The notes under the pieces were generated by a model that saw only the letters and a program-made list of their open reading frames with translations, did no database searches and had not been told where the DNA came from. Positions 1 to 64,000 of a DNA stretch of 64,000 nucleotides are shown here, piece after piece. The DNA comes from Diplonema japonicum (taxonomy: Eukaryota; Protista; Euglenozoa: Diplonemea), in assembly GCA_964019335.1 (NCBI GenBank), contig OZ025703.1, positions 124,001 to 188,000 on the forward strand, given 5' to 3'. Made by a program: the position numbers and the translations under genes. How positions within the stretch are numbered: position 1 is the first letter of the stretch; each line of letters begins with the position of its first letter.

Positions 1-1225
1 GAACTCTCAAAAGTACATGGGATGCAGAAGGAGGCTGAAGCAAGCACGCAAGCAGCGCTATGCAAGGCTGCCGCGCTGGAAGTCCTGCTGGAAGACGAGA
101 AACGGCAGCACGCCGAGAAGGTAGCCAAGGTATGAAAGCGAAACATGGCAAAAAAAGAAAGAAGAAAACACATCAACAGGAACGCGAAAAGGCAAAGAGC
201 GAGATCTCGGAATATAAAAGACGCGCTGCCGACGCCACCGATGAGAACAGAGACCTGCAAACTGCGCTGAGGTCGAGCAAGCTGCGGCACAGCACGGAAT
301 ACAACACAAGCAGCAGGAAGGGAACGGCAGATGTTGTCCAGCACCTACAAGGAGAGGTATCCATGACAAAAAGAAAAAAAAGGGAGAAAAAAAAAAAAAA
401 AAGGTGTTGAAGCTGCAGACGGAGCTTGACGACAGGACCGCAGAGGCGAACAAGGAAAAGAGCAGAGCAGAGCAGTTGTACGCCGAGCTACGCGGCGTGC
501 GGCGCGGCACCGAACTTCAAAAACTAACCTCGAGCAAATTGCGGTCGGAGCTCAGCAGCAGCGAGATCCAAAAACAATGCGCGGAACACAGCAAGGAAGC
601 CCTCGCCAGCGAAGCTGTGAGAATGCACGAAGATCTCATGGCAAGGGCCGCAGGCGCAGAATTAAAAACCGAAGCCCACGCAAAACGAGCAGCGAAGGCA
701 GAGGAAGCACACGGTCTTCTAGAAGAAGAGAACAAAACCCTGCAAAAGGAACTGCTCCGCCTGCGGCAGAACCTCAGCGGCGCTGCAACTGACAAGGAAA
801 CCATAACACACATAAAAGCCAACCGAGAAGAGGTGGTACGTGACCTAGAAGGCGAGGTCAAGAGTTTAAAAGAAAAACAAGCCCGTGCCACAAACCAGCT
901 TGAAAGGCAAAACAAGGAAATGGAATCCTTAAAGCGACAGAAGGAAGCACACAGCACCGGCGAGTCCAAAGCTGTGTCCATGCTTCGCGACACTGAGGAC
1001 CGCCTAGCCGACCTGCGTGGGAGGATCGTGGACAGCGCAGCACAATACGAGAAGGCTACCTTGGAAAGGAAGTCGTTGAAATATGAGCTAGAAGCTTCGA
1101 ATTATAGGGAAGCATCCCTTAGGACAAAACTGCACAGGGAAGGCAGTGTTGCTCTGCCTCCTCCGGGATCCCCTGCAAGAGGGGGCTCTGTGTTTTTGAG
1201 CCCTCATAGATTTTCAAGTAAGTAA
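1..1225 (+). CDS. Coiled-coil protein, 5' end outside the window; exons 1-129, 180-356, 404-1225 (3' end may instead splice on to 1339 or 1404)
   Basis: Frame 1 is open from base 1. Phase-0 introns 130-179 (GTATGA..CAG) and 357-403 (GTATCC..AAG) join the three E/K/L/A-rich heptad segments in frame. Confidence 0.8.
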
Positions 1226-1237
1226 CCATGTTTGTTT

Positions 1238-1281
<44 letters not shown>

Positions 1282-2068
1282 GTGAAAAGCTAAAGGACGA
1301 ACTCCCCCATTCCCGGAAGGAGCCGGAAGAGGAAAGTGAGGTGGAGTGCTGACCTCCGGCTCACGGAACTGAAGAGAGCAGCAGTGGGGAGTTCCCACTG
1401 CTGACGTCTGGTGTTGTGCAAGAGGAAGGGCCAGAGGAAGGAACGGCAGACCTAGGACCGCATGTGCGGTGGTATTATTAGATGAGCCACAGCATTTTCT
1501 TGTCTGTTGTTGCACGGCTTCCTCCCCCTCTCCTTATTATCGCGTTTTTTTTTTTCTTTTCTCCTGGTACTTCTCTTTCTGTCCTCCTTTTTTAATGTAC
1601 AAAAAAAAAAATGTAAAGTGGGATTTAAACTACACTTTCAGCTCCTCTCTCTCCTCTCCTCTCCCTCCCCGGTTTGATACACAGTGCTTTTTTTTTTCTA
1701 TCCCCTCCCTGACAAAAAAAAATGACAAAAGAAGAAAGCGCCATCTATCCAAAAAAAAAAAAAAAAAAAAAAGAGTTTTCCCAGAAAGAGAAGTTGGAGG
1801 GAGGGGTGTGGGGCGAGTTAAGGTTTAAAAGAAAAAAAAGTGCTGAGGGGGTTAACTTCTCCCCCCTTTTTTTTTGTAAGGTGTTTGTACTCTCTTGTTC
1901 ATATGGTATGGGTTTTGTTCCTTTTTTTTTCACTTTTTTTTTTTTACAACACCCCCCTCCTTCCCCCCGCCTCATGTACTTTTTTTTTTTTTTCGTATTG
2001 TACCCGAGATTCTGTTGGGAAAAAAAAAAAGAAACAGCCCTGCTTTAATCAAAAAAAAAAAAAAAAAA

Positions 2069-2648
2069 ATGATGCTCAGAAGGCTACCAATGTTCGCTAG
2101 GCAGGGAGCTAGGTTCAAGTACACCGCAGCGGTGGAGAAGCACTTCCACGACCCGCAACACAGCGGGACCCTTGACAAGAAGAATGTAAATGTTGGAACA
2201 GGTTTCCACGGGTCAGCCTCATGCGGCGATCTGGCAAGGATTCAAATAGAGTTTGACCACAACACCGGTCTCATCAAGGATGCCGCCTTCAAAACATTTG
2301 GCTGCGGTTCTGCCATCGCCGCGTCAAGCTACGCTTGCTCCGTCCTCATCGGGAAGAGCCTCGACCAAGTTCTAGAAGTGAAGAACACAAAAATCGCAAC
2401 TGCTTTAAGCCTCCCACCCGTGAAGAAACATTGCAGGTAAAAAATGGAGGAAAAAAAAAAAAAAATAATAAAAAAAATATACTAAATACAGTCTGCTTAC
2501 CGAGGGTTGCATCCGCAAGGCTGTTATCGATCTCCTGAAAAAACAACCAGAGCTCCAAGAGAAGCTTTCCGGGGAGAACAAAGGTTTGTATTTAAAAAAA
2601 AAAAAAAAAAAAAATGGTTTCACTACAGATTTGCTTGCTGGGATGTAG
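2069..2648 (+). CDS. ISCU: Mitochondrial Fe-S cluster scaffold IscU/Isu1; exons 2069-2436, 2492-2583, 2629-2648
   Basis: SCGD, FKTFGCGSAIAASS and LPPVK-KHC motifs; Arg-rich N-terminal presequence. Splicing 2437-2491 restores HC-S-LLTEGCIRKAV; intron 2584-2628 gives ...ENKDLLAGM*. Confidence 0.93.
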
Positions 2649-3598
2649 GTGATAAGTAAGTGTCAGAATGCAGATGTGAACATTGGGGGGGGGGGGGGGG
2701 GGGGGTAGTCTATGGCATAAGTGACACAGATTTTTTTTTCCTTATTGCAATTTGTAGTTATAGCCCCGCAGAGAAATAAAAGAAAAAGGGAAAAAAAAAA
2801 GAAAGAAAGAAGGAAGGAAGATAAATAAGTAAATTGCAGGGCTCGAGATTTGTTCTAGTCCTAATGGCGCGGGGGGGGATTAAAAAAAAAAAGAAGAAGA
2901 AAAAAAAAAAAAAAACCACTCCTGGCTGCCTAATTTTTTTAAAGCTTTTTGTTTCTTTGTTATGATGTTGCACCCTTATGGGCATTTTTTTTTTTGAGAC
3001 CTTTCAGGCGTCCTGCCACATACCGCAGGTACCCTTTAATGTCTTTTTTTTCTTTTTTTTTTTTTTTTTTTTTTTTTTTTGTTAGCACGCACTCCCTCCC
3101 CCCACGAAGGTGTCGATAATCTTCTTTTTTTTTTTTCTCATTTGAATTTCCTTAAGAAGCAGTCGGAGAAAAAGAATAGAAGTGAGGAAAACAAAAAAAA
3201 AACAAAAAAAAAAGAAATTTACTGGTGCCAAGTATGCTTTTTATTTTCTTTTCCCCTTTTTAGTTTTACCACCCCCCACCCCCCCTCCGTCCTTTTATTT
3301 CCACATCTTTTTCTTTCCCCCCCCATTCTTTCTATTTTTGCCTTTTCAAGAAATTTAGACTTTATAAAAAAAAAAAGAAAAATAATACCCTCTCCACGCA
3401 TCATACCACAAAAAAAAAACTCCCCCCCCTCTTATTTATTTTTTAGGAGGGTTACAAAGGAGAATTGTTTAAAAAAAAAAGAGAATGGCAAAGTAAAAAG
3501 GGGAAAGTCTCTCTTCTTCTTTTTTTTCTTCCCCCCCGTCACACATTTCTTCCCCCCCCCCCTTTTTTTTCACCCCCGCCTCAAAAGAAAATATAGGA

Positions 3599-4420
3599 AT
3601 GGATGATATCGTTGTAGATGCTATAGTAACAAACAACCAGATCCACCAATGGCCTGAAGGTGGCGGGGCTGGATATGTTGAAGTGCAGGCTGTTAAACAA
3701 GGGAAAGAGTATGACTGTGGCTTGGCCTGCGCAGCCATGGCAGTGATGACCATCGCACAGAGAAAGGGATTAGGAGGGTGGCAGGTGACAGACGTTTATG
3801 ACTACTATGCAAAAATCAGCAACAACAACACATCAATCTGGACAGTTGACCTCTTCATGATGCTGGACGGGCTGCTAAAGAATATGGGCGAACCACGCCC
3901 TCGCTTCACCACCACCGTGGCAGGGTGCAACCCTATGTACGCTGACACAGATTTTTACACTGAAAACTATATTGGAGATGAGGTCAGAGTGACCCGGCTA
4001 TTCAAGCAAATAAAAGAAGAAGGCTTAAATGTGGTGGAGGTGCAGTTGGAGACGTGCGAGGTGACCGCATTGCTAGCCTCATCGCAGGTTCTGCTTATTG
4101 CGCTGATCGATGCATCATTGATGCCGCAGGTGAAGCCGTTCCTCTCGGCATCGGAGTTCTTCTCGTGCTGTGGGTTGCTGACATCGTGTTTCAAGCAGCA
4201 GCAGAAGTCCTTGCAGACCCGATACAGCCCGCCGCCGCCCACTTCGGCTTTTCAAGGGCATTACATCCTCGCTACGGGTTACGACCCTCGAACGAACAAA
4301 ATATACATTGTCGACCCGTCTGGTGTGGTCGATGAAGAGGTCGATCTAGGCGATTTTGAACATGCTCGTAGTGCGTTTGGTACGGACAATGATATGATTT
4401 CGATTTACGTCGGGCCGTGA
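3599..4420 (+). CDS. GUCD1: GUCD1-like protein (Guanylate_cyc_2 / C39-like papain fold)
   Basis: VKQxxxYDCGLAC, SIWTVDL, QGHYILATGYD and ARSAFGTDND motifs. Confidence 0.85.
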   Translation: MDDIVVDAIVTNNQIHQWPEGGGAGYVEVQAVKQGKEYDCGLACAAMAVMTIAQRKGLGGWQVTDVYDYYAKISNNNTSIWTVDLFMMLDGLLKNMGEPRPRFTTTVAGCNPMYADTDFYTENYIGDEVRVTRLFKQIKEEGLNVVEVQLETCEVTALLASSQVLLIALIDASLMPQVKPFLSASEFFSCCGLLTSCFKQQQKSLQTRYSPPPPTSAFQGHYILATGYDPRTNKIYIVDPSGVVDEEVDLGDFEHARSAFGTDNDMISIYVGP

Positions 4421-4567
4421 CTTTTTTTTTTTGTTGTTGTGGGGATTCGATTTTCTTTCAATCGCGGGGGAGGAATGAGGGGATGTTTAAAAGTTTAAAA
4501 AAAAAAAATGGTTTTCGCACATGCGTTTTAAAAAAAAAAAAAAAACACAAAGGGGGTTTAAAAAAAA

Positions 4568-5098
4568 ATGAACATTCTGGATTTCGATTTCGGGAAGGAC
4601 ATCGATGGCAAGCCCGTGACGCGTGCCATGCTGGAGGGGAAGGTTCTGCTTGTGACAAACGTGGCATCCGCGTGAGGCTTGACGGAGTCCCACTACGGGG
4701 CTTTTGCTGAGCTTCAGCGAAAGTACTCTGAAAGGGGCTTTTTGATTGTTGCCTTCCCTTGCAACCAGTTCGCGAGACAGGAACCGGGGTCGACGGCCGA
4801 CATTAAAAAATTCGTTCAGGAGAGGGACTTCAAAGGCCTTCTCATGGAGAAGACCATTGTGAACCAATCCTTCACCCTCATGCCTTGGTTCTCTTGCTGT
4901 TGTTGTTGCAAAAACTCGGACGTGCACCCGCTGTGGAACCACCTTCAAGGCGACAAACCCATTTCTTGGAACTTCGAAAAATTTCTGATCAGCAAGAACG
5001 GGACGGTCATCAAAAGATTTGCCCCCAAAGAGGGCGTTAACAAATCGGAAAAAATGCCGACCAACGAACTTACTGCAGAGATAGAGAAGGCTTTGTAA
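4568..5098 (+). CDS. GPX: Glutathione peroxidase with in-frame TGA (4673-4675) at the catalytic position: probable selenoprotein
   Basis: ATG 4568 reads MNILDFDFGKDIDGKPVTRAMLEGKVLLVTNVASA-TGA-GLTESHY and continues in frame into AFPCNQFARQEPG and ISWNFEKFLI. The ORF track only picked up the part after the TGA. Confidence 0.9.
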
Positions 5099-5845
5099 GG
5101 GAAAAAAAAAAAATAAAAACAAAAACACAAAAAAAATAAAATATTGCAAACGCTGATGTCATCAGTTGTCGCGGGAAAAAAAAAAAAAGAAGAAAAAGAA
5201 AATCTCGGTTCTTGCACATTGGGTAGTTTTTACCATTCTCTTTTTTAAAAAAAAAAAAGAACTAAAATTTTGTTTTTTCTCTCCTTTCTTTCTTTTGGGG
5301 GTGGGTGGTTTCTTTTTCTTTCTTCTTTTTTTTTTCATGGCGTCTTTTCTTCCTTTCTCCTTTCTTTTTTTTTTCTTCCCTCCTTTTTTTTTTTTTTTTT
5401 TCTTCCTCAATCCTACACGCTGTAGGAGGATGAGAGAGGAAGGAGGGAAGGGAAAATAAAAAAAAAGAAGACCCTATGTGATGCTCTGGGGTTCATTGGC
5501 ACAAAACTTTTACAATATTTTTTTTTCCTTTTCACATGAAGGAGAAAAAAAAAAAAGTAAGCCCCCCATAAAGCGGAAAATAAAAAAAAAGGGGGAAAAG
5601 AACGCCAAAAAAAAAAAATGAATAGGGAAAAAAAAAAAAAAAGAAATACCCCTCCAACGGAACTTTTTACTTATTAATTTTTGGAACTCACACCACAAGA
5701 GGCTGTCCTCGAGTGGGATTGTCTTTTACTATGAGTAATTTTTAAAAAAATGACGACATATAATTTTTTTTATCAATCCTAACAGGATATAGGGAAAAAA
5801 GAAGGAAGCCCTTCTTTCTTCTATAAAAAAAAAAAGAAAAAAAAA

Positions 5846-7741
5846 ATGCATGTATCCTGCAGAAACCGCCAAATCATAGATGTAAATCTGAGCGCGGTCT
5901 TCGCCACCAATGAAGAAAGAGGTGCGCTGGCGATGGTAAAGTCCTTGGATCTCGGCGAGAACGAAATAACACATATCAGCGGCCTCCAACCCTTCGTATC
6001 ACTAAGCGCAATCGACCTCTCCTCCAACAAACTTGTTTCATTGAAAGGCCTACCGCTAGGCCTCGTCCGACTTATGGTGGGAAAAAACCAGCTAAGCAAT
6101 CTTGAAGGCCTCTCGGCTCTCCCGTTTCTACAGGAGCTTGACGTTTCACACAACAGGCTAACTGAACTGAAAGGCCTTCCAAAATCATCCCCGGTAACCA
6201 TCTTAAAGCTATCCCACAACAGGCTCCCCAACACACAGGGTCTACAAGCACTTTCTCAACTACAAATTCTTGAACTGGACAACAATTACATCTGTTTGAC
6301 AGAAGACCTCAAATCTCTTGTGAAATGCACGAATCTGAGAACATTAACGCTAAAGGGCAACCCATGCGCGGATCACCCAGCATATCGTGTAACAGTAGCA
6401 CATATGATTCCGTCGTTGGTAACTCTAGATGGACAACCTGTACAAAGAAACAACAATCCAAAGGCCGCACGCCCGTGGAGGGTTGGTCGTGAACATGAAA
6501 CAATAGATTACAGCAACACATCACGCACGAAATCACCGCTTCGGTCCCCAAGAACGCCGAGGAGTACATCGCGTACAACGACACCAAGGAGGAGCGGGAC
6601 CCCCAACAGGGCAAACCCTTCAACACCGCGAAACACGACTCCGAAAAGACGCGCTTCTCTTTCAAGAGGAGCATCCACCACAACCCTGCAGAAAGAGGTC
6701 AGCCACAGCACACTCCCCAACGCCGGTCTGCAATACAGCACCAACAGTGTCGTCGAACAGCACGACATCCAACAACAGCTTCAAACACAACTTCAACAGA
6801 TTCAACTTCAACAACAACAACAAGGCGCGGTCCCTTTACAAACTACACGGGACATGTCCTTCGAGTCTGTAAAGGGGAAGCTTGACGAACAGCAGCAGCA
6901 CATCTCCCATACAAGTAAACAACAGTCCAATAGTGTTGGGGAACTGCGCCGGTTGTTGGAAGACGAGCACAAGCTGACCGCAAACCTCGAAAAGCAAAAA
7001 AGGAAAGCGGAGACTGCCCTGTCGGAGACCCGCCGGGTTCTCGCTGCAGAGCTTGCAAAACTCAACCAAGTCAAACAGGAACGTGATAAACTGAAACAAG
7101 AAAACGATGAACTGAAGGGAAAATGCGAGAAGCACCAACGAGACTACAAGTACGCACATGCAAAGCTTACAGAGGTGCGAGACAAACATCAACGGGAAGT
7201 GGAAACGCTGCAAATAAACCACCAGGCAAAGATCAGTGAGATAGCCGTGAAATCGAAGAGAAGAGACGCAACTAGAGACGAGAGCACCGTAGCCCAGATG
7301 GAGTGGGAGGAGGAACGGATGAAACTCATCGAAATGGTGAGGCATCTAGAGGACCAAAACACAACACTATTGAACCTATCAGTGCATCAACAACAAACAA
7401 CAGCCGTTCCTGCGGCGCCATCTGCAGTGGCAGCCCCCGTGCCTCCCGAAGAGTCCGTCCAGTGGAGCGATGAAGGGCACTCTGAGGACAACACATCTCA
7501 GCAGATACAATTTGCGGTAGGTCTTAAAAAGTGGCTTATGAGTGAGCTTCAGAAGCAGTCCCCTTCTGCTGCACCTGCGTCCCAGCTCAATTCCACTGCT
7601 CCGCCAACCTCTTTCCCTTTGGGGCGATCCTCGCCTCCTCGGGCTTCTAAACTTGACGAGATGCAGCAGCCATCGAACTTAGAAGCGTTGTGGTCACATA
7701 ATTTGTCTTTGCTACAGGTATGGAATGGGGTAGAAGAAGGG

Positions 7742-7774
<33 letters not shown>

Positions 7775-7813
7775 AAACAGACGCAGCAATCAGCGCAAGG
7801 GACCACACAGTAG
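5846..7813 (+). CDS. SDS22-type leucine-rich-repeat protein with LRRcap and coiled coil; intron 7718-7780
   Basis: Repeated LxLxxNxL units, GNPCADHPAYRVTVAHMIPSLVTLDG cap and a long coiled coil. The poly-Lys near the end is an in-frame GTATGG..CAG intron. Confidence 0.85.
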
Positions 7814-8235
7814 ATATAGATTTAGATTTTTTTTTCTTCTCCTTATTGACCTATGAATTATGATGTATTTTTATTTTATTTTATATTTGTATTCCCCCCT
7901 GCCCACCCCCAGGGGTATTTGTTTTCAACAGTTTTTCTTTTTTCTTTTTTTTTTTCTTTCTTTCCACAACGCAAAAAAAAAAAAAAAAAAAGAGGAAAAA
8001 AAAAGAAATTTTTTCGGGATTAAAGTGAAACAGATTTTTTGTTTTTGTTTTTGTTTTTTTATTTTCCTCAACTTTTAAGATTGCCTCGTTCGGGCTAGAA
8101 CTTCAACAAGGTTTTCATCACAATACGGTGGATGAAAAACTAGGCTGGGGGTATCGAAAAACTTTATTTTCCCTCAAAAAAAAGTCGCGTTAAACCAAAC
8201 TTAAAGTTTACCACCGTTCTGTTGGTTTCTCTCTC

Positions 8236-8288
<53 letters not shown>

Positions 8289-8500
8289 CCAAAGTACACG
8301 GAAGGGAACAAAACAAAAAACAAAAGTTTCATGCCAAACCAAAAAAAAAAAAAGCTTCTATTTCTTCCCCCCCCCGCCCTCCATTCAAATATATATAAAA
8401 AAAAGTGTTAAACAAAAATCTTCTTTTTTTTTTTCGTTTCTATTTTTAATACGTCTTATAATTATCACCCAAAGCCAAAAAAAAAAAAAAAAAAAAAAAA

Positions 8501-11500
8501 ATGCCCGATCCTGAAAGGGATGTAAAAGTAGAAGAGAAAGAGGGAAACCTTGAGGTCTCCATGCTCATCCCCGAGGTAGCAAGCGTTGCAGAATTGTCAG
8601 TCGATTTATACGACAGCAAGTTGAAGGTGATCATCAACCGCCCGTACCGCGTAGCAAGCGTTGTGGAGCTCCAGAAAAGCGTTGAGGGTGCGACGGCAAG
8701 CGCCCGGTATTCCGGGTCAATGAAGAAGCTGGTGATAACGTTGAAGCTCTCAGAAAGGCGGAGAAGCTCAACAGGAGTTGAGGCAAAACGAATGGAAATT
8801 CTTCTACAAAGGTACAACGAAGGAGAACGGCACTGCGAGTTCAAAACAGAGGGGAACAAAAGGGTGCTCGGCGAGGTCTTTGTACCAGAGATCACCAACA
8901 TCAAAGACTGCACCCTGTACTTCACTCGGACCCACTTGACAATCGTGTCGCAAACAGATGGAAACCTTGTCCAGCAGATAAAATTCAACGGTCTTCGGAT
9001 CATCCCTTCAACGTCCACTGCGAAATTTTCTACTAGAACATCTCTCTTGACTATTCTGGCAAACGCTTTAACATCTCAAGATGAATCGGAAACGACAACA
9101 CTATCGGTTCAAAAGGAAACCTCCTCTGCCCTCGGCCTAGAGTTCTACCCCGGAACCTCGTTGGTCTCAGCCTGCCTTTCAGATTCCATCCTCAAGCATT
9201 CTCCTCGTGTGGTAGGGGACGTGTTGCAGTCCATCAACGAGATCGATGTCACCACCCAGATCCCCAACATCAACGAAATATTCGAATCACTGGAGCCCGG
9301 TGAGGTCCGTCTTGAGTTCTTCCAGCCATACCGGTCGCTTATCTCCGCGTCTTCGTTTCTCAGTTCTGTTCTGGAAACACGTTTAAACGACATGACTGAA
9401 GCCTTGCAGGGCAGCGGCGGCGGTGATCGTTTTACATCGGTGTCCTATACTGGTGGTGTTCCAGACCGTCCGGCTTTTTTCGTGTCTGTGATATTCCTCC
9501 CCGAGGTGGCATCTGCGGGTGACGTGGATGTTTATATGACGAACAACCCGACCCCGCATATGCATGTGTCGTTGAGGGACACCCCTACGCCTCTTTTCTC
9601 GCTCGCCCTCTCTCACACCATCAACACCAGCACCACGTACAAACACTTCTCCGTGCACCAAAAGCTGCTCACCATCGAAGCAGATGTTCTCAGCGATCAC
9701 AACAAGGTGCGCTCCCTTGCAGCTGTTTACCAAGGTTCCCCTGCGTCCCGCAACATCATCATCCTCTTCGGCCCCCCTGGTGCAGGGAAAGGCTCCCAAG
9801 CACCTAAAATCGTTGAAGCACTTGGCATACCACAGCTGTCGACAGGAGACATGCTTCGGGCTGCTGTTGCTGCGAAAACAGAAGCGGGGCTGGCGGCACA
9901 ATCAGTGATGGCTGCTGGGGGTCTTGTCTCTGATGAGATTGTGATGGGCATTGTGAAGGACAGGATCCTTGAAGACGACTGCAGGAAGGGGTTCATCCTT
10001 GACGGCTTCCCTCGAACAATGGAACAGGCAAAGATGCTGGATGAGCTTCTGAAGGCAACACAAGAAGCTGTGGGCACTGTTCTGTCACTCGATGTCCCTG
10101 ACAGCATTCTTGAGGAGAGGATCTGTGGGAGGTGGATCCACAAGGCTTCTGGGCGGTCTTACCATGTGAAGTTTTCACCCCCTAAGTCGTTGGCTGGGAG
10201 AGAGGCTTCTACCGAAACGATGCTTGATGATGAGACAAGTGAACCACTTGTTCAACGGGCTGACGACACTGCTGAGGCATTGAAGTCTCGACTTGAAGCT
10301 TATCACAAGCAAACTGTTCCTCTGTTGGGCCATTATGAAGCTGTTGTGAAGTCTGTTGATGGGAACAAGGACAAGGGACTCATCTGGCGGGACATAGTTT
10401 CTGTGCTGTCCATTGAGGTGAAACCGGCAAAGGAAGAACCTAAAGCAGTTGAGCCTGTGAAGGAAGAGGAGAGAGGTGTTGAGCCAACAGCAAAGAGCTC
10501 CAACAGGAGGATACTCATCATGTTTGGCCCCCCTGGTGCAGGGAAAGGCTCCCAAGCACCAAAGATCGTTGAAGCACTTGGCATACCACAGCTGTCGACA
10601 GGAGACATGCTTCGGGCTGCTGTTGCTGCGAAAACAGAAGCGGGGCTGGCGGCACAATCAGTGATGGCTGCTGGGGGTCTTGTCTCTGATGAGATTGTGA
10701 TGGGCATTGTGAAGGACAGGATCCTTGAAGACGACTGCAGGAAGGGGTTCATCCTTGACGGCTTCCCTCGAACAATGGAACAGGCAAGGATGCTGGATGA
10801 GCTTCTGAAGGCAACACAAGAAGCTGTGGGCACTGTTCTGTCACTCGATGTCCCTGACAGCATTCTTGAGGAGAGGATCTGTGGGAGGTGGATCCACAAG
10901 GCTTCTGGGCGGTCTTATCATGTGAAGTTTTCACCTCCTAAGTCGTTGGCTGGGAGAGAGGCTTCTACCGAAACGATGCTTGATGATGAGACAAGTGAAC
11001 CACTTGTTCAACGGGCTGACGACACTGCTGAGGCATTGAAGTCTCGACTTGAAGCTTATCACAAGCAAACTGTTCCTCTGTTGGGCCATTATGAAACTGT
11101 TGTGAAGTCTGTTGATGGGAACAAGGACAAGGGACTCATTTGGGATGACATCCGCAATGCTCTTCAACTGGGTGCCTCTGACGAGGTGAAGTTATCTGGA
11201 CTACAACTCCTCGGGGAGGTCAGTACGGATCAGGATTATATCAACTTCTTGTGCGAAAGCGATTATAGAAACATCATCATCCTCTTCGGCCCCCCTGGTG
11301 CAGGGAAAGGCTCCCAAGCACCTAAAATCGTTGAAGCACTTGGCATACCACAGCTGTCGACAGGAGACATGCTTCGGGCTGCTGTTGCTGCAAAAACAAA
11401 AGCGGGACTGGCGGCACAGTCGGTGATGGCTGCTGGGGGTCTTGTCTCTGATGAGATTGTGATGGGCATTGTGAAGGACAGGATCCTTGAAGACGACTGC

Positions 11501-14500
11501 AGGAAGGGGTTCATCCTTGACGGCTTCCCTCGAACAGTGGAGCAGGCAAGGATGCTCGACGCACTTCTAGTATCTAATAATGAAGCTGTAAGCACTGTTC
11601 TGTCACTCGATGTCCCTGACAGCATTCTCGAGGAGAGGATCTGTGGGAGGTGGATCCACAAGGCTTCTGGGCGGTCTTATCATGTGAAGTTTTCACCTCC
11701 TAAGTCGTTGGCTGGGAGAGAGGCTTCTATCGAAACGATGCTTGATGATGAGACAAGTGAACCACTTGTTCAACGGGCTGACGACACTGCTGAGGCATTG
11801 AAGTCTCGACTTGAAGCTTATCACAAGCAAACTGTTCCAGTTCTCGAGCACTACGAAAAACTTGTAAAACCTGTCGATGGGAACAAGGACAAGGAGCTCA
11901 TCTATTGCGACATAGCACGTGCTCTCTGCATCCCTCAACGAGGGGATGACGTGTATAGAAAGCACAATAGTGAGCAAGCCGCCACTGCGTGTGCAGAAGA
12001 AACCATACAAGCACTGGAACTGCTACACGAAGCCGACCCACAACAGGAATTCGTAAATTTCATTGTACGCAGCAACAAGCGCAACATCATCATCCTCTTC
12101 GGTCCCCCTGGTGCAGGGAAAGGCTCCCAAGCACCTAAAATTGTTGATTCTCTGAGAATACCACAGCTGTCGACAGGTGACATGCTTCGAGCTGCTGTTG
12201 CCGCAAAAACAGAAGCAGGACTGGCGGCACAGTCGGTGATGGCTGCTGGGGGTCTTGTCTCTGATGAGATTGTGATGGGCATTGTGAAGGACAGGATTAA
12301 AGAGAGCGACTGTGACGAAGGCTTCATCCTTGACGGCTTCCCTCGAACAATGGAACAGGCAAGGATGCTGGATGAACTTCTGAAGGCAACCCAAGAAGCT
12401 GTGGGCACTGTTCTGTCACTCGATGTCCCTGACAGCATTCTTGAGGAGAGGATCTGTGGGAGGTGGATCCACAAGGCATCTGGTCGGTCTTACCATGTGA
12501 AGTTTTCACCTCCTAAGTCGTTGGCTGGGAGAGAGGCTTCTACCGAAACGATGCTTGATGATGAGACAAGTGAACCACTTGTTCAACGGGCTGACGACAC
12601 TGCTGAGGCATTGAAGTCTCGACTTGAAGCTTATCACAAGCAAACTGTTCCTCTGTTGGGCCATTATGAAGCTGTTGTGAAGTCTGTTGATGGGAACAAG
12701 GACAAGGGACTCATCTGGCGGGACATAGCTTCTGTGCTGTCCATTGAGGTGAAACCGGCAAAGGAAGAACCTAAAGCAGTTGAGCCTGTGAAGGAAGAGG
12801 AGAGAGGTGTTGAGCCAACAGCAAAGAACTCCAGCAGGAGGATACTCATCATGTTTGGTCCCCCTGGTGCAGGGAAAGGCTCCCAAGCACCAAAGATCGT
12901 TGAAGCACTTGGCATACCACAGCTGTCGACAGGAGACATGCTTCGGGCTGCTGTTGCTGCGAAAACAGAAGCGGGGCTGGCGGCACAATCAGTGATGGCT
13001 GCTGGGGGTCTTGTCTCTGATGAGATTGTGATGGGCATTGTGAAGGACAGGATCCTTGAAGACGACTGCAGGAAGGGGTTCATCCTTGACGGCTTCCCTC
13101 GAACAATGGAACAGGCAAGGATGCTGGATGAGCTTCTGAAGGCAACACAAGAAGCTGTGGGCACTGTTCTGTCACTCGATGTCCCTGACAGCATTCTCGA
13201 GGAGAGGATCTGTGGGAGGTGGATCCACAAGGCTTCTGGGCGGTCTTATCATGTGAAGTTTTCACCTCCTAAGTCGTTGGCTGGGAGAGAGGCTTCTACC
13301 GAAACGATGCTTGATGATGAGACAAGTGAACCACTTGTTCAACGGGCTGACGACACTGCTGAGGCATTGAAGTCTCGACTTGAAGCTTATCACAAGCAAA
13401 CTGTTCCTCTGTTGGGCCATTATGAAGCTGTTGTGAAGTCTGTTGATGGGAACAAGGACAAGGGACTCATCTGGCGGGACATAGCTTCTGTGCTGTCCAT
13501 TGAGGTGAAACCAGCAAATGAGCCTGTGAAGGAAGAGGAGAGAGGTGTTGAGCCAACAGCAAAGAGCTCCAACAGGAGGATACTCATCATGTTTGGCCCC
13601 CCTGGTGCAGGGAAAGGCTCCCAAGCACCTAAAATCGTTGAAGCACTTGACATACCACAGCTGTCGACAGGAGACATGCTTCGGGCTGCTGTTGCTGCAA
13701 AAACAAAAGCGGGACTGGCGGCACAGTCGGTGATGGCTGCTGGGGGTCTTGTCTCTGATGAGATTGTGATGGACATTGTGAAGGACAGGATCCTTGAAGA
13801 CGACTGCAGGAAGGGGTTCATCCTTGACGGCTTCCCTCGAACAATGGAACAGGCAAGGATGCTGGATGAGCTTCTGAAGGCAACACAAGAAGCTGTGGGC
13901 ACTGTTCTGTCACTCGATGTCCCTGACAGCATTCTCGAGGAGAGGATCTGTGGGAGGTGGATCCACAAGGCTTCTGGGCGGTCTTATCATGTGAAGTTTT
14001 CACCTCCTAAGTCGTTGGCTGGGAGAGAGGCTTCTACCGAAACGATGCTTGATGATGAGACAAGTGAACCACTTGTTCAACGGGCTGACGACACTGCTGA
14101 GGCATTGAAGTCTCGACTTGAAGCTTATCACAAGCAAACTGTTCCTCTGTTGGGCCATTATGAAGCTGTTGTGAAGTCTGTTGATGGGAACAAGGACAAG
14201 GGACTCATCTGGCGGGACATAGCTTCTGTGCTGTCCATTGAGGTGAAGCCTGTGAAGGAAGAGAAAAAAGCTATTGAGGAAAAACCGAGAAGAGAACTAC
14301 CGCCTTTAAAGAAAGTATGCAAAGAGAAACCCCTCCTCGCACTGAAGAAAGCTAACATCATTACTATTATTATCTTTTTTTTTTTTTTTTTTTTTTCAAG
14401 GCTGACAGATCTGTAATGATGGTGGAGCTAGAAAAGTGGCAGGACCTATCCTTGATTGTCAATGAAGGCCTCCCAGATGTAGTGATGAATGAGGTGAAAG

Positions 14501-14697
14501 AGGAGAACAGTAAGAGGAAACATTTGTGCGAGCGAGAGGTATGAGGGATTGGGGTGGGGTGGGATAGAAAGATTTCAAAGGTCGAACTGCGCAAGAGAAC
14601 GCTGATGAGGGTGGCAGTTGACATCAATAGGTACAGGAAGAAAGAAAAGCTACCACCAGTTTTGTTGTTTTCACAAAAGGCAGTGCGGGAGTCGTAA
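8501..14697 (+). CDS. Multidomain adenylate kinase: N-terminal CS/PIH1-CS-like and PDZ-like domains followed by six tandem AK domains; introns 14315-14400 and 14539-14571
   Basis: Six copies of [12 protein letters not shown] / LSTGDMLR / [10 protein letters not shown] / [15 protein letters not shown] / QRADD. Splicing extends the ORF to ...QKAVRES*; the last acceptor is less certain. Confidence 0.92.
9752..14245 (+). repeat. Tandem array of six near-identical adenylate kinase coding units (period about 740-810 nt)
   Basis: Units start near 9752, 10511, 11270, 12083, 12842 and 13580 and share long stretches of identical nucleotide sequence. Confidence 0.95.
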
Positions 14698-15150
14698 TTT
14701 TGTTCCCCACACCCCCCCCTTTTTTTTTGTAACATTAGAAAGTGTGGGAAGAAAGAAAAAAAAGAATGCTTATGCAATCATCTTCCCTCTAACTTCACCT
14801 TTGGACCCCATAAGTGCTTTACAGTAACTCGTCCCCTTCCCCACGCCTCCACAATGCGACCGAGGAAAAAAAAAAAGAAAGAAGAAAGAACCCCCCCCCC
14901 CCCCCCCTTGCTATTCTCAGATTCATTCACCAGCTTACGTGGGGGTATAAAACCCCACACCACTTACCCGTAAGCGAGAAAGAAAAAAAAAAAAAAAAAC
15001 CCCGCCCGCCCGTTTTTTTTTTTTTTTTTTTTTTCTCTCTCTGCCTCCTATGTTTAATATTTTCTTTTTTTTTTTTCCTTCTTTTTTTTTTTTCTTTTTT
15101 ACATTCCCCATTTTATCCCCCTGCCCCAAAAGGGAAGGGGGAAAAAAAAA

Positions 15151-16086
15151 ATGGAAAAAGAAAATCGGTATATGTCCCCAGCTAAGTCCCCGCGGTACGC
15201 GCGGGCATGGGAAAGCCCTGTAAAGGAGAGGAAAAGAGTGGGGTTGAGCGTTATGGTTGCAGCAGAGGTCAACGGTGCTGTGAAAAACGTGAAATTTGTG
15301 CACGCAGCGCGGCCGACAATCAAGATGCTGGTGGCGGAGATCGAGAAAGAATTCGAAAAAAACCAGCAGGACTTCCACGCCGAGTCCGTGCAGGTCTTTG
15401 CCGAAGACGCCCAGACATGGGTCCCCCTCTCGAGACAGTCGCAAATAATCCATAACGCGCAAATTTTTGTCAGGCAAACTCCACCACCGCCGTGTGAAAT
15501 CTTGCCTCCTGAAAAGATCACCACTCCCCGCAGAGGGAGGTCTTCTCTGCGATCTAGTACCCCTCCAAAGTCCGCAACACGATCGCAAAGTGCGGCACGG
15601 CGGTTATTCAGCGACAAGCTTGCAGTGGTGTACCAAGAATACTGCGGGAAGAACTCGGTCAGATACTTCAAGGAAAAGCTTCACGAGAAGGGTCTTGATT
15701 CTGAGGAACTCTTGGAGACGTTAAAGGAATCGCTTGGTTATGGTGCCACTAAGGTGTCACTTGCCCAGTTCAACAGGTGGGGGAGGAAGAATGAACGGTT
15801 TATAGAGTTGATGTACACCACACGGAAGCAGACGGCGAGGGTGTCGCCACCACGGCCCTCGCAGCCGCCTACTCCCACGCCCTTGCCCCTGCCACAGCAG
15901 CATGTGGCATCTGAGACACCATGGTACCCTCCTACCGAGGCTGAGCTCGAGCAATATTCCCCTGCTTGGCGGGAGACTCAGCATAAACCCCTGAAGGCCT
16001 GGCTCAATCAGGAGATACAGAGATTGGAAGAAGAGCATAGACACAAAATCGCAAAATTATATGCTGAGCTTGAGGAAATGGGGTAA
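15151..16086 (+). CDS. BILBO1-family protein (BILBO1 N-terminal domain, degenerate EF-hand region, short coiled coil)
   Basis: VMVAAEVNG..N....RPTI..L....E..F...FH....VF.E....WV.L....Q.....Q.FV.Q matches the pattern I recall for the trypanosome BILBO1 N-terminal domain; followed by KLAVVY...SLAQFNRWG...ELMY, resembling its EF-hand segment. Confidence 0.7.
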   Translation: MEKENRYMSPAKSPRYARAWESPVKERKRVGLSVMVAAEVNGAVKNVKFVHAARPTIKMLVAEIEKEFEKNQQDFHAESVQVFAEDAQTWVPLSRQSQIIHNAQIFVRQTPPPPCEILPPEKITTPRRGRSSLRSSTPPKSATRSQSAARRLFSDKLAVVYQEYCGKNSVRYFKEKLHEKGLDSEELLETLKESLGYGATKVSLAQFNRWGRKNERFIELMYTTRKQTARVSPPRPSQPPTPTPLPLPQQHVASETPWYPPTEAELEQYSPAWRETQHKPLKAWLNQEIQRLEEEHRHKIAKLYAELEEMG

Positions 16087-16272
16087 ATGAATGGGGGGTT
16101 GGGGGGGGGGGGGGGAATATTGTATAAGAATGGGGGGGGGGGGGCGTAGATTTCTTTGTACATTTAGATGCTGTAAAAAAAGAAGAAAAAATGCGAACGA
16201 AAATAAACACCCTATTTTTCTTTTTTGGGGTCAGTTCTCTCTGAGAGTGACAAAGGCTGGTACTTCAAGCTC

Positions 16273-16304
<32 letters not shown>

Positions 16305-16343
16305 GGCGGGCCGTTGCTAACCACTTCGTTCCTACCATAGTGA
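16305..16343 (-). repeat. Dispersed ~40-bp repeat abutting a T-run (poly(A)-tailed on - strand), copy 1
   Basis: GGCGGGCCGTTGCTAACCACTTCGTTCCTACCATAGTGA is nearly identical to 35781-35820. Confidence 0.8.
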
Positions 16344-16930
16344 ATTTTTTTTAAAGCTCATTTGATGTATAAGAGAGTGAGAGAGGGAGGAGGGAAAATG
16401 TATTAAAAAAAAGGGAACAGTAAAAAAAAATATATATATAAATTTATAAACAAGCCTTCCCACCACACTTTATACAAGTGTGCTCGACAGGAAAGCTTTC
16501 TTCTTCTTTTTTTTTTTTAATGGTCTCTTTTTCTTTTTGTATCCCTTTCTCTTTTGCTTCTCCCTTTTTCTTTTCTTTTTTTTTTTTTTTAACAGTATTG
16601 TTGTCGAGACTAAAAACTAGCTGATGGCAGCGTAATTAGCTATTTTAGTAGGTAAAATCCCGCGCTCGTGCACACAAACAAATGAAGCGCCAAACTAGTT
16701 CTTTTTCTCTTCTTTTGAATTCCTAGGCCCTTGCACCTCCCCGTTCTTTCATTAGAATCGATGCAGTCACCGTAGTGGGAACCTGCAAGGCGCTGGTAGT
16801 TTATCTCCTTTTCTCTCTTTCCCACTTGTATTTGTGAATCAGTCAGCTCCACTCCCTTTTTTTTTTTTTATTTTTTTTTTTATTTCAACTTTTTCAGTCT
16901 TATTAACCAAACACGTTCCAGATATACACG

Positions 16931-16955
<25 letters not shown>

Positions 16956-16962
<7 letters not shown>

Positions 16963-19900
16963 CACCTGCCGCCTCTGTGATTCCGGCTGCTACTCCTATG
17001 GGCATTGTTCCTGCAACACCTGCAGCAATGCCAGGTGCGGCAACCCCGATCACCCATGGAGCTGTTCCCAGCACACCTGCCTCTACTGCTCCTCCTGCCG
17101 GGCACTGTGTGTTTCCTGGCTGGCACATCCAGAGCATCAAGCTGTTCCCTGCGTGAGTCTAGAATTTCCTCAGCAAACGGTCATGATGATCTTTTACACT
17201 ACACATCTTAATGTAACCCTGGTGTCTTTTTTTTTTTTTTTTTTGTTCTCTTCTCTGTTTTTTTTTTTCTTCAACCCCCCCAAGAAAACCCCACTCCCCC
17301 AGGCTTAGAGGGAAGATGTCACGGGTGAATGGCACCTCGCCCCCAACGTCCCCAAACGAGTATCTATTGACCCCTGAGCAGGAGTCGGGGACGTCCCCCC
17401 GACGAGGGTCTGTGAATGCTGGGGTGAACCTGGTCAGCCCGAGGGAATACCGACATGGGGCAAGGAAGCTGAGCACGGACGGAAGCAGGAGGGGCAGCAT
17501 GATACCTGAGTCGAGAAGGGGCAGCTCTGTGTCTGTGATGAGCATGGCAGACATGCAGAAAGCAGCGTGCCTCAGCGTCTTCAGCAGCAAGGAGGTCAAG
17601 GAGCTTCTCGCCGTGGGCGACAAGGTGTGGACTGCCGACCGTCGTGTCCCTGCGAACGTCTCAATCAGGTCAGCGGAGACCGGCGAGATCGAGAAAGAGC
17701 TCAAGCCACCCAACAAGACCGACTACGAATCAAAGGACAAGGTTAAGGAGCACATTTTCCCCTGGTCCCTCATCCACGTGAAGTTCCCCAAGGCTGAGCG
17801 CAGGCAACCTGAGTACAGCACATCCGATGAAGAGGAGTCCCAAGCACAGCCGCGTAGCATGCACCGTGAGGGCTCCATCACCGCCCGACGCAGAGCCAGC
17901 CTCAGCACCAGCAACAGAGGCTCCTCGCAGCTCAAGAGAGTCCCCTCGAAAGGCCCCTCAGCACCACCCCCGAAAGGCCAAACCGGAAGCAGCGGCAAAA
18001 GACAGCCACCCAAGCAGCCTGTCGAGGAAAAGAGGAAGATGTGCGAGTACGTGGACGAAGTGTGGGTGGGGTACAGCAACGGGAGCATCAGATGCTTCGA
18101 TGCGATAACAGGGCAGTTCATCGAGGAAATGAAAGAGCAGGGTGGCGTGTACTGCATGCTGCTGTGGGGGGAATACGTGTACAGCGGGAGCAACGACTGG
18201 ACCATCAGGAAGTGGGATGCTGCAAAGAAAGTTGTCATTGGGCAATTCCTACCTGGCGAGACTGGACATTCAAACTCTGTGCGTGCCGTCCAGATCGCAG
18301 GCACTTCGCTGGCAACCGGTTCCGACGACTTCACAATCCGTCTGTGGGACCACGCCCTGGTGGGGCAGGACAGCTACTCAACGACTGGAAGATGCACTAA
18401 GGTGCTGACGGGACACAAGGCCTCTGTGCTGACTTTAGCGTGGTGTGAGAAGAGACTGTGGTCAGGCAGCGAAGACGCCACTGTGATGGTGTGGGACATC
18501 GAGAGGGGTGTCGCCCTCAGGACACTGACCGACACGAGGCACGTTGTGACAAAGCTTGTAGCGCTGCCCAGGATACACAGGGTGATGTGCTGCTCCGTTG
18601 ACAATGTGGTGCGTGTGTACGACGGGCGCTCGATGCGGTTAGTGTCGGAACTGGAAGGGCACACAGGTTTCGTGCACTCGTGCGCTCCAGTGGCTACAGA
18701 ACTTCGCTACGTAGTGTGGAGCAGCAGCCAGGACGGCACCCTGCGCGTGTGGCAGGTGGCAGGGGATGACAAACCTGAGTCGACATCTAAGTTCGTCAGG
18801 GACATGGACGAGAACGACGATGCGCACTACTTGCGCTGGAAGATCAGCGACCATGAGGCACGCGAGTCGGCCCTTCAGAGGGAGCTCGATGACCTCAGGA
18901 ACAAGCACCAGCTGGCACGACAGGAAGCGGACAACAACCGCAATCAGTTGAAACAGCTGGAGCACGCTAACAGGTTGCAGGAAGACGAACTTGCCGACCT
19001 GCGCGGGATGCAGGACGAGTTCAACGACGAACACGAGAGGCGCACCATGCTGCAGAACGATCTCGCAGACCGTGACGGCGAGATCGCAAAGCTGAAGAGA
19101 GAGCTACAACGCCTGCGCGGGGAGAACGACAGGGAAGGGGACGACAAGGCGGCGCACTTGAGGACGATAGCTGACCTGAGGAAGGAATTGGAAGCCTTGC
19201 GAGGGAAGTTTGCGGCAGCCGAAGAGGCAAAGGAAGGAGCACAAGCCAGGCTGGCCGATCTGCAGCAGCACCTGGACCGCGAAAAGTACAAACTCGACGA
19301 GGAATCGAAGAGGCGTCTCGACGAACACGCTACCAAGGAAAACCTGCTGGCGCAGCTGCAACAACAGCTAGACGATGCGCTGGATGAGAGGGACAGATAC
19401 ATGGACGAGGCGAGGAACCTAAGCGCTGTCAACGCAGACCTGAAGAAGAGGCTGAGCATCCAAGCGAAGGACATTAACAGGCAAAAAGGAGATGCGAAGT
19501 CACTGTCCGAACTCGAGGCGGACACAAGAGAGGCGATTAGGCTGGAGAGGGATCTGTTGAACCAAGCCGTGGGAAGACAACAGGCGGAGCTTCTTGCGAT
19601 GCAAGAAGCGCTCGACAGAAAGTCCATCCAGTGCCTAGGATTGGAGAACGTCTTAAGCATCATGAACACACGCGCTGCCATCTACGAGACACGTGCCAAC
19701 GGCATGGAAGCCGCGTCCATGATGAATGATTCCCTCGCTGCGGAGCTTGCTGCGTTGAAAGCAAAGCTGAACGCACGCACCCACGAGGCAGAAAAGGTCC
19801 CCGGGATGCTGTCCACGATCGAGGAGAACGAGCAGCTCCTCGACTCCCTCAGGAGGGAACTCGATGCTGCGAAGACGAAACTACAGGACAACGAAGACGA

Positions 19901-21097
19901 GCTGGAACAGATCAGGAACGAGCTGGACAGCGACAACGCCGTAAAGAGAAAGAACGGCATGCTGGCGGTATGAAACCAAGAAAAAAAGAGAAAAAAAGAA
20001 GAAAAAAAAAAAAAAGGATGAACTGAGCGACATCCGCAAAAGCAAGGAAAAACTCCAAAAGGAGCTGGCCGACGTCCGCGAGAAGCTACACGCAGTAGAG
20101 GACGAGAGGGACGCGCTTCAAGACGAAGTAGACAGGCTACGTGGCATCGAGATCAAGGCGAGGAACTCAGGAGAAGAGACAGACAAGCTTTTATCAGAAA
20201 TGGGCAACCTGCGTGACAAATCTAAGAAGCTGACAGGCGAACGAGACGATTTACAGAAGGACCTTGATGCATGCAAGGCCGAACTAGCCGAGATGCGTGA
20301 TGAGCTTGATGAACTTCGGAAGCTTAAGACAGAGCTCGACGATATCAGGGCAGAGCGCGACACGCTGCAGGAGGAGAAGGAAACATGGGAGGAAAAACTC
20401 CGCCAGATCAGAAGCGAGATCGACGACCGCGAAGCAAGAGTGGCAAGGAGCGAAGAAGTACTCGCAGGGATGCGGTTGGAAAGCTCCGAGCTTGAGGAAA
20501 AACTTCGAAAAATGAAGGAACGGGAAGCAGAGCTTGCCGCAGAAATGAACTCCGACCGTTCACAACTAGAAGACCTCATGAGCAGGATGCAGGAGGAGCA
20601 AGACTCGGAGCACTACAACTTCATTCTTCGATCGAGAACCGACTTTATCCAAGCTGTCTACGACTGGCTGCTCTGCTCCGCAATGGCACGCCGCCATGCA
20701 AAGAAATCTGACTTGACAGCACCTGGTGCCATGGACGCGCTTATCGCCGCCATCGAAGGAGCCTACAAGAGAGGTCACTACATCCTATCGAATTATGTAA
20801 GCGAGCTTGAGAAGGTATAACAAAAAAAGAAAAAAAAAAAGAAGAAAAAAAACAGCACCACTTGGGGGTGTCTCCGTCTCTGTACCCGCCCGACCTAGTC
20901 CTCCAGCAGATGTTCAGGTCGCAGCGGAGTGAGTGCGAGAAATTCTTGAGGGGGAACCCTGCCAAGGCGAACCTTGCGTCCATAACGAGGCTTGGTGTGG
21001 TTGTGGAAGGGAGCATGGCTGCTACAGTGGGATCCTCGCAAGGATCTCCTCGACTCTCGAGGAGGTCGCCCAGCAAAGAAGTGTATGAAAAAAAAAA

Positions 21098-21131
<34 letters not shown>

Positions 21132-21521
21132 CGGTCATTCACACCCCCTGCGGCGTATAGACGGGCCCACTCTGAGCTAGGTAAGAGGACGTCGAGGACT
21201 TACTCACCCCCTGCCAAGGCAGTGCCTCAAACTTTGCGTAGAAAGCAGCAGAAGGCTCCACTGACCTACCTTCCCTCTGCCTTGGAGCCGTCGTCTCCTA
21301 CGCGTACCATGTCGAGAACGCTTTCAAGCCCTGTAGCTCCTCCAGCTGCAATGAGCTCTGGAAGTTTTCCTGTCCCCAGAGGTGGATCGCCTCTGCCGAG
21401 AGGCGGATCACCATCCACACCTGTTTCCCCTGAGATTAAGGACGGCTCGACGGGAGCACTTGTGTTCAAAAGACAGTTAACAGTTGGGAAAAGGAAAGTA
21501 TTGAAGAAGGCAAAGGCATAA
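16956..21521 (+). CDS. WD40-repeat plus long coiled-coil protein; exons 16956-17152, 17303-19967, 20017-20814, 20856-21082, 21131-21521
   Basis: GH...WD repeats (SGSNDWTIRKWD, TGSDDFTIRLWD, SGSEDATVMVWD) then coiled coil. Four GT-AG introns join five ORF-track fragments in frame. Confidence 0.88.
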
Positions 21522-21648
21522 AAAAAAAATTTAAAAAAAAAAAATGAAACAAAGTATAAAGAAAATGTAACTTTGATGTTTCCTTTTTTTTTTTTTTTTA
21601 TTTGTTTTGCCCACCCCCTCCCCTTTAATGGGTAAGGGGGCTGGAAGG

Positions 21649-21695
<47 letters not shown>

Positions 21696-21756
21696 ATCTT
21701 CCCCTTTTCCCCCTTTATCAGCAAATTTAAAAAAAAAAAAGAAGAGGTAGCAAAAA

Positions 21757-21788
<32 letters not shown>

Positions 21789-22349
21789 AAAAAAAACATC
21801 AACGAGAAAAAATAATGTCCTTTCGCGCTTCGTGTCCCTTTTGTTACATCCCCCCTCCCCGTTCCCACCCACCCCATATTTTCTTCATTTTTTTCTGTGT
21901 GTTGCAGCATTCCCAATTACCCCCCTCCCCCATTGCCCCTTTTTCTGAAAAAAAATAGTAACAACAGCAGGAGCAATATATGTTTCCTTTATTCCCCCGC
22001 TCCCTTAGCAATCGCCCCCCAGATATTTCCCTATTTTGGTTTCCCTTCGCTCCCGATTTTCCTTGTTACTCAAGTTAATAACCCTGAGTGAAACAGAAAA
22101 AAAAGAGGGTAAAAGTTCAAAAAAAAATGAGAAATAAAAAAGAAAATCGAGGAAAAAAAAAAAAGAAGAAAAAATAAATATAAAGAAAGAGTAACTGAAG
22201 AAAAAGAGGAGGGGATGAAAAGAGCAAATTGGAAGAAAAAAAAAAAAGAAAAGAAGAAGAAATTGCCCCAGAATCATCGAGAGTAGGAGGGGAGAAAAAA
22301 AAGAAAATGGGAAGAAGAGAAAAAATCTTCATTTTCTGCCTTGTTGTGT

Positions 22350-22394
<45 letters not shown>

Positions 22395-23598
22395 ATAGCC
22401 ACTGGAATCAAAATTTTCTATTATTCTGAGGCCAAAATATGGGTAAAGGAGGGGGGGGGGGGGGGGGGGATAGAACGAAAGGATGGAGGGAAAGAAACTG
22501 AAAAAAAATAAAAACCTCAAATCCAGCTCCCAGTTCCCTTCAACAGCCCCTTTTTTTCTTTTTTTTTTCTTCCCCCATTGTGGACAAGACGCACAAAAAA
22601 AAAGTGAAACCTTGCTACCAGCATTTTCAATATGAACACAGAGCCAGGACAAATATCAAGGAAACAAGAAGGAACTCGATTTTAGTTTTTTTTTTTTTTT
22701 TCTTTTTTCTTTTTCCTCTCTTTAATTTTTCCTCAGTTTCTGTTGCAGTTGTTCGATTTTCTTTCTTTTTTTTTCTTTTTTTTTTTTCCTTTTTTTCTTT
22801 TTCCCTTTTTTTCTTTTTCCCTTCTATTTACTGGGTTTTTGTACCCCTCTGATCACTGCTCCTCTTTAAAAAAAAAAGGAGGGGGAAAAAAAAAAGAAGA
22901 ATAAGAAACAACAAAAAAAAAACCTCCTCTATTAGGTGGCACTCCTCCACGCCTCAACACTGTAGGTTGATTCTTTTAAAAAAAAGGGGGGAGGAAAAGG
23001 GCGGTGCCTTTTTTTGTTTTTTTTTTTGTTTTCTTTCCTGTCCATCTTAGTTTAGGGTAGAAGGTGGGGGGGGGGGGGGGGGGGAGCCTGAGAAAGGCTT
23101 GTTATGTTATTTGTTTTCCTTCTTTTTACACCTTCTATGTGATACAAGAACACAAACGGCGAGGACACTCATCCTCCCTTATTTTTTTTATTTTATTTTT
23201 CTTTCTCTTTTAACACATTGCAACAAAAAAAGGGGGGGGTAGGGTAAAAGAGAACGGGGGGGGGGGGGAAGAGTTATTTGCTTTTATTTACTTTACAACA
23301 AGTAGTGAATTTATATTTTTCCTTGATGAGACGGGAAAAGGTCATACTTGGTATTAAATATCTTCAAATTAGGACAACAAAAAAAGGGGGGGGGGGGAAG
23401 GCGCGAAGTTCATCGCTGTGATATTCCACCGCCGCTTGTTTCCCCTCCCCCAAAAAAAAATAGCTATTTACTGCCAACAAGTAATGATTTTACCGTTACC
23501 TCGAGGTTCTGAATATTACCACTCGGGCTACTCGGGATGGTAAAATGCGGAATCGAGAGGAGGGTAAAAAAAAGCATTACTTGGCGGTAGGTAAGTGG

Positions 23599-23778
23599 TT
23601 TTATTTCACGACACTCTGAAATTACTTCACCACGAGGGGCACAAAGGGGTGCCAAGGGGGTACAAAATTCAAAGTTGTTTTTCCCTCCTTTTTGTTGACA
23701 CAACCGAGGCAAAAAATTGGCCTGCTGAGGCAATGTAATGAGACATAGCGTGAAGTAATTTCAGAAGAGTGAATAAAA
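23599..23778. mobile_element. Small inverted-repeat (MITE-like) element
   Basis: TCTGAAATTACTTCAC (23615-23630) is exactly inverted at 23750-23765, with weaker extension outward. Confidence 0.5.
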
Positions 23779-24245
23779 AAATATATAAAAAAAAAAAAAA
23801 AAAAATAACAAACGATATGAGTTATCCCCACCCCTCCCCAGTACACGACTCCTAGTGATTCCCCACCCCCGCTTTTTTGTTTTCTTCTTTTTTTTTTTTT
23901 CTTTTTTTCTTTTTTTCTTTCTTTCCTTTGGGGAAAGCTTTCTCTTTTTTTTTTTTTTTTTTCCTTCTGCGTTTTTTTTTTTTTCTTCTCTTTTCTTCTT
24001 CTTCCCTTTATCCCACCAAAAAATAAAAAATGGAGCATGGGGACAAAGGGAAGAAGGGGAAACAGTTTCCCCCCCCCCCACCCTTTTTTTATTTCTCTCT
24101 GAAAATTTGAAAGTTTTGTTGTCTCCCCCCCACACACACACTCACCTTCACACACTTTTTTTTTTTTTTTTTTCGCCCCTTTTTTTTTTTTTACAAAAAA
24201 ACCATTTTTTCTTTTTTTCAAAAGGCGGGGAGAGCAAGAGGGAAA

Positions 24246-26931
24246 ATGGGGTGCTGCGCGAGTACGAAAAAACCAGGGGCCAACAAACCAAATGGCCTTA
24301 GAAGACTAATGTCGCACACAGGGATCATGGACGAGGAGGCGCCGAGTACAACGGCACCGAAACTGGACTTGAAAAGGGAAGGGGTGGAGGAAATCATCGT
24401 GAAACTGGTGGACGTGATGCAAGGCGAGCAGCTGGTCATCAACGACAGAATCCCTGTGGAAGACAGGGACTCAAGGCTGTTCTTGTACGAGCAGCTCTTA
24501 CTCACCATGCGGGAGGTCGCGCATGTTCTAAACGAACAGTTCTTCCTTGGCGTGAAGCAACTCCCACCCTCGCAGGTAATGGACCTCATCGCTGCAGCAC
24601 GAAACAGAGCCACACCAATAGGCCCTGTTGAAATACCGGTCCCTACAGTTCGTAAGGCACCACCCTCCCCGGTTTTCAAAAAGAGAGCCGAGCTCATGAC
24701 GGAATGGATAAAAATCTCTGTGAAAACAGAAACCGACGACCTAAAATCTCCGGAAATCCCGTACTTAAGCATGATGAAGTACCACGCTACCGTGAAGTTT
24801 TGCACGCCTGTTCATCAGATTGTAATGGATAAGCCTACCGCAAACACGTACTCGTATATGGATTTATGCCATTCAAGTATAATCTATGAAAATAAAAAAC
24901 TCGCAAACATTCGAGAAGTGTATAAACAAGCATGTCCCAGTGGTATGATGACGGCCAAGGAACTCGCAGCCGGCGCGAAAATCGATGTAACAGTGGCGAA
25001 GAAAACATTTCATGACGTTCTTGTCGATCAGGACCTGCTGACTAAGCAGTCCAACCATTGGAGCTTCCGAGAGTTTTGCATGTACCTCCTCGGTTCACGA
25101 AACAGTATTCTATCCCCTGAAAAGACGGAAACCGTTTATCAAAACATGAACCTCCCGATTCAAAACTATATTATAAACACATCGACATGTTCTTGGCTTA
25201 TAAACCGCGACCAGCTGACTTCGGACTCTTCCGTTGATATGCTTAAAAATATTTTGCTCGAAGGATGTAGAGCGATTGAGCTGGACTGCAATGACGGTGA
25301 CAACGGTGAGCCAACTGTCCGGCTCTCATGGACCAAAAACAAACCGTTGTTGTTGAAGGACTGTTTGGAAGCAATCGCGGAGACCGCATTTGAAACGACG
25401 GAGTACCCGCTTATCCTGTCGCTTAGATTGCATTTTGGAGCACAACCTGATGCACGGCTTCAGATGGAAAAATCTGCCGGGTACATTACAAAATATTTAG
25501 GGCCTTACCTAGCGTCATGGAAAGATTCTCTTGAACCACCTGAACCAGCGACGGCAACACCAAACGGGTTGAAGAAAAAGATATTAATAGAAAGCGAGAA
25601 GCGTTGGCATGAAATTGCGAAACCCCTGCGAGACAGGGAACGCTCCCACAGCCACAACGGTGTCGTTGCCAACAACACCGCTACCCCTACATCCCCAACA
25701 CTCACCGTGGATCTGGGCATCATGGTGTCCAATATAAAAGCAAACATCGGGGTTAAAATTGTCGCGGTTGCCGAAAACAGCCCGGTACAGCTCGCAGGCA
25801 TCACTGAAGGAATGTTTATCGAAGCTGTGGGAACAACCAAGGTGGCCACAGCTGAACAGCTGAGAGCAGCATTGGGAAGTGGTCAGACCGACGAGATACG
25901 ACTGACCGTGGACCAACGTGAGGTGAAGGTTATCATCACAAAAGAAGAACCCACTCCTAAAATATGCTCCGCACCGGTACCTGCGAATTCCCCTGTTATA
26001 CCTCCGGATTTGGATGGAAACCATTTTCCGACGCAAAGTAGTTTTAACGACGATGGGGGCCTTAACGACTCCACCGATGATGAGAAACCCGAGATTTTAC
26101 GAAAATGTAAGGCAACTGAGATCCTCGCCAGGCAGAAGGCAGGCGGGCGGTACAAGAAGCTTCCGGTTTCAAAGGAGCTTTCCTCTCTAGCATTTCTCAA
26201 GAAATCCGTCAAGCGATCGATCACACGAAGCGGGCAGTGGTGGGAAACACTCAACACAACCACTAAAAGTGTCGAAGACAGTGACCCTTCCCTTCTCAAC
26301 GAGATTTCAAGCACCCAGATTATCCACATCAACCCTCCTAGATCAGCGCTGTCGTCTGAAAACATACCCCCATGCGCTTTGTGGGACAATGGCGTGCAGA
26401 TGGTGGGAGCGTTCCACCACAGCCCAGACGAAAATCTCGAACTCCAAAAAGCTCAGTTCCTCGACAACGGCCGGGCAGGGTGGGTGCAGAAAAAACCGTT
26501 TTTCCCCGATGGTGCCAAGCTGGACTTTTCAATTCAAGTGCACTGTCTTACACAACTTCCTTATTCGCTTGGAGACGATGTGGAAGGGTACTTTGTAAAG
26601 TGTCGGGTAAATTCGGAAGAGTTTGGTGAAACAGGGCCTTCGGAATATTGCAGCTGGGATAAAACTATTGAAGTCAAGATTGCCCTGCAGGCTAGACAGG
26701 TATGGAGGAGGGAGAAATTTCAAAAAAGAAAAAAAAAAAAAAAAAAAAAAAAAAAAACAGTTTCTTACCCTTTCTGTTTGTTGTGAAAGCCGTCCTTCTA
26801 ATATCGTGGCGAGGTCAATAATACCCGTCCACTTGCTCCGGGGTGGGTTACGGTGTTTCCCCGTTTCTTTTCCAGACAGTTTGGAGGCTGCAGAGGCAAA
26901 ATTGCTTTGCACTGTAGACATCCGAGAGTGA
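24246..26931 (+). CDS. PI-PLC-like protein (dual-acylated N-terminus, degenerate X box, PDZ insert, degenerate Y box, C2); intron 26700-26760
   Basis: MGCC N-terminus; YQNMNLPIQNYIIN, DQL..SS, GCRAIELDCNDG, AF...YPLILSL; LSSENI..LWDNGVQMV, QFLDNGRAGWVQK; C2 tail IPVHLLRGGLRCFP restored by splicing. Confidence 0.88.
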
Positions 26932-27692
26932 TAAGCTTTCTGTTTCTTTTTTTTTTTTTTGGGTTCCCTCCGACTAAAATGAAAGAATTTTTTTTTTGAC
27001 ATTTTTTTTTTTATTCATACATACCCCCTTTCTGTGAGTGAAAGGGGAGAAGGAAAAAAAAAAAAAAAAAAAAAAACCTAGTTTTTTATTCTTCCCCCTC
27101 TCCCCTTTTTAAAAAAAATAGAAATGGAAAGAACACTGGAAGAAAAAAAAAAAAAAAAAAAAAAAAAGCACGAGCGAGTTCACCACGAGGGCATAAAGGC
27201 CTAACTTTGTCAGATCAATGTAAACTCATCGATTGCCTGCACTTTTTGCGCTCTTTTTCCGAAGAAGAAAGGTTCACTTGATGTGTGCTGTCCACTTTTT
27301 CTCTCCATTGTGTTTTGTTCATTTGTTTTAGCCTCCTTTTTTTTTTCCAATGTTTCATTTCACCCCCCCCCCTTTTTTTAACTGTAACAAAAACAAAAAA
27401 AAGGCGAGCTCAGTGATGCAACAGTCAACATAGTAGTCCTTTAGTCCTTTTCTTCAAAGTGTTTTTACCCCCTCCTTTTTTTTTTCCTATCTTTCTCACT
27501 TTCTTGTCCCCCCAACCACCTCCCGACTTCTTATTCTTCTTTTTTTTTTTTTTTTTCTTCTTTTTTTTAAAAAAAAAATTCCGTGATTGTTTGGGCTTTT
27601 TATTCTTTTTTTTAAAAACTGTCATGGCGAAAAAAAAAAAAAAAAAAAAAGTGGGGAGAGGAAGGAGGGGGAAAAAAAAAGAGAAAAAAAAA

Positions 27693-28893
27693 ATGTTTCA
27701 AGAAGAGAGGTTTGCAGATATGGAGGTGGACTTTGAGAGGGCGTTACCACCAGTATGGGCCAAAAAAAAAAATTTTTTTTTTAAAAAGAATATAAAAAAA
27801 AAAAAAAAAAAAAAAAAACAGGAACAAGTATCAAAACGAAATATCTGTTTCGACTACCAAAGCGGGAACTGCACGAGGGGGAACCTGTGCCCGTACAAAC
27901 ACAGTTTCACAAACAGAAGCAAGACACAGGACGAGGTATGCAAGTACTGGTTGCGAGGACTGTGCAAGATGGGCGTTGACTGCGAGTTCATCCACGAGTA
28001 CCAGATGACAAAAATACCGGAGTGCTTTTACTACCAAAGGTTCGGTGAGTGCAGCAACCCCGAGTGCGTCTTCCGTCACGTCTCAATGGACGATAAAGTC
28101 CCAGAGTGTGCCGCGTACCAAAGGGGCTTCTGCCGGTACGGTCCAAGGTGCAGGTTAAAACACGTTTTCCGCGAAGCGTGCCCCAACTACATGGCAGGAT
28201 TGTGCATTGAAGGTTCAAAGTGCAAACTAGGACACCCCAGCCTTAAACGCGTCACTGAAGAGGAAATCCGAGGCAGGCTAGCAAGAGGCGAAGCCATCGA
28301 GGAAGCAGGAGTGGAAGCATTGCAAAACCCGACAGGCGTGATTTGCCATAAATGCGGAGAGGTATTTTTTTTTTTTTTTTTTTTTTTTTTGGGGGGAAAA
28401 AAAAAAAAAAAAAAAAAAAAAAAAGCCTGGTCATATCGCACCTGAGTGCACGCAGCACGGGGGTATGAACAAGGTGCAGCGGGTCATGATTGAGATTATG
28501 CAAACCGTTCAGGAGCCCAACGGTGTTGGTTGTTACCATTGTGCTGAGGAGGACCATTTGTCGCACGAGTGTCCCAAGAAAAGGGAACGGTACATGCAGA
28601 ACAGGGAAGGCTTTCAAAACGCCCGAGGCGACTTCAACGCGGAGGAGCGACAACGTCCTCGGTGCTTCCGATGCGGGGAGGAAGGGCACATCAACCGCGA
28701 CTGCCCTCTCGTCCTTGCAGAGCGAGCAAAGGGGCTCATCCCCAACATGGGTACTCGCCCCGCTCCGGCAGCACCTCCTCGTCCTATATTATCCGAAGGC
28801 CCTCGCGCTGAAGGAGCAGCAGCTGGAACCTTCTACACCCCGCCTGCCTACACCAATCCTGCGAATATACCCGCGCCTCCAGGAATGCGTTGA
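27693..28893 (+). CDS. CPSF4: Cleavage and polyadenylation specificity factor 30 kDa (5 CCCH + 3 CCHC); introns 27753-27821 and 28362-28425
   Basis: VCKYWLRGLCKMG..CEFIHEY..TKIPEC.YY..FGECSNPEC.FRH signature. Splicing restores the knuckle CHKCGE|PGHIAPEC. Confidence 0.95.
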
Positions 28894-29080
28894 TGAAAAG
28901 TTGAGTTATAAGAGAGACAGTGTGTTCTTTAAGAAAAAAAAAGATTTTTTTTTCCCCATAGTTTTTTTTTTTTTTTTTTTTTTTTTTCTACGCACAAAAA
29001 AAAGAGGAAAAAAAATAAGGAGAAAAAAAGAAGAAGAAAAAAAGGAGAAAAAAAAACACAACGGCAAACCTATTCTCCCG

Positions 29081-31675
29081 ATGGCGGTCCCAACGGGGAC
29101 GACGGATGGAGACCCACCCGCCCCTGCTAAGAAATCGAAGACCGGTGGACGGTGCAGGACAAGGGAGGCGAAACGGAGATACCTGCTGAAATCGAAGGTG
29201 GTGAACGTCACCAACGAAGAACAAGAACGCCAAAAAAAAAGGGTGGCGCAGCTGGAGAAGGAACTGGAAAGGGCGAAGGAGCTGCTGACCGCAATGGACG
29301 AGGCTCTCGAGGTGAAAAACCTGGCTCTAGTGGAAGACGAGGCGAGCAGCACACCACCACAATCCATCCTCCCAGATCTAGAAGAAACGGAAGAACACCC
29401 CGCACCCGTCCAATCGATGGTCTTCCGAGACAACTGTGATCTACCACCAATCACCTATCAAAACTGGATTGACGATGATGACGACGATGAATTCCCTGCA
29501 TTCCCTTGCCCGGTGCTTGACATCGAACCAAATCTTCCGGACTCCGACGATGGAGGACAGCAAGCATGCCAACCTCTGGAACGTCCGCTCGACCAGCTAA
29601 TCGTCGGGATCATTGGCCACGTTGCTCACGGAAAATCCAGCGTTGTCAAAATGCTCACAGGGAAGTCCACCATGGTCTTCCGCGAGGAACGCCTGGCAAA
29701 CTCCACCATCAAGCTAGGGTACGCCGATGCGTGTATATACAGATCATTGCACACGCTTCGCGGGAGGAGAAGGTACTTCATGCAAGGAGGGTCTGTGGTG
29801 GACACGAACCCAAAACATCCCGAAACAGACGAAGCGTGCGAATTCGTCCGGAAAATCTCATTTGTAGACTGTCCCGGCCACGACAAGTACATCGACATCA
29901 TGATAGCAGGTGCTGCCGTTATGGATGCCGCATTGGTGGTGGTTGCCGCGAACGAGGATTTCCCGCAACCGCAAATGATGGAACATTTGCAAGCTATCCG
30001 GCAAGCGTCCATCCGTTCTGACCAGATTGTTGTTGTTCACAATAAAGTTGATCTTGTGGGCCCCACCGCTGTTGAACACTTGCCTTCAATACGGAGTCTT
30101 GTCGGTCAAGACGCAGCGGTCGTTCCTTGCTGTGCTGTTCAGTCGGGCAATAAGGAAAGTATTATTGAAGCCCTTGTTCACCTCGACTCCCCTGAACGGG
30201 ATACGACGTCTTCCACGGTGCTCCAGATCATCCGCTCTTTTGATATTAACAAAAAGGGTAAGTCTACATCGCTTGGCGGTGTTCTTGGCGGTGCGGTTTT
30301 AAAGGGTCATTTGAAGCTCAACGACACTATCACGCTGTACCCCGGCCTGCGGCAGGACAACGGTGTTTACAACCCCATCAAAGCCAAAATCGTGTCGTTG
30401 ACATCGGAGGGCATTTCTGTTACAGAAGCCCGTCCTGGGGCTTTGATCGGTGTTGGAACCAATATCCCCGCGAATCTTTCGCAAGCTGACAGGTTGGTCG
30501 GGCAGATCGGTGGTATTCTAGGTGAGACAGTCGAGGTTTTCACGAACAAAATGCAAATCATCGAAATCGACCGCAGGAGAGACACGAAAGGGATAAAGGT
30601 GAAGCGACACAAAAACGGGGAATACGCGCTGTTAATGGCAGGTCCGACAAAAATCGTGGCGAAGGTGGTGCATTTTGGAAAGCACGCGCTTGAAATCGTC
30701 CTTTCCAAAGCGGTAGCTGTCACGCCAATGCAACGTGTGGCGATCTCTCGAAAGGATTCCACCGGCTGGCGTATTGTAGCCTGGGGAACTATCAAGACTT
30801 CAATGGCCTTACCGACACCTTATTTGAAGTACGACCAAGTAAACCCATCGAGAAAGCACCAGTACGTCTCCTCGGAAAATGCTTTACAAGCGTTCTATCG
30901 AAGCGAAATTGAAGATGATCCGTCACTGTCTGATTTCAACGGAGACTTAAAGACAAGACATCCTGTTGCGGAACCCATTCCATCTTTACCGGTTCATATG
31001 CATTCGGTTCCTTCAAATGAAATATTTAACGTGTACACGGATTCTGATGATGGTGACGAGGCAGGTTTGAAGAAACGGTTCAAAAAGAAAAGGAAGAAGA
31101 TCAAAGTCCGGCCTGCAGCTTCTGACTCCGACGTGGAGCCCGTTCCTCTTCAGGGTGATGCGGCGTATGCTGGGTTACTTTATCAAGCTTTGGATAATAT
31201 TACTGTGAAAGATGCGTTGGCTAAACCTTTCCGACTACCGCCACCAAGGGTAATCAAATTAACAAGGCATTGCGTTGGCATTGCAAATTTCGACGCGATT
31301 GTGAAAAATTTAAACCGGTCGCAGGAGCATATCCGGACGTTTATAGGAGTGGAGCTGTCTACCACTACCTCTGTTGACCAAAATGGGTGTCTTATTCTAG
31401 GGAAGAACTTCAAGTCCAGCAACGTTGAGGTTGTACTCAGAAAGTACGCGTGGCTGTACGTTATTTGCCTCATGTGTAGTTCTGGGACGAATCTTGAACG
31501 GGCTGATCGTGGAATCTTTGAATTGCAGTGTCCTAAATGTCTCGCCATCCGCTCTGTCCCAGCACAACAGGCTACTTTGTACGCCCCTGCGACGAAAAAA
31601 AGCAGAAGGCGGGTGAGGGATGAGTTGCGTAAGGCAACGGACACGGAAGAGAAACCAAAAGAGAAGAAGAAGTAA
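29081..31675 (+). CDS. Single-chain fusion of eIF2gamma (GTPase, domains II and III) and eIF2beta (K-box, core, Zn ribbon), 864 aa
   Basis: GIIGHVAHGKS, TIKLGYAD, SFVDCPGHD, AVMDAAL, NKVD, IIRSFDINK, GGVLGG, PGALIGVGT, WRIVAWGTI (gamma); KKRFKKKRKK, YAGLL, LPPPRV, ANFDAIVKNLNRSQEHI..F...EL, YVICLMC...CPKC...RSV (beta). No stop or intron between them. Confidence 0.9.
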   Translation: MAVPTGTTDGDPPAPAKKSKTGGRCRTREAKRRYLLKSKVVNVTNEEQERQKKRVAQLEKELERAKELLTAMDEALEVKNLALVEDEASSTPPQSILPDLEETEEHPAPVQSMVFRDNCDLPPITYQNWIDDDDDDEFPAFPCPVLDIEPNLPDSDDGGQQACQPLERPLDQLIVGIIGHVAHGKSSVVKMLTGKSTMVFREERLANSTIKLGYADACIYRSLHTLRGRRRYFMQGGSVVDTNPKHPETDEACEFVRKISFVDCPGHDKYIDIMIAGAAVMDAALVVVAANEDFPQPQMMEHLQAIRQASIRSDQIVVVHNKVDLVGPTAVEHLPSIRSLVGQDAAVVPCCAVQSGNKESIIEALVHLDSPERDTTSSTVLQIIRSFDINKKGKSTSLGGVLGGAVLKGHLKLNDTITLYPGLRQDNGVYNPIKAKIVSLTSEGISVTEARPGALIGVGTNIPANLSQADRLVGQIGGILGETVEVFTNKMQIIEIDRRRDTKGIKVKRHKNGEYALLMAGPTKIVAKVVHFGKHALEIVLSKAVAVTPMQRVAISRKDSTGWRIVAWGTIKTSMALPTPYLKYDQVNPSRKHQYVSSENALQAFYRSEIEDDPSLSDFNGDLKTRHPVAEPIPSLPVHMHSVPSNEIFNVYTDSDDGDEAGLKKRFKKKRKKIKVRPAASDSDVEPVPLQGDAAYAGLLYQALDNITVKDALAKPFRLPPPRVIKLTRHCVGIANFDAIVKNLNRSQEHIRTFIGVELSTTTSVDQNGCLILGKNFKSSNVEVVLRKYAWLYVICLMCSSGTNLERADRGIFELQCPKCLAIRSVPAQQATLYAPATKKSRRRVRDELRKATDTEEKPKEKKK

Positions 31676-31684
31676 ACTGGGAGG

Positions 31685-31715
<31 letters not shown>

Positions 31716-32459
31716 CATATCCACGTCCTCTTTTTGCGGCATTTTCTTTTTGATCTGCGAAAGAATTGTGGGAAGTTTTTTTTTTTTTCTTTTTTTTTTC
31801 TTTTAAAGGAGGAATGAAACTAGCCAAAGAAAAAAAGAAAAAAAAAAACTAAGAAAAAAAAAATAAGATGAAGGAATGTAGACATGCTAGACAAGGAACC
31901 TCTTAGGTAATTATTTCACAAAACGAAGGGGGGGAAATATTATAACTTGCCCATTTTTTTCACTCTTTCCCCCCCCCCCCTCCAAATGTGGGCGAATCTT
32001 CCTATCCTGATTTCCCCATTCTTTTCCCTTGCATAGGACTCCTAAAGCGAATACGGAGAAGAAAGAGGTGACCAACGACACCGCATGTCCATTTTCTTGT
32101 GGTTTTTTTCCCCCCCCTTTTTTTTTTAAAATTTCCTTCCCCCTCCTCAGCGACGGACTCCCGGTGACGGTAGCAGACTGCAACTGAGTTAAAAAGAAGT
32201 ACATGACAACGCAATAAAGAAAAAAGAACCATAGAAAGGCAAGAAAACCAGTTTAAAAAAAAAAAAACGTACCCACCTCTCTTTACAATGGAGGAAGGTC
32301 ATCTAATAGTGACGGTTATACAAATAAATTCACATGCCCAGACAGCAGACGATGTCCCCCCCCCTTTTTTTTCTCTTTTACAGTTTTTTCCTCCTTGCAC
32401 ATCGCCTACTTGTACCATGTATGACCAACCACCAACACAACTAGCTACATACAAATAAA

Positions 32460-34112
32460 ATGAGGTCTGCCATGTTCATGGCCCTGGTGGCTGCGTCCGC
32501 CGGGTCGCTCGTGGAGGTCCACGAGCCCTCGATGATCCCTTCGGGGTGGAGGGCCATCTCCGAGAAGGTGAACGCTGACGGGAAGTTCCGTGTCACCGTG
32601 GGTGTGAAGAGGTCTAACAAGGCTGCTCTTGACAAGATCTTCTCTGAGGTGTCCAACCCCCAGAGCGCTAACTACCTGCAGTACCCTTCCTACGCCGAGA
32701 TGGGTGACATTGTGAGGCCCTCTGCTGAGCACACCAGGATTGTGAAGGAATGGCTCAGCACCAACGGTGTCGAGGTGACCAAGGTGCACCCCCACGGGGA
32801 CTACATCCACGCCGAGGCCACCGTTGCCCAGATCCAGAAGATGGCCAACGGTGAGTTCATGACCTACGAGCACACCAGCGGTGCCAAGATCTGGCGTCTC
32901 ACCAGCGGTGTCCGCGTGCCTGCTGTGGTTGCCGCCGCCATCGACACTTTCGCTGGGTTCCACGGTTTCCCCCTCAACCCCATTGTTGTTGACAAGAAGC
33001 TGAAGGAGAAGCTCCAGGCCGCTGGTAAGGTCGACCCTGCCGTTTTCAGGAAGACCTACAACGTGACTGCTGTCCCCAAGACCGGCAAGCAGAACATCCA
33101 GGCCATCGCCCAGTTCCAGGGCCAGTACGTCGATGACAAGGACCTCGCTGACTTCTGCACCAAGTACGACGCGGGCTCCGACTGCAAGATCTCCAAGTAC
33201 ATCGGGAAGAACGAGCAGCAGCCGGGCATCGAGTCCATGCTCGACACCGAGTACATCATGTCCCTCAGCAACACCGCCGAGACCTGGGTGTACTCCTACC
33301 CCAACTTCGACTTCTGCGCGGACCTTGGTACCTTCGGGTCCGATGTGACCGGCGAGTCGACCTTCCCGTACAGCATCAGCATCAGCTACGGGAGCCAGAA
33401 GATCGACTACTGCTCGAAGACCATCACGACCCGTCTCTCCGACGACATCCAGAAGATGGGGACCATGGGGATCACCGTCATGATCTCCTCTGGTGACGAC
33501 GGCAGTGGTGGCGAGACCAGGCAGGGCAGCAACGGTGGCAAGCTGTCGCCCTCGTTCCCCGCATCCATCCCCACCTGCGTCGCTGTGGGGTCCACCTACT
33601 GGCTCGAGGGTACCACCGGTGAGCAGCAGGCGACCACCCAGTTCGGGTCGGGCGGTGGCTTCTCGTACGACTTCCCCGTCCCCAGCTACCAGGGCCAGCA
33701 GGTGCAGAGCTACATGTCCAACGTGAAGAAGCCCAACTCTCAGTACGCCACTGGTAGGGGTACCCCTGATGTGTCCACCCTTGGTGAGTCCTTCACTGTT
33801 GTTGAGGGTGGCTCCGCCATCGCTGTCGGTGGAACCTCGTGCAGCTCCCCTTCGTTCGCTGGTCTCGTGACCCTCCTGAACGAGGCTTGCATTGCCGAGA
33901 GCGGCAAGACCCTTGGGTTCGCCAACCCTCTGTTCTACCAGAACCCCCACATGTTCACCGACATCGTGAAGGGCACCAACGCCATCGGGGAGAACAGGGC
34001 CGCCGGTTGGGAGGCCATCAAGGGTTGGGATGCGTCCACCGGTCTCGGGACACCCAACTTCGGCTACATGCTGACCGTCGTTAAGAACGCCTGCAAGAAC
34101 GCCGCGCACTAA
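32460..34112 (+). CDS. Secreted/lysosomal sedolisin (S53, tripeptidyl-peptidase I-like)
   Basis: Signal peptide, pro-domain (EVSNPQSANYLQY), ExxLD, SSGDDG, GGTSCSSP, DIVKGTN and GWDASTGLGTPN motifs; very high GC3. Confidence 0.93.
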   Translation: MRSAMFMALVAASAGSLVEVHEPSMIPSGWRAISEKVNADGKFRVTVGVKRSNKAALDKIFSEVSNPQSANYLQYPSYAEMGDIVRPSAEHTRIVKEWLSTNGVEVTKVHPHGDYIHAEATVAQIQKMANGEFMTYEHTSGAKIWRLTSGVRVPAVVAAAIDTFAGFHGFPLNPIVVDKKLKEKLQAAGKVDPAVFRKTYNVTAVPKTGKQNIQAIAQFQGQYVDDKDLADFCTKYDAGSDCKISKYIGKNEQQPGIESMLDTEYIMSLSNTAETWVYSYPNFDFCADLGTFGSDVTGESTFPYSISISYGSQKIDYCSKTITTRLSDDIQKMGTMGITVMISSGDDGSGGETRQGSNGGKLSPSFPASIPTCVAVGSTYWLEGTTGEQQATTQFGSGGGFSYDFPVPSYQGQQVQSYMSNVKKPNSQYATGRGTPDVSTLGESFTVVEGGSAIAVGGTSCSSPSFAGLVTLLNEACIAESGKTLGFANPLFYQNPHMFTDIVKGTNAIGENRAAGWEAIKGWDASTGLGTPNFGYMLTVVKNACKNAAH

Positions 34113-34961
34113 GCAGTGCAGCCCATCTTGTGGGTCTTTTTTACTTTGACCCTCCCCTTCCCACCCTCCCCCCTTTTTTTTTAACTCGGAAAAAAGAAAA
34201 ACGATCGTGTAACAAAAAGAAAAACAATACTTAATATCTTAACACAAGCGTGGTTGTGCTGTTTCCTCGTTTTTATTTTTTTTATTTTAGCTCTCTGGAG
34301 ATGAAAAAACCAAAGGGGAAAGGGGGGGGACACACGCCCCCCCTTTTTTTATTCTTTTGCTTTTTCATCGCCTTCTCCCCCAACTCCAAATTTCTTTTAT
34401 TTTATCCTTCCCCCTTTTTTTTTCTATTCTTCAAAGTACAACTACTGTCTAGCCAACACAAAAGGTAAGATGTAAAACCGTAACATTGTGATGCAAGCAC
34501 TGCACCTGTAGGCACACGGCGACGGTTCATAGGCATCGTGTTCGCTGGCGACATAAGCACTGTACTAAGCAGGGCACACACAGGCACACGGCAGGCAGCG
34601 GTTCATAGGCATCGCGGCAAGGCAAGGCAAGGCACGGCACGGGCAGGGAAACCGCTGCTGGCACACATGAAACAAAACGACCGAAACGGCGACGAGAAGA
34701 AAAAGGGGAAAGAAGAAGAAGAAGAAAAAAGAAAAATCCTCCCCCTCCTAGAGATGAAACCCTTTTACAATTTACGCGAGTCAATTAAAAAAAAAAAAAA
34801 AAAAGAATATAATAAAAAAAAAAAGAAAGACCCCCACACATAGTATTCGTTTCAACGAAGACAAACATACGTACGCACCACGCAGTCTTTAACACGCGTT
34901 TTCGCTGCAGCCAAAACAGCCACCCTAAACAACTATCTACGACCAGGTCAATAAGCACACT

Positions 34962-35615
34962 ATGAGTGACACATGCCGTGACTACGCGATGGGGAGGTGC
35001 AGGAGGGAACACTGCAGGTTCTCGCACGCCGAATCGCCCCGCGACAGGAGCAGGGACAGAAGGGATAGCAGGGACAGGAGGCCGGCTAGAAGGGAGGCAT
35101 GCCGCAACTTCCGTGACGGGAACTGCAGGATGGGCAGCCGCTGCAGGTACGAGCACATCGAAGAAAGGAGAGTCGGCAGCGACAGGGACAGGGACAGGGA
35201 CAGGGGAGACAGGTTCGACAGAGACAGGGACTTCGGGAGAGACAGACCTAAGGTCAACGAGGTCTGCCGCAGTTTCAAAGAAGGCAGGTGCAGGATGAAC
35301 AGCCGTTGTAAGTACATTCACGAAGACTCCGACAGGGACAGAAGGGTCAGCCACGACAGGTACACCAGGGACAGAAGAAGCGTGGACAGACACAGGGACA
35401 CTAGGTACAGAAGCCCGGAAAGGAGGAGGAGCCCTGAGAGGAGAAGGAGCCCGGAAAGGAGGAGGAGCCCCGACAGGAGGAGAAGCCCCGAGAGGAGGAG
35501 GAGGAGCTTTGACAGATACAGCAGAGCAGGCGAGAGAAGGAGCGAACCCTGCCGCAACTTCCGCGAGGGCAGGTGCAGAATGGGCAGCCGCTGCAAGTAC
35601 GGCCATGAGGAATGA
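34962..35615 (+). CDS. CCCH zinc-finger (x4) RD/RS-rich RNA-binding protein
   Basis: Four Cx7Cx4-5Cx3H fingers, (RD)n and (RRSPE)n repeats. Confidence 0.85.
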   Translation: MSDTCRDYAMGRCRREHCRFSHAESPRDRSRDRRDSRDRRPARREACRNFRDGNCRMGSRCRYEHIEERRVGSDRDRDRDRGDRFDRDRDFGRDRPKVNEVCRSFKEGRCRMNSRCKYIHEDSDRDRRVSHDRYTRDRRSVDRHRDTRYRSPERRRSPERRRSPERRRSPDRRRSPERRRRSFDRYSRAGERRSEPCRNFREGRCRMGSRCKYGHEE

Positions 35616-35780
35616 GAAGAAAAAAAAATGAAAACAAAAAGAAAAAAGTGTATATTGTAACAAGTGTTTAACGAAACAAAGAAAGTAACAACAGGGGGGG
35701 ATTAAAAAAAAGAAATAATAGTACCTTCCCTCCCCCATTAAAAAAAATTACAAGCTGGGGTTTTTTTTTCTTTTTTTTTT

Positions 35781-35820
35781 GGTGGGCCGTTGCTAACCAC
35801 TTCGTTTCCTATCACAGTGA
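35781..35820 (-). repeat. Dispersed ~40-bp repeat abutting a T-run, copy 2
   Basis: GGTGGGCCGTTGCTAACCACTTCGTTTCCTATCACAGTGA matches 16305-16343. Confidence 0.8.
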
Positions 35821-36107
35821 TTTTTTTTTTTTTTTGCTTGGTCACATCTTAGGGGTTATCCTTTTCCCTTCTCGAAAAAAAAAAGAAAAAAATAGGTTCT
35901 TTTTTTTTCCCTCTCTTTGATTCAAAAAAAACCCCCCCCACTTTTTTCTTTTCACCTTCCCTTTGTTCTTCCCGTTAACCCAACCCCCCCTCCCCCACCC
36001 GCCCACTTTCTTTTTTTTAAAAAAAAAATCATTGAAATGCACGCACTAATCTTCACAAAATAAAAGACCGCTCATCAAACACAGGGGGAAAAAAAAAAGA
36101 GTAAACA

Positions 36108-39100
36108 ATGCCGAGAAGAGATTCTTTAGACTCCAGGGACAGGTACGACTCCAGGGACAGGTACGACTCGAGGGACAGGGGGGGCAGGGGCCGAAGAGAC
36201 TCAAGGGACAGATACGACTCCAGGGACAGGTACAGCAGGAGGGGGTACGACTCCAGGGACAGAGACTATGACAGGAGAGACAGAATGCCAGTCTGCTTCG
36301 ATTACCAAAGGGGCAGGTGCGACAGGTCAAGGTGCCGATTCGAGCACGTAGGCAGAAGAGGTGGAAGGGACGGAGGAAGAGACGGAAGGGATGAACGCCC
36401 GTTCGACGGCAAGTGCTTCAACTGCAACAAGGAAGGACACCGCAGCGCCAGGTGCCCCGAGAAAAGGTCCGACAGAAAGGGACCTTGCTACGAATGGGAG
36501 AAGAAGGGCGACTGCAGCTACGGCTCAGACTGTAAATTCCTTCACGGGTCCGGGGTATGCACGGGGGGGAAAAAAAAAAAAAGAAAAGAAAAACGGGTTG
36601 AGGAGATAAAAGAGATAATATCTCACAGCATGCAGGCAAAAATGGGTTCTTTTTTTTCTTCTTTTTTCTGTAGGTCTTTTTTCAATTTCGCTAGTGCAGA
36701 GTACTGGAGCCACCTAATCCATGTGATACACCCCTTTTTGACCAAAAAAAATCGATTTCCGCCCGATTCTGGGCACTTTTGGGCACCTGCGGCATTATTT
36801 TGCATTTTTTAAAAAAGGTGCCCACGGTTTGGTACCTGGCCTGTTGTCCCATCTGAATCTTTTTCTGAAAGAACTTAGAATTTGTCATGGTTTATATTCC
36901 CTTTGAACGCGGCTCTTTAGGACGCCGCTACCGTTTGAACGGCAGAGTACAGTCTTGCGTTGTAGGATTGTGAACTTTTCCGTCATTTCTGATGAATATC
37001 TATCATTTTCCCGAGGTTAAGATGGTAAGTTTGTTTCTGCAAAGATTTCAGGTACCAAACCGTGGTCACTGTTTTCAAAAATACAAATAAAGCATTAACA
37101 AGTGCTCAGAAGTGCCCTAATCAGGCGGATTTTGATTTTTTTTTTTGTTATTATCTTTCAAAAAATGATTTTATAACTATATGCAACTTGTGCCGAGCAA
37201 AAAACTTTCGCAGCTTTTTAAAAATCTTTTTTGCTCGTGCGAACAACAAAGACATATAGTCATAAAGAATTATTTTTTTGTGGTCATAAAGGGGGTATTG
37301 GGTGGTTTTTTTTTTTTGCCTTAGAAAAGTTTTTCCACGGGATGTTGGCAAAGAAACGGGGAAACGTACCGTTTCCGTTCCCCTATTTTCAAAAAAAAGC
37401 GTGCCAACATAGCCCTGGGGGGGGGGGGGGGGGGGGGGGGCGTTAACAAGAATAAGAATGAAAGTTATAATTAAAAAAAAAAAGAAACACCCCGATAAAA
37501 AGAAAAAATATTTTGCCTGCATGCTGTGATATTGTTTTATTAATAACCAACCCCCAAAGGCACCGCTCTGAGGGACGGAGCTGTGCTGAGGACAGGCCTC
37601 ACCATTATTTCCCGGAAGTGACAGCAGTGTGCATTTTCGTTGCAAAGCAGCCGTTCTGTGGGACTTTGAGAAGTGCACCTGCTTGGCAGGTAGTAAGCGA
37701 CAGTGCCTGTGGTAGCTGTGGCATTTTGAGTAATGTGTTGCAAAACAGTCCGGAGAAACAAAATCATTCCCGTTGTAAAAGCACTGGGTGAGGAGGACAT
37801 GCAGAGTTATGGTGCAGCAGTGGCATGTTGCCAAATAGCAGTCGTTCAGAATTAAGGCGCGCCTGCTCTCTCTTATCTGTGCCGGTGGTATTGCAGCTGT
37901 GTGGCATTTGGGCCATAATTAATGGTGGTGCGTGTTTGTCGGTGGCTTGTGTAGTGCCCAGGCTGTGTGCAGCATTGAAGAGGACATTGCATGGTTTGGT
38001 GCCATGGTAGTGGTGCCCATGCGGTATTGTGCAAAGGTGCATGGTGTGCCTGGTGCTTTGAGGTGCTGCGTGTTGCAGAAGAAAGTCCGGAAGATATAAT
38101 GAATGAATAAAAAGCGTGTCCTGGTTGGCATTGGTGTGGAGAACACTTCGCGATTTGGTGCCTTGGTAGTACCCATGAGGTATTTGAGTGGTGCAGTAGT
38201 GCAAAGGTGTCTTTTATGCATGGTGTGACCAGTGCCAAGGAGTAGTGCAGCGTGTAGCAGAGAAAGTCTGGGAAAAAAAGCGTGTCCTGTGTGTAGCATT
38301 GAAGAGGACATTGCACGATTTGATGCCTTGGTGTGCCTAGGTAGTGCTGCGTGTTGCAGAAGAAAGCCCGGAAGATACAAAACGAAGAAAAAAGCGTGTC
38401 CTGGTTGGCATTGGTGTGGAGAACACTGCGCGATTTGGTGCCTTAAAAGTGTTTTGAGTGCTGCAGTAGTGCAAAAATGTCTGCATGGCGTGCCCAGTGC
38501 CAAGGAGTAGTGCAGCGTGTTGCAGAGGGAAAAAAGCGTGTCCTGTGTGTAGCATTGAAGAGGACATTGCACGATTTGATGCCTTGGTAGTGGTGCCCAT
38601 GCGGTATTGTGCAGTTGTGCAAAGGTGTCTATGCATGGTGTGCCTGGTGCTGCGTGTTGCAAGAAAGCCCGGAAGATGTCTTGTGGTTGGCATCGATGTG
38701 GAGGACACGTCGCGATTAGGTGCCTTGGTAGTACCCATGCGGTATGCAAAAGTGTCTGTATGCATGGTGCTTTGAGGTGCCAAGGAGTGCGCGTGTTGCA
38801 AGAAGTCCGGCTGGATAGGGAAAGGAGGGAAAGCGCGGGCACGAGTTTGGTGCCTAGTAGTGACCCGTCGCATTGGGCAGTGTGCATTGCTGGGTCGGCT
38901 AGTTTGCGGTAGCGTGTCCTGCGTGGCATGGGTGGTACAAAAATGTTATTTATGCCCGGTGCTATGTAGCAGTGCTAAGTCGGGTGGGGGTGCTAAGCGC
39001 AGTATCAGGATACCATTGTTTGTGCAGGTATGGAGGCTGGATTCACACCCTCCCGAAGTGACTGCAAGAGTGAGGGTTTTCTCTTTTATTTTAATTTCTT

Positions 39101-39368
39101 TTTTGTAACTGTGTATTTACACGTTGCAAAGTTCTTTCATCCATGAACATCCATAAAAAATAAAATAAAAATCTCTTTTTTCCATTGTATTTCTGCACAG
39201 GACGACAAGGACAGGTCCCCCGCGAGGAAGGACGACCGCAGGAGCGAGTCACCTAAGAAGGACGACCGCAGGAGCGAATCTCCCAGGGACGCACGCAGGA
39301 GCGAGTCACCCAGGGACGCACGCAGGAGCGAATCACCCAAGAGGGATGACTCGAGGTCTGAGGACTAG
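36108..39368 (+). CDS. CCCH-CCHC-CCCH RS/RD-rich RNA-binding protein; exons 36108-36554 and 39201-39368, 2646-nt intron
   Basis: (DSRDRY)n, CFDYQRGRC..C..H, CFNCNKEGHRSARC, CYEWEKKGDC..C..H. GTATGC donor at 36555 and pyrimidine-rich TTCTGCACAG acceptor at 39200 join in phase 0 to an (RRSESP)n exon of the same composition. Confidence 0.8.
36624..37528. mobile_element. 905-bp non-autonomous TIR element (CAC...GTG ends) inside the intron
   Basis: 18-bp perfect TIR CACAGCATGCAGGCAAAA / TTTTGCCTGCATGCTGTG; flanks ATCT / ATAT (possible 4-bp TSD with one mismatch); internal inverted repeat ~36745-36790 vs ~37097-37142. Confidence 0.8.
37940..38810. repeat. Degenerate GT/GC-rich tandem array (~140-bp subunits, ~280-bp higher-order period) inside the intron
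   Basis: GCATTGAAGAGGACATTGCA at ~37972, 38296 and 38552; GGTTGGCAT(T/C)G(G/A)TGTGGAG at ~38123, 38403 and 38685. Confidence 0.8.
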
Positions 39369-39673
39369 AATAGGATTTTCAAAATCGATAAGTGTTTCCT
39401 CTCCCCTTTATCTTAGTGGTTCCCCCCCCTCCCCCTTCCCCAACACACATCATTTAAAACGGTTTTTTTTGACCTCCTCTTCCCAACCCCACCCAAAGTT
39501 TTCCACACCTCCAACTCCCCCCTTTTTTTTCGCACCCCTTACCCTTTTTCTTACCTCTCAATTCTTTTATCTTTTTTTTTTTTTTTTTTTTTTTTTTACA
39601 TTCCGCAATAATAATAATAAAACACACAAAAACAAAGAGAAACAAACCGTCTCTACCACCCCCGCATGGCAGT

Positions 39674-41583
<1,910 letters not shown>

Positions 41584-42485
41584 ACAAAAAAATAAAAATA
41601 TGGGTTGGGGGGGGGGGGGGGGGCAATACAGTTGCATGGGGAAACAAAGTGTGTTGGGACACCTCCCGGAAGTTACAAACAAAGAAACGGGGGGGAGGGG
41701 GGGGGGATAAGAAGTTCTATAAAAAATCCTGATCCTTCTCACCCGCACACCTTTCCCCTCCCCCCTCTTTTTTTTTCACACAATTTTTTCTTTTCACCTT
41801 ATTCTTCTTCTCCTCACTTCCCCCCCTTTTTTTTCCCTTTGGTTTCATGTAACAGTTTAGTGAGAGGGGAGGGGTTAAGAAGAAGAAGAAGAAAAAGGGG
41901 GAAGAAAAAGCGCTGTATTCTGTAATACAATTTTAGAGAAGAAGAAGAGAAAAAAAAAAAAAAAAAAAAAAAGACGGCACAGCAAAGGAAAAATGCAAAG
42001 GAGCCCATAATACTCTGTGGGCCCCATTATTTCGGTTAAGGAGAGAGAAAGAGAAAAAAAAGAGGGAAAAAAAAAAGGTAGGTATCCTTAGTTGCTCTTC
42101 TTTATCCTCGTCTTCCCCTGCTTTCAAAGGATTTCCCCCACCCTTCCCCCCATTCGTACTTAAAGAGGTTTTTTTTTTATCAGAATTTTTCATCTCCCCC
42201 CCTCTTTTTTTTTCTCTTCCAACATTTTTTTTTTTCTCCATTTGTCCCCTTTCAAAATTACCTTCATTCAAACACACCAGCATTATAAATAAAAAAAAAA
42301 AAAAAAGAAAAAAAAGATTTTTAAAAAAGAAAAAGAAAAAAAAAAAAAAAAACGGCAAATTTTTTCTGATTACTTATGTTCTATTTTTTTTCCCACCTTT
42401 CCCCCCCTTCTTGTTTCTGGCAAAAAAAGAAATTACAGGTTTTTTTTTTTTTTTTTTGAAAAAAAAAAAAAAAAAAAAAAAAAAA

Positions 42486-42794
42486 ATGCAAGTCGACAGA
42501 AGCCTCGGCTATGTCTTGGCCTTCGCAGGTCTATTCGTGGCCACTTTGGTGTATCTGCTTACCAATATTGATGTTCTGCATGTCGAAGTCATTCTTGGCC
42601 TTGTGGGCGCCAGTGTGGTATGGGCTGCTTCCTGCATGATCATGCTCGTGTCGGCCCGTGTGCAGTGGAAGAAGCAACGCAATTGGCGTTCCAGACACCG
42701 GGCCTCACCCTACTCGTACACCGCTAGTTCGCCGAAGGGAAAGAAGAGCTTGTTATCCTTTGCCGGTGTAACGGTAATATGCGACGAAAAGTAA
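42486..42794 (+). CDS. Small protein with two transmembrane segments
   Basis: ATG follows an A-run; coding-like composition; two hydrophobic helices then a basic tail. The 3' end could be spliced. Confidence 0.65.
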   Translation: MQVDRSLGYVLAFAGLFVATLVYLLTNIDVLHVEVILGLVGASVVWAASCMIMLVSARVQWKKQRNWRSRHRASPYSYTASSPKGKKSLLSFAGVTVICDEK

Positions 42795-42832
42795 TGAAAA
42801 AGATTGGGTGAAAGGGGGGGGATTGTGTTTTG

Positions 42833-43076
42833 TTTTATTTTATTTTATTTTATTTTATTTTATTTTATTTTATTTTATTTTATTTTATTTTATTTTATTT
42901 TATTTTATTTTATTTTATTTTATTTTATTTTATTTTATTTTATTTTATTTTATTTTATTTTATTTTATTTTATTTTATTTTATTTTATTTTATTTTATTT
43001 TATTTTATTTTATTTTATTTTATTTTATTTTATTTTATTTTATTTTATTTTATTTTATTTTATTTTATTTTATTTT
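42833..43076. repeat. (TTTTA)n microsatellite, about 48 units
   Basis: Perfect pentanucleotide repeat read directly. Confidence 0.98.
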
Positions 43077-43303
43077 TTCTATTATTGTTTTGGGTTCAGG
43101 AGATTCTTTTTTTTTTCTTCTCACTTTTTTATTTACTTTTTTTTTTTCGCTTCCACCTTCTGTGTTTCCACACAGAATGGGGAGAAAAAAAAAGAAGAAA
43201 AAAAAAAACCAATGCAGGGATAGATAAGGGGGCAATGGGTTGGACCTAGTGGGCACACACTTCTATGACATTTTTTTTTTTTTTTATGTATAGGAGAATT
43301 TAA

Positions 43304-44372
43304 CCATCTACCAACGGACCATTTTTGCCCACCAGGGGGTAAATTTTCAAAACTTCAAAAAAAACTATTCTAGCGCAACGCCGGGGCTATATGCCCCCGG
43401 AAATGCCTCCAGATGTCCCAATTCTAGAGAGTGGGTGCCCACAGCAGGGCCCACCCCCACAACATTGTCAAAAATATCGTTCCTGAAGTGCTCGAGAGGG
43501 GGTACAAAAAACAAGTCAAAAAAAATCGACTGTAAAATTCTATAAAAAGCTATTTAAGGCATTCTTGACGCGGTTCGCACGTGCAGGCTGACCACTGAAA
43601 TAGGGTTCTTTTCGACTTGCAATGCTTGCACCGCACGTTGTGCTACTTTTTCGGGGAAATGGTCCCAGAAGGTACTGTTGCGGCGTATTGGGGCCTCAGG
43701 GCACTCGTTCTGTGTTTCGGGGCATGGTATTGGGGCAGCCTGCTCTGTAGTTGACTTTAGCTGTTGTTTGGGCAGCCTCCCTAGTAGCCCTTCGATGACT
43801 GCCTCTTTGAAAGGCGTGAATCCACTGTCGTTCGTACTCAGGGTGTTGGGGGGCAATGCTTCTTTCCAAACAAGCCGGGTATTTGCCAGAGATTTATCTA
43901 ACAAGTACGAAAATACTTTCAGGGGCCACTTCGAAGTCATAAGGGTGCGTTTATGGCGTTTTGTCACAGCATCAAGGATTCCGATCTTCACGAAACCGGA
44001 TGCCTTCCAACTGCTCCGGCTTTGCCGTCCAATCACTCGGAATCGGTCGAATTCGAATCAGAATCACTGTCCGTATCAAAATTGCATAATAGGGATGAGC
44101 CATCAGTGCTACCATCACTCATAATGTCCTCTTCCGGCCTCTTTCTGGGTGCCCTTTTTTGAAGTGATTTTTAAGGGTAAATTTGGGCTGGCGTTTTTTT
44201 TTTTTATTTTTTCATTTTCTTGCAAAGTTAGGGCAGCATTTAGTTTATATTTTTCATATTTTCCGCGCAGGACCCGGATGCGAGAAGTGGCCGGGCTGTA
44301 TTGCATTGAAAGCCCTTTGCGCAAAAGATTTTTTTTCAAATCGTCTATATATAGACGCTCGTTGGTAGATGG
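43304..44372 (-). mobile_element. Non-autonomous piggyBac-family deletion derivative (1069 bp)
   Basis: TTAA|CCATCTACCAACG ... CGTTGGTAGATGG|TAAA (13-bp TIR); - strand keeps KRTLMTSKWPLKVFSYLLD and part of the Cys-rich domain; colinear with 62329-64000 apart from internal deletions. Confidence 0.9.
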
Positions 44373-45041
44373 TAAAAAAAAAAAAAAAAATTGAGGTGAA
44401 GATCAGGCCGCCTCTGCGTTGCTCTTTCTTTCCCTTTTGCCCTCTATGCTCTCTTCTCTCTCTTTTTTTTTCTTTCTTTTTCTCCAAGGCTTTGGGTCGG
44501 CTTGCTAAGTGCGCAAAACAAATAAACAAAACACCGAGGATAATATTAAAAAAAAAATATATATATATATATTTCGTCTACTCCGTCATACTTAACTGTA
44601 AAGGTGTTTTCCCGAGTTACACCATATCGCCTTACACACACCGCCCTTTGAAGTTTTGCAGGGTACTCCACTTTTTTTTTTCGCTGTGGGAAAGTGTTGG
44701 AATTTTTCGGGTTTTTGCAATCCCCCCCCCCTTTTTTTTGCATTGCCTATTGTCAAGCCCTGTATCGTGTGAGTCAATTGTTAAACTTTTTTTTCTACAC
44801 CCTTTTTATTTCATCTCTCCCCCCCCCCCCCCCCCCCCTCCATCCTATTAACTTCTCATTATCGTTTTAAACCGTAGATCCTAAGAGAAAAATGATCTTT
44901 TTTTTTTCCTTCACAATTTTAGTTTTTTTCCCCCCTGTATTCTGACAATAGAAAATTGTTGATACTAAAAAGAAAAAAAAAACTATTCGTTGGCAAGGGC
45001 CGCAAAGACCCCCCCCCCCCCCATTTCCATTTCCTCAATAT

Positions 45042-45862
45042 GGCCCTAAAATTCTAAAAAATGTTGACAAATATAGAACATGGCTTTTTTTTTTTTAAAT
45101 AAGTAGAGACAAGGGGGACGTTCCAAGACAGGAACCTCCTTTATCTCATCTCTTTTTATTTAATTCTGAGCAGCTCTCTCAAAGAATTTAGGCCGGAAGA
45201 TATAAAATCAGGTTTCACTTTATTTCACGGGCGTGAAATAAAGTATCTGATTTTTTTTTCCTCATGTTTTTAAGCCAAACGTTGCTGGGGCGTGAAAATC
45301 AGGTACTTTATTTCACGCCCACAGTCATTTCTAGCAAAATGGGAAGAAAACCGAAGGCGACCGGGAAGCGAGCCGCCAAAGCTGTGATGGAAGACACGCT
45401 TCCAACGGCAAGCAAAATAGCCTACAAGAAGGAGCCGGCATGAACCGGTACGTAAAACGCTCGGATACAGCAAGCAAAGAGGCCTCAGGCCGCCTACTAG
45501 GGCTGGAACAAACACAGCAGCCTGCAACGCCCCCTTCAGCCCTGCCCCCTTCGACACAGCCCACTTCTTCAACAGTGCACAGAATCACGTTTGACATAAA
45601 CGTCAACATCAATTCGCCGAATTGATCATACCAAACCCAGTACCGTGTTCAGTAAAGAGTCGCATTGCGCCGCTACAAGCAGGCAGTTGCGAAGCCACAC
45701 TTAGCACCTAAATTCTTTTCGAGAGCAGCTCATCATTAAATAAAATGCAGTATTGAATAAAATCAGAGCATGATTTCACTTGTGGGGTCCCCCACGCGTG
45801 AAATCTGATTTTCATTTAATAAATAGCTATTTTTCTTTTTTTTTTTTTGGAATTTTAGGGCC
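45042..45862. mobile_element. 821-bp MITE-like element with nested inverted repeats
   Basis: Outer TIR GGCCCTAAAATTC(T/C)AAAAA with AT on both flanks; inner ~40-bp IR 45154-45192 / 45707-45745; internal TTTCACG / CGTGAAA palindromic motifs. Confidence 0.75.
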
Positions 45863-45982
45863 ATATTTTTTATTTATACTTCCTTTTATATTTATTCCCC
45901 CCCTCAAAAAAAAAAACAAGAAATCTATTTATTTTTTTTTGAACGCAAAAAAAAAAAAAAAAAAGGGGGGGGACAAAAAAAA

Positions 45983-47638
45983 ATGGCTGTTGCAGCTAAG
46001 TCACGCCTGGCCTTTGCGGCATACCACCACAAAGTGAAGGAGGGCTTTTTCGACCCCCACATGAACACGTTGCTCTCGGTGCACGGCAGGGAATATCTAG
46101 CAGAGGAGCTCGAGACGTACGGGAAAATAAGCGGGCACACCATCAACGAGCTGGCAATGACAAGCAACCACATCACCATGATGCCCAGACTGGAGCCCTA
46201 TGACAGATTCGGAAACAGAATCGAAAAAATCGTATTCCCAGAAGAATATCACAAAATCGGGCGCCTGGCGTACGGAAGCAAAGTCATGCAAAAATACAAC
46301 ACAAAAGGCAAGGAATTCGACACCCTTGCCCTGCACTACCTCTTAGCACAGAACGGCGAAGCAGGACACTGCTGCCCAATGGCATGCACGGCGGGTCTCA
46401 TCAAATCACTTCAACAAGAAGATGCATCATCATCACCTATCGTCAGCGAATGGTTGGCTAAACTAACCAACCCGGACTATAACAACCACTACCACGGCTC
46501 GCAATTTATGACGGAAGTACAAGGCGGCAGCGATGTCGGAGCAAACACACTCAAAGCCGTTCCATCAACAAAGATGAACGGATGGTACGAATTACACGGT
46601 GAAAAGTGGTTCTGCTCTGTAGCAGACGCGCACCTCTGGCTCGTCGTCGCGAGGCCAGAAGGAAGCCACGACGGCACGAAAGGACTAAGAGGTTTCGTTG
46701 TCCCACGCCACACCCCTGACAACAACCTAAACACATTCCGCATCAGACGGCTTAAAGATAAACTAGGAACCCGTACCATGGCATCTGGTGAGATAGACTT
46801 CGAAGGTACCCTCGCATACCCTTTAAAAGGCGACTTCAGAAACGTTTTAGAAACAGTCATCAACACGTCCAGACTGTACAATGCGGTGAGCTGCACTGGT
46901 ATCATGCAAAGGTGCTATGCGGAAGCGCACGCTTACGCTCAGCACCGAGAAGCGTTCGGAAATCCTATATTGTCGATCCCATCAGTTGCCGTCGATGTCG
47001 TGTCTCTTAAAACAAGCGTTTATGGAGCGCGTTCCGTTACTTTCTTTCTCAGTGCCATGGCCGACAAAGCCGTGACAACCGGTTTGAACAAAGAGGAGCA
47101 TAGTGCAATGAGAATGCTTGTTAATATGAACAAATATTGGACGGCTGCTGCGTGTATTCAATCATGTCATACTGCCATCGATGTTATGGGAGGTAATGGT
47201 GCGATTGAAGAGTTCAGCGCGATGCCCAGGATGTTGAGGGATAGCGTTGTGTGTGCACAGTGGGAGGGTCCGCATAACACGCTATGTTCGCAGGTCTTGC
47301 GTGATAGCCAACGTCTTGGTTTGCACAAACCTATGTTTTCGTTTTTGAAGTCGCTTTGTGTTTCACCACTTCCTCGCCTTGATGAGTTGGAAGTTTCGTG
47401 GAACCACCTTCTCGCGCAACCGGACGGTCTTGCTACCCTGTCTATCAGGTCTCTAGTTGACGAGCTGTGCTTCCTTGTGCAGTACATTCTTCTTAAGTCC
47501 GAGAAAAATCTGGAAAGCTCCCGTGTTGCTGATCACTTGTTTATTGTGTCGGCCTTAGGGTGGTCCCCCATTGCCGATAAAGGATACGCTTCCAGGCTGG
47601 CCGGGATTATTGGTTCGCCGGCTGAGTCTAAGCTGTAA
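45983..47638 (+). CDS. AidB-like acyl-CoA dehydrogenase
   Basis: YDRFGNRIE, EAGHCCP, MTEVQGGSDV, GEKWFCS, RLKDKLGTRTMASGEI, REAFG, MGGNG and WEGPHN motifs; intronless. Confidence 0.9.
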   Translation: MAVAAKSRLAFAAYHHKVKEGFFDPHMNTLLSVHGREYLAEELETYGKISGHTINELAMTSNHITMMPRLEPYDRFGNRIEKIVFPEEYHKIGRLAYGSKVMQKYNTKGKEFDTLALHYLLAQNGEAGHCCPMACTAGLIKSLQQEDASSSPIVSEWLAKLTNPDYNNHYHGSQFMTEVQGGSDVGANTLKAVPSTKMNGWYELHGEKWFCSVADAHLWLVVARPEGSHDGTKGLRGFVVPRHTPDNNLNTFRIRRLKDKLGTRTMASGEIDFEGTLAYPLKGDFRNVLETVINTSRLYNAVSCTGIMQRCYAEAHAYAQHREAFGNPILSIPSVAVDVVSLKTSVYGARSVTFFLSAMADKAVTTGLNKEEHSAMRMLVNMNKYWTAAACIQSCHTAIDVMGGNGAIEEFSAMPRMLRDSVVCAQWEGPHNTLCSQVLRDSQRLGLHKPMFSFLKSLCVSPLPRLDELEVSWNHLLAQPDGLATLSIRSLVDELCFLVQYILLKSEKNLESSRVADHLFIVSALGWSPIADKGYASRLAGIIGSPAESKL

Positions 47639-47853
47639 GATGTGGGGGGGGGGGGGGGGGGGGGGAGAGGAAAAAAAGATGATCCTTTGTATCGCTTTTT
47701 TAATTATAAATGTATCGCATAAAAAAAATTTTTTCTTTTTAAAAAAGAAAAAGATAAATAGAAAGGGGAAGGGAACAAGCAACGACACATTGGGGAAAAA
47801 AAAAAAAAAAAAAAAAAAAAGCTTTTTTGTTTTATTTCACTTTTCTCTTTTTC

Positions 47854-47886
<33 letters not shown>

Positions 47887-48239
47887 GCCTCGGGTGGATC
47901 TTTAAAATCTGTGTAGCAACCTCCCTTTGTGTCGGAAGACACATGAAATTCTATTTTTTTTTTTAACGGCCTCCTTTGAGCAGCAACGTCAGGGTTGACT
48001 AAAACGGGTTTTAGAGATGACTGGGTGGTAAAAAAAAAAAGAAAGAAAAATAATACCAATGCAGCGTGTGCATTTCCTCCCTCCCTTCTCTCTTTCCGTG
48101 TACCCCCCCCCCCCCCCCCCATATGTTCTCTTGTGTGGTTTTGTCTTTTGAAAATTTTACCACCCTCCACTCTCCTTGATTGCTCTGACCTTAAACTGTT
48201 CCTTTGATTGGTCATGGTCACGGGTGTCAATCAAAAGCC

Positions 48240-48460
48240 CATACTGGACTACTTGAAAAGTCTTACAGACTACACTTCTCTCGTGACATTGACGTGGTCT
48301 TCAAGCCAGGCAGCATGATTTCGATTGATGAAACCATCATCCCGTCCTGCCAAGCAGCACCCAACAAGGGGAAAGGCCAAATTAAAGTACGAAGTCCTGT
48401 TGCTGCGAAAATGTGTAACGAGCAACATGGCGGGGTGCACAACAAAAAGGACCGAACGTG
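48240..48460 (+). pseudogene. piggyBac transposase relic
   Basis: FKPGSMISIDETIIP (first catalytic Asp motif), PNK..KG.IK and a degenerate N..MGGV(D) segment, broken by frameshifts. Confidence 0.6.
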
Positions 48461-48618
48461 GAGGAACACTACGACTAAAAAAAAAGGGGGGGGGTAACAA
48501 AATATGTGTTCTTCTGGCTATTGGAAGTCCCCATAGCTAATGCTCTATTTCCAAAAAAATGTGTTTCCGTGTACCCCCCCCCAAAGGCGGAGTGAGGTAC
48601 ACACAAAAAAAAAAAAAA

Positions 48619-51225
48619 ATGGGCAAACGGCAAAAAAACACACAACCTGAAGATGAGTCGGCATCATGGTCGCTCGTGAACGGTGTGCCGTACCGTCATG
48701 TGGAGGTGTACAAGACAGAAGGGTGGCGGGTGACGGAAAGGGATGTGGTAAAAGGCGGAATGGAAGGCGGCTACGTCGGTGCCTCTGTGAGACAAGGAAC
48801 CACCGGGGGGGTGAAATTCTTCACCTGGACCGGCTGCGGCGACTCCGTGGGCGAATGGGTGTGGCGGGGCAACGAACCGAGAACCTTGCTCATCTCCTGG
48901 GGCTGGCTGCCCGAGGACAAAATCTCAACCCTCGGCTCCGACGGCGCAGTAGTAGAATACGACCTCTTCGGGACAGAAGTCCGCCGAAGCCCAATGCTCC
49001 ACAACACACAGGCAGCAGGCTCAACAGTGTTATGCGGAGTAGTCGAAAACTGTTTCGCGGTAGCCTTCACCATGAATTTCGTAATCAAACTCGACCTGTC
49101 TGAGACAACCTCCAAACCAATCCTTGTGAAGTGCACGCACTTCTCTCCATTTCTCATGGCAGTGTCGTGTAAAGGTGTGGTGCACGCATCTACCAACACC
49201 GAGGCAAAGATGTTTTGGTCGGACCCGAAGACCGCCCTTCCAAACAGTTTGCCGAGCTGTTCTTTGGTTAAAATATCCCCTTCAGGGGGTTTGGTGGCAA
49301 AGCTGTCGGACAGTGGGGTCCTATCGGTGACACCAACCGAAGACCCGGCTGCCCCGGTGTTCGAGGAAAAAATCCCCCTTCAAAACGGTGAGATTAGCGC
49401 ATTGTCGTGGTGTGGGAACGACGCCGTTGTCCTGGTAACCTGCGATGCCCCGAACTATTCTGTGTCGCTTGTCGTTCCTGGGGGTTTCCGAACCGTTGCG
49501 AAGTTCCGTTCAAACATCCTCACAGTTACGGAAGAGGCGTACTGCTGCAAAATATTCCACGACCACGGCGTCGATCTCCTGCAACGAGCACCCAGCGAGA
49601 CGGTCAACATCTTCGGCGGGAAACCGTCCAACGGCATGCTTCTCTTCCAAGCCTTCAAACGACATCAGAAACACGATCCGATGGCATCGAAGCTGCTTCG
49701 AAAAGTCCCGTCTCTCGCAAAGGGTTACCGAGCGTGCATACATGCTGCACTACACAGTTTTGACGAACAAACACAGAAGGACCTCCTTGGAGCAGCATCA
49801 TTGGGGAAAGCTTACTTCAAAGGGAGAATCGACGGCGCTGTTCTTGGCAACGCATGTGCAGAGCTTCGCGTTCTAAACGCGGTGCGAGCGAAGGAGGTCG
49901 GGATGTTTCTACTGTACCCTTGCTTCGCAGCGACGGCGAGGATTAAAGGTGTAGTCCGCCGACTGGTCGACAGAAGGCTTTACGGGCTCTCCTTGGCCCT
50001 TGCGGAATATTCCGGGATGCATACAGGAAGCATCGCAACGTCTTGGGGAATTTGGCAGGTCAACAAGAACACGGAGAAATCGGATAAAGACCTTGCTGAC
50101 CACATTGCAGGGCAGTTGAAACCGTACCAGGGTTTGTCTCGTGTGCCATTGGTCAAGGAAGCTCTTTCTATTGGGCGAGCAAAGCTTGCTTCGCTGCTTC
50201 TTGATGCGGAACCCGATCTCGATGTCAGAGTGCAGCAGACGATCCAGCTCGGCGAGTACGAAAAAGCTTTGGATGTGTCGATTAATGCTTGCGACCCGGC
50301 CTTGACGCTGTACTGTACGCTGACAACGATCTCGGCGAACACAGATAAGAAGCTGATGTATATCATGTTGAAGGACCGGCCTTTCGCGTTGCGGCACTAC
50401 GCCGCGTACTGCGAGCAGCGGAACACGGCCGCCCTCCACGAGCTGTACGCCGAGCTGGGTCATTATCAGAAACACGGTTTCTCGGTTCTAAAAGCTGCGC
50501 ACGACCCACGCCTCGCACCGAACTCCCGAAATCTCATAAGATCTATCAAGGAAGCCTCCGATTTGTTCTCACGTGCAGGGAAGCCTTACGATGTTGAGGT
50601 TAAGATACTAGACTCGCAGACAAAACTGTTAAACCTTCAAGAAGATCTCGTTCGGAAAGGTAAGTTTCGCGGGGAAGGCGGTGGAATGTCCTTGCGAAAC
50701 ACGCTTCGTGTGCTGCTTCAAGCAGGTGACATTAAAATGGCGGACAGCCTGCGAAAAGACCACGGGATGGGTGACAGGAACTACTGGTACATCAAGGTAA
50801 CAGCCCTGTGCGAAACTGGGAACTACAAGGAGCTGGAGGCGTGGGGGCTCGGCAAAGGGTTAGCAAAGCTTGTCGCGAACAAAATCGCCAGCTCCTCGCC
50901 CATTGGATACGACTACTTCGTGACAGAGTGCATGCGGTTCGGGCACCCTGAAGAAGCGCTGAAATATATCCCGAAAATAGCTGACTACGCGAGACGTGCG
51001 GAGGCCTACTGTGAAACCAATGAGGTATTCCCGAAGGAGAAAAAAAAAAAAAAAAAAAAAAAAAAAACACGTTTTTCACAGTTCAACTCCGCCATCGACA
51101 CTGCCAAGGAGTACTTCGACCCTGATGTGCTCTTAGCGATCAGATACCGCACGAACGACCCCGCCCACCACAAACGTATTGACGAAGCGAGAGCGTACCT
51201 GTTGAAACAGGAAAAACCAGCGTGA
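48619..51225 (+). CDS. VPS16: Vacuolar protein sorting 16 (HOPS/CORVET); intron 51025-51081
   Basis: LSWCGNDAVV, CIHAA...QKDLLGAASLGK, LRVLNAVR..VGM, LLDAEP, YWYIKV.AL and SPIGY..FV motifs. Confidence 0.92.
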   Translation: MGKRQKNTQPEDESASWSLVNGVPYRHVEVYKTEGWRVTERDVVKGGMEGGYVGASVRQGTTGGVKFFTWTGCGDSVGEWVWRGNEPRTLLISWGWLPEDKISTLGSDGAVVEYDLFGTEVRRSPMLHNTQAAGSTVLCGVVENCFAVAFTMNFVIKLDLSETTSKPILVKCTHFSPFLMAVSCKGVVHASTNTEAKMFWSDPKTALPNSLPSCSLVKISPSGGLVAKLSDSGVLSVTPTEDPAAPVFEEKIPLQNGEISALSWCGNDAVVLVTCDAPNYSVSLVVPGGFRTVAKFRSNILTVTEEAYCCKIFHDHGVDLLQRAPSETVNIFGGKPSNGMLLFQAFKRHQKHDPMASKLLRKVPSLAKGYRACIHAALHSFDEQTQKDLLGAASLGKAYFKGRIDGAVLGNACAELRVLNAVRAKEVGMFLLYPCFAATARIKGVVRRLVDRRLYGLSLALAEYSGMHTGSIATSWGIWQVNKNTEKSDKDLADHIAGQLKPYQGLSRVPLVKEALSIGRAKLASLLLDAEPDLDVRVQQTIQLGEYEKALDVSINACDPALTLYCTLTTISANTDKKLMYIMLKDRPFALRHYAAYCEQRNTAALHELYAELGHYQKHGFSVLKAAHDPRLAPNSRNLIRSIKEASDLFSRAGKPYDVEVKILDSQTKLLNLQEDLVRKGKFRGEGGGMSLRNTLRVLLQAGDIKMADSLRKDHGMGDRNYWYIKVTALCETGNYKELEAWGLGKGLAKLVANKIASSSPIGYDYFVTECMRFGHPEEALKYIPKIADYARRAEAYCETNEVFPKEKKKKKKKKKTRFSQFNSAIDTAKEYFDPDVLLAIRYRTNDPAHHKRIDEARAYLLKQEKPA

Positions 51226-51314
51226 GTTCTTCTTTTATTTTTATATTTATTTTTTCCCCCCCCCTCAGAAAAAAAATACAGAATAAACCCAAAGGGGGAG
51301 GGGGTCGCCACTAG

Positions 51315-53145
<1,831 letters not shown>

Positions 53146-53687
53146 TTTAAAAAAGAAAAAAAATAGAGAGAGAAAAAAAAAAAGGAAACATGCCACCTCT
53201 GATGATGTGATTTTTTTTTTTTTTGCCCGCTTTTTTAGTGTTTTTTTTTTTTGTTGCCCGCATTCTTTTTTTTTTTCTTATGTTCCGTATCAAAAAAAAA
53301 AAAACGAGAAAAAAAAAAAGTGAGAGGAGAATGAGAGGGAGACCTAGCATGCTTTTTTCTTTTTTTTTTTTCCTTTCCTTGACCAGGAACTTGAATACAA
53401 AAAACACACGCACATTGGTCGGAAAAAAAAAAAAAAAAAAAAAAAAAAAAAGCCCCGTCCATTTTTTTATTTAAAAAAAAAAACACCCTCTTTCCATCTT
53501 TTTTTTTCTCTTCTTTTACATATAGAAGAAGCGCCCGAAGCGGCCCCGCTTAGTGTGCCCCCTTTTTTTTTCAAAATTTTCTTTTTTTTTTTTTTATTTA
53601 TACAAAAAAAAAAAACAGTTTTTTTTTTTTTTTTTACCCAAATCAAAAGGTGGAGGGTGGAGGGAGGGAGGGGAGGGAGAGAGAGAC

Positions 53688-53718
<31 letters not shown>

Positions 53719-53721
<3 letters not shown>

Positions 53722-54762
53722 TCGGAAGAAGAACAGCAAGAAGACGACATGGGAAATGTGAGCAATCCGAAAGACGACACTGAAGTAGACCGGTGGCTAG
53801 CGGTCCACCAGCTTCAAGAATACGCTGAATCTTTCAGACGTGAAGGCTACGACGATCTAGAAGATCTGAGGGGAATGGTGAAGGAAGGCGACGAAATCCT
53901 ATGCAGGCTGATAGAAAAAGGAGGACACCGAAGAAAGGTTGTCCGGCTGTTAGGAGGTGAATCATCAATGTCAGCATCACCACAAAGGGCTCCGAGCCAG
54001 ACGAGCTCGACTTCACACAGCACCATCCAATCCCCAGGAAATGTAGAAACAGGACGTTTCAAAGTCATCGTTGTGGGTGATGCTGCTACCGGTAAAACTT
54101 CTTATATACAACAGCTTGTTCATTCAAAGTTTTCACCGAATACCAAGGCGACTATAGGCTTAGATTGGAGAGAAAAACAATTCAAAGTTGCAGGAGGCTA
54201 CGTTACGGTTCAGTTCTGGGACATTTCCGGACAAGAACGATTTGCGAATGTAACCCGAGCGTATTACCAAGGAGCCCACGGTGCCATTGTTTGCTTCGAC
54301 AGATCTTCCGTAAAATCTTTAACGACGGTTGAGAAATGGAAGGAAGACATCGATTCTAAGGTTTTTATAGGAGGCGGTACGGACGGCTACGCCATACCTT
54401 GCGTCCTCCTCGCGAATAAATGCGATCTCGAAGACAAAACAGACAACGATTTGAAAGATATTGCGAAAAAGTACAAGTTCGAAGGGTCCTTTGAAACCTC
54501 TGCAAAATTGAATTACAACATCCTTCCTTCAATAGAGTTTCTTATCGCGTCCATGGAAAAACACCAGGCTGCCCTCCCCAGGTGCGGGTCGGCACATGCT
54601 ACCACCATTCTTCCTATTGAGCCGGCTTCGATCACACAACACTTCCCGGCACCAAGCAGCTCTTCTCCAGATCCCGTAAAACCCCGCAGTCTGAAGTCCG
54701 GTAAGGGCGCACGAGGCACTTCTAAACACCGGCAAAAGAAAAAATCATGTTCGTGTGGGTAA
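53719..54762 (+). CDS. SAM-domain / Rab32-38-like GTPase fusion
   Basis: WL...L.EY...F..EG.D...L...GHRRK (SAM); GDAATGKTS, KATIGLD, WDISGQERF, PCVLLANKCD, ETSAK; C-terminal CSCG. Confidence 0.85.
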
Positions 54763-54854
54763 GAGAAAAAAAAAAAATAAATAAATAAAAAGAATTTTTT
54801 TTTGTTAGTAAGGCTGTCCTCAAGGGATATGGTGTTCTACTATTTTTTTTAAAG

Positions 54855-54905
<51 letters not shown>

Positions 54906-55371
54906 CCCCCCCCCTTTCCTTAGTTGTTGCCGGGGACGCAGTAAACCAACCCACTCTTCGGCACAATGAAATACTGTAAACCTCTTAACTAAATTTTTCA
55001 GGGTGTGTTTTTTTCTTTTTCTTTTTTTTTTTTTTTTTTTTTTTCAAAGCCTGCCGACTCCCACGTGGTCCTTCTAGGACCAATGCATGCCCACCTACTC
55101 ATGATAGAAAAACGCTGAATTTTTCTTCTTTTTTTAAAAGTCCCGAGTGCAAAGGACAAAATTAAGAGGTTCACGGTATCTTTTACTTTTTTTCAAGGTG
55201 GTGGGGATAACATGGAAATATAAGAAGTACATCAGATGTGTGGTTCGCTGTTGACCTCCTCGTCGGTCATCACAGCAACTGCATGAGCGCCGAATCTTGG
55301 ATACGACGCCCCCTGTAATCAAGTAGACAGTTCTTGTGCAGGGCGCCGCCAACACCGGCCTCCTTTAACTC

Positions 55372-55434
<63 letters not shown>

Positions 55435-57036
55435 CCGAACGTGCTCTCCCGCGAAGGCAAAACAAAACAAAAACAAAACAAAACAAAAAAAGAAGCCCGC
55501 CAATTAGCATAATTGGGTGGTGCGGAGGGGGAAAAGGAATACCAAAATAAAAAAGAACTCTTTTTTACTGAAAAAGAGGAATTTTTAGGAGTGAGAAAAG
55601 GAGAGAAGAAAAGAGGGAGTGGGGGGGGGGGAAGAAAAGAAATTATCCTTCCAGCCCTCACCCACTCATTTTTGTTTCCTCCTGTGTTTTCTGAAGCTCA
55701 CTTCTATATTTTTTATTAAGGAAATGAATACGGTTAAACAACAATTGACGAGACAAATGGCGAACGGACAAACTCGCGAATGCGGGGAGGGGGGAGAAAA
55801 AGAAAAACCCGAGCACCTTTGTCCCCCTTCTTCAAAGAAAAACGAAGAAACCGCGGCCGATTTGTCCCATTTCGTTCAATTTCGTTTTAAAACCCTTTTT
55901 CCTTTTTTTTTTTATAAAGGAAAGAAGAAAAAAAAAAAGATAAAGAGCAACAACGTGTGTTTTTAGACTCTAATGTGTATTTTTTTAAAAAAGATTTTTT
56001 TTGTGATAATGCCGTTTCCCCAATCTTCGAATCTGCAACTACGTGTTTCCTTTTTTTTACTTTATTTTTTTTCCCCGGGTACTATGTGAATTACCTCTCC
56101 CCCCCCCCCTTTTTTTCGTAAACATTTGTCATCTCTGCAGTTTTCTTTTGTTATGGCTCCCAAAGGGGTTACACAGGGTCAGGGGTTTTTTATTCTCTTT
56201 TTTTTCCTGACAAAATCTTTAAAATCTCTTGTTTTTTTTTTTTGCCCCCCTCCTGCGTGTTACAGGTGCAAACGTAGTTTTAGTTAAATTTTTTATTCCC
56301 CCCCCCTTGTTTATTCACTTCTGTTCAGTTCTTTCTTTTCCTTCCTCTTTCTAATTCGGATGTTTTTTTTCTTCCTGTTTTTTTTTTTTCTTTCTTTCCT
56401 TAAGCTGTTTTTTTCTGTTTTTTTTTTTTTTTTTTTACCCTTCCCAAAATATAAGAAAATGAATGGAAAAAAAAAAAAAAAAAAAAGAACACTCCCTCCA
56501 GAAGGAGAGAATCTTCTTCTTGTAGCAGGGCAGAGCAACTTCAGAAAGTTTTTTTTTTTATCCAAAAAGAAAAAAAGTAATATATGAACCCATTTGGTTT
56601 TTTAAAAGGAGATTTCTTTTGAAGCTTTAAAAAAAAAAAAAAAAGAAAGAAAAAAAGATAGAAGGTACTACCAAACCTCTTTGTAATTTCAAATTTTTTT
56701 TAAAGTTCTTCTGACTTCGTAATTTTTCAAAAAAAAAAAAAAAAGGTATAGGGGGTAGGGAAAAGGCAGAAAGCTGTCTTTCTTCCCCTTTACCTCAAGC
56801 ACTCCGGTAGCCTGATCACATAACACAGGCAAGTCTATTTCCCCCCCCCCCTTTTTTTCTACTATACGGGTTTGCAGCTCATAAAAAAAAGAATTATATT
56901 GTCACCACCCCCCCCCCCCATTTTTCTTTTTCATTTTTTCATCTACGTTTCTTCTTCATCTTCTTTTTTTTTTTTTTTCCAATTATCCTGGGCACAATGT
57001 CGAAAGATCGGGGCGGGAGAAGAAGAAGAAAAAAAA

Positions 57037-57248
57037 ATGCCTGAAATCGAAAATTGGCTGTACCGCCAACCCGAGTCACCTCCCAGGAAACATGAAGTTG
57101 GGGAAAGCAAAGATTGGATGCTTTCAGAGGAGAAAGGAGGGCCCTTCGAGAGGTATGAGAAAAAAAAAAAAAAAAAAAAACCAGCCCGAAAGCACTTGAC
57201 TGTAAGCAGTACAAGGCTATTAATATCCACATGATGAACGAGACATGA
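57037..57248 (+). CDS. Small hypothetical protein (~59 aa); intron 57153-57184
   Basis: ATG follows an A-run; a typical GTATGA-A(n)-CCAG micro-intron leads in frame to ...SPKALDCKQYKAINIHMMNET*. Confidence 0.55.
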
Positions 57249-57453
57249 AAAGCGAGCGATTTTTTTTTTCTTTTTTCTTTTTTTTTTTCAAAATTTTCGA
57301 TTTTCTTATCAGAACGGGGAGAGAAAAAAAAAAAAAAAAAACGTTATTTCCACAATACCCATCCGGTCATTACCTATTATTATTATTTTTTTTTTTTTTT
57401 TTCCCGAAACAAACCAAATCAAGAAAAGAATACAGGGAGGGGGATACATAAAC

Positions 57454-57672
57454 ATGCAGCCACCAGGGGGCCCTTCAGGGAGCGTAGCTGCGGACACAGT
57501 GATTATAACAGAGGTAACTGACCAATGTGGGATAAGAAATAGTGAAAAATCAGAAGATGCTGTGTGGGTCCTGGGCTTCGAAAAACCGAAAGTTACGGTA
57601 AAATATAGGGCGAAGGTTGCTGACCAGGAGCAGAAGGCTGACAAAGCCGGGTCAAAATGCGTTGTCTCATAA
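57454..57672 (+). CDS. 72-aa CaaX-terminated protein
   Basis: Ends in CVVS*; shares a TEV...DA.WV.GFE...KV.VK motif with the next gene. Confidence 0.7.
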   Translation: MQPPGGPSGSVAADTVIITEVTDQCGIRNSEKSEDAVWVLGFEKPKVTVKYRAKVADQEQKADKAGSKCVVS

Positions 57673-58109
57673 AAAAGATTTTTTTTTTTTTAGGTATATA
57701 TATCTGTCCCCAAAAAGAAGAGTAGAAAGAAAGCGGGGGGGGGGGGGGGGGGGGGGTGTCCATAAACCAGGAAAAAAAATATCCTTCCAAGGAAATCTTT
57801 GTTTTTCTTTTTCCTGTGGTGGTGGTGGTGCCTCCATATTCCCTTTGATCTGATAAGTTGCGGGGTGGACAATCTCTGTGAATCGCAAAAGAAGAAAAAA
57901 AGAGAGAGAGAGAAGGAGAAGAAAAAAAGAGAAAAAAAAAAAGAAAATGTGATTCGATTCCTATGTTTTACAGTGCTCCTTTTTTTTTTATTTTTTCCCT
58001 CCATTGTCTGTGTCCTGGTCACCCCCCCCCCCCCCCCCCCCCCCGTACAAAAACAAATGATCAAACCTTTTTATTTTTTTGAAAAAAGGGACCAAAAAAA
58101 GAAAAAAAA

Positions 58110-59275
58110 ATGACAAAACGCCGGCCTAAAAAGAACAGAGACGTGGTCACCTTCACGGAAGTGGTCGAAGAACGGGGTTTCCAGGGGACCGCTGAGGCCA
58201 AGCATGACGACGCGGAGTGGGTCCGAGGGTTCGAGAATCAGGAGAAAGTGATCGTAAAGGTAGAGAGAAGGCCGAAGTATGGGGGCGGGGCATCCTCGCC
58301 GGCGGGGTCCGGTTCTGCATCCGCGTCCGCGTCCCCAAGTGGTGCGATGGCCGGAAAACCACGGGAATGGGTTAAACCACTGAGAAAATTCAGATGGGTA
58401 TTTTTTTTTCCCCCCCCCAAAAAAAAAAAAAAGGTGGGACTATTCTCAATTTTCCTGTGGGTAGCTTCGACACAACTTGTGACAGATACAACCCTGTGTT
58501 CATGTATGTTACTTTTTGGGGGGGGGAAAAAAAAAGAAAAAAAAGAAAAACAAACACACACACAGCCCCCCTGATCAACCATCCTCTTCTTACCGCGGAC
58601 TACGGCTTCGGAATGACAACTGTTGAGCAGTTCAAGGAGCTAATAGAGAACAATACTGAAGGGACTTCACCAGCGAAGGACCCGCAGGAAACAGAGGAAA
58701 AAAATGATGAAACCGCGGACACCTGCAAATGGAGCATCAAACCGGAAGGATTTCTTACTGGTTACGCGGTTTACATCTCAGGATGGGTGGTGCTTGGCGT
58801 GGGACTCGGGATGATGTTGGTTGAGGCATCTCGATTCATGGGGTTCTTTACGCCATTTGTGTTGCTTGGTGTAGGGTTGATTGGGGGGTGTGTGGTGGCC
58901 ACCTTATTCGCTTTTTACCTTGTATCGGGCAGTTTCTCCGATCCGGAGATATTCTACAGGAAGCATTACCTTGCTGTTTCATTTCTCAGGCAGTCTTCGC
59001 TGTCTATCGCGTTGTTGTTCTTAGCACAGGTTGCCGTGCACCCGCCCACTCCCTCCGCTACCCTGCAAAAGATTTCCTACAGCCTCTCTCTCCCTGCGCC
59101 TCTTCTTCTTGTCGGCTTGGTCTGCCCCCTTGCTTATCTTCCTCCCTTGTTCCTTGCGGCCCATGCGATCGTTGCACTTTCGGTGTACCCCTTGTGCACC
59201 GTCCTTGAGGTGGAGGTCAAGGAACACGTCTCGAGGGAAGATATGGCGGCTAGGATGTTCTCACCGAAAGACTGA
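58110..59275 (+). CDS. Multi-pass membrane protein with N-terminal WVxGFE motif domain; exons 58110-58397, 58434-58503, 58566-59275
   Basis: Introns 58398-58433 and 58504-58565 join two ORF-track entries in frame; about six hydrophobic segments. Confidence 0.75.
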
Positions 59276-59345
59276 AAAAAAGGAAGGGGGGAAAAAAAAA
59301 ATTGAGGGGGAATAAAAAAAAGTGTGTGTTTTTTTTTTTTCGCAG

Positions 59346-61740
59346 CTCTTCAACATCATCGAGGAGACCGGCGAATGGCCGGAGGCGCTACTGACGGCAC
59401 TCGTCTCCCTGATACCCAAGGGTGAGGACAGATCCCCGCTGAACCATCGGCCGATCACGGTCACCAGCGCTGTGTACAGGCTGTGGGCGACGACGAGGAT
59501 GAGGCGCATCTTGGTCTGGCAGGAGTCGTGGGCGCACACGTCACAGCACGGTTTCAGGTCGAGGAGAGTGACGGACACGCTGCTGCTGGAGCTGACGACG
59601 CAACTCGAGGAAGCCCTGCTGTCGGGCACACCGATGCACGGTCTCGCACTGGACTTTGTCAAGTGCTTCGACCGCATCCCGCGGGAGGTGGCACTTGGAC
59701 TGATGGGGGACCTGGGGCTACATCAGAACATACTGCGGCCGCTGACGACGATGTACGAGTCCCTCAGGCGGAGGTTCAAGTACCCGACAGGGGTGGGTGA
59801 CGAGTTCGCCACATCGAACGGCATCTTGCAGGGGTGCCCGATCTCGGTGGTGATGGTGAACGCGCTGGTGGGGGTGATGGTGAGGGCGATCATGGCGGAG
59901 GTGCCCGGGGCAGATTCCCTGTCGTACGCAGATGACGTGTACCTGATTGCAGCTCTGCTCAGCGCACTGGAGAAGGCGGCAGCGGGGGTAGGTGAATTCT
60001 CTCTGCTAACGGGGATGAGTCTCAACCTCAAGAAGACGGACATGTTCTCCACAGAAGGGTCCGGGTCGGTGAAGTGGGCGGGAAGTGCTTGCAGCCAAGA
60101 CGGAGATCAGCGCCCTGGGCATCAAGGTTTGCATGGACGGCGAGCACAGGGCCAAGCCCCTTGTGGGAATGGAGCGGGCGTGCGGAAGGCTGGCTGCCAT
60201 GCCGTTGGGATTCTCACAGAAGGCAAGGATCATCTCCAGCTCCATCCTCCCCTCTTGCCTCTACGGTGTTGCGTATGCCCCCCCCTCGAAAGTGGATGCA
60301 GGCACAATCCGGTCGAGAGTAGCGACATGCCTCTGGGGACCGAAGTTCAAGATGCGCTCACCGTGTGCTGTAGCGAACATCTTGCTGCCGGGGCACACGA
60401 CGGACCCGCTGGTGGTGACGCTTTATCGACTGTTGTGCACGGTGGTGAAGGTTGGTAGGTCGGATGCAGAGCTGTGGGACCGGATGGGAAGGTGTGCCGC
60501 CCTGTACCTGCAGAGCGACGTGGAGGCCCAGGGACCAGTGGGAACCCTAGTGAGACGATGGCTGCCGGCGGTCGGGAAGAGCTGGAGTTTTGTGGAAGGG
60601 CTGCGTACCACGACCGAGCGGGAACGCAAACACGAGATCCGCCGAGTGGCACGGGCCATGACAGCAGCGGAACAAGCAGAAGGGAGGACCTCCTACAGCG
60701 GCATGCCAGAGGGGGCCGACCCGGTCACGAACGGGTGGTGGAGGGCGCTCGCGAACAACCCGATGGCGGCGTACAGGTTGAGGAGGCTGATTGCTGGGGC
60801 GGTGTTTGCGGTGTACCCTGCGGTGCGGGGAGTGGCGGAGGGGCCGGACAACCCGCTGCAGCACCTCTGTGACGTGTGTGGGGAGCGTTACGGCAGCTAC
60901 ACCGAGGTGCTGGAGCACGCCCTCTGGCGATGCGAACTCGGAGATGCGGTGCGGGGCAAGGCAGAGTATGCGAGTCTCGACCCGGCGACCATGCCGAACG
61001 CGACGACGCTCCACGGGATAGTGCCCAGGGGATGCCAAGACAAGCCGAGGGCCCTGTTGGTGCAAAGGTACCTGCTGGAGGTGGTCACACTGAGGGATAC
61101 GGCGGTGGAAGCGAACCGCGCATTGCAGACGCAGACATACCCGTGGCGGGTGGTCGTGACGGGAAGGGCACACCCGACGCCGACGGTGGCCGAATTACGT
61201 GGGCTGGGAGCATCGGGGAAGGTGATGGACAGGCTGCTGGGGCCGGTGCTGAGGTGGCTGAGTGGCTTGCTGTGGGATGACGCCCCTGGACGGCACACGA
61301 CGGTTACGACGCTGGAGCTTGCCCTCGACTTCGAGCGGGAGACGGAGCTGCCGCTAGACGACGGCGGGGAAGTGGGCAAGGTGGAGGACCTGGGCGTCAA
61401 GGCAAGGAGGCTGAGGTATGTGCTGAGACGTGTCCAGGACCTGTACCACGCTGATGGCAGAAGGACGGCGTTCCCAGCAGCGCGAGTGGATCGCGTCAAC
61501 TCCCTGCGCTGTATAGGAGGACCGACCACACACGGGTATGACAGGAGGCCAGTACTCCCGGAGCGAACCATGAGCAGCATCGAAGGCTTGCGTGACACGT
61601 ACCTGTCGCAGACCCCGACAAGGCTGCCCCGCAGTTTTACCACCGCAGTAGGAACCCGCCAGAGCCCCCAGAACGGGGACAACGGGGACTAAGAACAGCG
61701 CGGCCGGTGAGCGCAAAAACGCATACCTTAAAAGAATAGT
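59346..61740 (+). mobile_element. 5'-truncated non-LTR retrotransposon (RT + C-terminal CCHC), frameshift near 60080
   Basis: IPKG...RPITV, QHGFR, LDFVKCFD, GILQGCPIS, YADD, LNLKKT; later CDVC...EHALWRC; abrupt shift to GC/G-rich composition. Confidence 0.92.
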
Positions 61741-62111
61741 TTTTTTTTTTTTTTTTTTTTCTCGATTCATCATGTGGTCCTCGTCATCTAAGAGAGGAAG
61801 GAGAGAAAGAACCGGATTAAAAAAAAAAAAGGAAAAAAAAAAAAAAATACAATATTTTGAAATTTTTGTTTTCTCTATTCCGAAAAAAGAAAAGAAAAGA
61901 AAAGGGGAAAAGAAAAAAAAAGAGATTCCTCCGCAACCGTGGCGAAAGCGAGGCTCTAAGAGGGGGAGCATTAAGAGATATGCCATAGGGTTACCCTTAA
62001 ACATCGCCTTTTTTGAACGACCTTTAAAAAAGAAATTGGACAAGCGATCCCCTCACGACCCTATTTGTTTTTTTTTTTTATTTGGACCAAAAACCGGGAC
62101 ACCCTTGGTCC

Positions 62112-62173
62112 ATTGAACTCGGGTTCCCATAGCCCCCCGAAGGCCTAACCCTTATGCTCCGCACTGAGCTGCC
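62112..62173 (-). other. Degenerate tRNA-like sequence (possible tRNA-derived SINE head)
   Basis: - strand GGCAGCTCAGTGCGGAGC (A-box/D-arm-like) ... CCCGAGTTCAAT (B-box-like); acceptor and T stems do not close. Confidence 0.3.
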
Positions 62174-62328
62174 AAAAAAAGAGGGGGAAAAAAAATAGGG
62201 AGGGAAGCGAGTTGTAGCACGCTCTGCGTGGATCAGTATACCCCACCCCCCCACCCCACGTCTCTTTTTTTTTCTTTTTTTTTCTCTTACCTCCCATTTA
62301 ACCATCTTTTTATGTATAGGAGAATTAA

Positions 62329-64000
62329 CCATCTACCAACGGACCATTTTTGCCCACCAGGGGGTAAATTTTCAAAACTTCAAAAAAAACTATTCTAGCG
62401 CAACGCCGGGGCTATATGCCCCCGGAAATGCCTCCAGATGTCCCAATTCTACAGAGAGGGTACCCACAGCAGGGCCCACCCATTGTCAAAAATATCGTTC
62501 CCAAAGTGCTCGAGAGGGGGTACAAAAAACAAGTCAAAAAAAATCGACTGTAAAATTCTATAAAAAGCTATTTAAGGCATTCTTGACGCGGTTCGTACGT
62601 GCTCCAGGGCTGGGGGACTTCTTTTTTGACCCCGAGAGGGGTTTCTGGGGTATCCCCGGCAAGGTGGTAGTTTTTGAAGCACGGAGTCACGCAAAGTTGT
62701 ACCAAGCAGGCTGACTACTGAAATAGGGTTCTTTTCGACTTGCAATGCTTGCACCGCACGTTGTGCTACTTTTTCGGGGAAATGGTCCCAGAAGGTACTG
62801 TTGCGGCGTATTGGGGCCTCAGGGCACTCGTTCTGTGTTTCGGGGCATGGTATTGGGGCAGCCTGCTCTGTAGTTGACTTTAGCTGTTGTTTGGGCAGCC
62901 TCCCTAGTAGCCCTTCGATGACTGCCTCTTTGAAAGGCGTGAATCCACTGTCGTTCGTACTCAGGGTGTTGGGGGGCAATGCTTCTTTCCAAACAAGCCG
63001 GGTATTTGCCATCTAACAAGTACGAAAATACTTTCAGGGGCCACTTCGAAGTCATAAGGGTGCGTTTATGGCGTTTTGTCACAGCATCACCCAGCGTCGG
63101 TTCCGCCCATTGCGGTGTTGTAAATATGCACTTGGTGGGGAGCGGGATGTCCTTTCCAGAGGGCCTCCGGTTTTTCATTCTCTTTTGGCCGACACGTCAA
63201 ATTTGACTTCACCAGAACATCCAACGTCGACAGAAAGCGCACAGGCTTGATGGCATGCCACGTTGTGGTGCAAGGGATGCTCACGTGCTGGTGGAACTGG
63301 GTGTCTCCACGGGGTGCGCGTCCTTGGGCTTGCGGCCTCGCTTCTTTGGGGCATCCGTGATCTCCGGGAGGCCTTTGCGATAGGTAGAAGTCAGCACGCT
63401 TGTTTGTTTCGCTGTGGAAACACAGATTTCCCAGAATAGTCAAAAAGCGGTCGCTTGACACGACGGTGGCGTACCCAGGGGTGTGGCTGAGAGACGTGGA
63501 GCCTGTGTGCCAGTAATCAGAATAATCTGGCTTGATATCCAAGTCCATCGACAATAGGGCACCTAGGAAGGTACGCAGAGAAGCAGCATCGAGATCCAGG
63601 GAAACACCTTTTTTAGCCGCATTTGCCACATTGTTCGAAGTTATGACCAAATAATGTTTGGGATGAGCATTTGGGATAATATATGGTACGGCGTTGAGCC
63701 TCTGATGTCAAAACAGGGTCCACAAGGATTCCGATCTTCACGAAACCGGATGCCTTCCAACTGCTCCGGCTTTGCCGTCTTATCACCCTGCTGTGACTCG
63801 GAATCGGTCGAATTCGTATCAGAATCACTGTCCGTATCAAAATTGCATAATAGGGATGAGCCATCAGTGCTACCATCACTCATAATGTCCTCTTTCGGCC
63901 TCTTTCTGGGTGCCCTTTTTTGAAGTGATCTTTAAGGGTAAATTTGGGCTGGCGTTTTTTTCATTATTTTTTCATTTTCTTGCAAAGTTAGGGCAGCATT
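62329..64000 (-). mobile_element. Longer degenerate piggyBac copy with transposase pseudogene; runs off the window
   Basis: TTAA|CCATCTACCAACG TIR; - strand LRTFLGALLSM...PDYSDYW...SSDRFLTILGNLCF, YNTAMGGTD, KWPLKVFSYLLD and RCKHC...*SAC..LCVTPCFKNYH, with stops and frameshifts. Confidence 0.92.

What the first reader, a model, noticed from the sequence alone, without database searches (positions are those of the whole stretch)
29081..31675. Single-chain eIF2gamma-eIF2beta fusion: a candidate alternative initiation factor
Seen: one uninterrupted, intronless 864-aa ORF. It has a ~170-aa basic/coiled-coil/acidic leader, a complete eIF2gamma (~29590-30795, G1/G3/G4 intact), a ~90-aa linker, then eIF2beta (~31070-31560) with one Lys box, the gamma-binding helix (YAGLLYQAL) and an intact C4 Zn ribbon. 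Known: eIF2 is normally an alpha/beta/gamma heterotrimer from separate, highly conserved genes, and canonical beta has three Lys boxes that bind eIF5 and eIF2B. I know of no natural gamma-beta fusion. Inference: both halves are far more divergent than housekeeping orthologs, so this looks like a paralogous pre-assembled beta-gamma module. It might deliver Met-tRNAi with altered dependence on eIF2alpha phosphorylation/eIF2B, or act as a decoy.
Basis: partly seen in the sequence, partly recalled or inferred. Interest (0 to 1): 0.85.

Follow-up and report, generated by a model that had tools for sequence, protein, structure and literature searches.

The report
Single-chain eIF2 gamma-beta paralogue of diplonemids
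This diplonemid gene really does encode translation factors eIF2-gamma and eIF2-beta as one expressed protein. It is an extra copy kept across diplonemids that has lost the residues needed to bind eIF2-alpha, so it may start protein synthesis outside the usual stress control; similar fusions are common in giant viruses.

Summary
The ORF at 29081-31675 (+, 864 aa) carries a complete eIF2gamma followed by an eIF2beta with K-box, alpha1 helix, core and C4 ribbon.

- **Expression:** it is intronless. Single ~2.7-kb RNA contigs from two studies span the whole ORF, junction included.
- **Extra copy:** the genome also encodes canonical eIF2alpha, beta and gamma and two eIF5 genes.
- **Not unique:** orthologous fusions occur in at least eight other diplonemids. 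One is a GenBank Diplonema papillatum entry named only "subunit gamma". About 36 database protein clusters of a shorter gamma-beta fusion are of the giant-virus type.
- **New here:** the GTPase motifs, the switch-I Asn/Tyr and the beta-docking Val are kept. The Asp needed for eIF2alpha binding (yeast D403) is kept in all 45 other sequences aligned at that position, but is Pro, His or Ala in all eight Diplonemidae fusions. The alpha-binding loop varies in length only in this clade.
- **Origin:** a beta-tail motif shared only with diplonemid canonical eIF2beta points to an in-lineage origin. The gamma tree does not resolve it.

Best reading: an alpha-independent, single-chain Met-tRNAi carrier. 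This is inferred, not shown. I found no paper describing it. Verdict: a new variant of a known kind.

The parts
29081..31675 (+). Complete ORF of the eIF2gamma-eIF2beta fusion (864 aa plus stop), single copy in the genome
   Evidence: ORF list. Domain hits. Only two PF09173 loci exist in the genome, this one and the canonical gamma. The identical 864-aa protein is present in EukProt as P0121.
29062..31673 (+). Stretch covered without gap, joint or mismatch by single RNA contigs (2705 nt in X6, 2681 nt in X7) and one DNA contig (X2). This is the mRNA body.
   Evidence: table 8. X6 and X7 are RNA: their contigs lack the 64-nt CPSF30 intron, carry a spliced-leader tail at 32444, and have unequal depth between neighbouring genes.
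29129..29197 (+). Conserved basic motif KKSKTGGRCRTREAKRRYLLKSK (aa 17-39) at the N terminus
   Evidence: Conserved as TGGRxRTREAKRR in the diplonemid orthologues and as RRRSGRVRTRAAAKR in Artemidia. Its function is unknown.
29162..29344 (+). Long helix, aa 28-88 (two DSSP helices, 28-41 and 45-88), likely a coiled coil
   Evidence: The AF2 model gives pLDDT 79-94 over blocks 31-80. Only weak coiled-coil-type Pfam noise was found.
29453..29506 (+). Acidic/aromatic segment TYQNWIDDDDDDEFPAFP (aa 125-142)
   Evidence: The W plus acidic run is conserved in the orthologues. The model is disordered here. Any role as a partner of a K-box is my inference.
29591..30811 (+). eIF2gamma moiety (aa 171-577): G domain, domain II and domain III. 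Contains G1 29615-29638, switch I NSTIKLGY 29699-29722, G3 29867-29881, G4 30041-30052 and G5 30128-30142.
   Evidence: AF2 pLDDT is mostly above 90, and Foldseek finds e/aIF2gamma with TM (target) 0.73-0.88. Motif alignment.
30236..30280 (+). Counterpart of the eIF2alpha-binding loop (yeast eIF2gamma 320-335): SFDINKKGKSTSLGG. It is 2 aa shorter than the canonical loop, and its length varies only in the diplonemid fusions.
   Evidence: Alignment of 56 gamma sequences. Role of the loop from PMC8844851.
30455..30475 (+). GTNIPAN, the counterpart of canonical GTK-IDP. The Asp equivalent to yeast D403 (eIF2alpha contact) is replaced by Pro, and K401 by Asn.
   Evidence: Asp is present in all 45 other sequences aligned here (13 named eukaryotic, 4 unlabelled, 12 archaeal, 15 virus-type gamma-beta fusions, P0137), including P0125, where the column is shifted by one. 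It is P/H/A in all 8 Diplonemidae fusions. D403's role is taken from PMC8844851.
30812..31159 (+). Low-confidence region (aa 578-693) that is really the N-terminal tail of the beta moiety. It holds LQAFYRSE (30884-30907), SLSDFNGDLK (30923-30952) and the single K-box LKKRFKKKRKKIKV (31067-31108).
   Evidence: AF2 pLDDT is below 50 except for helices at 598-623. The K-box aligns with the last K-box of canonical eIF2beta. Among 372 proteins held, the motif [TS]LExFYxxLK occurs only in diplonemid canonical eIF2beta and in the fusions.
31160..31585 (+). eIF2beta core: gamma-docking helix alpha1 AAYAGLLYQALDNI (31160-31201), alpha/beta domain, and C4 zinc ribbon C796/C799/C817/C820 (31466-31540)
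   Evidence: Pfam PF01873 at 717-820. PDB eIF2beta hit at 715-844. The four Cys are invariant in 40 fusions. AF2 pLDDT is about 80 for the helix and 93-97 for the core. It groups with eIF2beta, not eIF5.
31592..31672 (+). Basic C-terminal tail (TKKSRRRVRDELRK...KEKKK)
   Evidence: Read directly from the sequence. [quoted passage not shown] That it does the same here is inferred.

Best explanation
The gene encodes a diplonemid-specific extra copy of eIF2 in which the GTPase subunit (gamma) and a full eukaryote-type beta subunit are one polypeptide. The beta part has its K-box, docking helix, core, zinc ribbon and basic tail. An N-terminal basic motif, a long helix and an acidic segment precede the gamma part.

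Shown:
- It is a real, single-copy, intronless gene.
- It is transcribed as one mRNA.
- It is conserved across Diplonemea alongside the canonical eIF2alpha, beta and gamma genes.

Inferred mechanism:
- The beta helix docks in cis on the gamma G domain.
- The protein binds GTP and Met-tRNAi like eIF2. It keeps G1-G5, the switch-I Asn, the Tyr that in yeast affects Met-tRNAi binding, and the beta-docking Val.
- It does not bind eIF2alpha. The invariant Asp and the loop of the alpha-binding surface are lost only in this clade.
- It would therefore form an alpha-less ternary complex that escapes control by eIF2alpha phosphorylation.
- Its one K-box leaves it able to meet W2-domain partners such as eIF5 or eIF2B-epsilon.

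The hemistasiid orthologues carry eIF5-type GAP domains in the same chain. This fits a self-contained initiation module.

The beta half most likely arose from the lineage's own eIF2beta. The origin of the gamma half is unresolved.
For: Reality and expression:
- ORF and domains.
- Single RNA contigs from two studies cover 29062-31673 with no joint.
- The identical protein is in EukProt.

Extra copy:
- Canonical gamma, beta, alpha and two eIF5 genes lie at other loci.
- The canonical gamma is 70-79% identical to other eukaryotes' gamma. The fused one is about 38-40%.

Conservation:
- Orthologues occur in D. ambulator, Flectonema, Rhynchopus, D. papillatum, Lacrimia, Artemidia, Hemistasia and two ENA assemblies.
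- They form one clade with 98/99 support.
- Against D. ambulator, gamma is 79% and beta 77% identical. The N-terminus is 49% and the linker 46%.

Activity:
- G1, G3, G4 and G5, N207/Y214 (yeast N135/Y142) and the V281 equivalent are kept.
- The AF2 model has the gamma core above pLDDT 90, the beta core at 93-97 and the alpha1 helix near 80, with pTM 0.66.

Alpha independence:
- The D403-equivalent Asp is kept in all 45 other sequences aligned there and lost in all 8 Diplonemidae fusions.
- The alpha loop has a fixed length in nearly all other sequences (one viral row is 3 aa longer, one 1 aa longer) and varies widely only here.
- The roles of D403, loop 320-335 and V281 come from PMC8844851.
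- A yeast-beta/archaeal-gamma dimer binds Met-tRNA as well as the trimer (Kd 55 vs 87 nM). A yeast strain fully lacking eIF2alpha has been built (PMC3553985).

Cis-GAP relatives: Hemistasia has eIF5NTD-gamma-eIF5NTD-beta with YRYRMP motifs.

Endogenous beta: the motif TLExFYxxLK is shared only with diplonemid canonical eIF2beta.
Against: - No biochemical datum exists. GTP binding, tRNA binding, ribosome association and lack of alpha binding are all inferred from sequence.
- Loss of one contact Asp and a variable loop do not prove that alpha cannot bind.
- Hemistasia appears to keep the Asp (GLDPS).
- Artemidia has degenerate G motifs (DCPGS, TKVD). So at least one lineage may use the protein without GTP hydrolysis, which fits a non-catalytic role.
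- The role of the conserved N-terminal module is unexplained.
- I could not inspect coordinates, so cis-docking of the helix is not verified.
- RNA evidence is from assembled contigs, not raw reads. The 5' spliced-leader junction lies in a masked repeat (28928-29061) and was not seen.
Confidence: 0.55

Rival explanations
1. Regulatory decoy. The protein does not deliver tRNA. It would instead hold back partners of canonical eIF2, such as eIF5 or eIF2B-epsilon through its K-box, or a site on the 40S subunit. It might act as a dimer through the N-terminal helix.
For: - One K-box is conserved in 6 of 8 Diplonemidae fusions.
- An acidic/aromatic segment and a long helix are present.
- The Artemidia orthologue has degenerate GTPase motifs.
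- The fusion is much more divergent than the housekeeping gamma.
Against: - All G motifs, the switch-I Asn, the Tyr linked to Met-tRNAi binding and the zinc ribbon are strictly kept in the Diplonemidae orthologues. A pure decoy need not keep them.
- The gamma and beta cores are the most constrained parts, at 77-79% identity.
Confidence: 0.15
2. Captured giant-virus gene. The fusion entered the diplonemid ancestor from a Nucleocytoviricota genome, where gamma-beta fusions are common, and was then domesticated.
For: - The same gamma-then-beta order occurs in about 36 viral-type cluster representatives.
- P0131 is 98% identical to a protein encoded on an IMG/VR giant-virus MAG contig (GVMAG).
- The nearest ESM Atlas cluster is 100% viral.
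- In the gamma tree the diplonemid clade lies outside canonical eukaryotes among deep, mostly viral lineages.
- Holding it with euglenozoan canonical gamma costs 33 lnL units, p-AU 0.051.
- The beta tree weakly joins it to P0132 and P0137, with SH-aLRT 84-86.
Against: - The beta N-terminal tail carries TLExFYxxLK and a K-box, as does the diplonemids' own eIF2beta.
- Viral fusions have short linkers, and only 3 of 36 have a K-box.
- Viral fusions keep the D403 Asp.
- A clade of the fusion plus canonical eukaryotic gamma is not rejected: dlnL 5.9, p-AU 0.23.
- The clade sits on a long branch, so its deep position may be an artefact.
- Its neighbours are ordinary host genes, CPSF30 and a sedolisin-like gene.
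Confidence: 0.12
3. A carrier with another job. The protein would be an eIF2gamma-like GTPase retargeted to a different ligand or place, for example another tRNA, re-initiation, or a nuclear or organellar role suggested by the basic N-terminal motif.
For: - The conserved N-terminal basic motif and helix have no counterpart in eIF2.
- The zinc knuckle of gamma is lost, and there are several deletions in the G domain and domain II.
Against: - Best matches are e/aIF2gamma by far. SelB and EF-Tu models score about 75 bits against 312.
- The eIF2_C domain III and an eIF2beta-type partner are present, rather than SelB-type domains.
- The Tyr linked to Met-tRNAi binding is kept.
Confidence: 0.1
4. 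Artefact: an assembly or gene-model chimera of two adjacent genes.
For: None found. It was considered only because eIF2 subunits are normally separate.
Against: - DNA contig X2 and RNA contigs X6 and X7 each span the junction with no differences.
- Independent transcriptome assemblies of other species give the same single ORF.
Confidence: 0.01

Closest known systems
Canonical heterotrimeric eIF2 (alpha/beta/gamma; yeast Sui2/Sui3/Gcd11)
   Same: - The gamma moiety has the G domain plus domains II and III, with G1-G5, the switch-I Asn/Tyr and the beta-docking Val.
- The beta moiety has a K-box, alpha1 helix, alpha/beta core, C4 ribbon and basic tail.
   Different: - Beta is covalently joined to the C terminus of gamma.
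- There is only one good K-box.
- The alpha-binding Asp (yeast D403) and loop are lost.
- The gamma zinc-knuckle Cys are lost.
- About 170 aa of N-terminal basic, helical and acidic sequence are added.
- Identity to canonical gamma is only about 38-40%.
Experimental alpha-less eIF2 (yeast strain lacking eIF2alpha; yeast-beta/archaeal-gamma dimer; PMC3553985)
   Same: A beta-gamma unit without alpha. In the yeast-type system such a dimer binds Met-tRNA with the trimer's affinity, helped by the N- and C-terminal extensions of beta. The fusion keeps both kinds of extension.
   Different: That system is a laboratory construct of separate chains. This is a natural, single-chain, clade-wide paralogue kept next to a complete canonical eIF2. 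Its biochemistry is untested.
Gamma-beta fusion proteins of giant viruses (Nucleocytoviricota metagenome bins; e.g. P0128-P0133, IMG/VR GVMAG-M-3300018065-4)
   Same: The same domain order, gamma then beta, with intact G motifs and a C4 ribbon.
   Different: - The viral proteins are 535-660 aa and have no N-terminal extension.
- Their linkers are short (mostly 6-90 aa), and only 3 of 36 have a K-box.
- They keep the D403 Asp and a nearly fixed-length alpha loop.
- They do not group robustly with the diplonemid clade.
GenBank KAJ9457610.1 'Translation initiation factor 2 subunit gamma' of Diplonema papillatum (P0123/P0270, 1527 aa)
   Same: An orthologue of the window protein, with the same gamma-beta architecture and the same D403 loss (TN-LHP).
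   Different: It has a much longer N-terminal extension of about 780 aa. Its P-loop reads GCVSHGKT. The record names only the gamma part, and I found no paper discussing the fusion.
Hemistasiid orthologues (Hemistasia P0126, Artemidia P0256)
   Same: They are in the same clade by the gamma tree, at 98/99, and carry a C-terminal eIF2beta-type domain.
   Different: - They also carry eIF5-type N-terminal (GAP) domains in the same chain. Hemistasia has two with YRYRMP motifs, and Artemidia has one.
- Artemidia has degenerate G3, G4 and G5 motifs.

Membership tests
eIF2gamma / aIF2gamma (translational GTPase, eIF2_C type) | Three-domain fold: G domain, beta-barrel domain II, eIF2_C domain III | tested here: met
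   Pfam PF00009, PF03144 and PF09173. NCBIfam aIF2gamma 5.8e-93 over 172-572. AF2 plus Foldseek give TM (target) 0.73-0.88 to e/aIF2gamma structures.
eIF2gamma / aIF2gamma | Nucleotide-binding motifs G1 (GHVxHGKS/T), G3 (DxPGH), G4 (NKxD), G5 (SAx) | tested here: met
   GHVAHGKS, DCPGH, NKVD and CCAVQ, all aligned with the canonical motifs.
eIF2gamma / aIF2gamma | Switch-I Asn and the Tyr linked to Met-tRNAi binding (yeast N135, Y142 in NITIKLGY; residue roles recalled from my own knowledge) | tested here: met
   NSTIKLGY. N207 and Y214 are invariant in the diplonemid alignment.
eIF2gamma / aIF2gamma | eIF2alpha-binding surface: acidic residue at yeast D403, and loop 320-335 of fixed length (PMC8844851) | tested here: not met
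   The Asp is replaced by Pro (GTNIPAN) and the loop is 2 aa shorter. All 45 other aligned sequences keep the Asp. All 8 Diplonemidae fusions lack it.
eIF2gamma / aIF2gamma | Hydrophobic beta-docking residue (yeast V281 / human I222) | tested here: met
   Val in AAVVPCCAVQ aligns with I222 of APIIPISAQ.
eIF2gamma / aIF2gamma | Cys-rich zinc knuckle in the G domain | tested here: not met
   The segment reads LRG-RRRY-FMQ with no Cys, where archaea and most eukaryotes have CP..P.C.
eIF2gamma / aIF2gamma | GTP-dependent binding of Met-tRNAi and delivery to the 40S subunit | not testable with these tools
   Needs biochemistry.
eIF2beta (eukaryotic type) | PF01873 alpha/beta core plus C2-C2 zinc ribbon | tested here: met
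   PF01873 at 1.3e-18. C796/C799/C817/C820 are invariant in 40 fusions. It groups with eIF2beta and away from eIF5 and archaeal beta at SH-aLRT 93.
eIF2beta (eukaryotic type) | N-terminal alpha1 helix that docks on gamma (Y-x-x-L-L) | tested here: met
   AAYAGLLYQALDNI aligns with the canonical YTYPEILSRVYDRI. AF2 helix 694-705 has pLDDT near 80. Docking itself was not inspected.
eIF2beta (eukaryotic type) | Three lysine boxes in the N-terminal tail | tested here: not met
   One clear K-box (663-676) aligns with the last canonical K-box. An upstream box is degenerate here (SLSDFNGDLKTRHP), though Flectonema has LEQFYASLKKKSK.
Giant-virus gamma-beta fusion family | Compact protein (about 535-660 aa) with a short K-box-less linker, no N-terminal extension, and the alpha-binding Asp kept | tested here: not met
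   The window protein has 864 aa, a 170-aa N-terminal extension and a 110-aa linker with a K-box, and its Asp is lost. It is not nested in the viral clades.
eIF5 (GAP) | N-terminal domain with the Arg-finger motif YRYKMP | tested here: not met
   The C-terminal domain of the window protein lacks the motif and groups with eIF2beta. Only the hemistasiid orthologues carry such domains.

The most novel reading that the evidence does not exclude
Diplonemids run a second, self-contained initiation pathway. A single-chain eIF2 beta-gamma cannot bind eIF2alpha, so it keeps loading Met-tRNAi on 40S subunits when canonical eIF2 is shut down by alpha phosphorylation. In hemistasiids the same chain also carries its own eIF5-type GAP domains. 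Giant viruses would have reached the same solution independently, with gamma-beta and even alpha-beta-gamma single chains, to escape host translational shut-off.
Probability: 0.3. Interest if true: 0.85.

Novelty: new variant of a known kind. Interest (0 to 1): 0.66.

Why it matters
eIF2 is treated as an obligate heterotrimer, and its alpha subunit is the hub of the integrated stress response. This would be a natural beta-gamma chain that is conserved and expressed yet has shed the alpha-binding determinants, in one of the most abundant groups of marine protists. Until now alpha-less eIF2 has only been an engineered yeast construct.

It offers a direct handle on several questions:
- How much of initiation needs alpha and eIF2B?
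- How do paralogous initiation factors partition mRNAs in trans-splicing organisms?
- Why do giant viruses so often encode fused eIF2 subunits?

I recall that genetic transformation has been established in Diplonema papillatum (own knowledge, not checked here). If so, the prediction can be tested at the bench.

It also shows that current annotation, which names the protein 'subunit gamma', hides the architecture.

Tried and rejected
The genomic context of the ENA and viral homologues could not be read.
- **The word-index search with the beta part alone found nothing**.
- **Literature:** seven full-text searches and two giant-virus papers that I read for eIF2. None described a gamma-beta fusion in diplonemids or giant viruses. 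The giant-virus translation-factor paper treats beta and gamma separately.
- **The search of earlier findings by words** gave nothing.
- **Gamma phylogeny** (FastTree, quick and careful IQ-TREE) could not place the long-branched diplonemid clade.
  - Held with euglenozoan canonical gamma: p-AU 0.051.
  - Held with all canonical eukaryotic gamma: p-AU 0.23.
  - So neither an old eukaryotic paralogue nor a viral source is excluded by gamma alone.
- **The beta tree** (145 columns) is mostly unresolved.
- **Canonical gamma exons were not joined.** The gene (L001) is split by T-run/A-run introns, so only the exon-2 ORF, taken by reference, went into the trees.
- **The AF2 output gives no coordinates or PAE,** so cis-docking of the beta helix could not be checked.
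- **The 5' spliced-leader junction** of the mRNA falls in a repeat that read laying masks (28928-29061).
- **Rejected readings:**
  - SelB/eEFSec: far weaker scores and the wrong C-terminal domains.
  - eIF5-type C-terminal domain.
  - Assembly chimera.


Full report
**1. The observation**

The frame 29081-31675 (+) is open for 864 codons.

- *Start codon:* the mechanical ORF list extends the frame upstream to a TTG at 28490. That stretch reads through the 3' end of the neighbouring CPSF30 gene and through long T and A tracts. There is no ATG between those tracts and 29081, and every orthologue aligns from this Met.
- *Gamma part:* Pfam finds GTP_EFTU (174-367), GTP_EFTU_D2 (399-462) and eIF2_C (505-571). 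NCBIfam's aIF2gamma model covers 172-572 at 5.8e-93. Human eIF2gamma in PDB matches at 2.8e-72.
- *Beta part:* Pfam finds eIF-5_eIF-2B at 717-820. The NCBIfam aIF2beta model covers 694-826 at 5e-18. Human eIF2beta in PDB matches at 9.5e-15.
- *Structure model:* an AlphaFold2 model built on 40 fusion sequences has mean pLDDT 77.4 and pTM 0.66. The gamma core is mostly above 90, the beta core 93-97 and the beta alpha1 helix about 80. There is a confident long helix at 28-88. Residues 1-25, 91-156 and most of 578-691 have low confidence.
- *Fold search:* Foldseek returns e/aIF2gamma structures with TM (target) 0.73-0.88.

The linker is about 110 aa, part of it belongs to beta, and the gamma zinc-knuckle cysteines are missing.

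**2. It is one expressed gene**

- *Which runs are RNA:* public runs of the same organism were laid on 28000-32600. Runs X6 and X7 come from two different studies. Their contigs skip exactly 64 nt at the T26-G6-A28 intron of CPSF30 (28362-28425). They carry the diplonemid-type spliced-leader tail AAGCTACAGTTTCTGTACTTTATT joined at 32444. Their depths also differ about 8-fold (X6) and 1.3-fold (X7) between neighbouring genes.
- *Junction covered:* in each of these runs a single contig (2705 and 2681 nt) covers 29062-31673 with no gap, joint or differing letter. So there is no intron and no trans-splicing or polyadenylation inside the junction. A DNA contig (X2) agrees.
- *Spurious loose ends:* the only 'loose ends' near 31080 are 18-21-nt matches of unrelated contigs to the Lys-box codons.
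- *Protein on record:* the identical 864-aa protein is already in EukProt.
- *Limits:* these are assembled contigs rather than raw reads. The 5' leader junction lies in a masked repeat.

**3. It is an extra copy**

- The genome is 62.5 Mb in 132 contigs, and the window is C56:124001-188000. It has only one other eIF2_C locus.
- That locus, on C73, is a canonical gamma split by T-run/A-run introns. Its exon ORFs are 70-79% identical to other eukaryotes' gamma.
- The fused gamma is only about 38-40% identical to canonical gamma.
- Three other PF01873 genes exist:
  - a canonical eIF2beta on C11, 92% identical to a diplonemid transcript;
  - a canonical eIF5 with a W2 domain on C41;
  - a second eIF5-family gene on C7 without a detectable W2 domain.
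- eIF2alpha has a single locus on C38.
Only its exon-2 ORF was used, by reference.

**4. It is not unique**

A search of 5.8 billion clustered proteins and a full HMMER pass over 1.84 billion representatives found the same architecture in these sequences:

- Diplonema ambulator (884 aa, 65-69% identity over 99% of the length)
- Flectonema neradi
- Rhynchopus euleeides
- Diplonema papillatum (1527 aa; GenBank KAJ9457610.1, named only 'Translation initiation factor 2 subunit gamma')
- Lacrimia lanifica
- two ENA assemblies
- the hemistasiids Artemidia motanka and Hemistasia phaeocysticola

So the organism is a diplonemid, and the fusion dates back at least to the common ancestor of Diplonemidae and Hemistasiidae. 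No kinetoplastid or euglenid fusion appeared among the top hits.

The same pass brought up about 36 further cluster representatives of 535-660 aa with gamma followed by beta.

- One of them, P0131, is 98% identical to a protein on an IMG/VR giant-virus MAG contig (GVMAG).
- The nearest ESM Atlas cluster has 154 members with PF00009, PF01873 and PF09173, and is 100% viral, Nucleocytoviricota.
- There are even single chains with all three subunits: beta-gamma-alpha (P0125, P0134) and gamma-alpha-beta (P0137).

I found no paper that describes either the diplonemid or the viral fusion.

**5. What distinguishes the diplonemid protein**

I aligned 56 gamma sequences: diplonemid fusions, canonical eukaryotes, 12 named archaea, viral fusions and triple fusions.

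*Kept in the Diplonemidae fusions:*
- G1, G3 (DCPGH), G4 (NKxD) and G5.
- The switch-I NxTIKLGY, holding the equivalents of yeast N135 and Y142. I recall the roles of these two residues from my own knowledge.
- The hydrophobic residue equivalent to yeast V281 / human I222, which contacts eIF2beta.

*Lost in the Diplonemidae fusions:*
- PMC8844851 states that eIF2alpha binds gamma through loop 320-335 and residues K401 and D403. It also states that the acidic character of D403 is conserved in all known IF2gamma sequences.
- The Asp is present in all 45 other sequences aligned at that position. These are 13 named eukaryotes including this genome's own gamma, 4 unlabelled gammas, 12 archaea, 15 virus-type gamma-beta fusions and P0137. 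P0125 also has it, shifted by one column.
- It is Pro, His or Ala in all eight Diplonemidae fusions. The window protein reads GTNIPAN against the canonical GTK-IDP.
- The loop has a nearly fixed length in all other sequences but ranges from about -10 to +5 residues in this clade.
- Hemistasia seems to keep the Asp. Artemidia has lost it and also has degenerate G motifs.

The alpha-binding surface has therefore decayed selectively, while the catalytic, tRNA-side and beta-docking features are under constraint. Identity to D. ambulator fits this pattern: gamma 79% and beta 77%, against 49% for the N-terminus and 46% for the linker.

**6. The beta half and its origin**

- *Alignment with canonical beta:* I aligned the region after gamma with canonical eIF2beta sequences. 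The K-box (663-676) aligns with the last canonical K-box. It is followed at the canonical distance by the docking helix, the core, the ribbon and a basic tail. The 'linker' is thus the N-terminal tail of a eukaryote-type beta.
- *Shared motif:* upstream lies the motif [T/S]LExFYxxLK. Flectonema has TLEQFYASLKKKSK, and the window has a decayed SLSDFNGDLK. Those 372 include 87 eIF2beta sequences from diverse eukaryotes and about 36 viral fusions. I read this as a shared derived character, meaning the beta half came from the lineage's own eIF2beta.
- *Viral fusions differ:* their linkers are mostly 6-90 aa, and a K-box occurs in only 3 of 36.
- *Gamma tree* (LG+C20 PMSF, 54 rows): the diplonemid fusions are one clade (98/99). 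Archaea are separate (100/99). This genome's canonical gamma sits with euglenids inside canonical eukaryotes. The fusion clade hangs on a long branch at an unresolved deep position.
- *AU tests:* holding the fusion clade with euglenozoan canonical gamma gives p = 0.051. Holding it with all canonical eukaryotic gamma gives p = 0.23.
- *Beta tree:* the domain is eIF2beta-type, not eIF5-type (SH-aLRT 93), but the tree is otherwise unresolved.

An in-lineage duplication and fusion followed by fast evolution is the most economical reading. Capture from a giant virus is not excluded for the gamma half.

**7. Mechanism**

*Shown:* the architecture, the expression, the conservation, the motif retention and the motif loss.

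*From the literature:*
- A beta-gamma dimer with yeast beta binds Met-tRNA as tightly as the trimer (Kd 55 vs 87 nM).
- The N- and C-terminal extensions of beta contribute to that binding.
- A yeast strain fully lacking eIF2alpha has been constructed (PMC3553985).

*Inferred:*
- The fusion is a GTP-dependent Met-tRNAi carrier with beta docked in cis.
- It does not bind eIF2alpha, so it is blind to eIF2alpha phosphorylation.
- The retained K-box suggests it still meets W2-domain factors such as eIF5 or eIF2B-epsilon.

*Consistent observations:*
- The Hemistasia orthologue is eIF5NTD-gamma-eIF5NTD-beta, with YRYRMP Arg-finger motifs.
- This genome has a spare eIF5-family gene.
- Both fit a module that brings or recruits its own GAP, but neither is evidence for it.

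*Unexplained:* the conserved N-terminal basic motif, the long helix (perhaps a dimerising coiled coil) and the acidic/aromatic segment.

*Rivals:* a decoy for eIF5 or eIF2B, a domesticated viral gene, or a retargeted carrier. An artefact is excluded.

**8. Verdict**

The finding is real. The claim of uniqueness fails, because the architecture is found across diplonemids and a shorter version is common in giant viruses. I class it as a new variant of a known kind and as undescribed in the literature I could search. Interest is moderate to high.

Noticed in passing
window 28362-28425 (CPSF30 gene 27459-28893, +): A 64-nt GT..AG intron made of T26-G6-A28. RNA contigs of runs X6 and X7 lack exactly these 64 nt: the genome gap is 79 nt and the contig gap 15 nt.
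   Followed up: partly
L001 (G000:C73:349380-352646) and L003 (G000:C11:253514-256843): The canonical eIF2gamma and eIF2beta genes are interrupted by the same kind of T-run/A-run insert. The genomic eIF2beta ORF has 284 aa against 260 aa in the transcript-derived orthologue P0286. The exons were not joined here.
   Followed up: partly
window 32444 (upstream of the sedolisin-like ORF 32460-34112, +): RNA contigs of two runs carry the loose 5' letters AAGCTACAGTTTCTGTACTTTATT joined at 32444. This looks like the spliced-leader acceptor site of that gene.
   Followed up: no
L005:931-1998 (-) = G000:C7:688057-691443: A second eIF5-family paralogue with an eIF5-type N-terminal domain (motif HYRYKM) but no detectable W2 domain. 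The canonical eIF5 with W2 is at L004 (C41). It could be a dedicated GAP for the fusion, but this was not tested.
   Followed up: partly
P0126 (Hemistasia phaeocysticola, 1187 aa) and P0256 (Artemidia motanka, 952 aa): The hemistasiid orthologues add eIF5-type GAP domains to the chain. Hemistasia is eIF5NTD-gamma-eIF5NTD-beta. Artemidia is gamma-eIF5NTD-beta, with degenerate G motifs (DCPGS, TKVD).
   Followed up: partly
P0125, P0134 (about 1140 aa) and P0137 (1057 aa), on metagenome contigs of about 4 kb: Single chains holding all three eIF2 subunits: beta-gamma-alpha (with S1 and EIF_2_alpha domains) and gamma-alpha-beta.
   Followed up: no
P0128-P0133 and about 30 further cluster representatives; L009 (IMG/VR GVMAG-M-3300018065-4): A large, diverse family of compact gamma-beta fusions (535-660 aa) attributed to Nucleocytoviricota. 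The giant-virus papers I read treat beta and gamma as separate factors.
   Followed up: partly
P0005 (Clastostelium recurvatum transcript, 613 aa): A canonical-type eIF2gamma with an internal repeat of the end of the G domain and domain II. This may be a transcript-assembly artefact.
   Followed up: no
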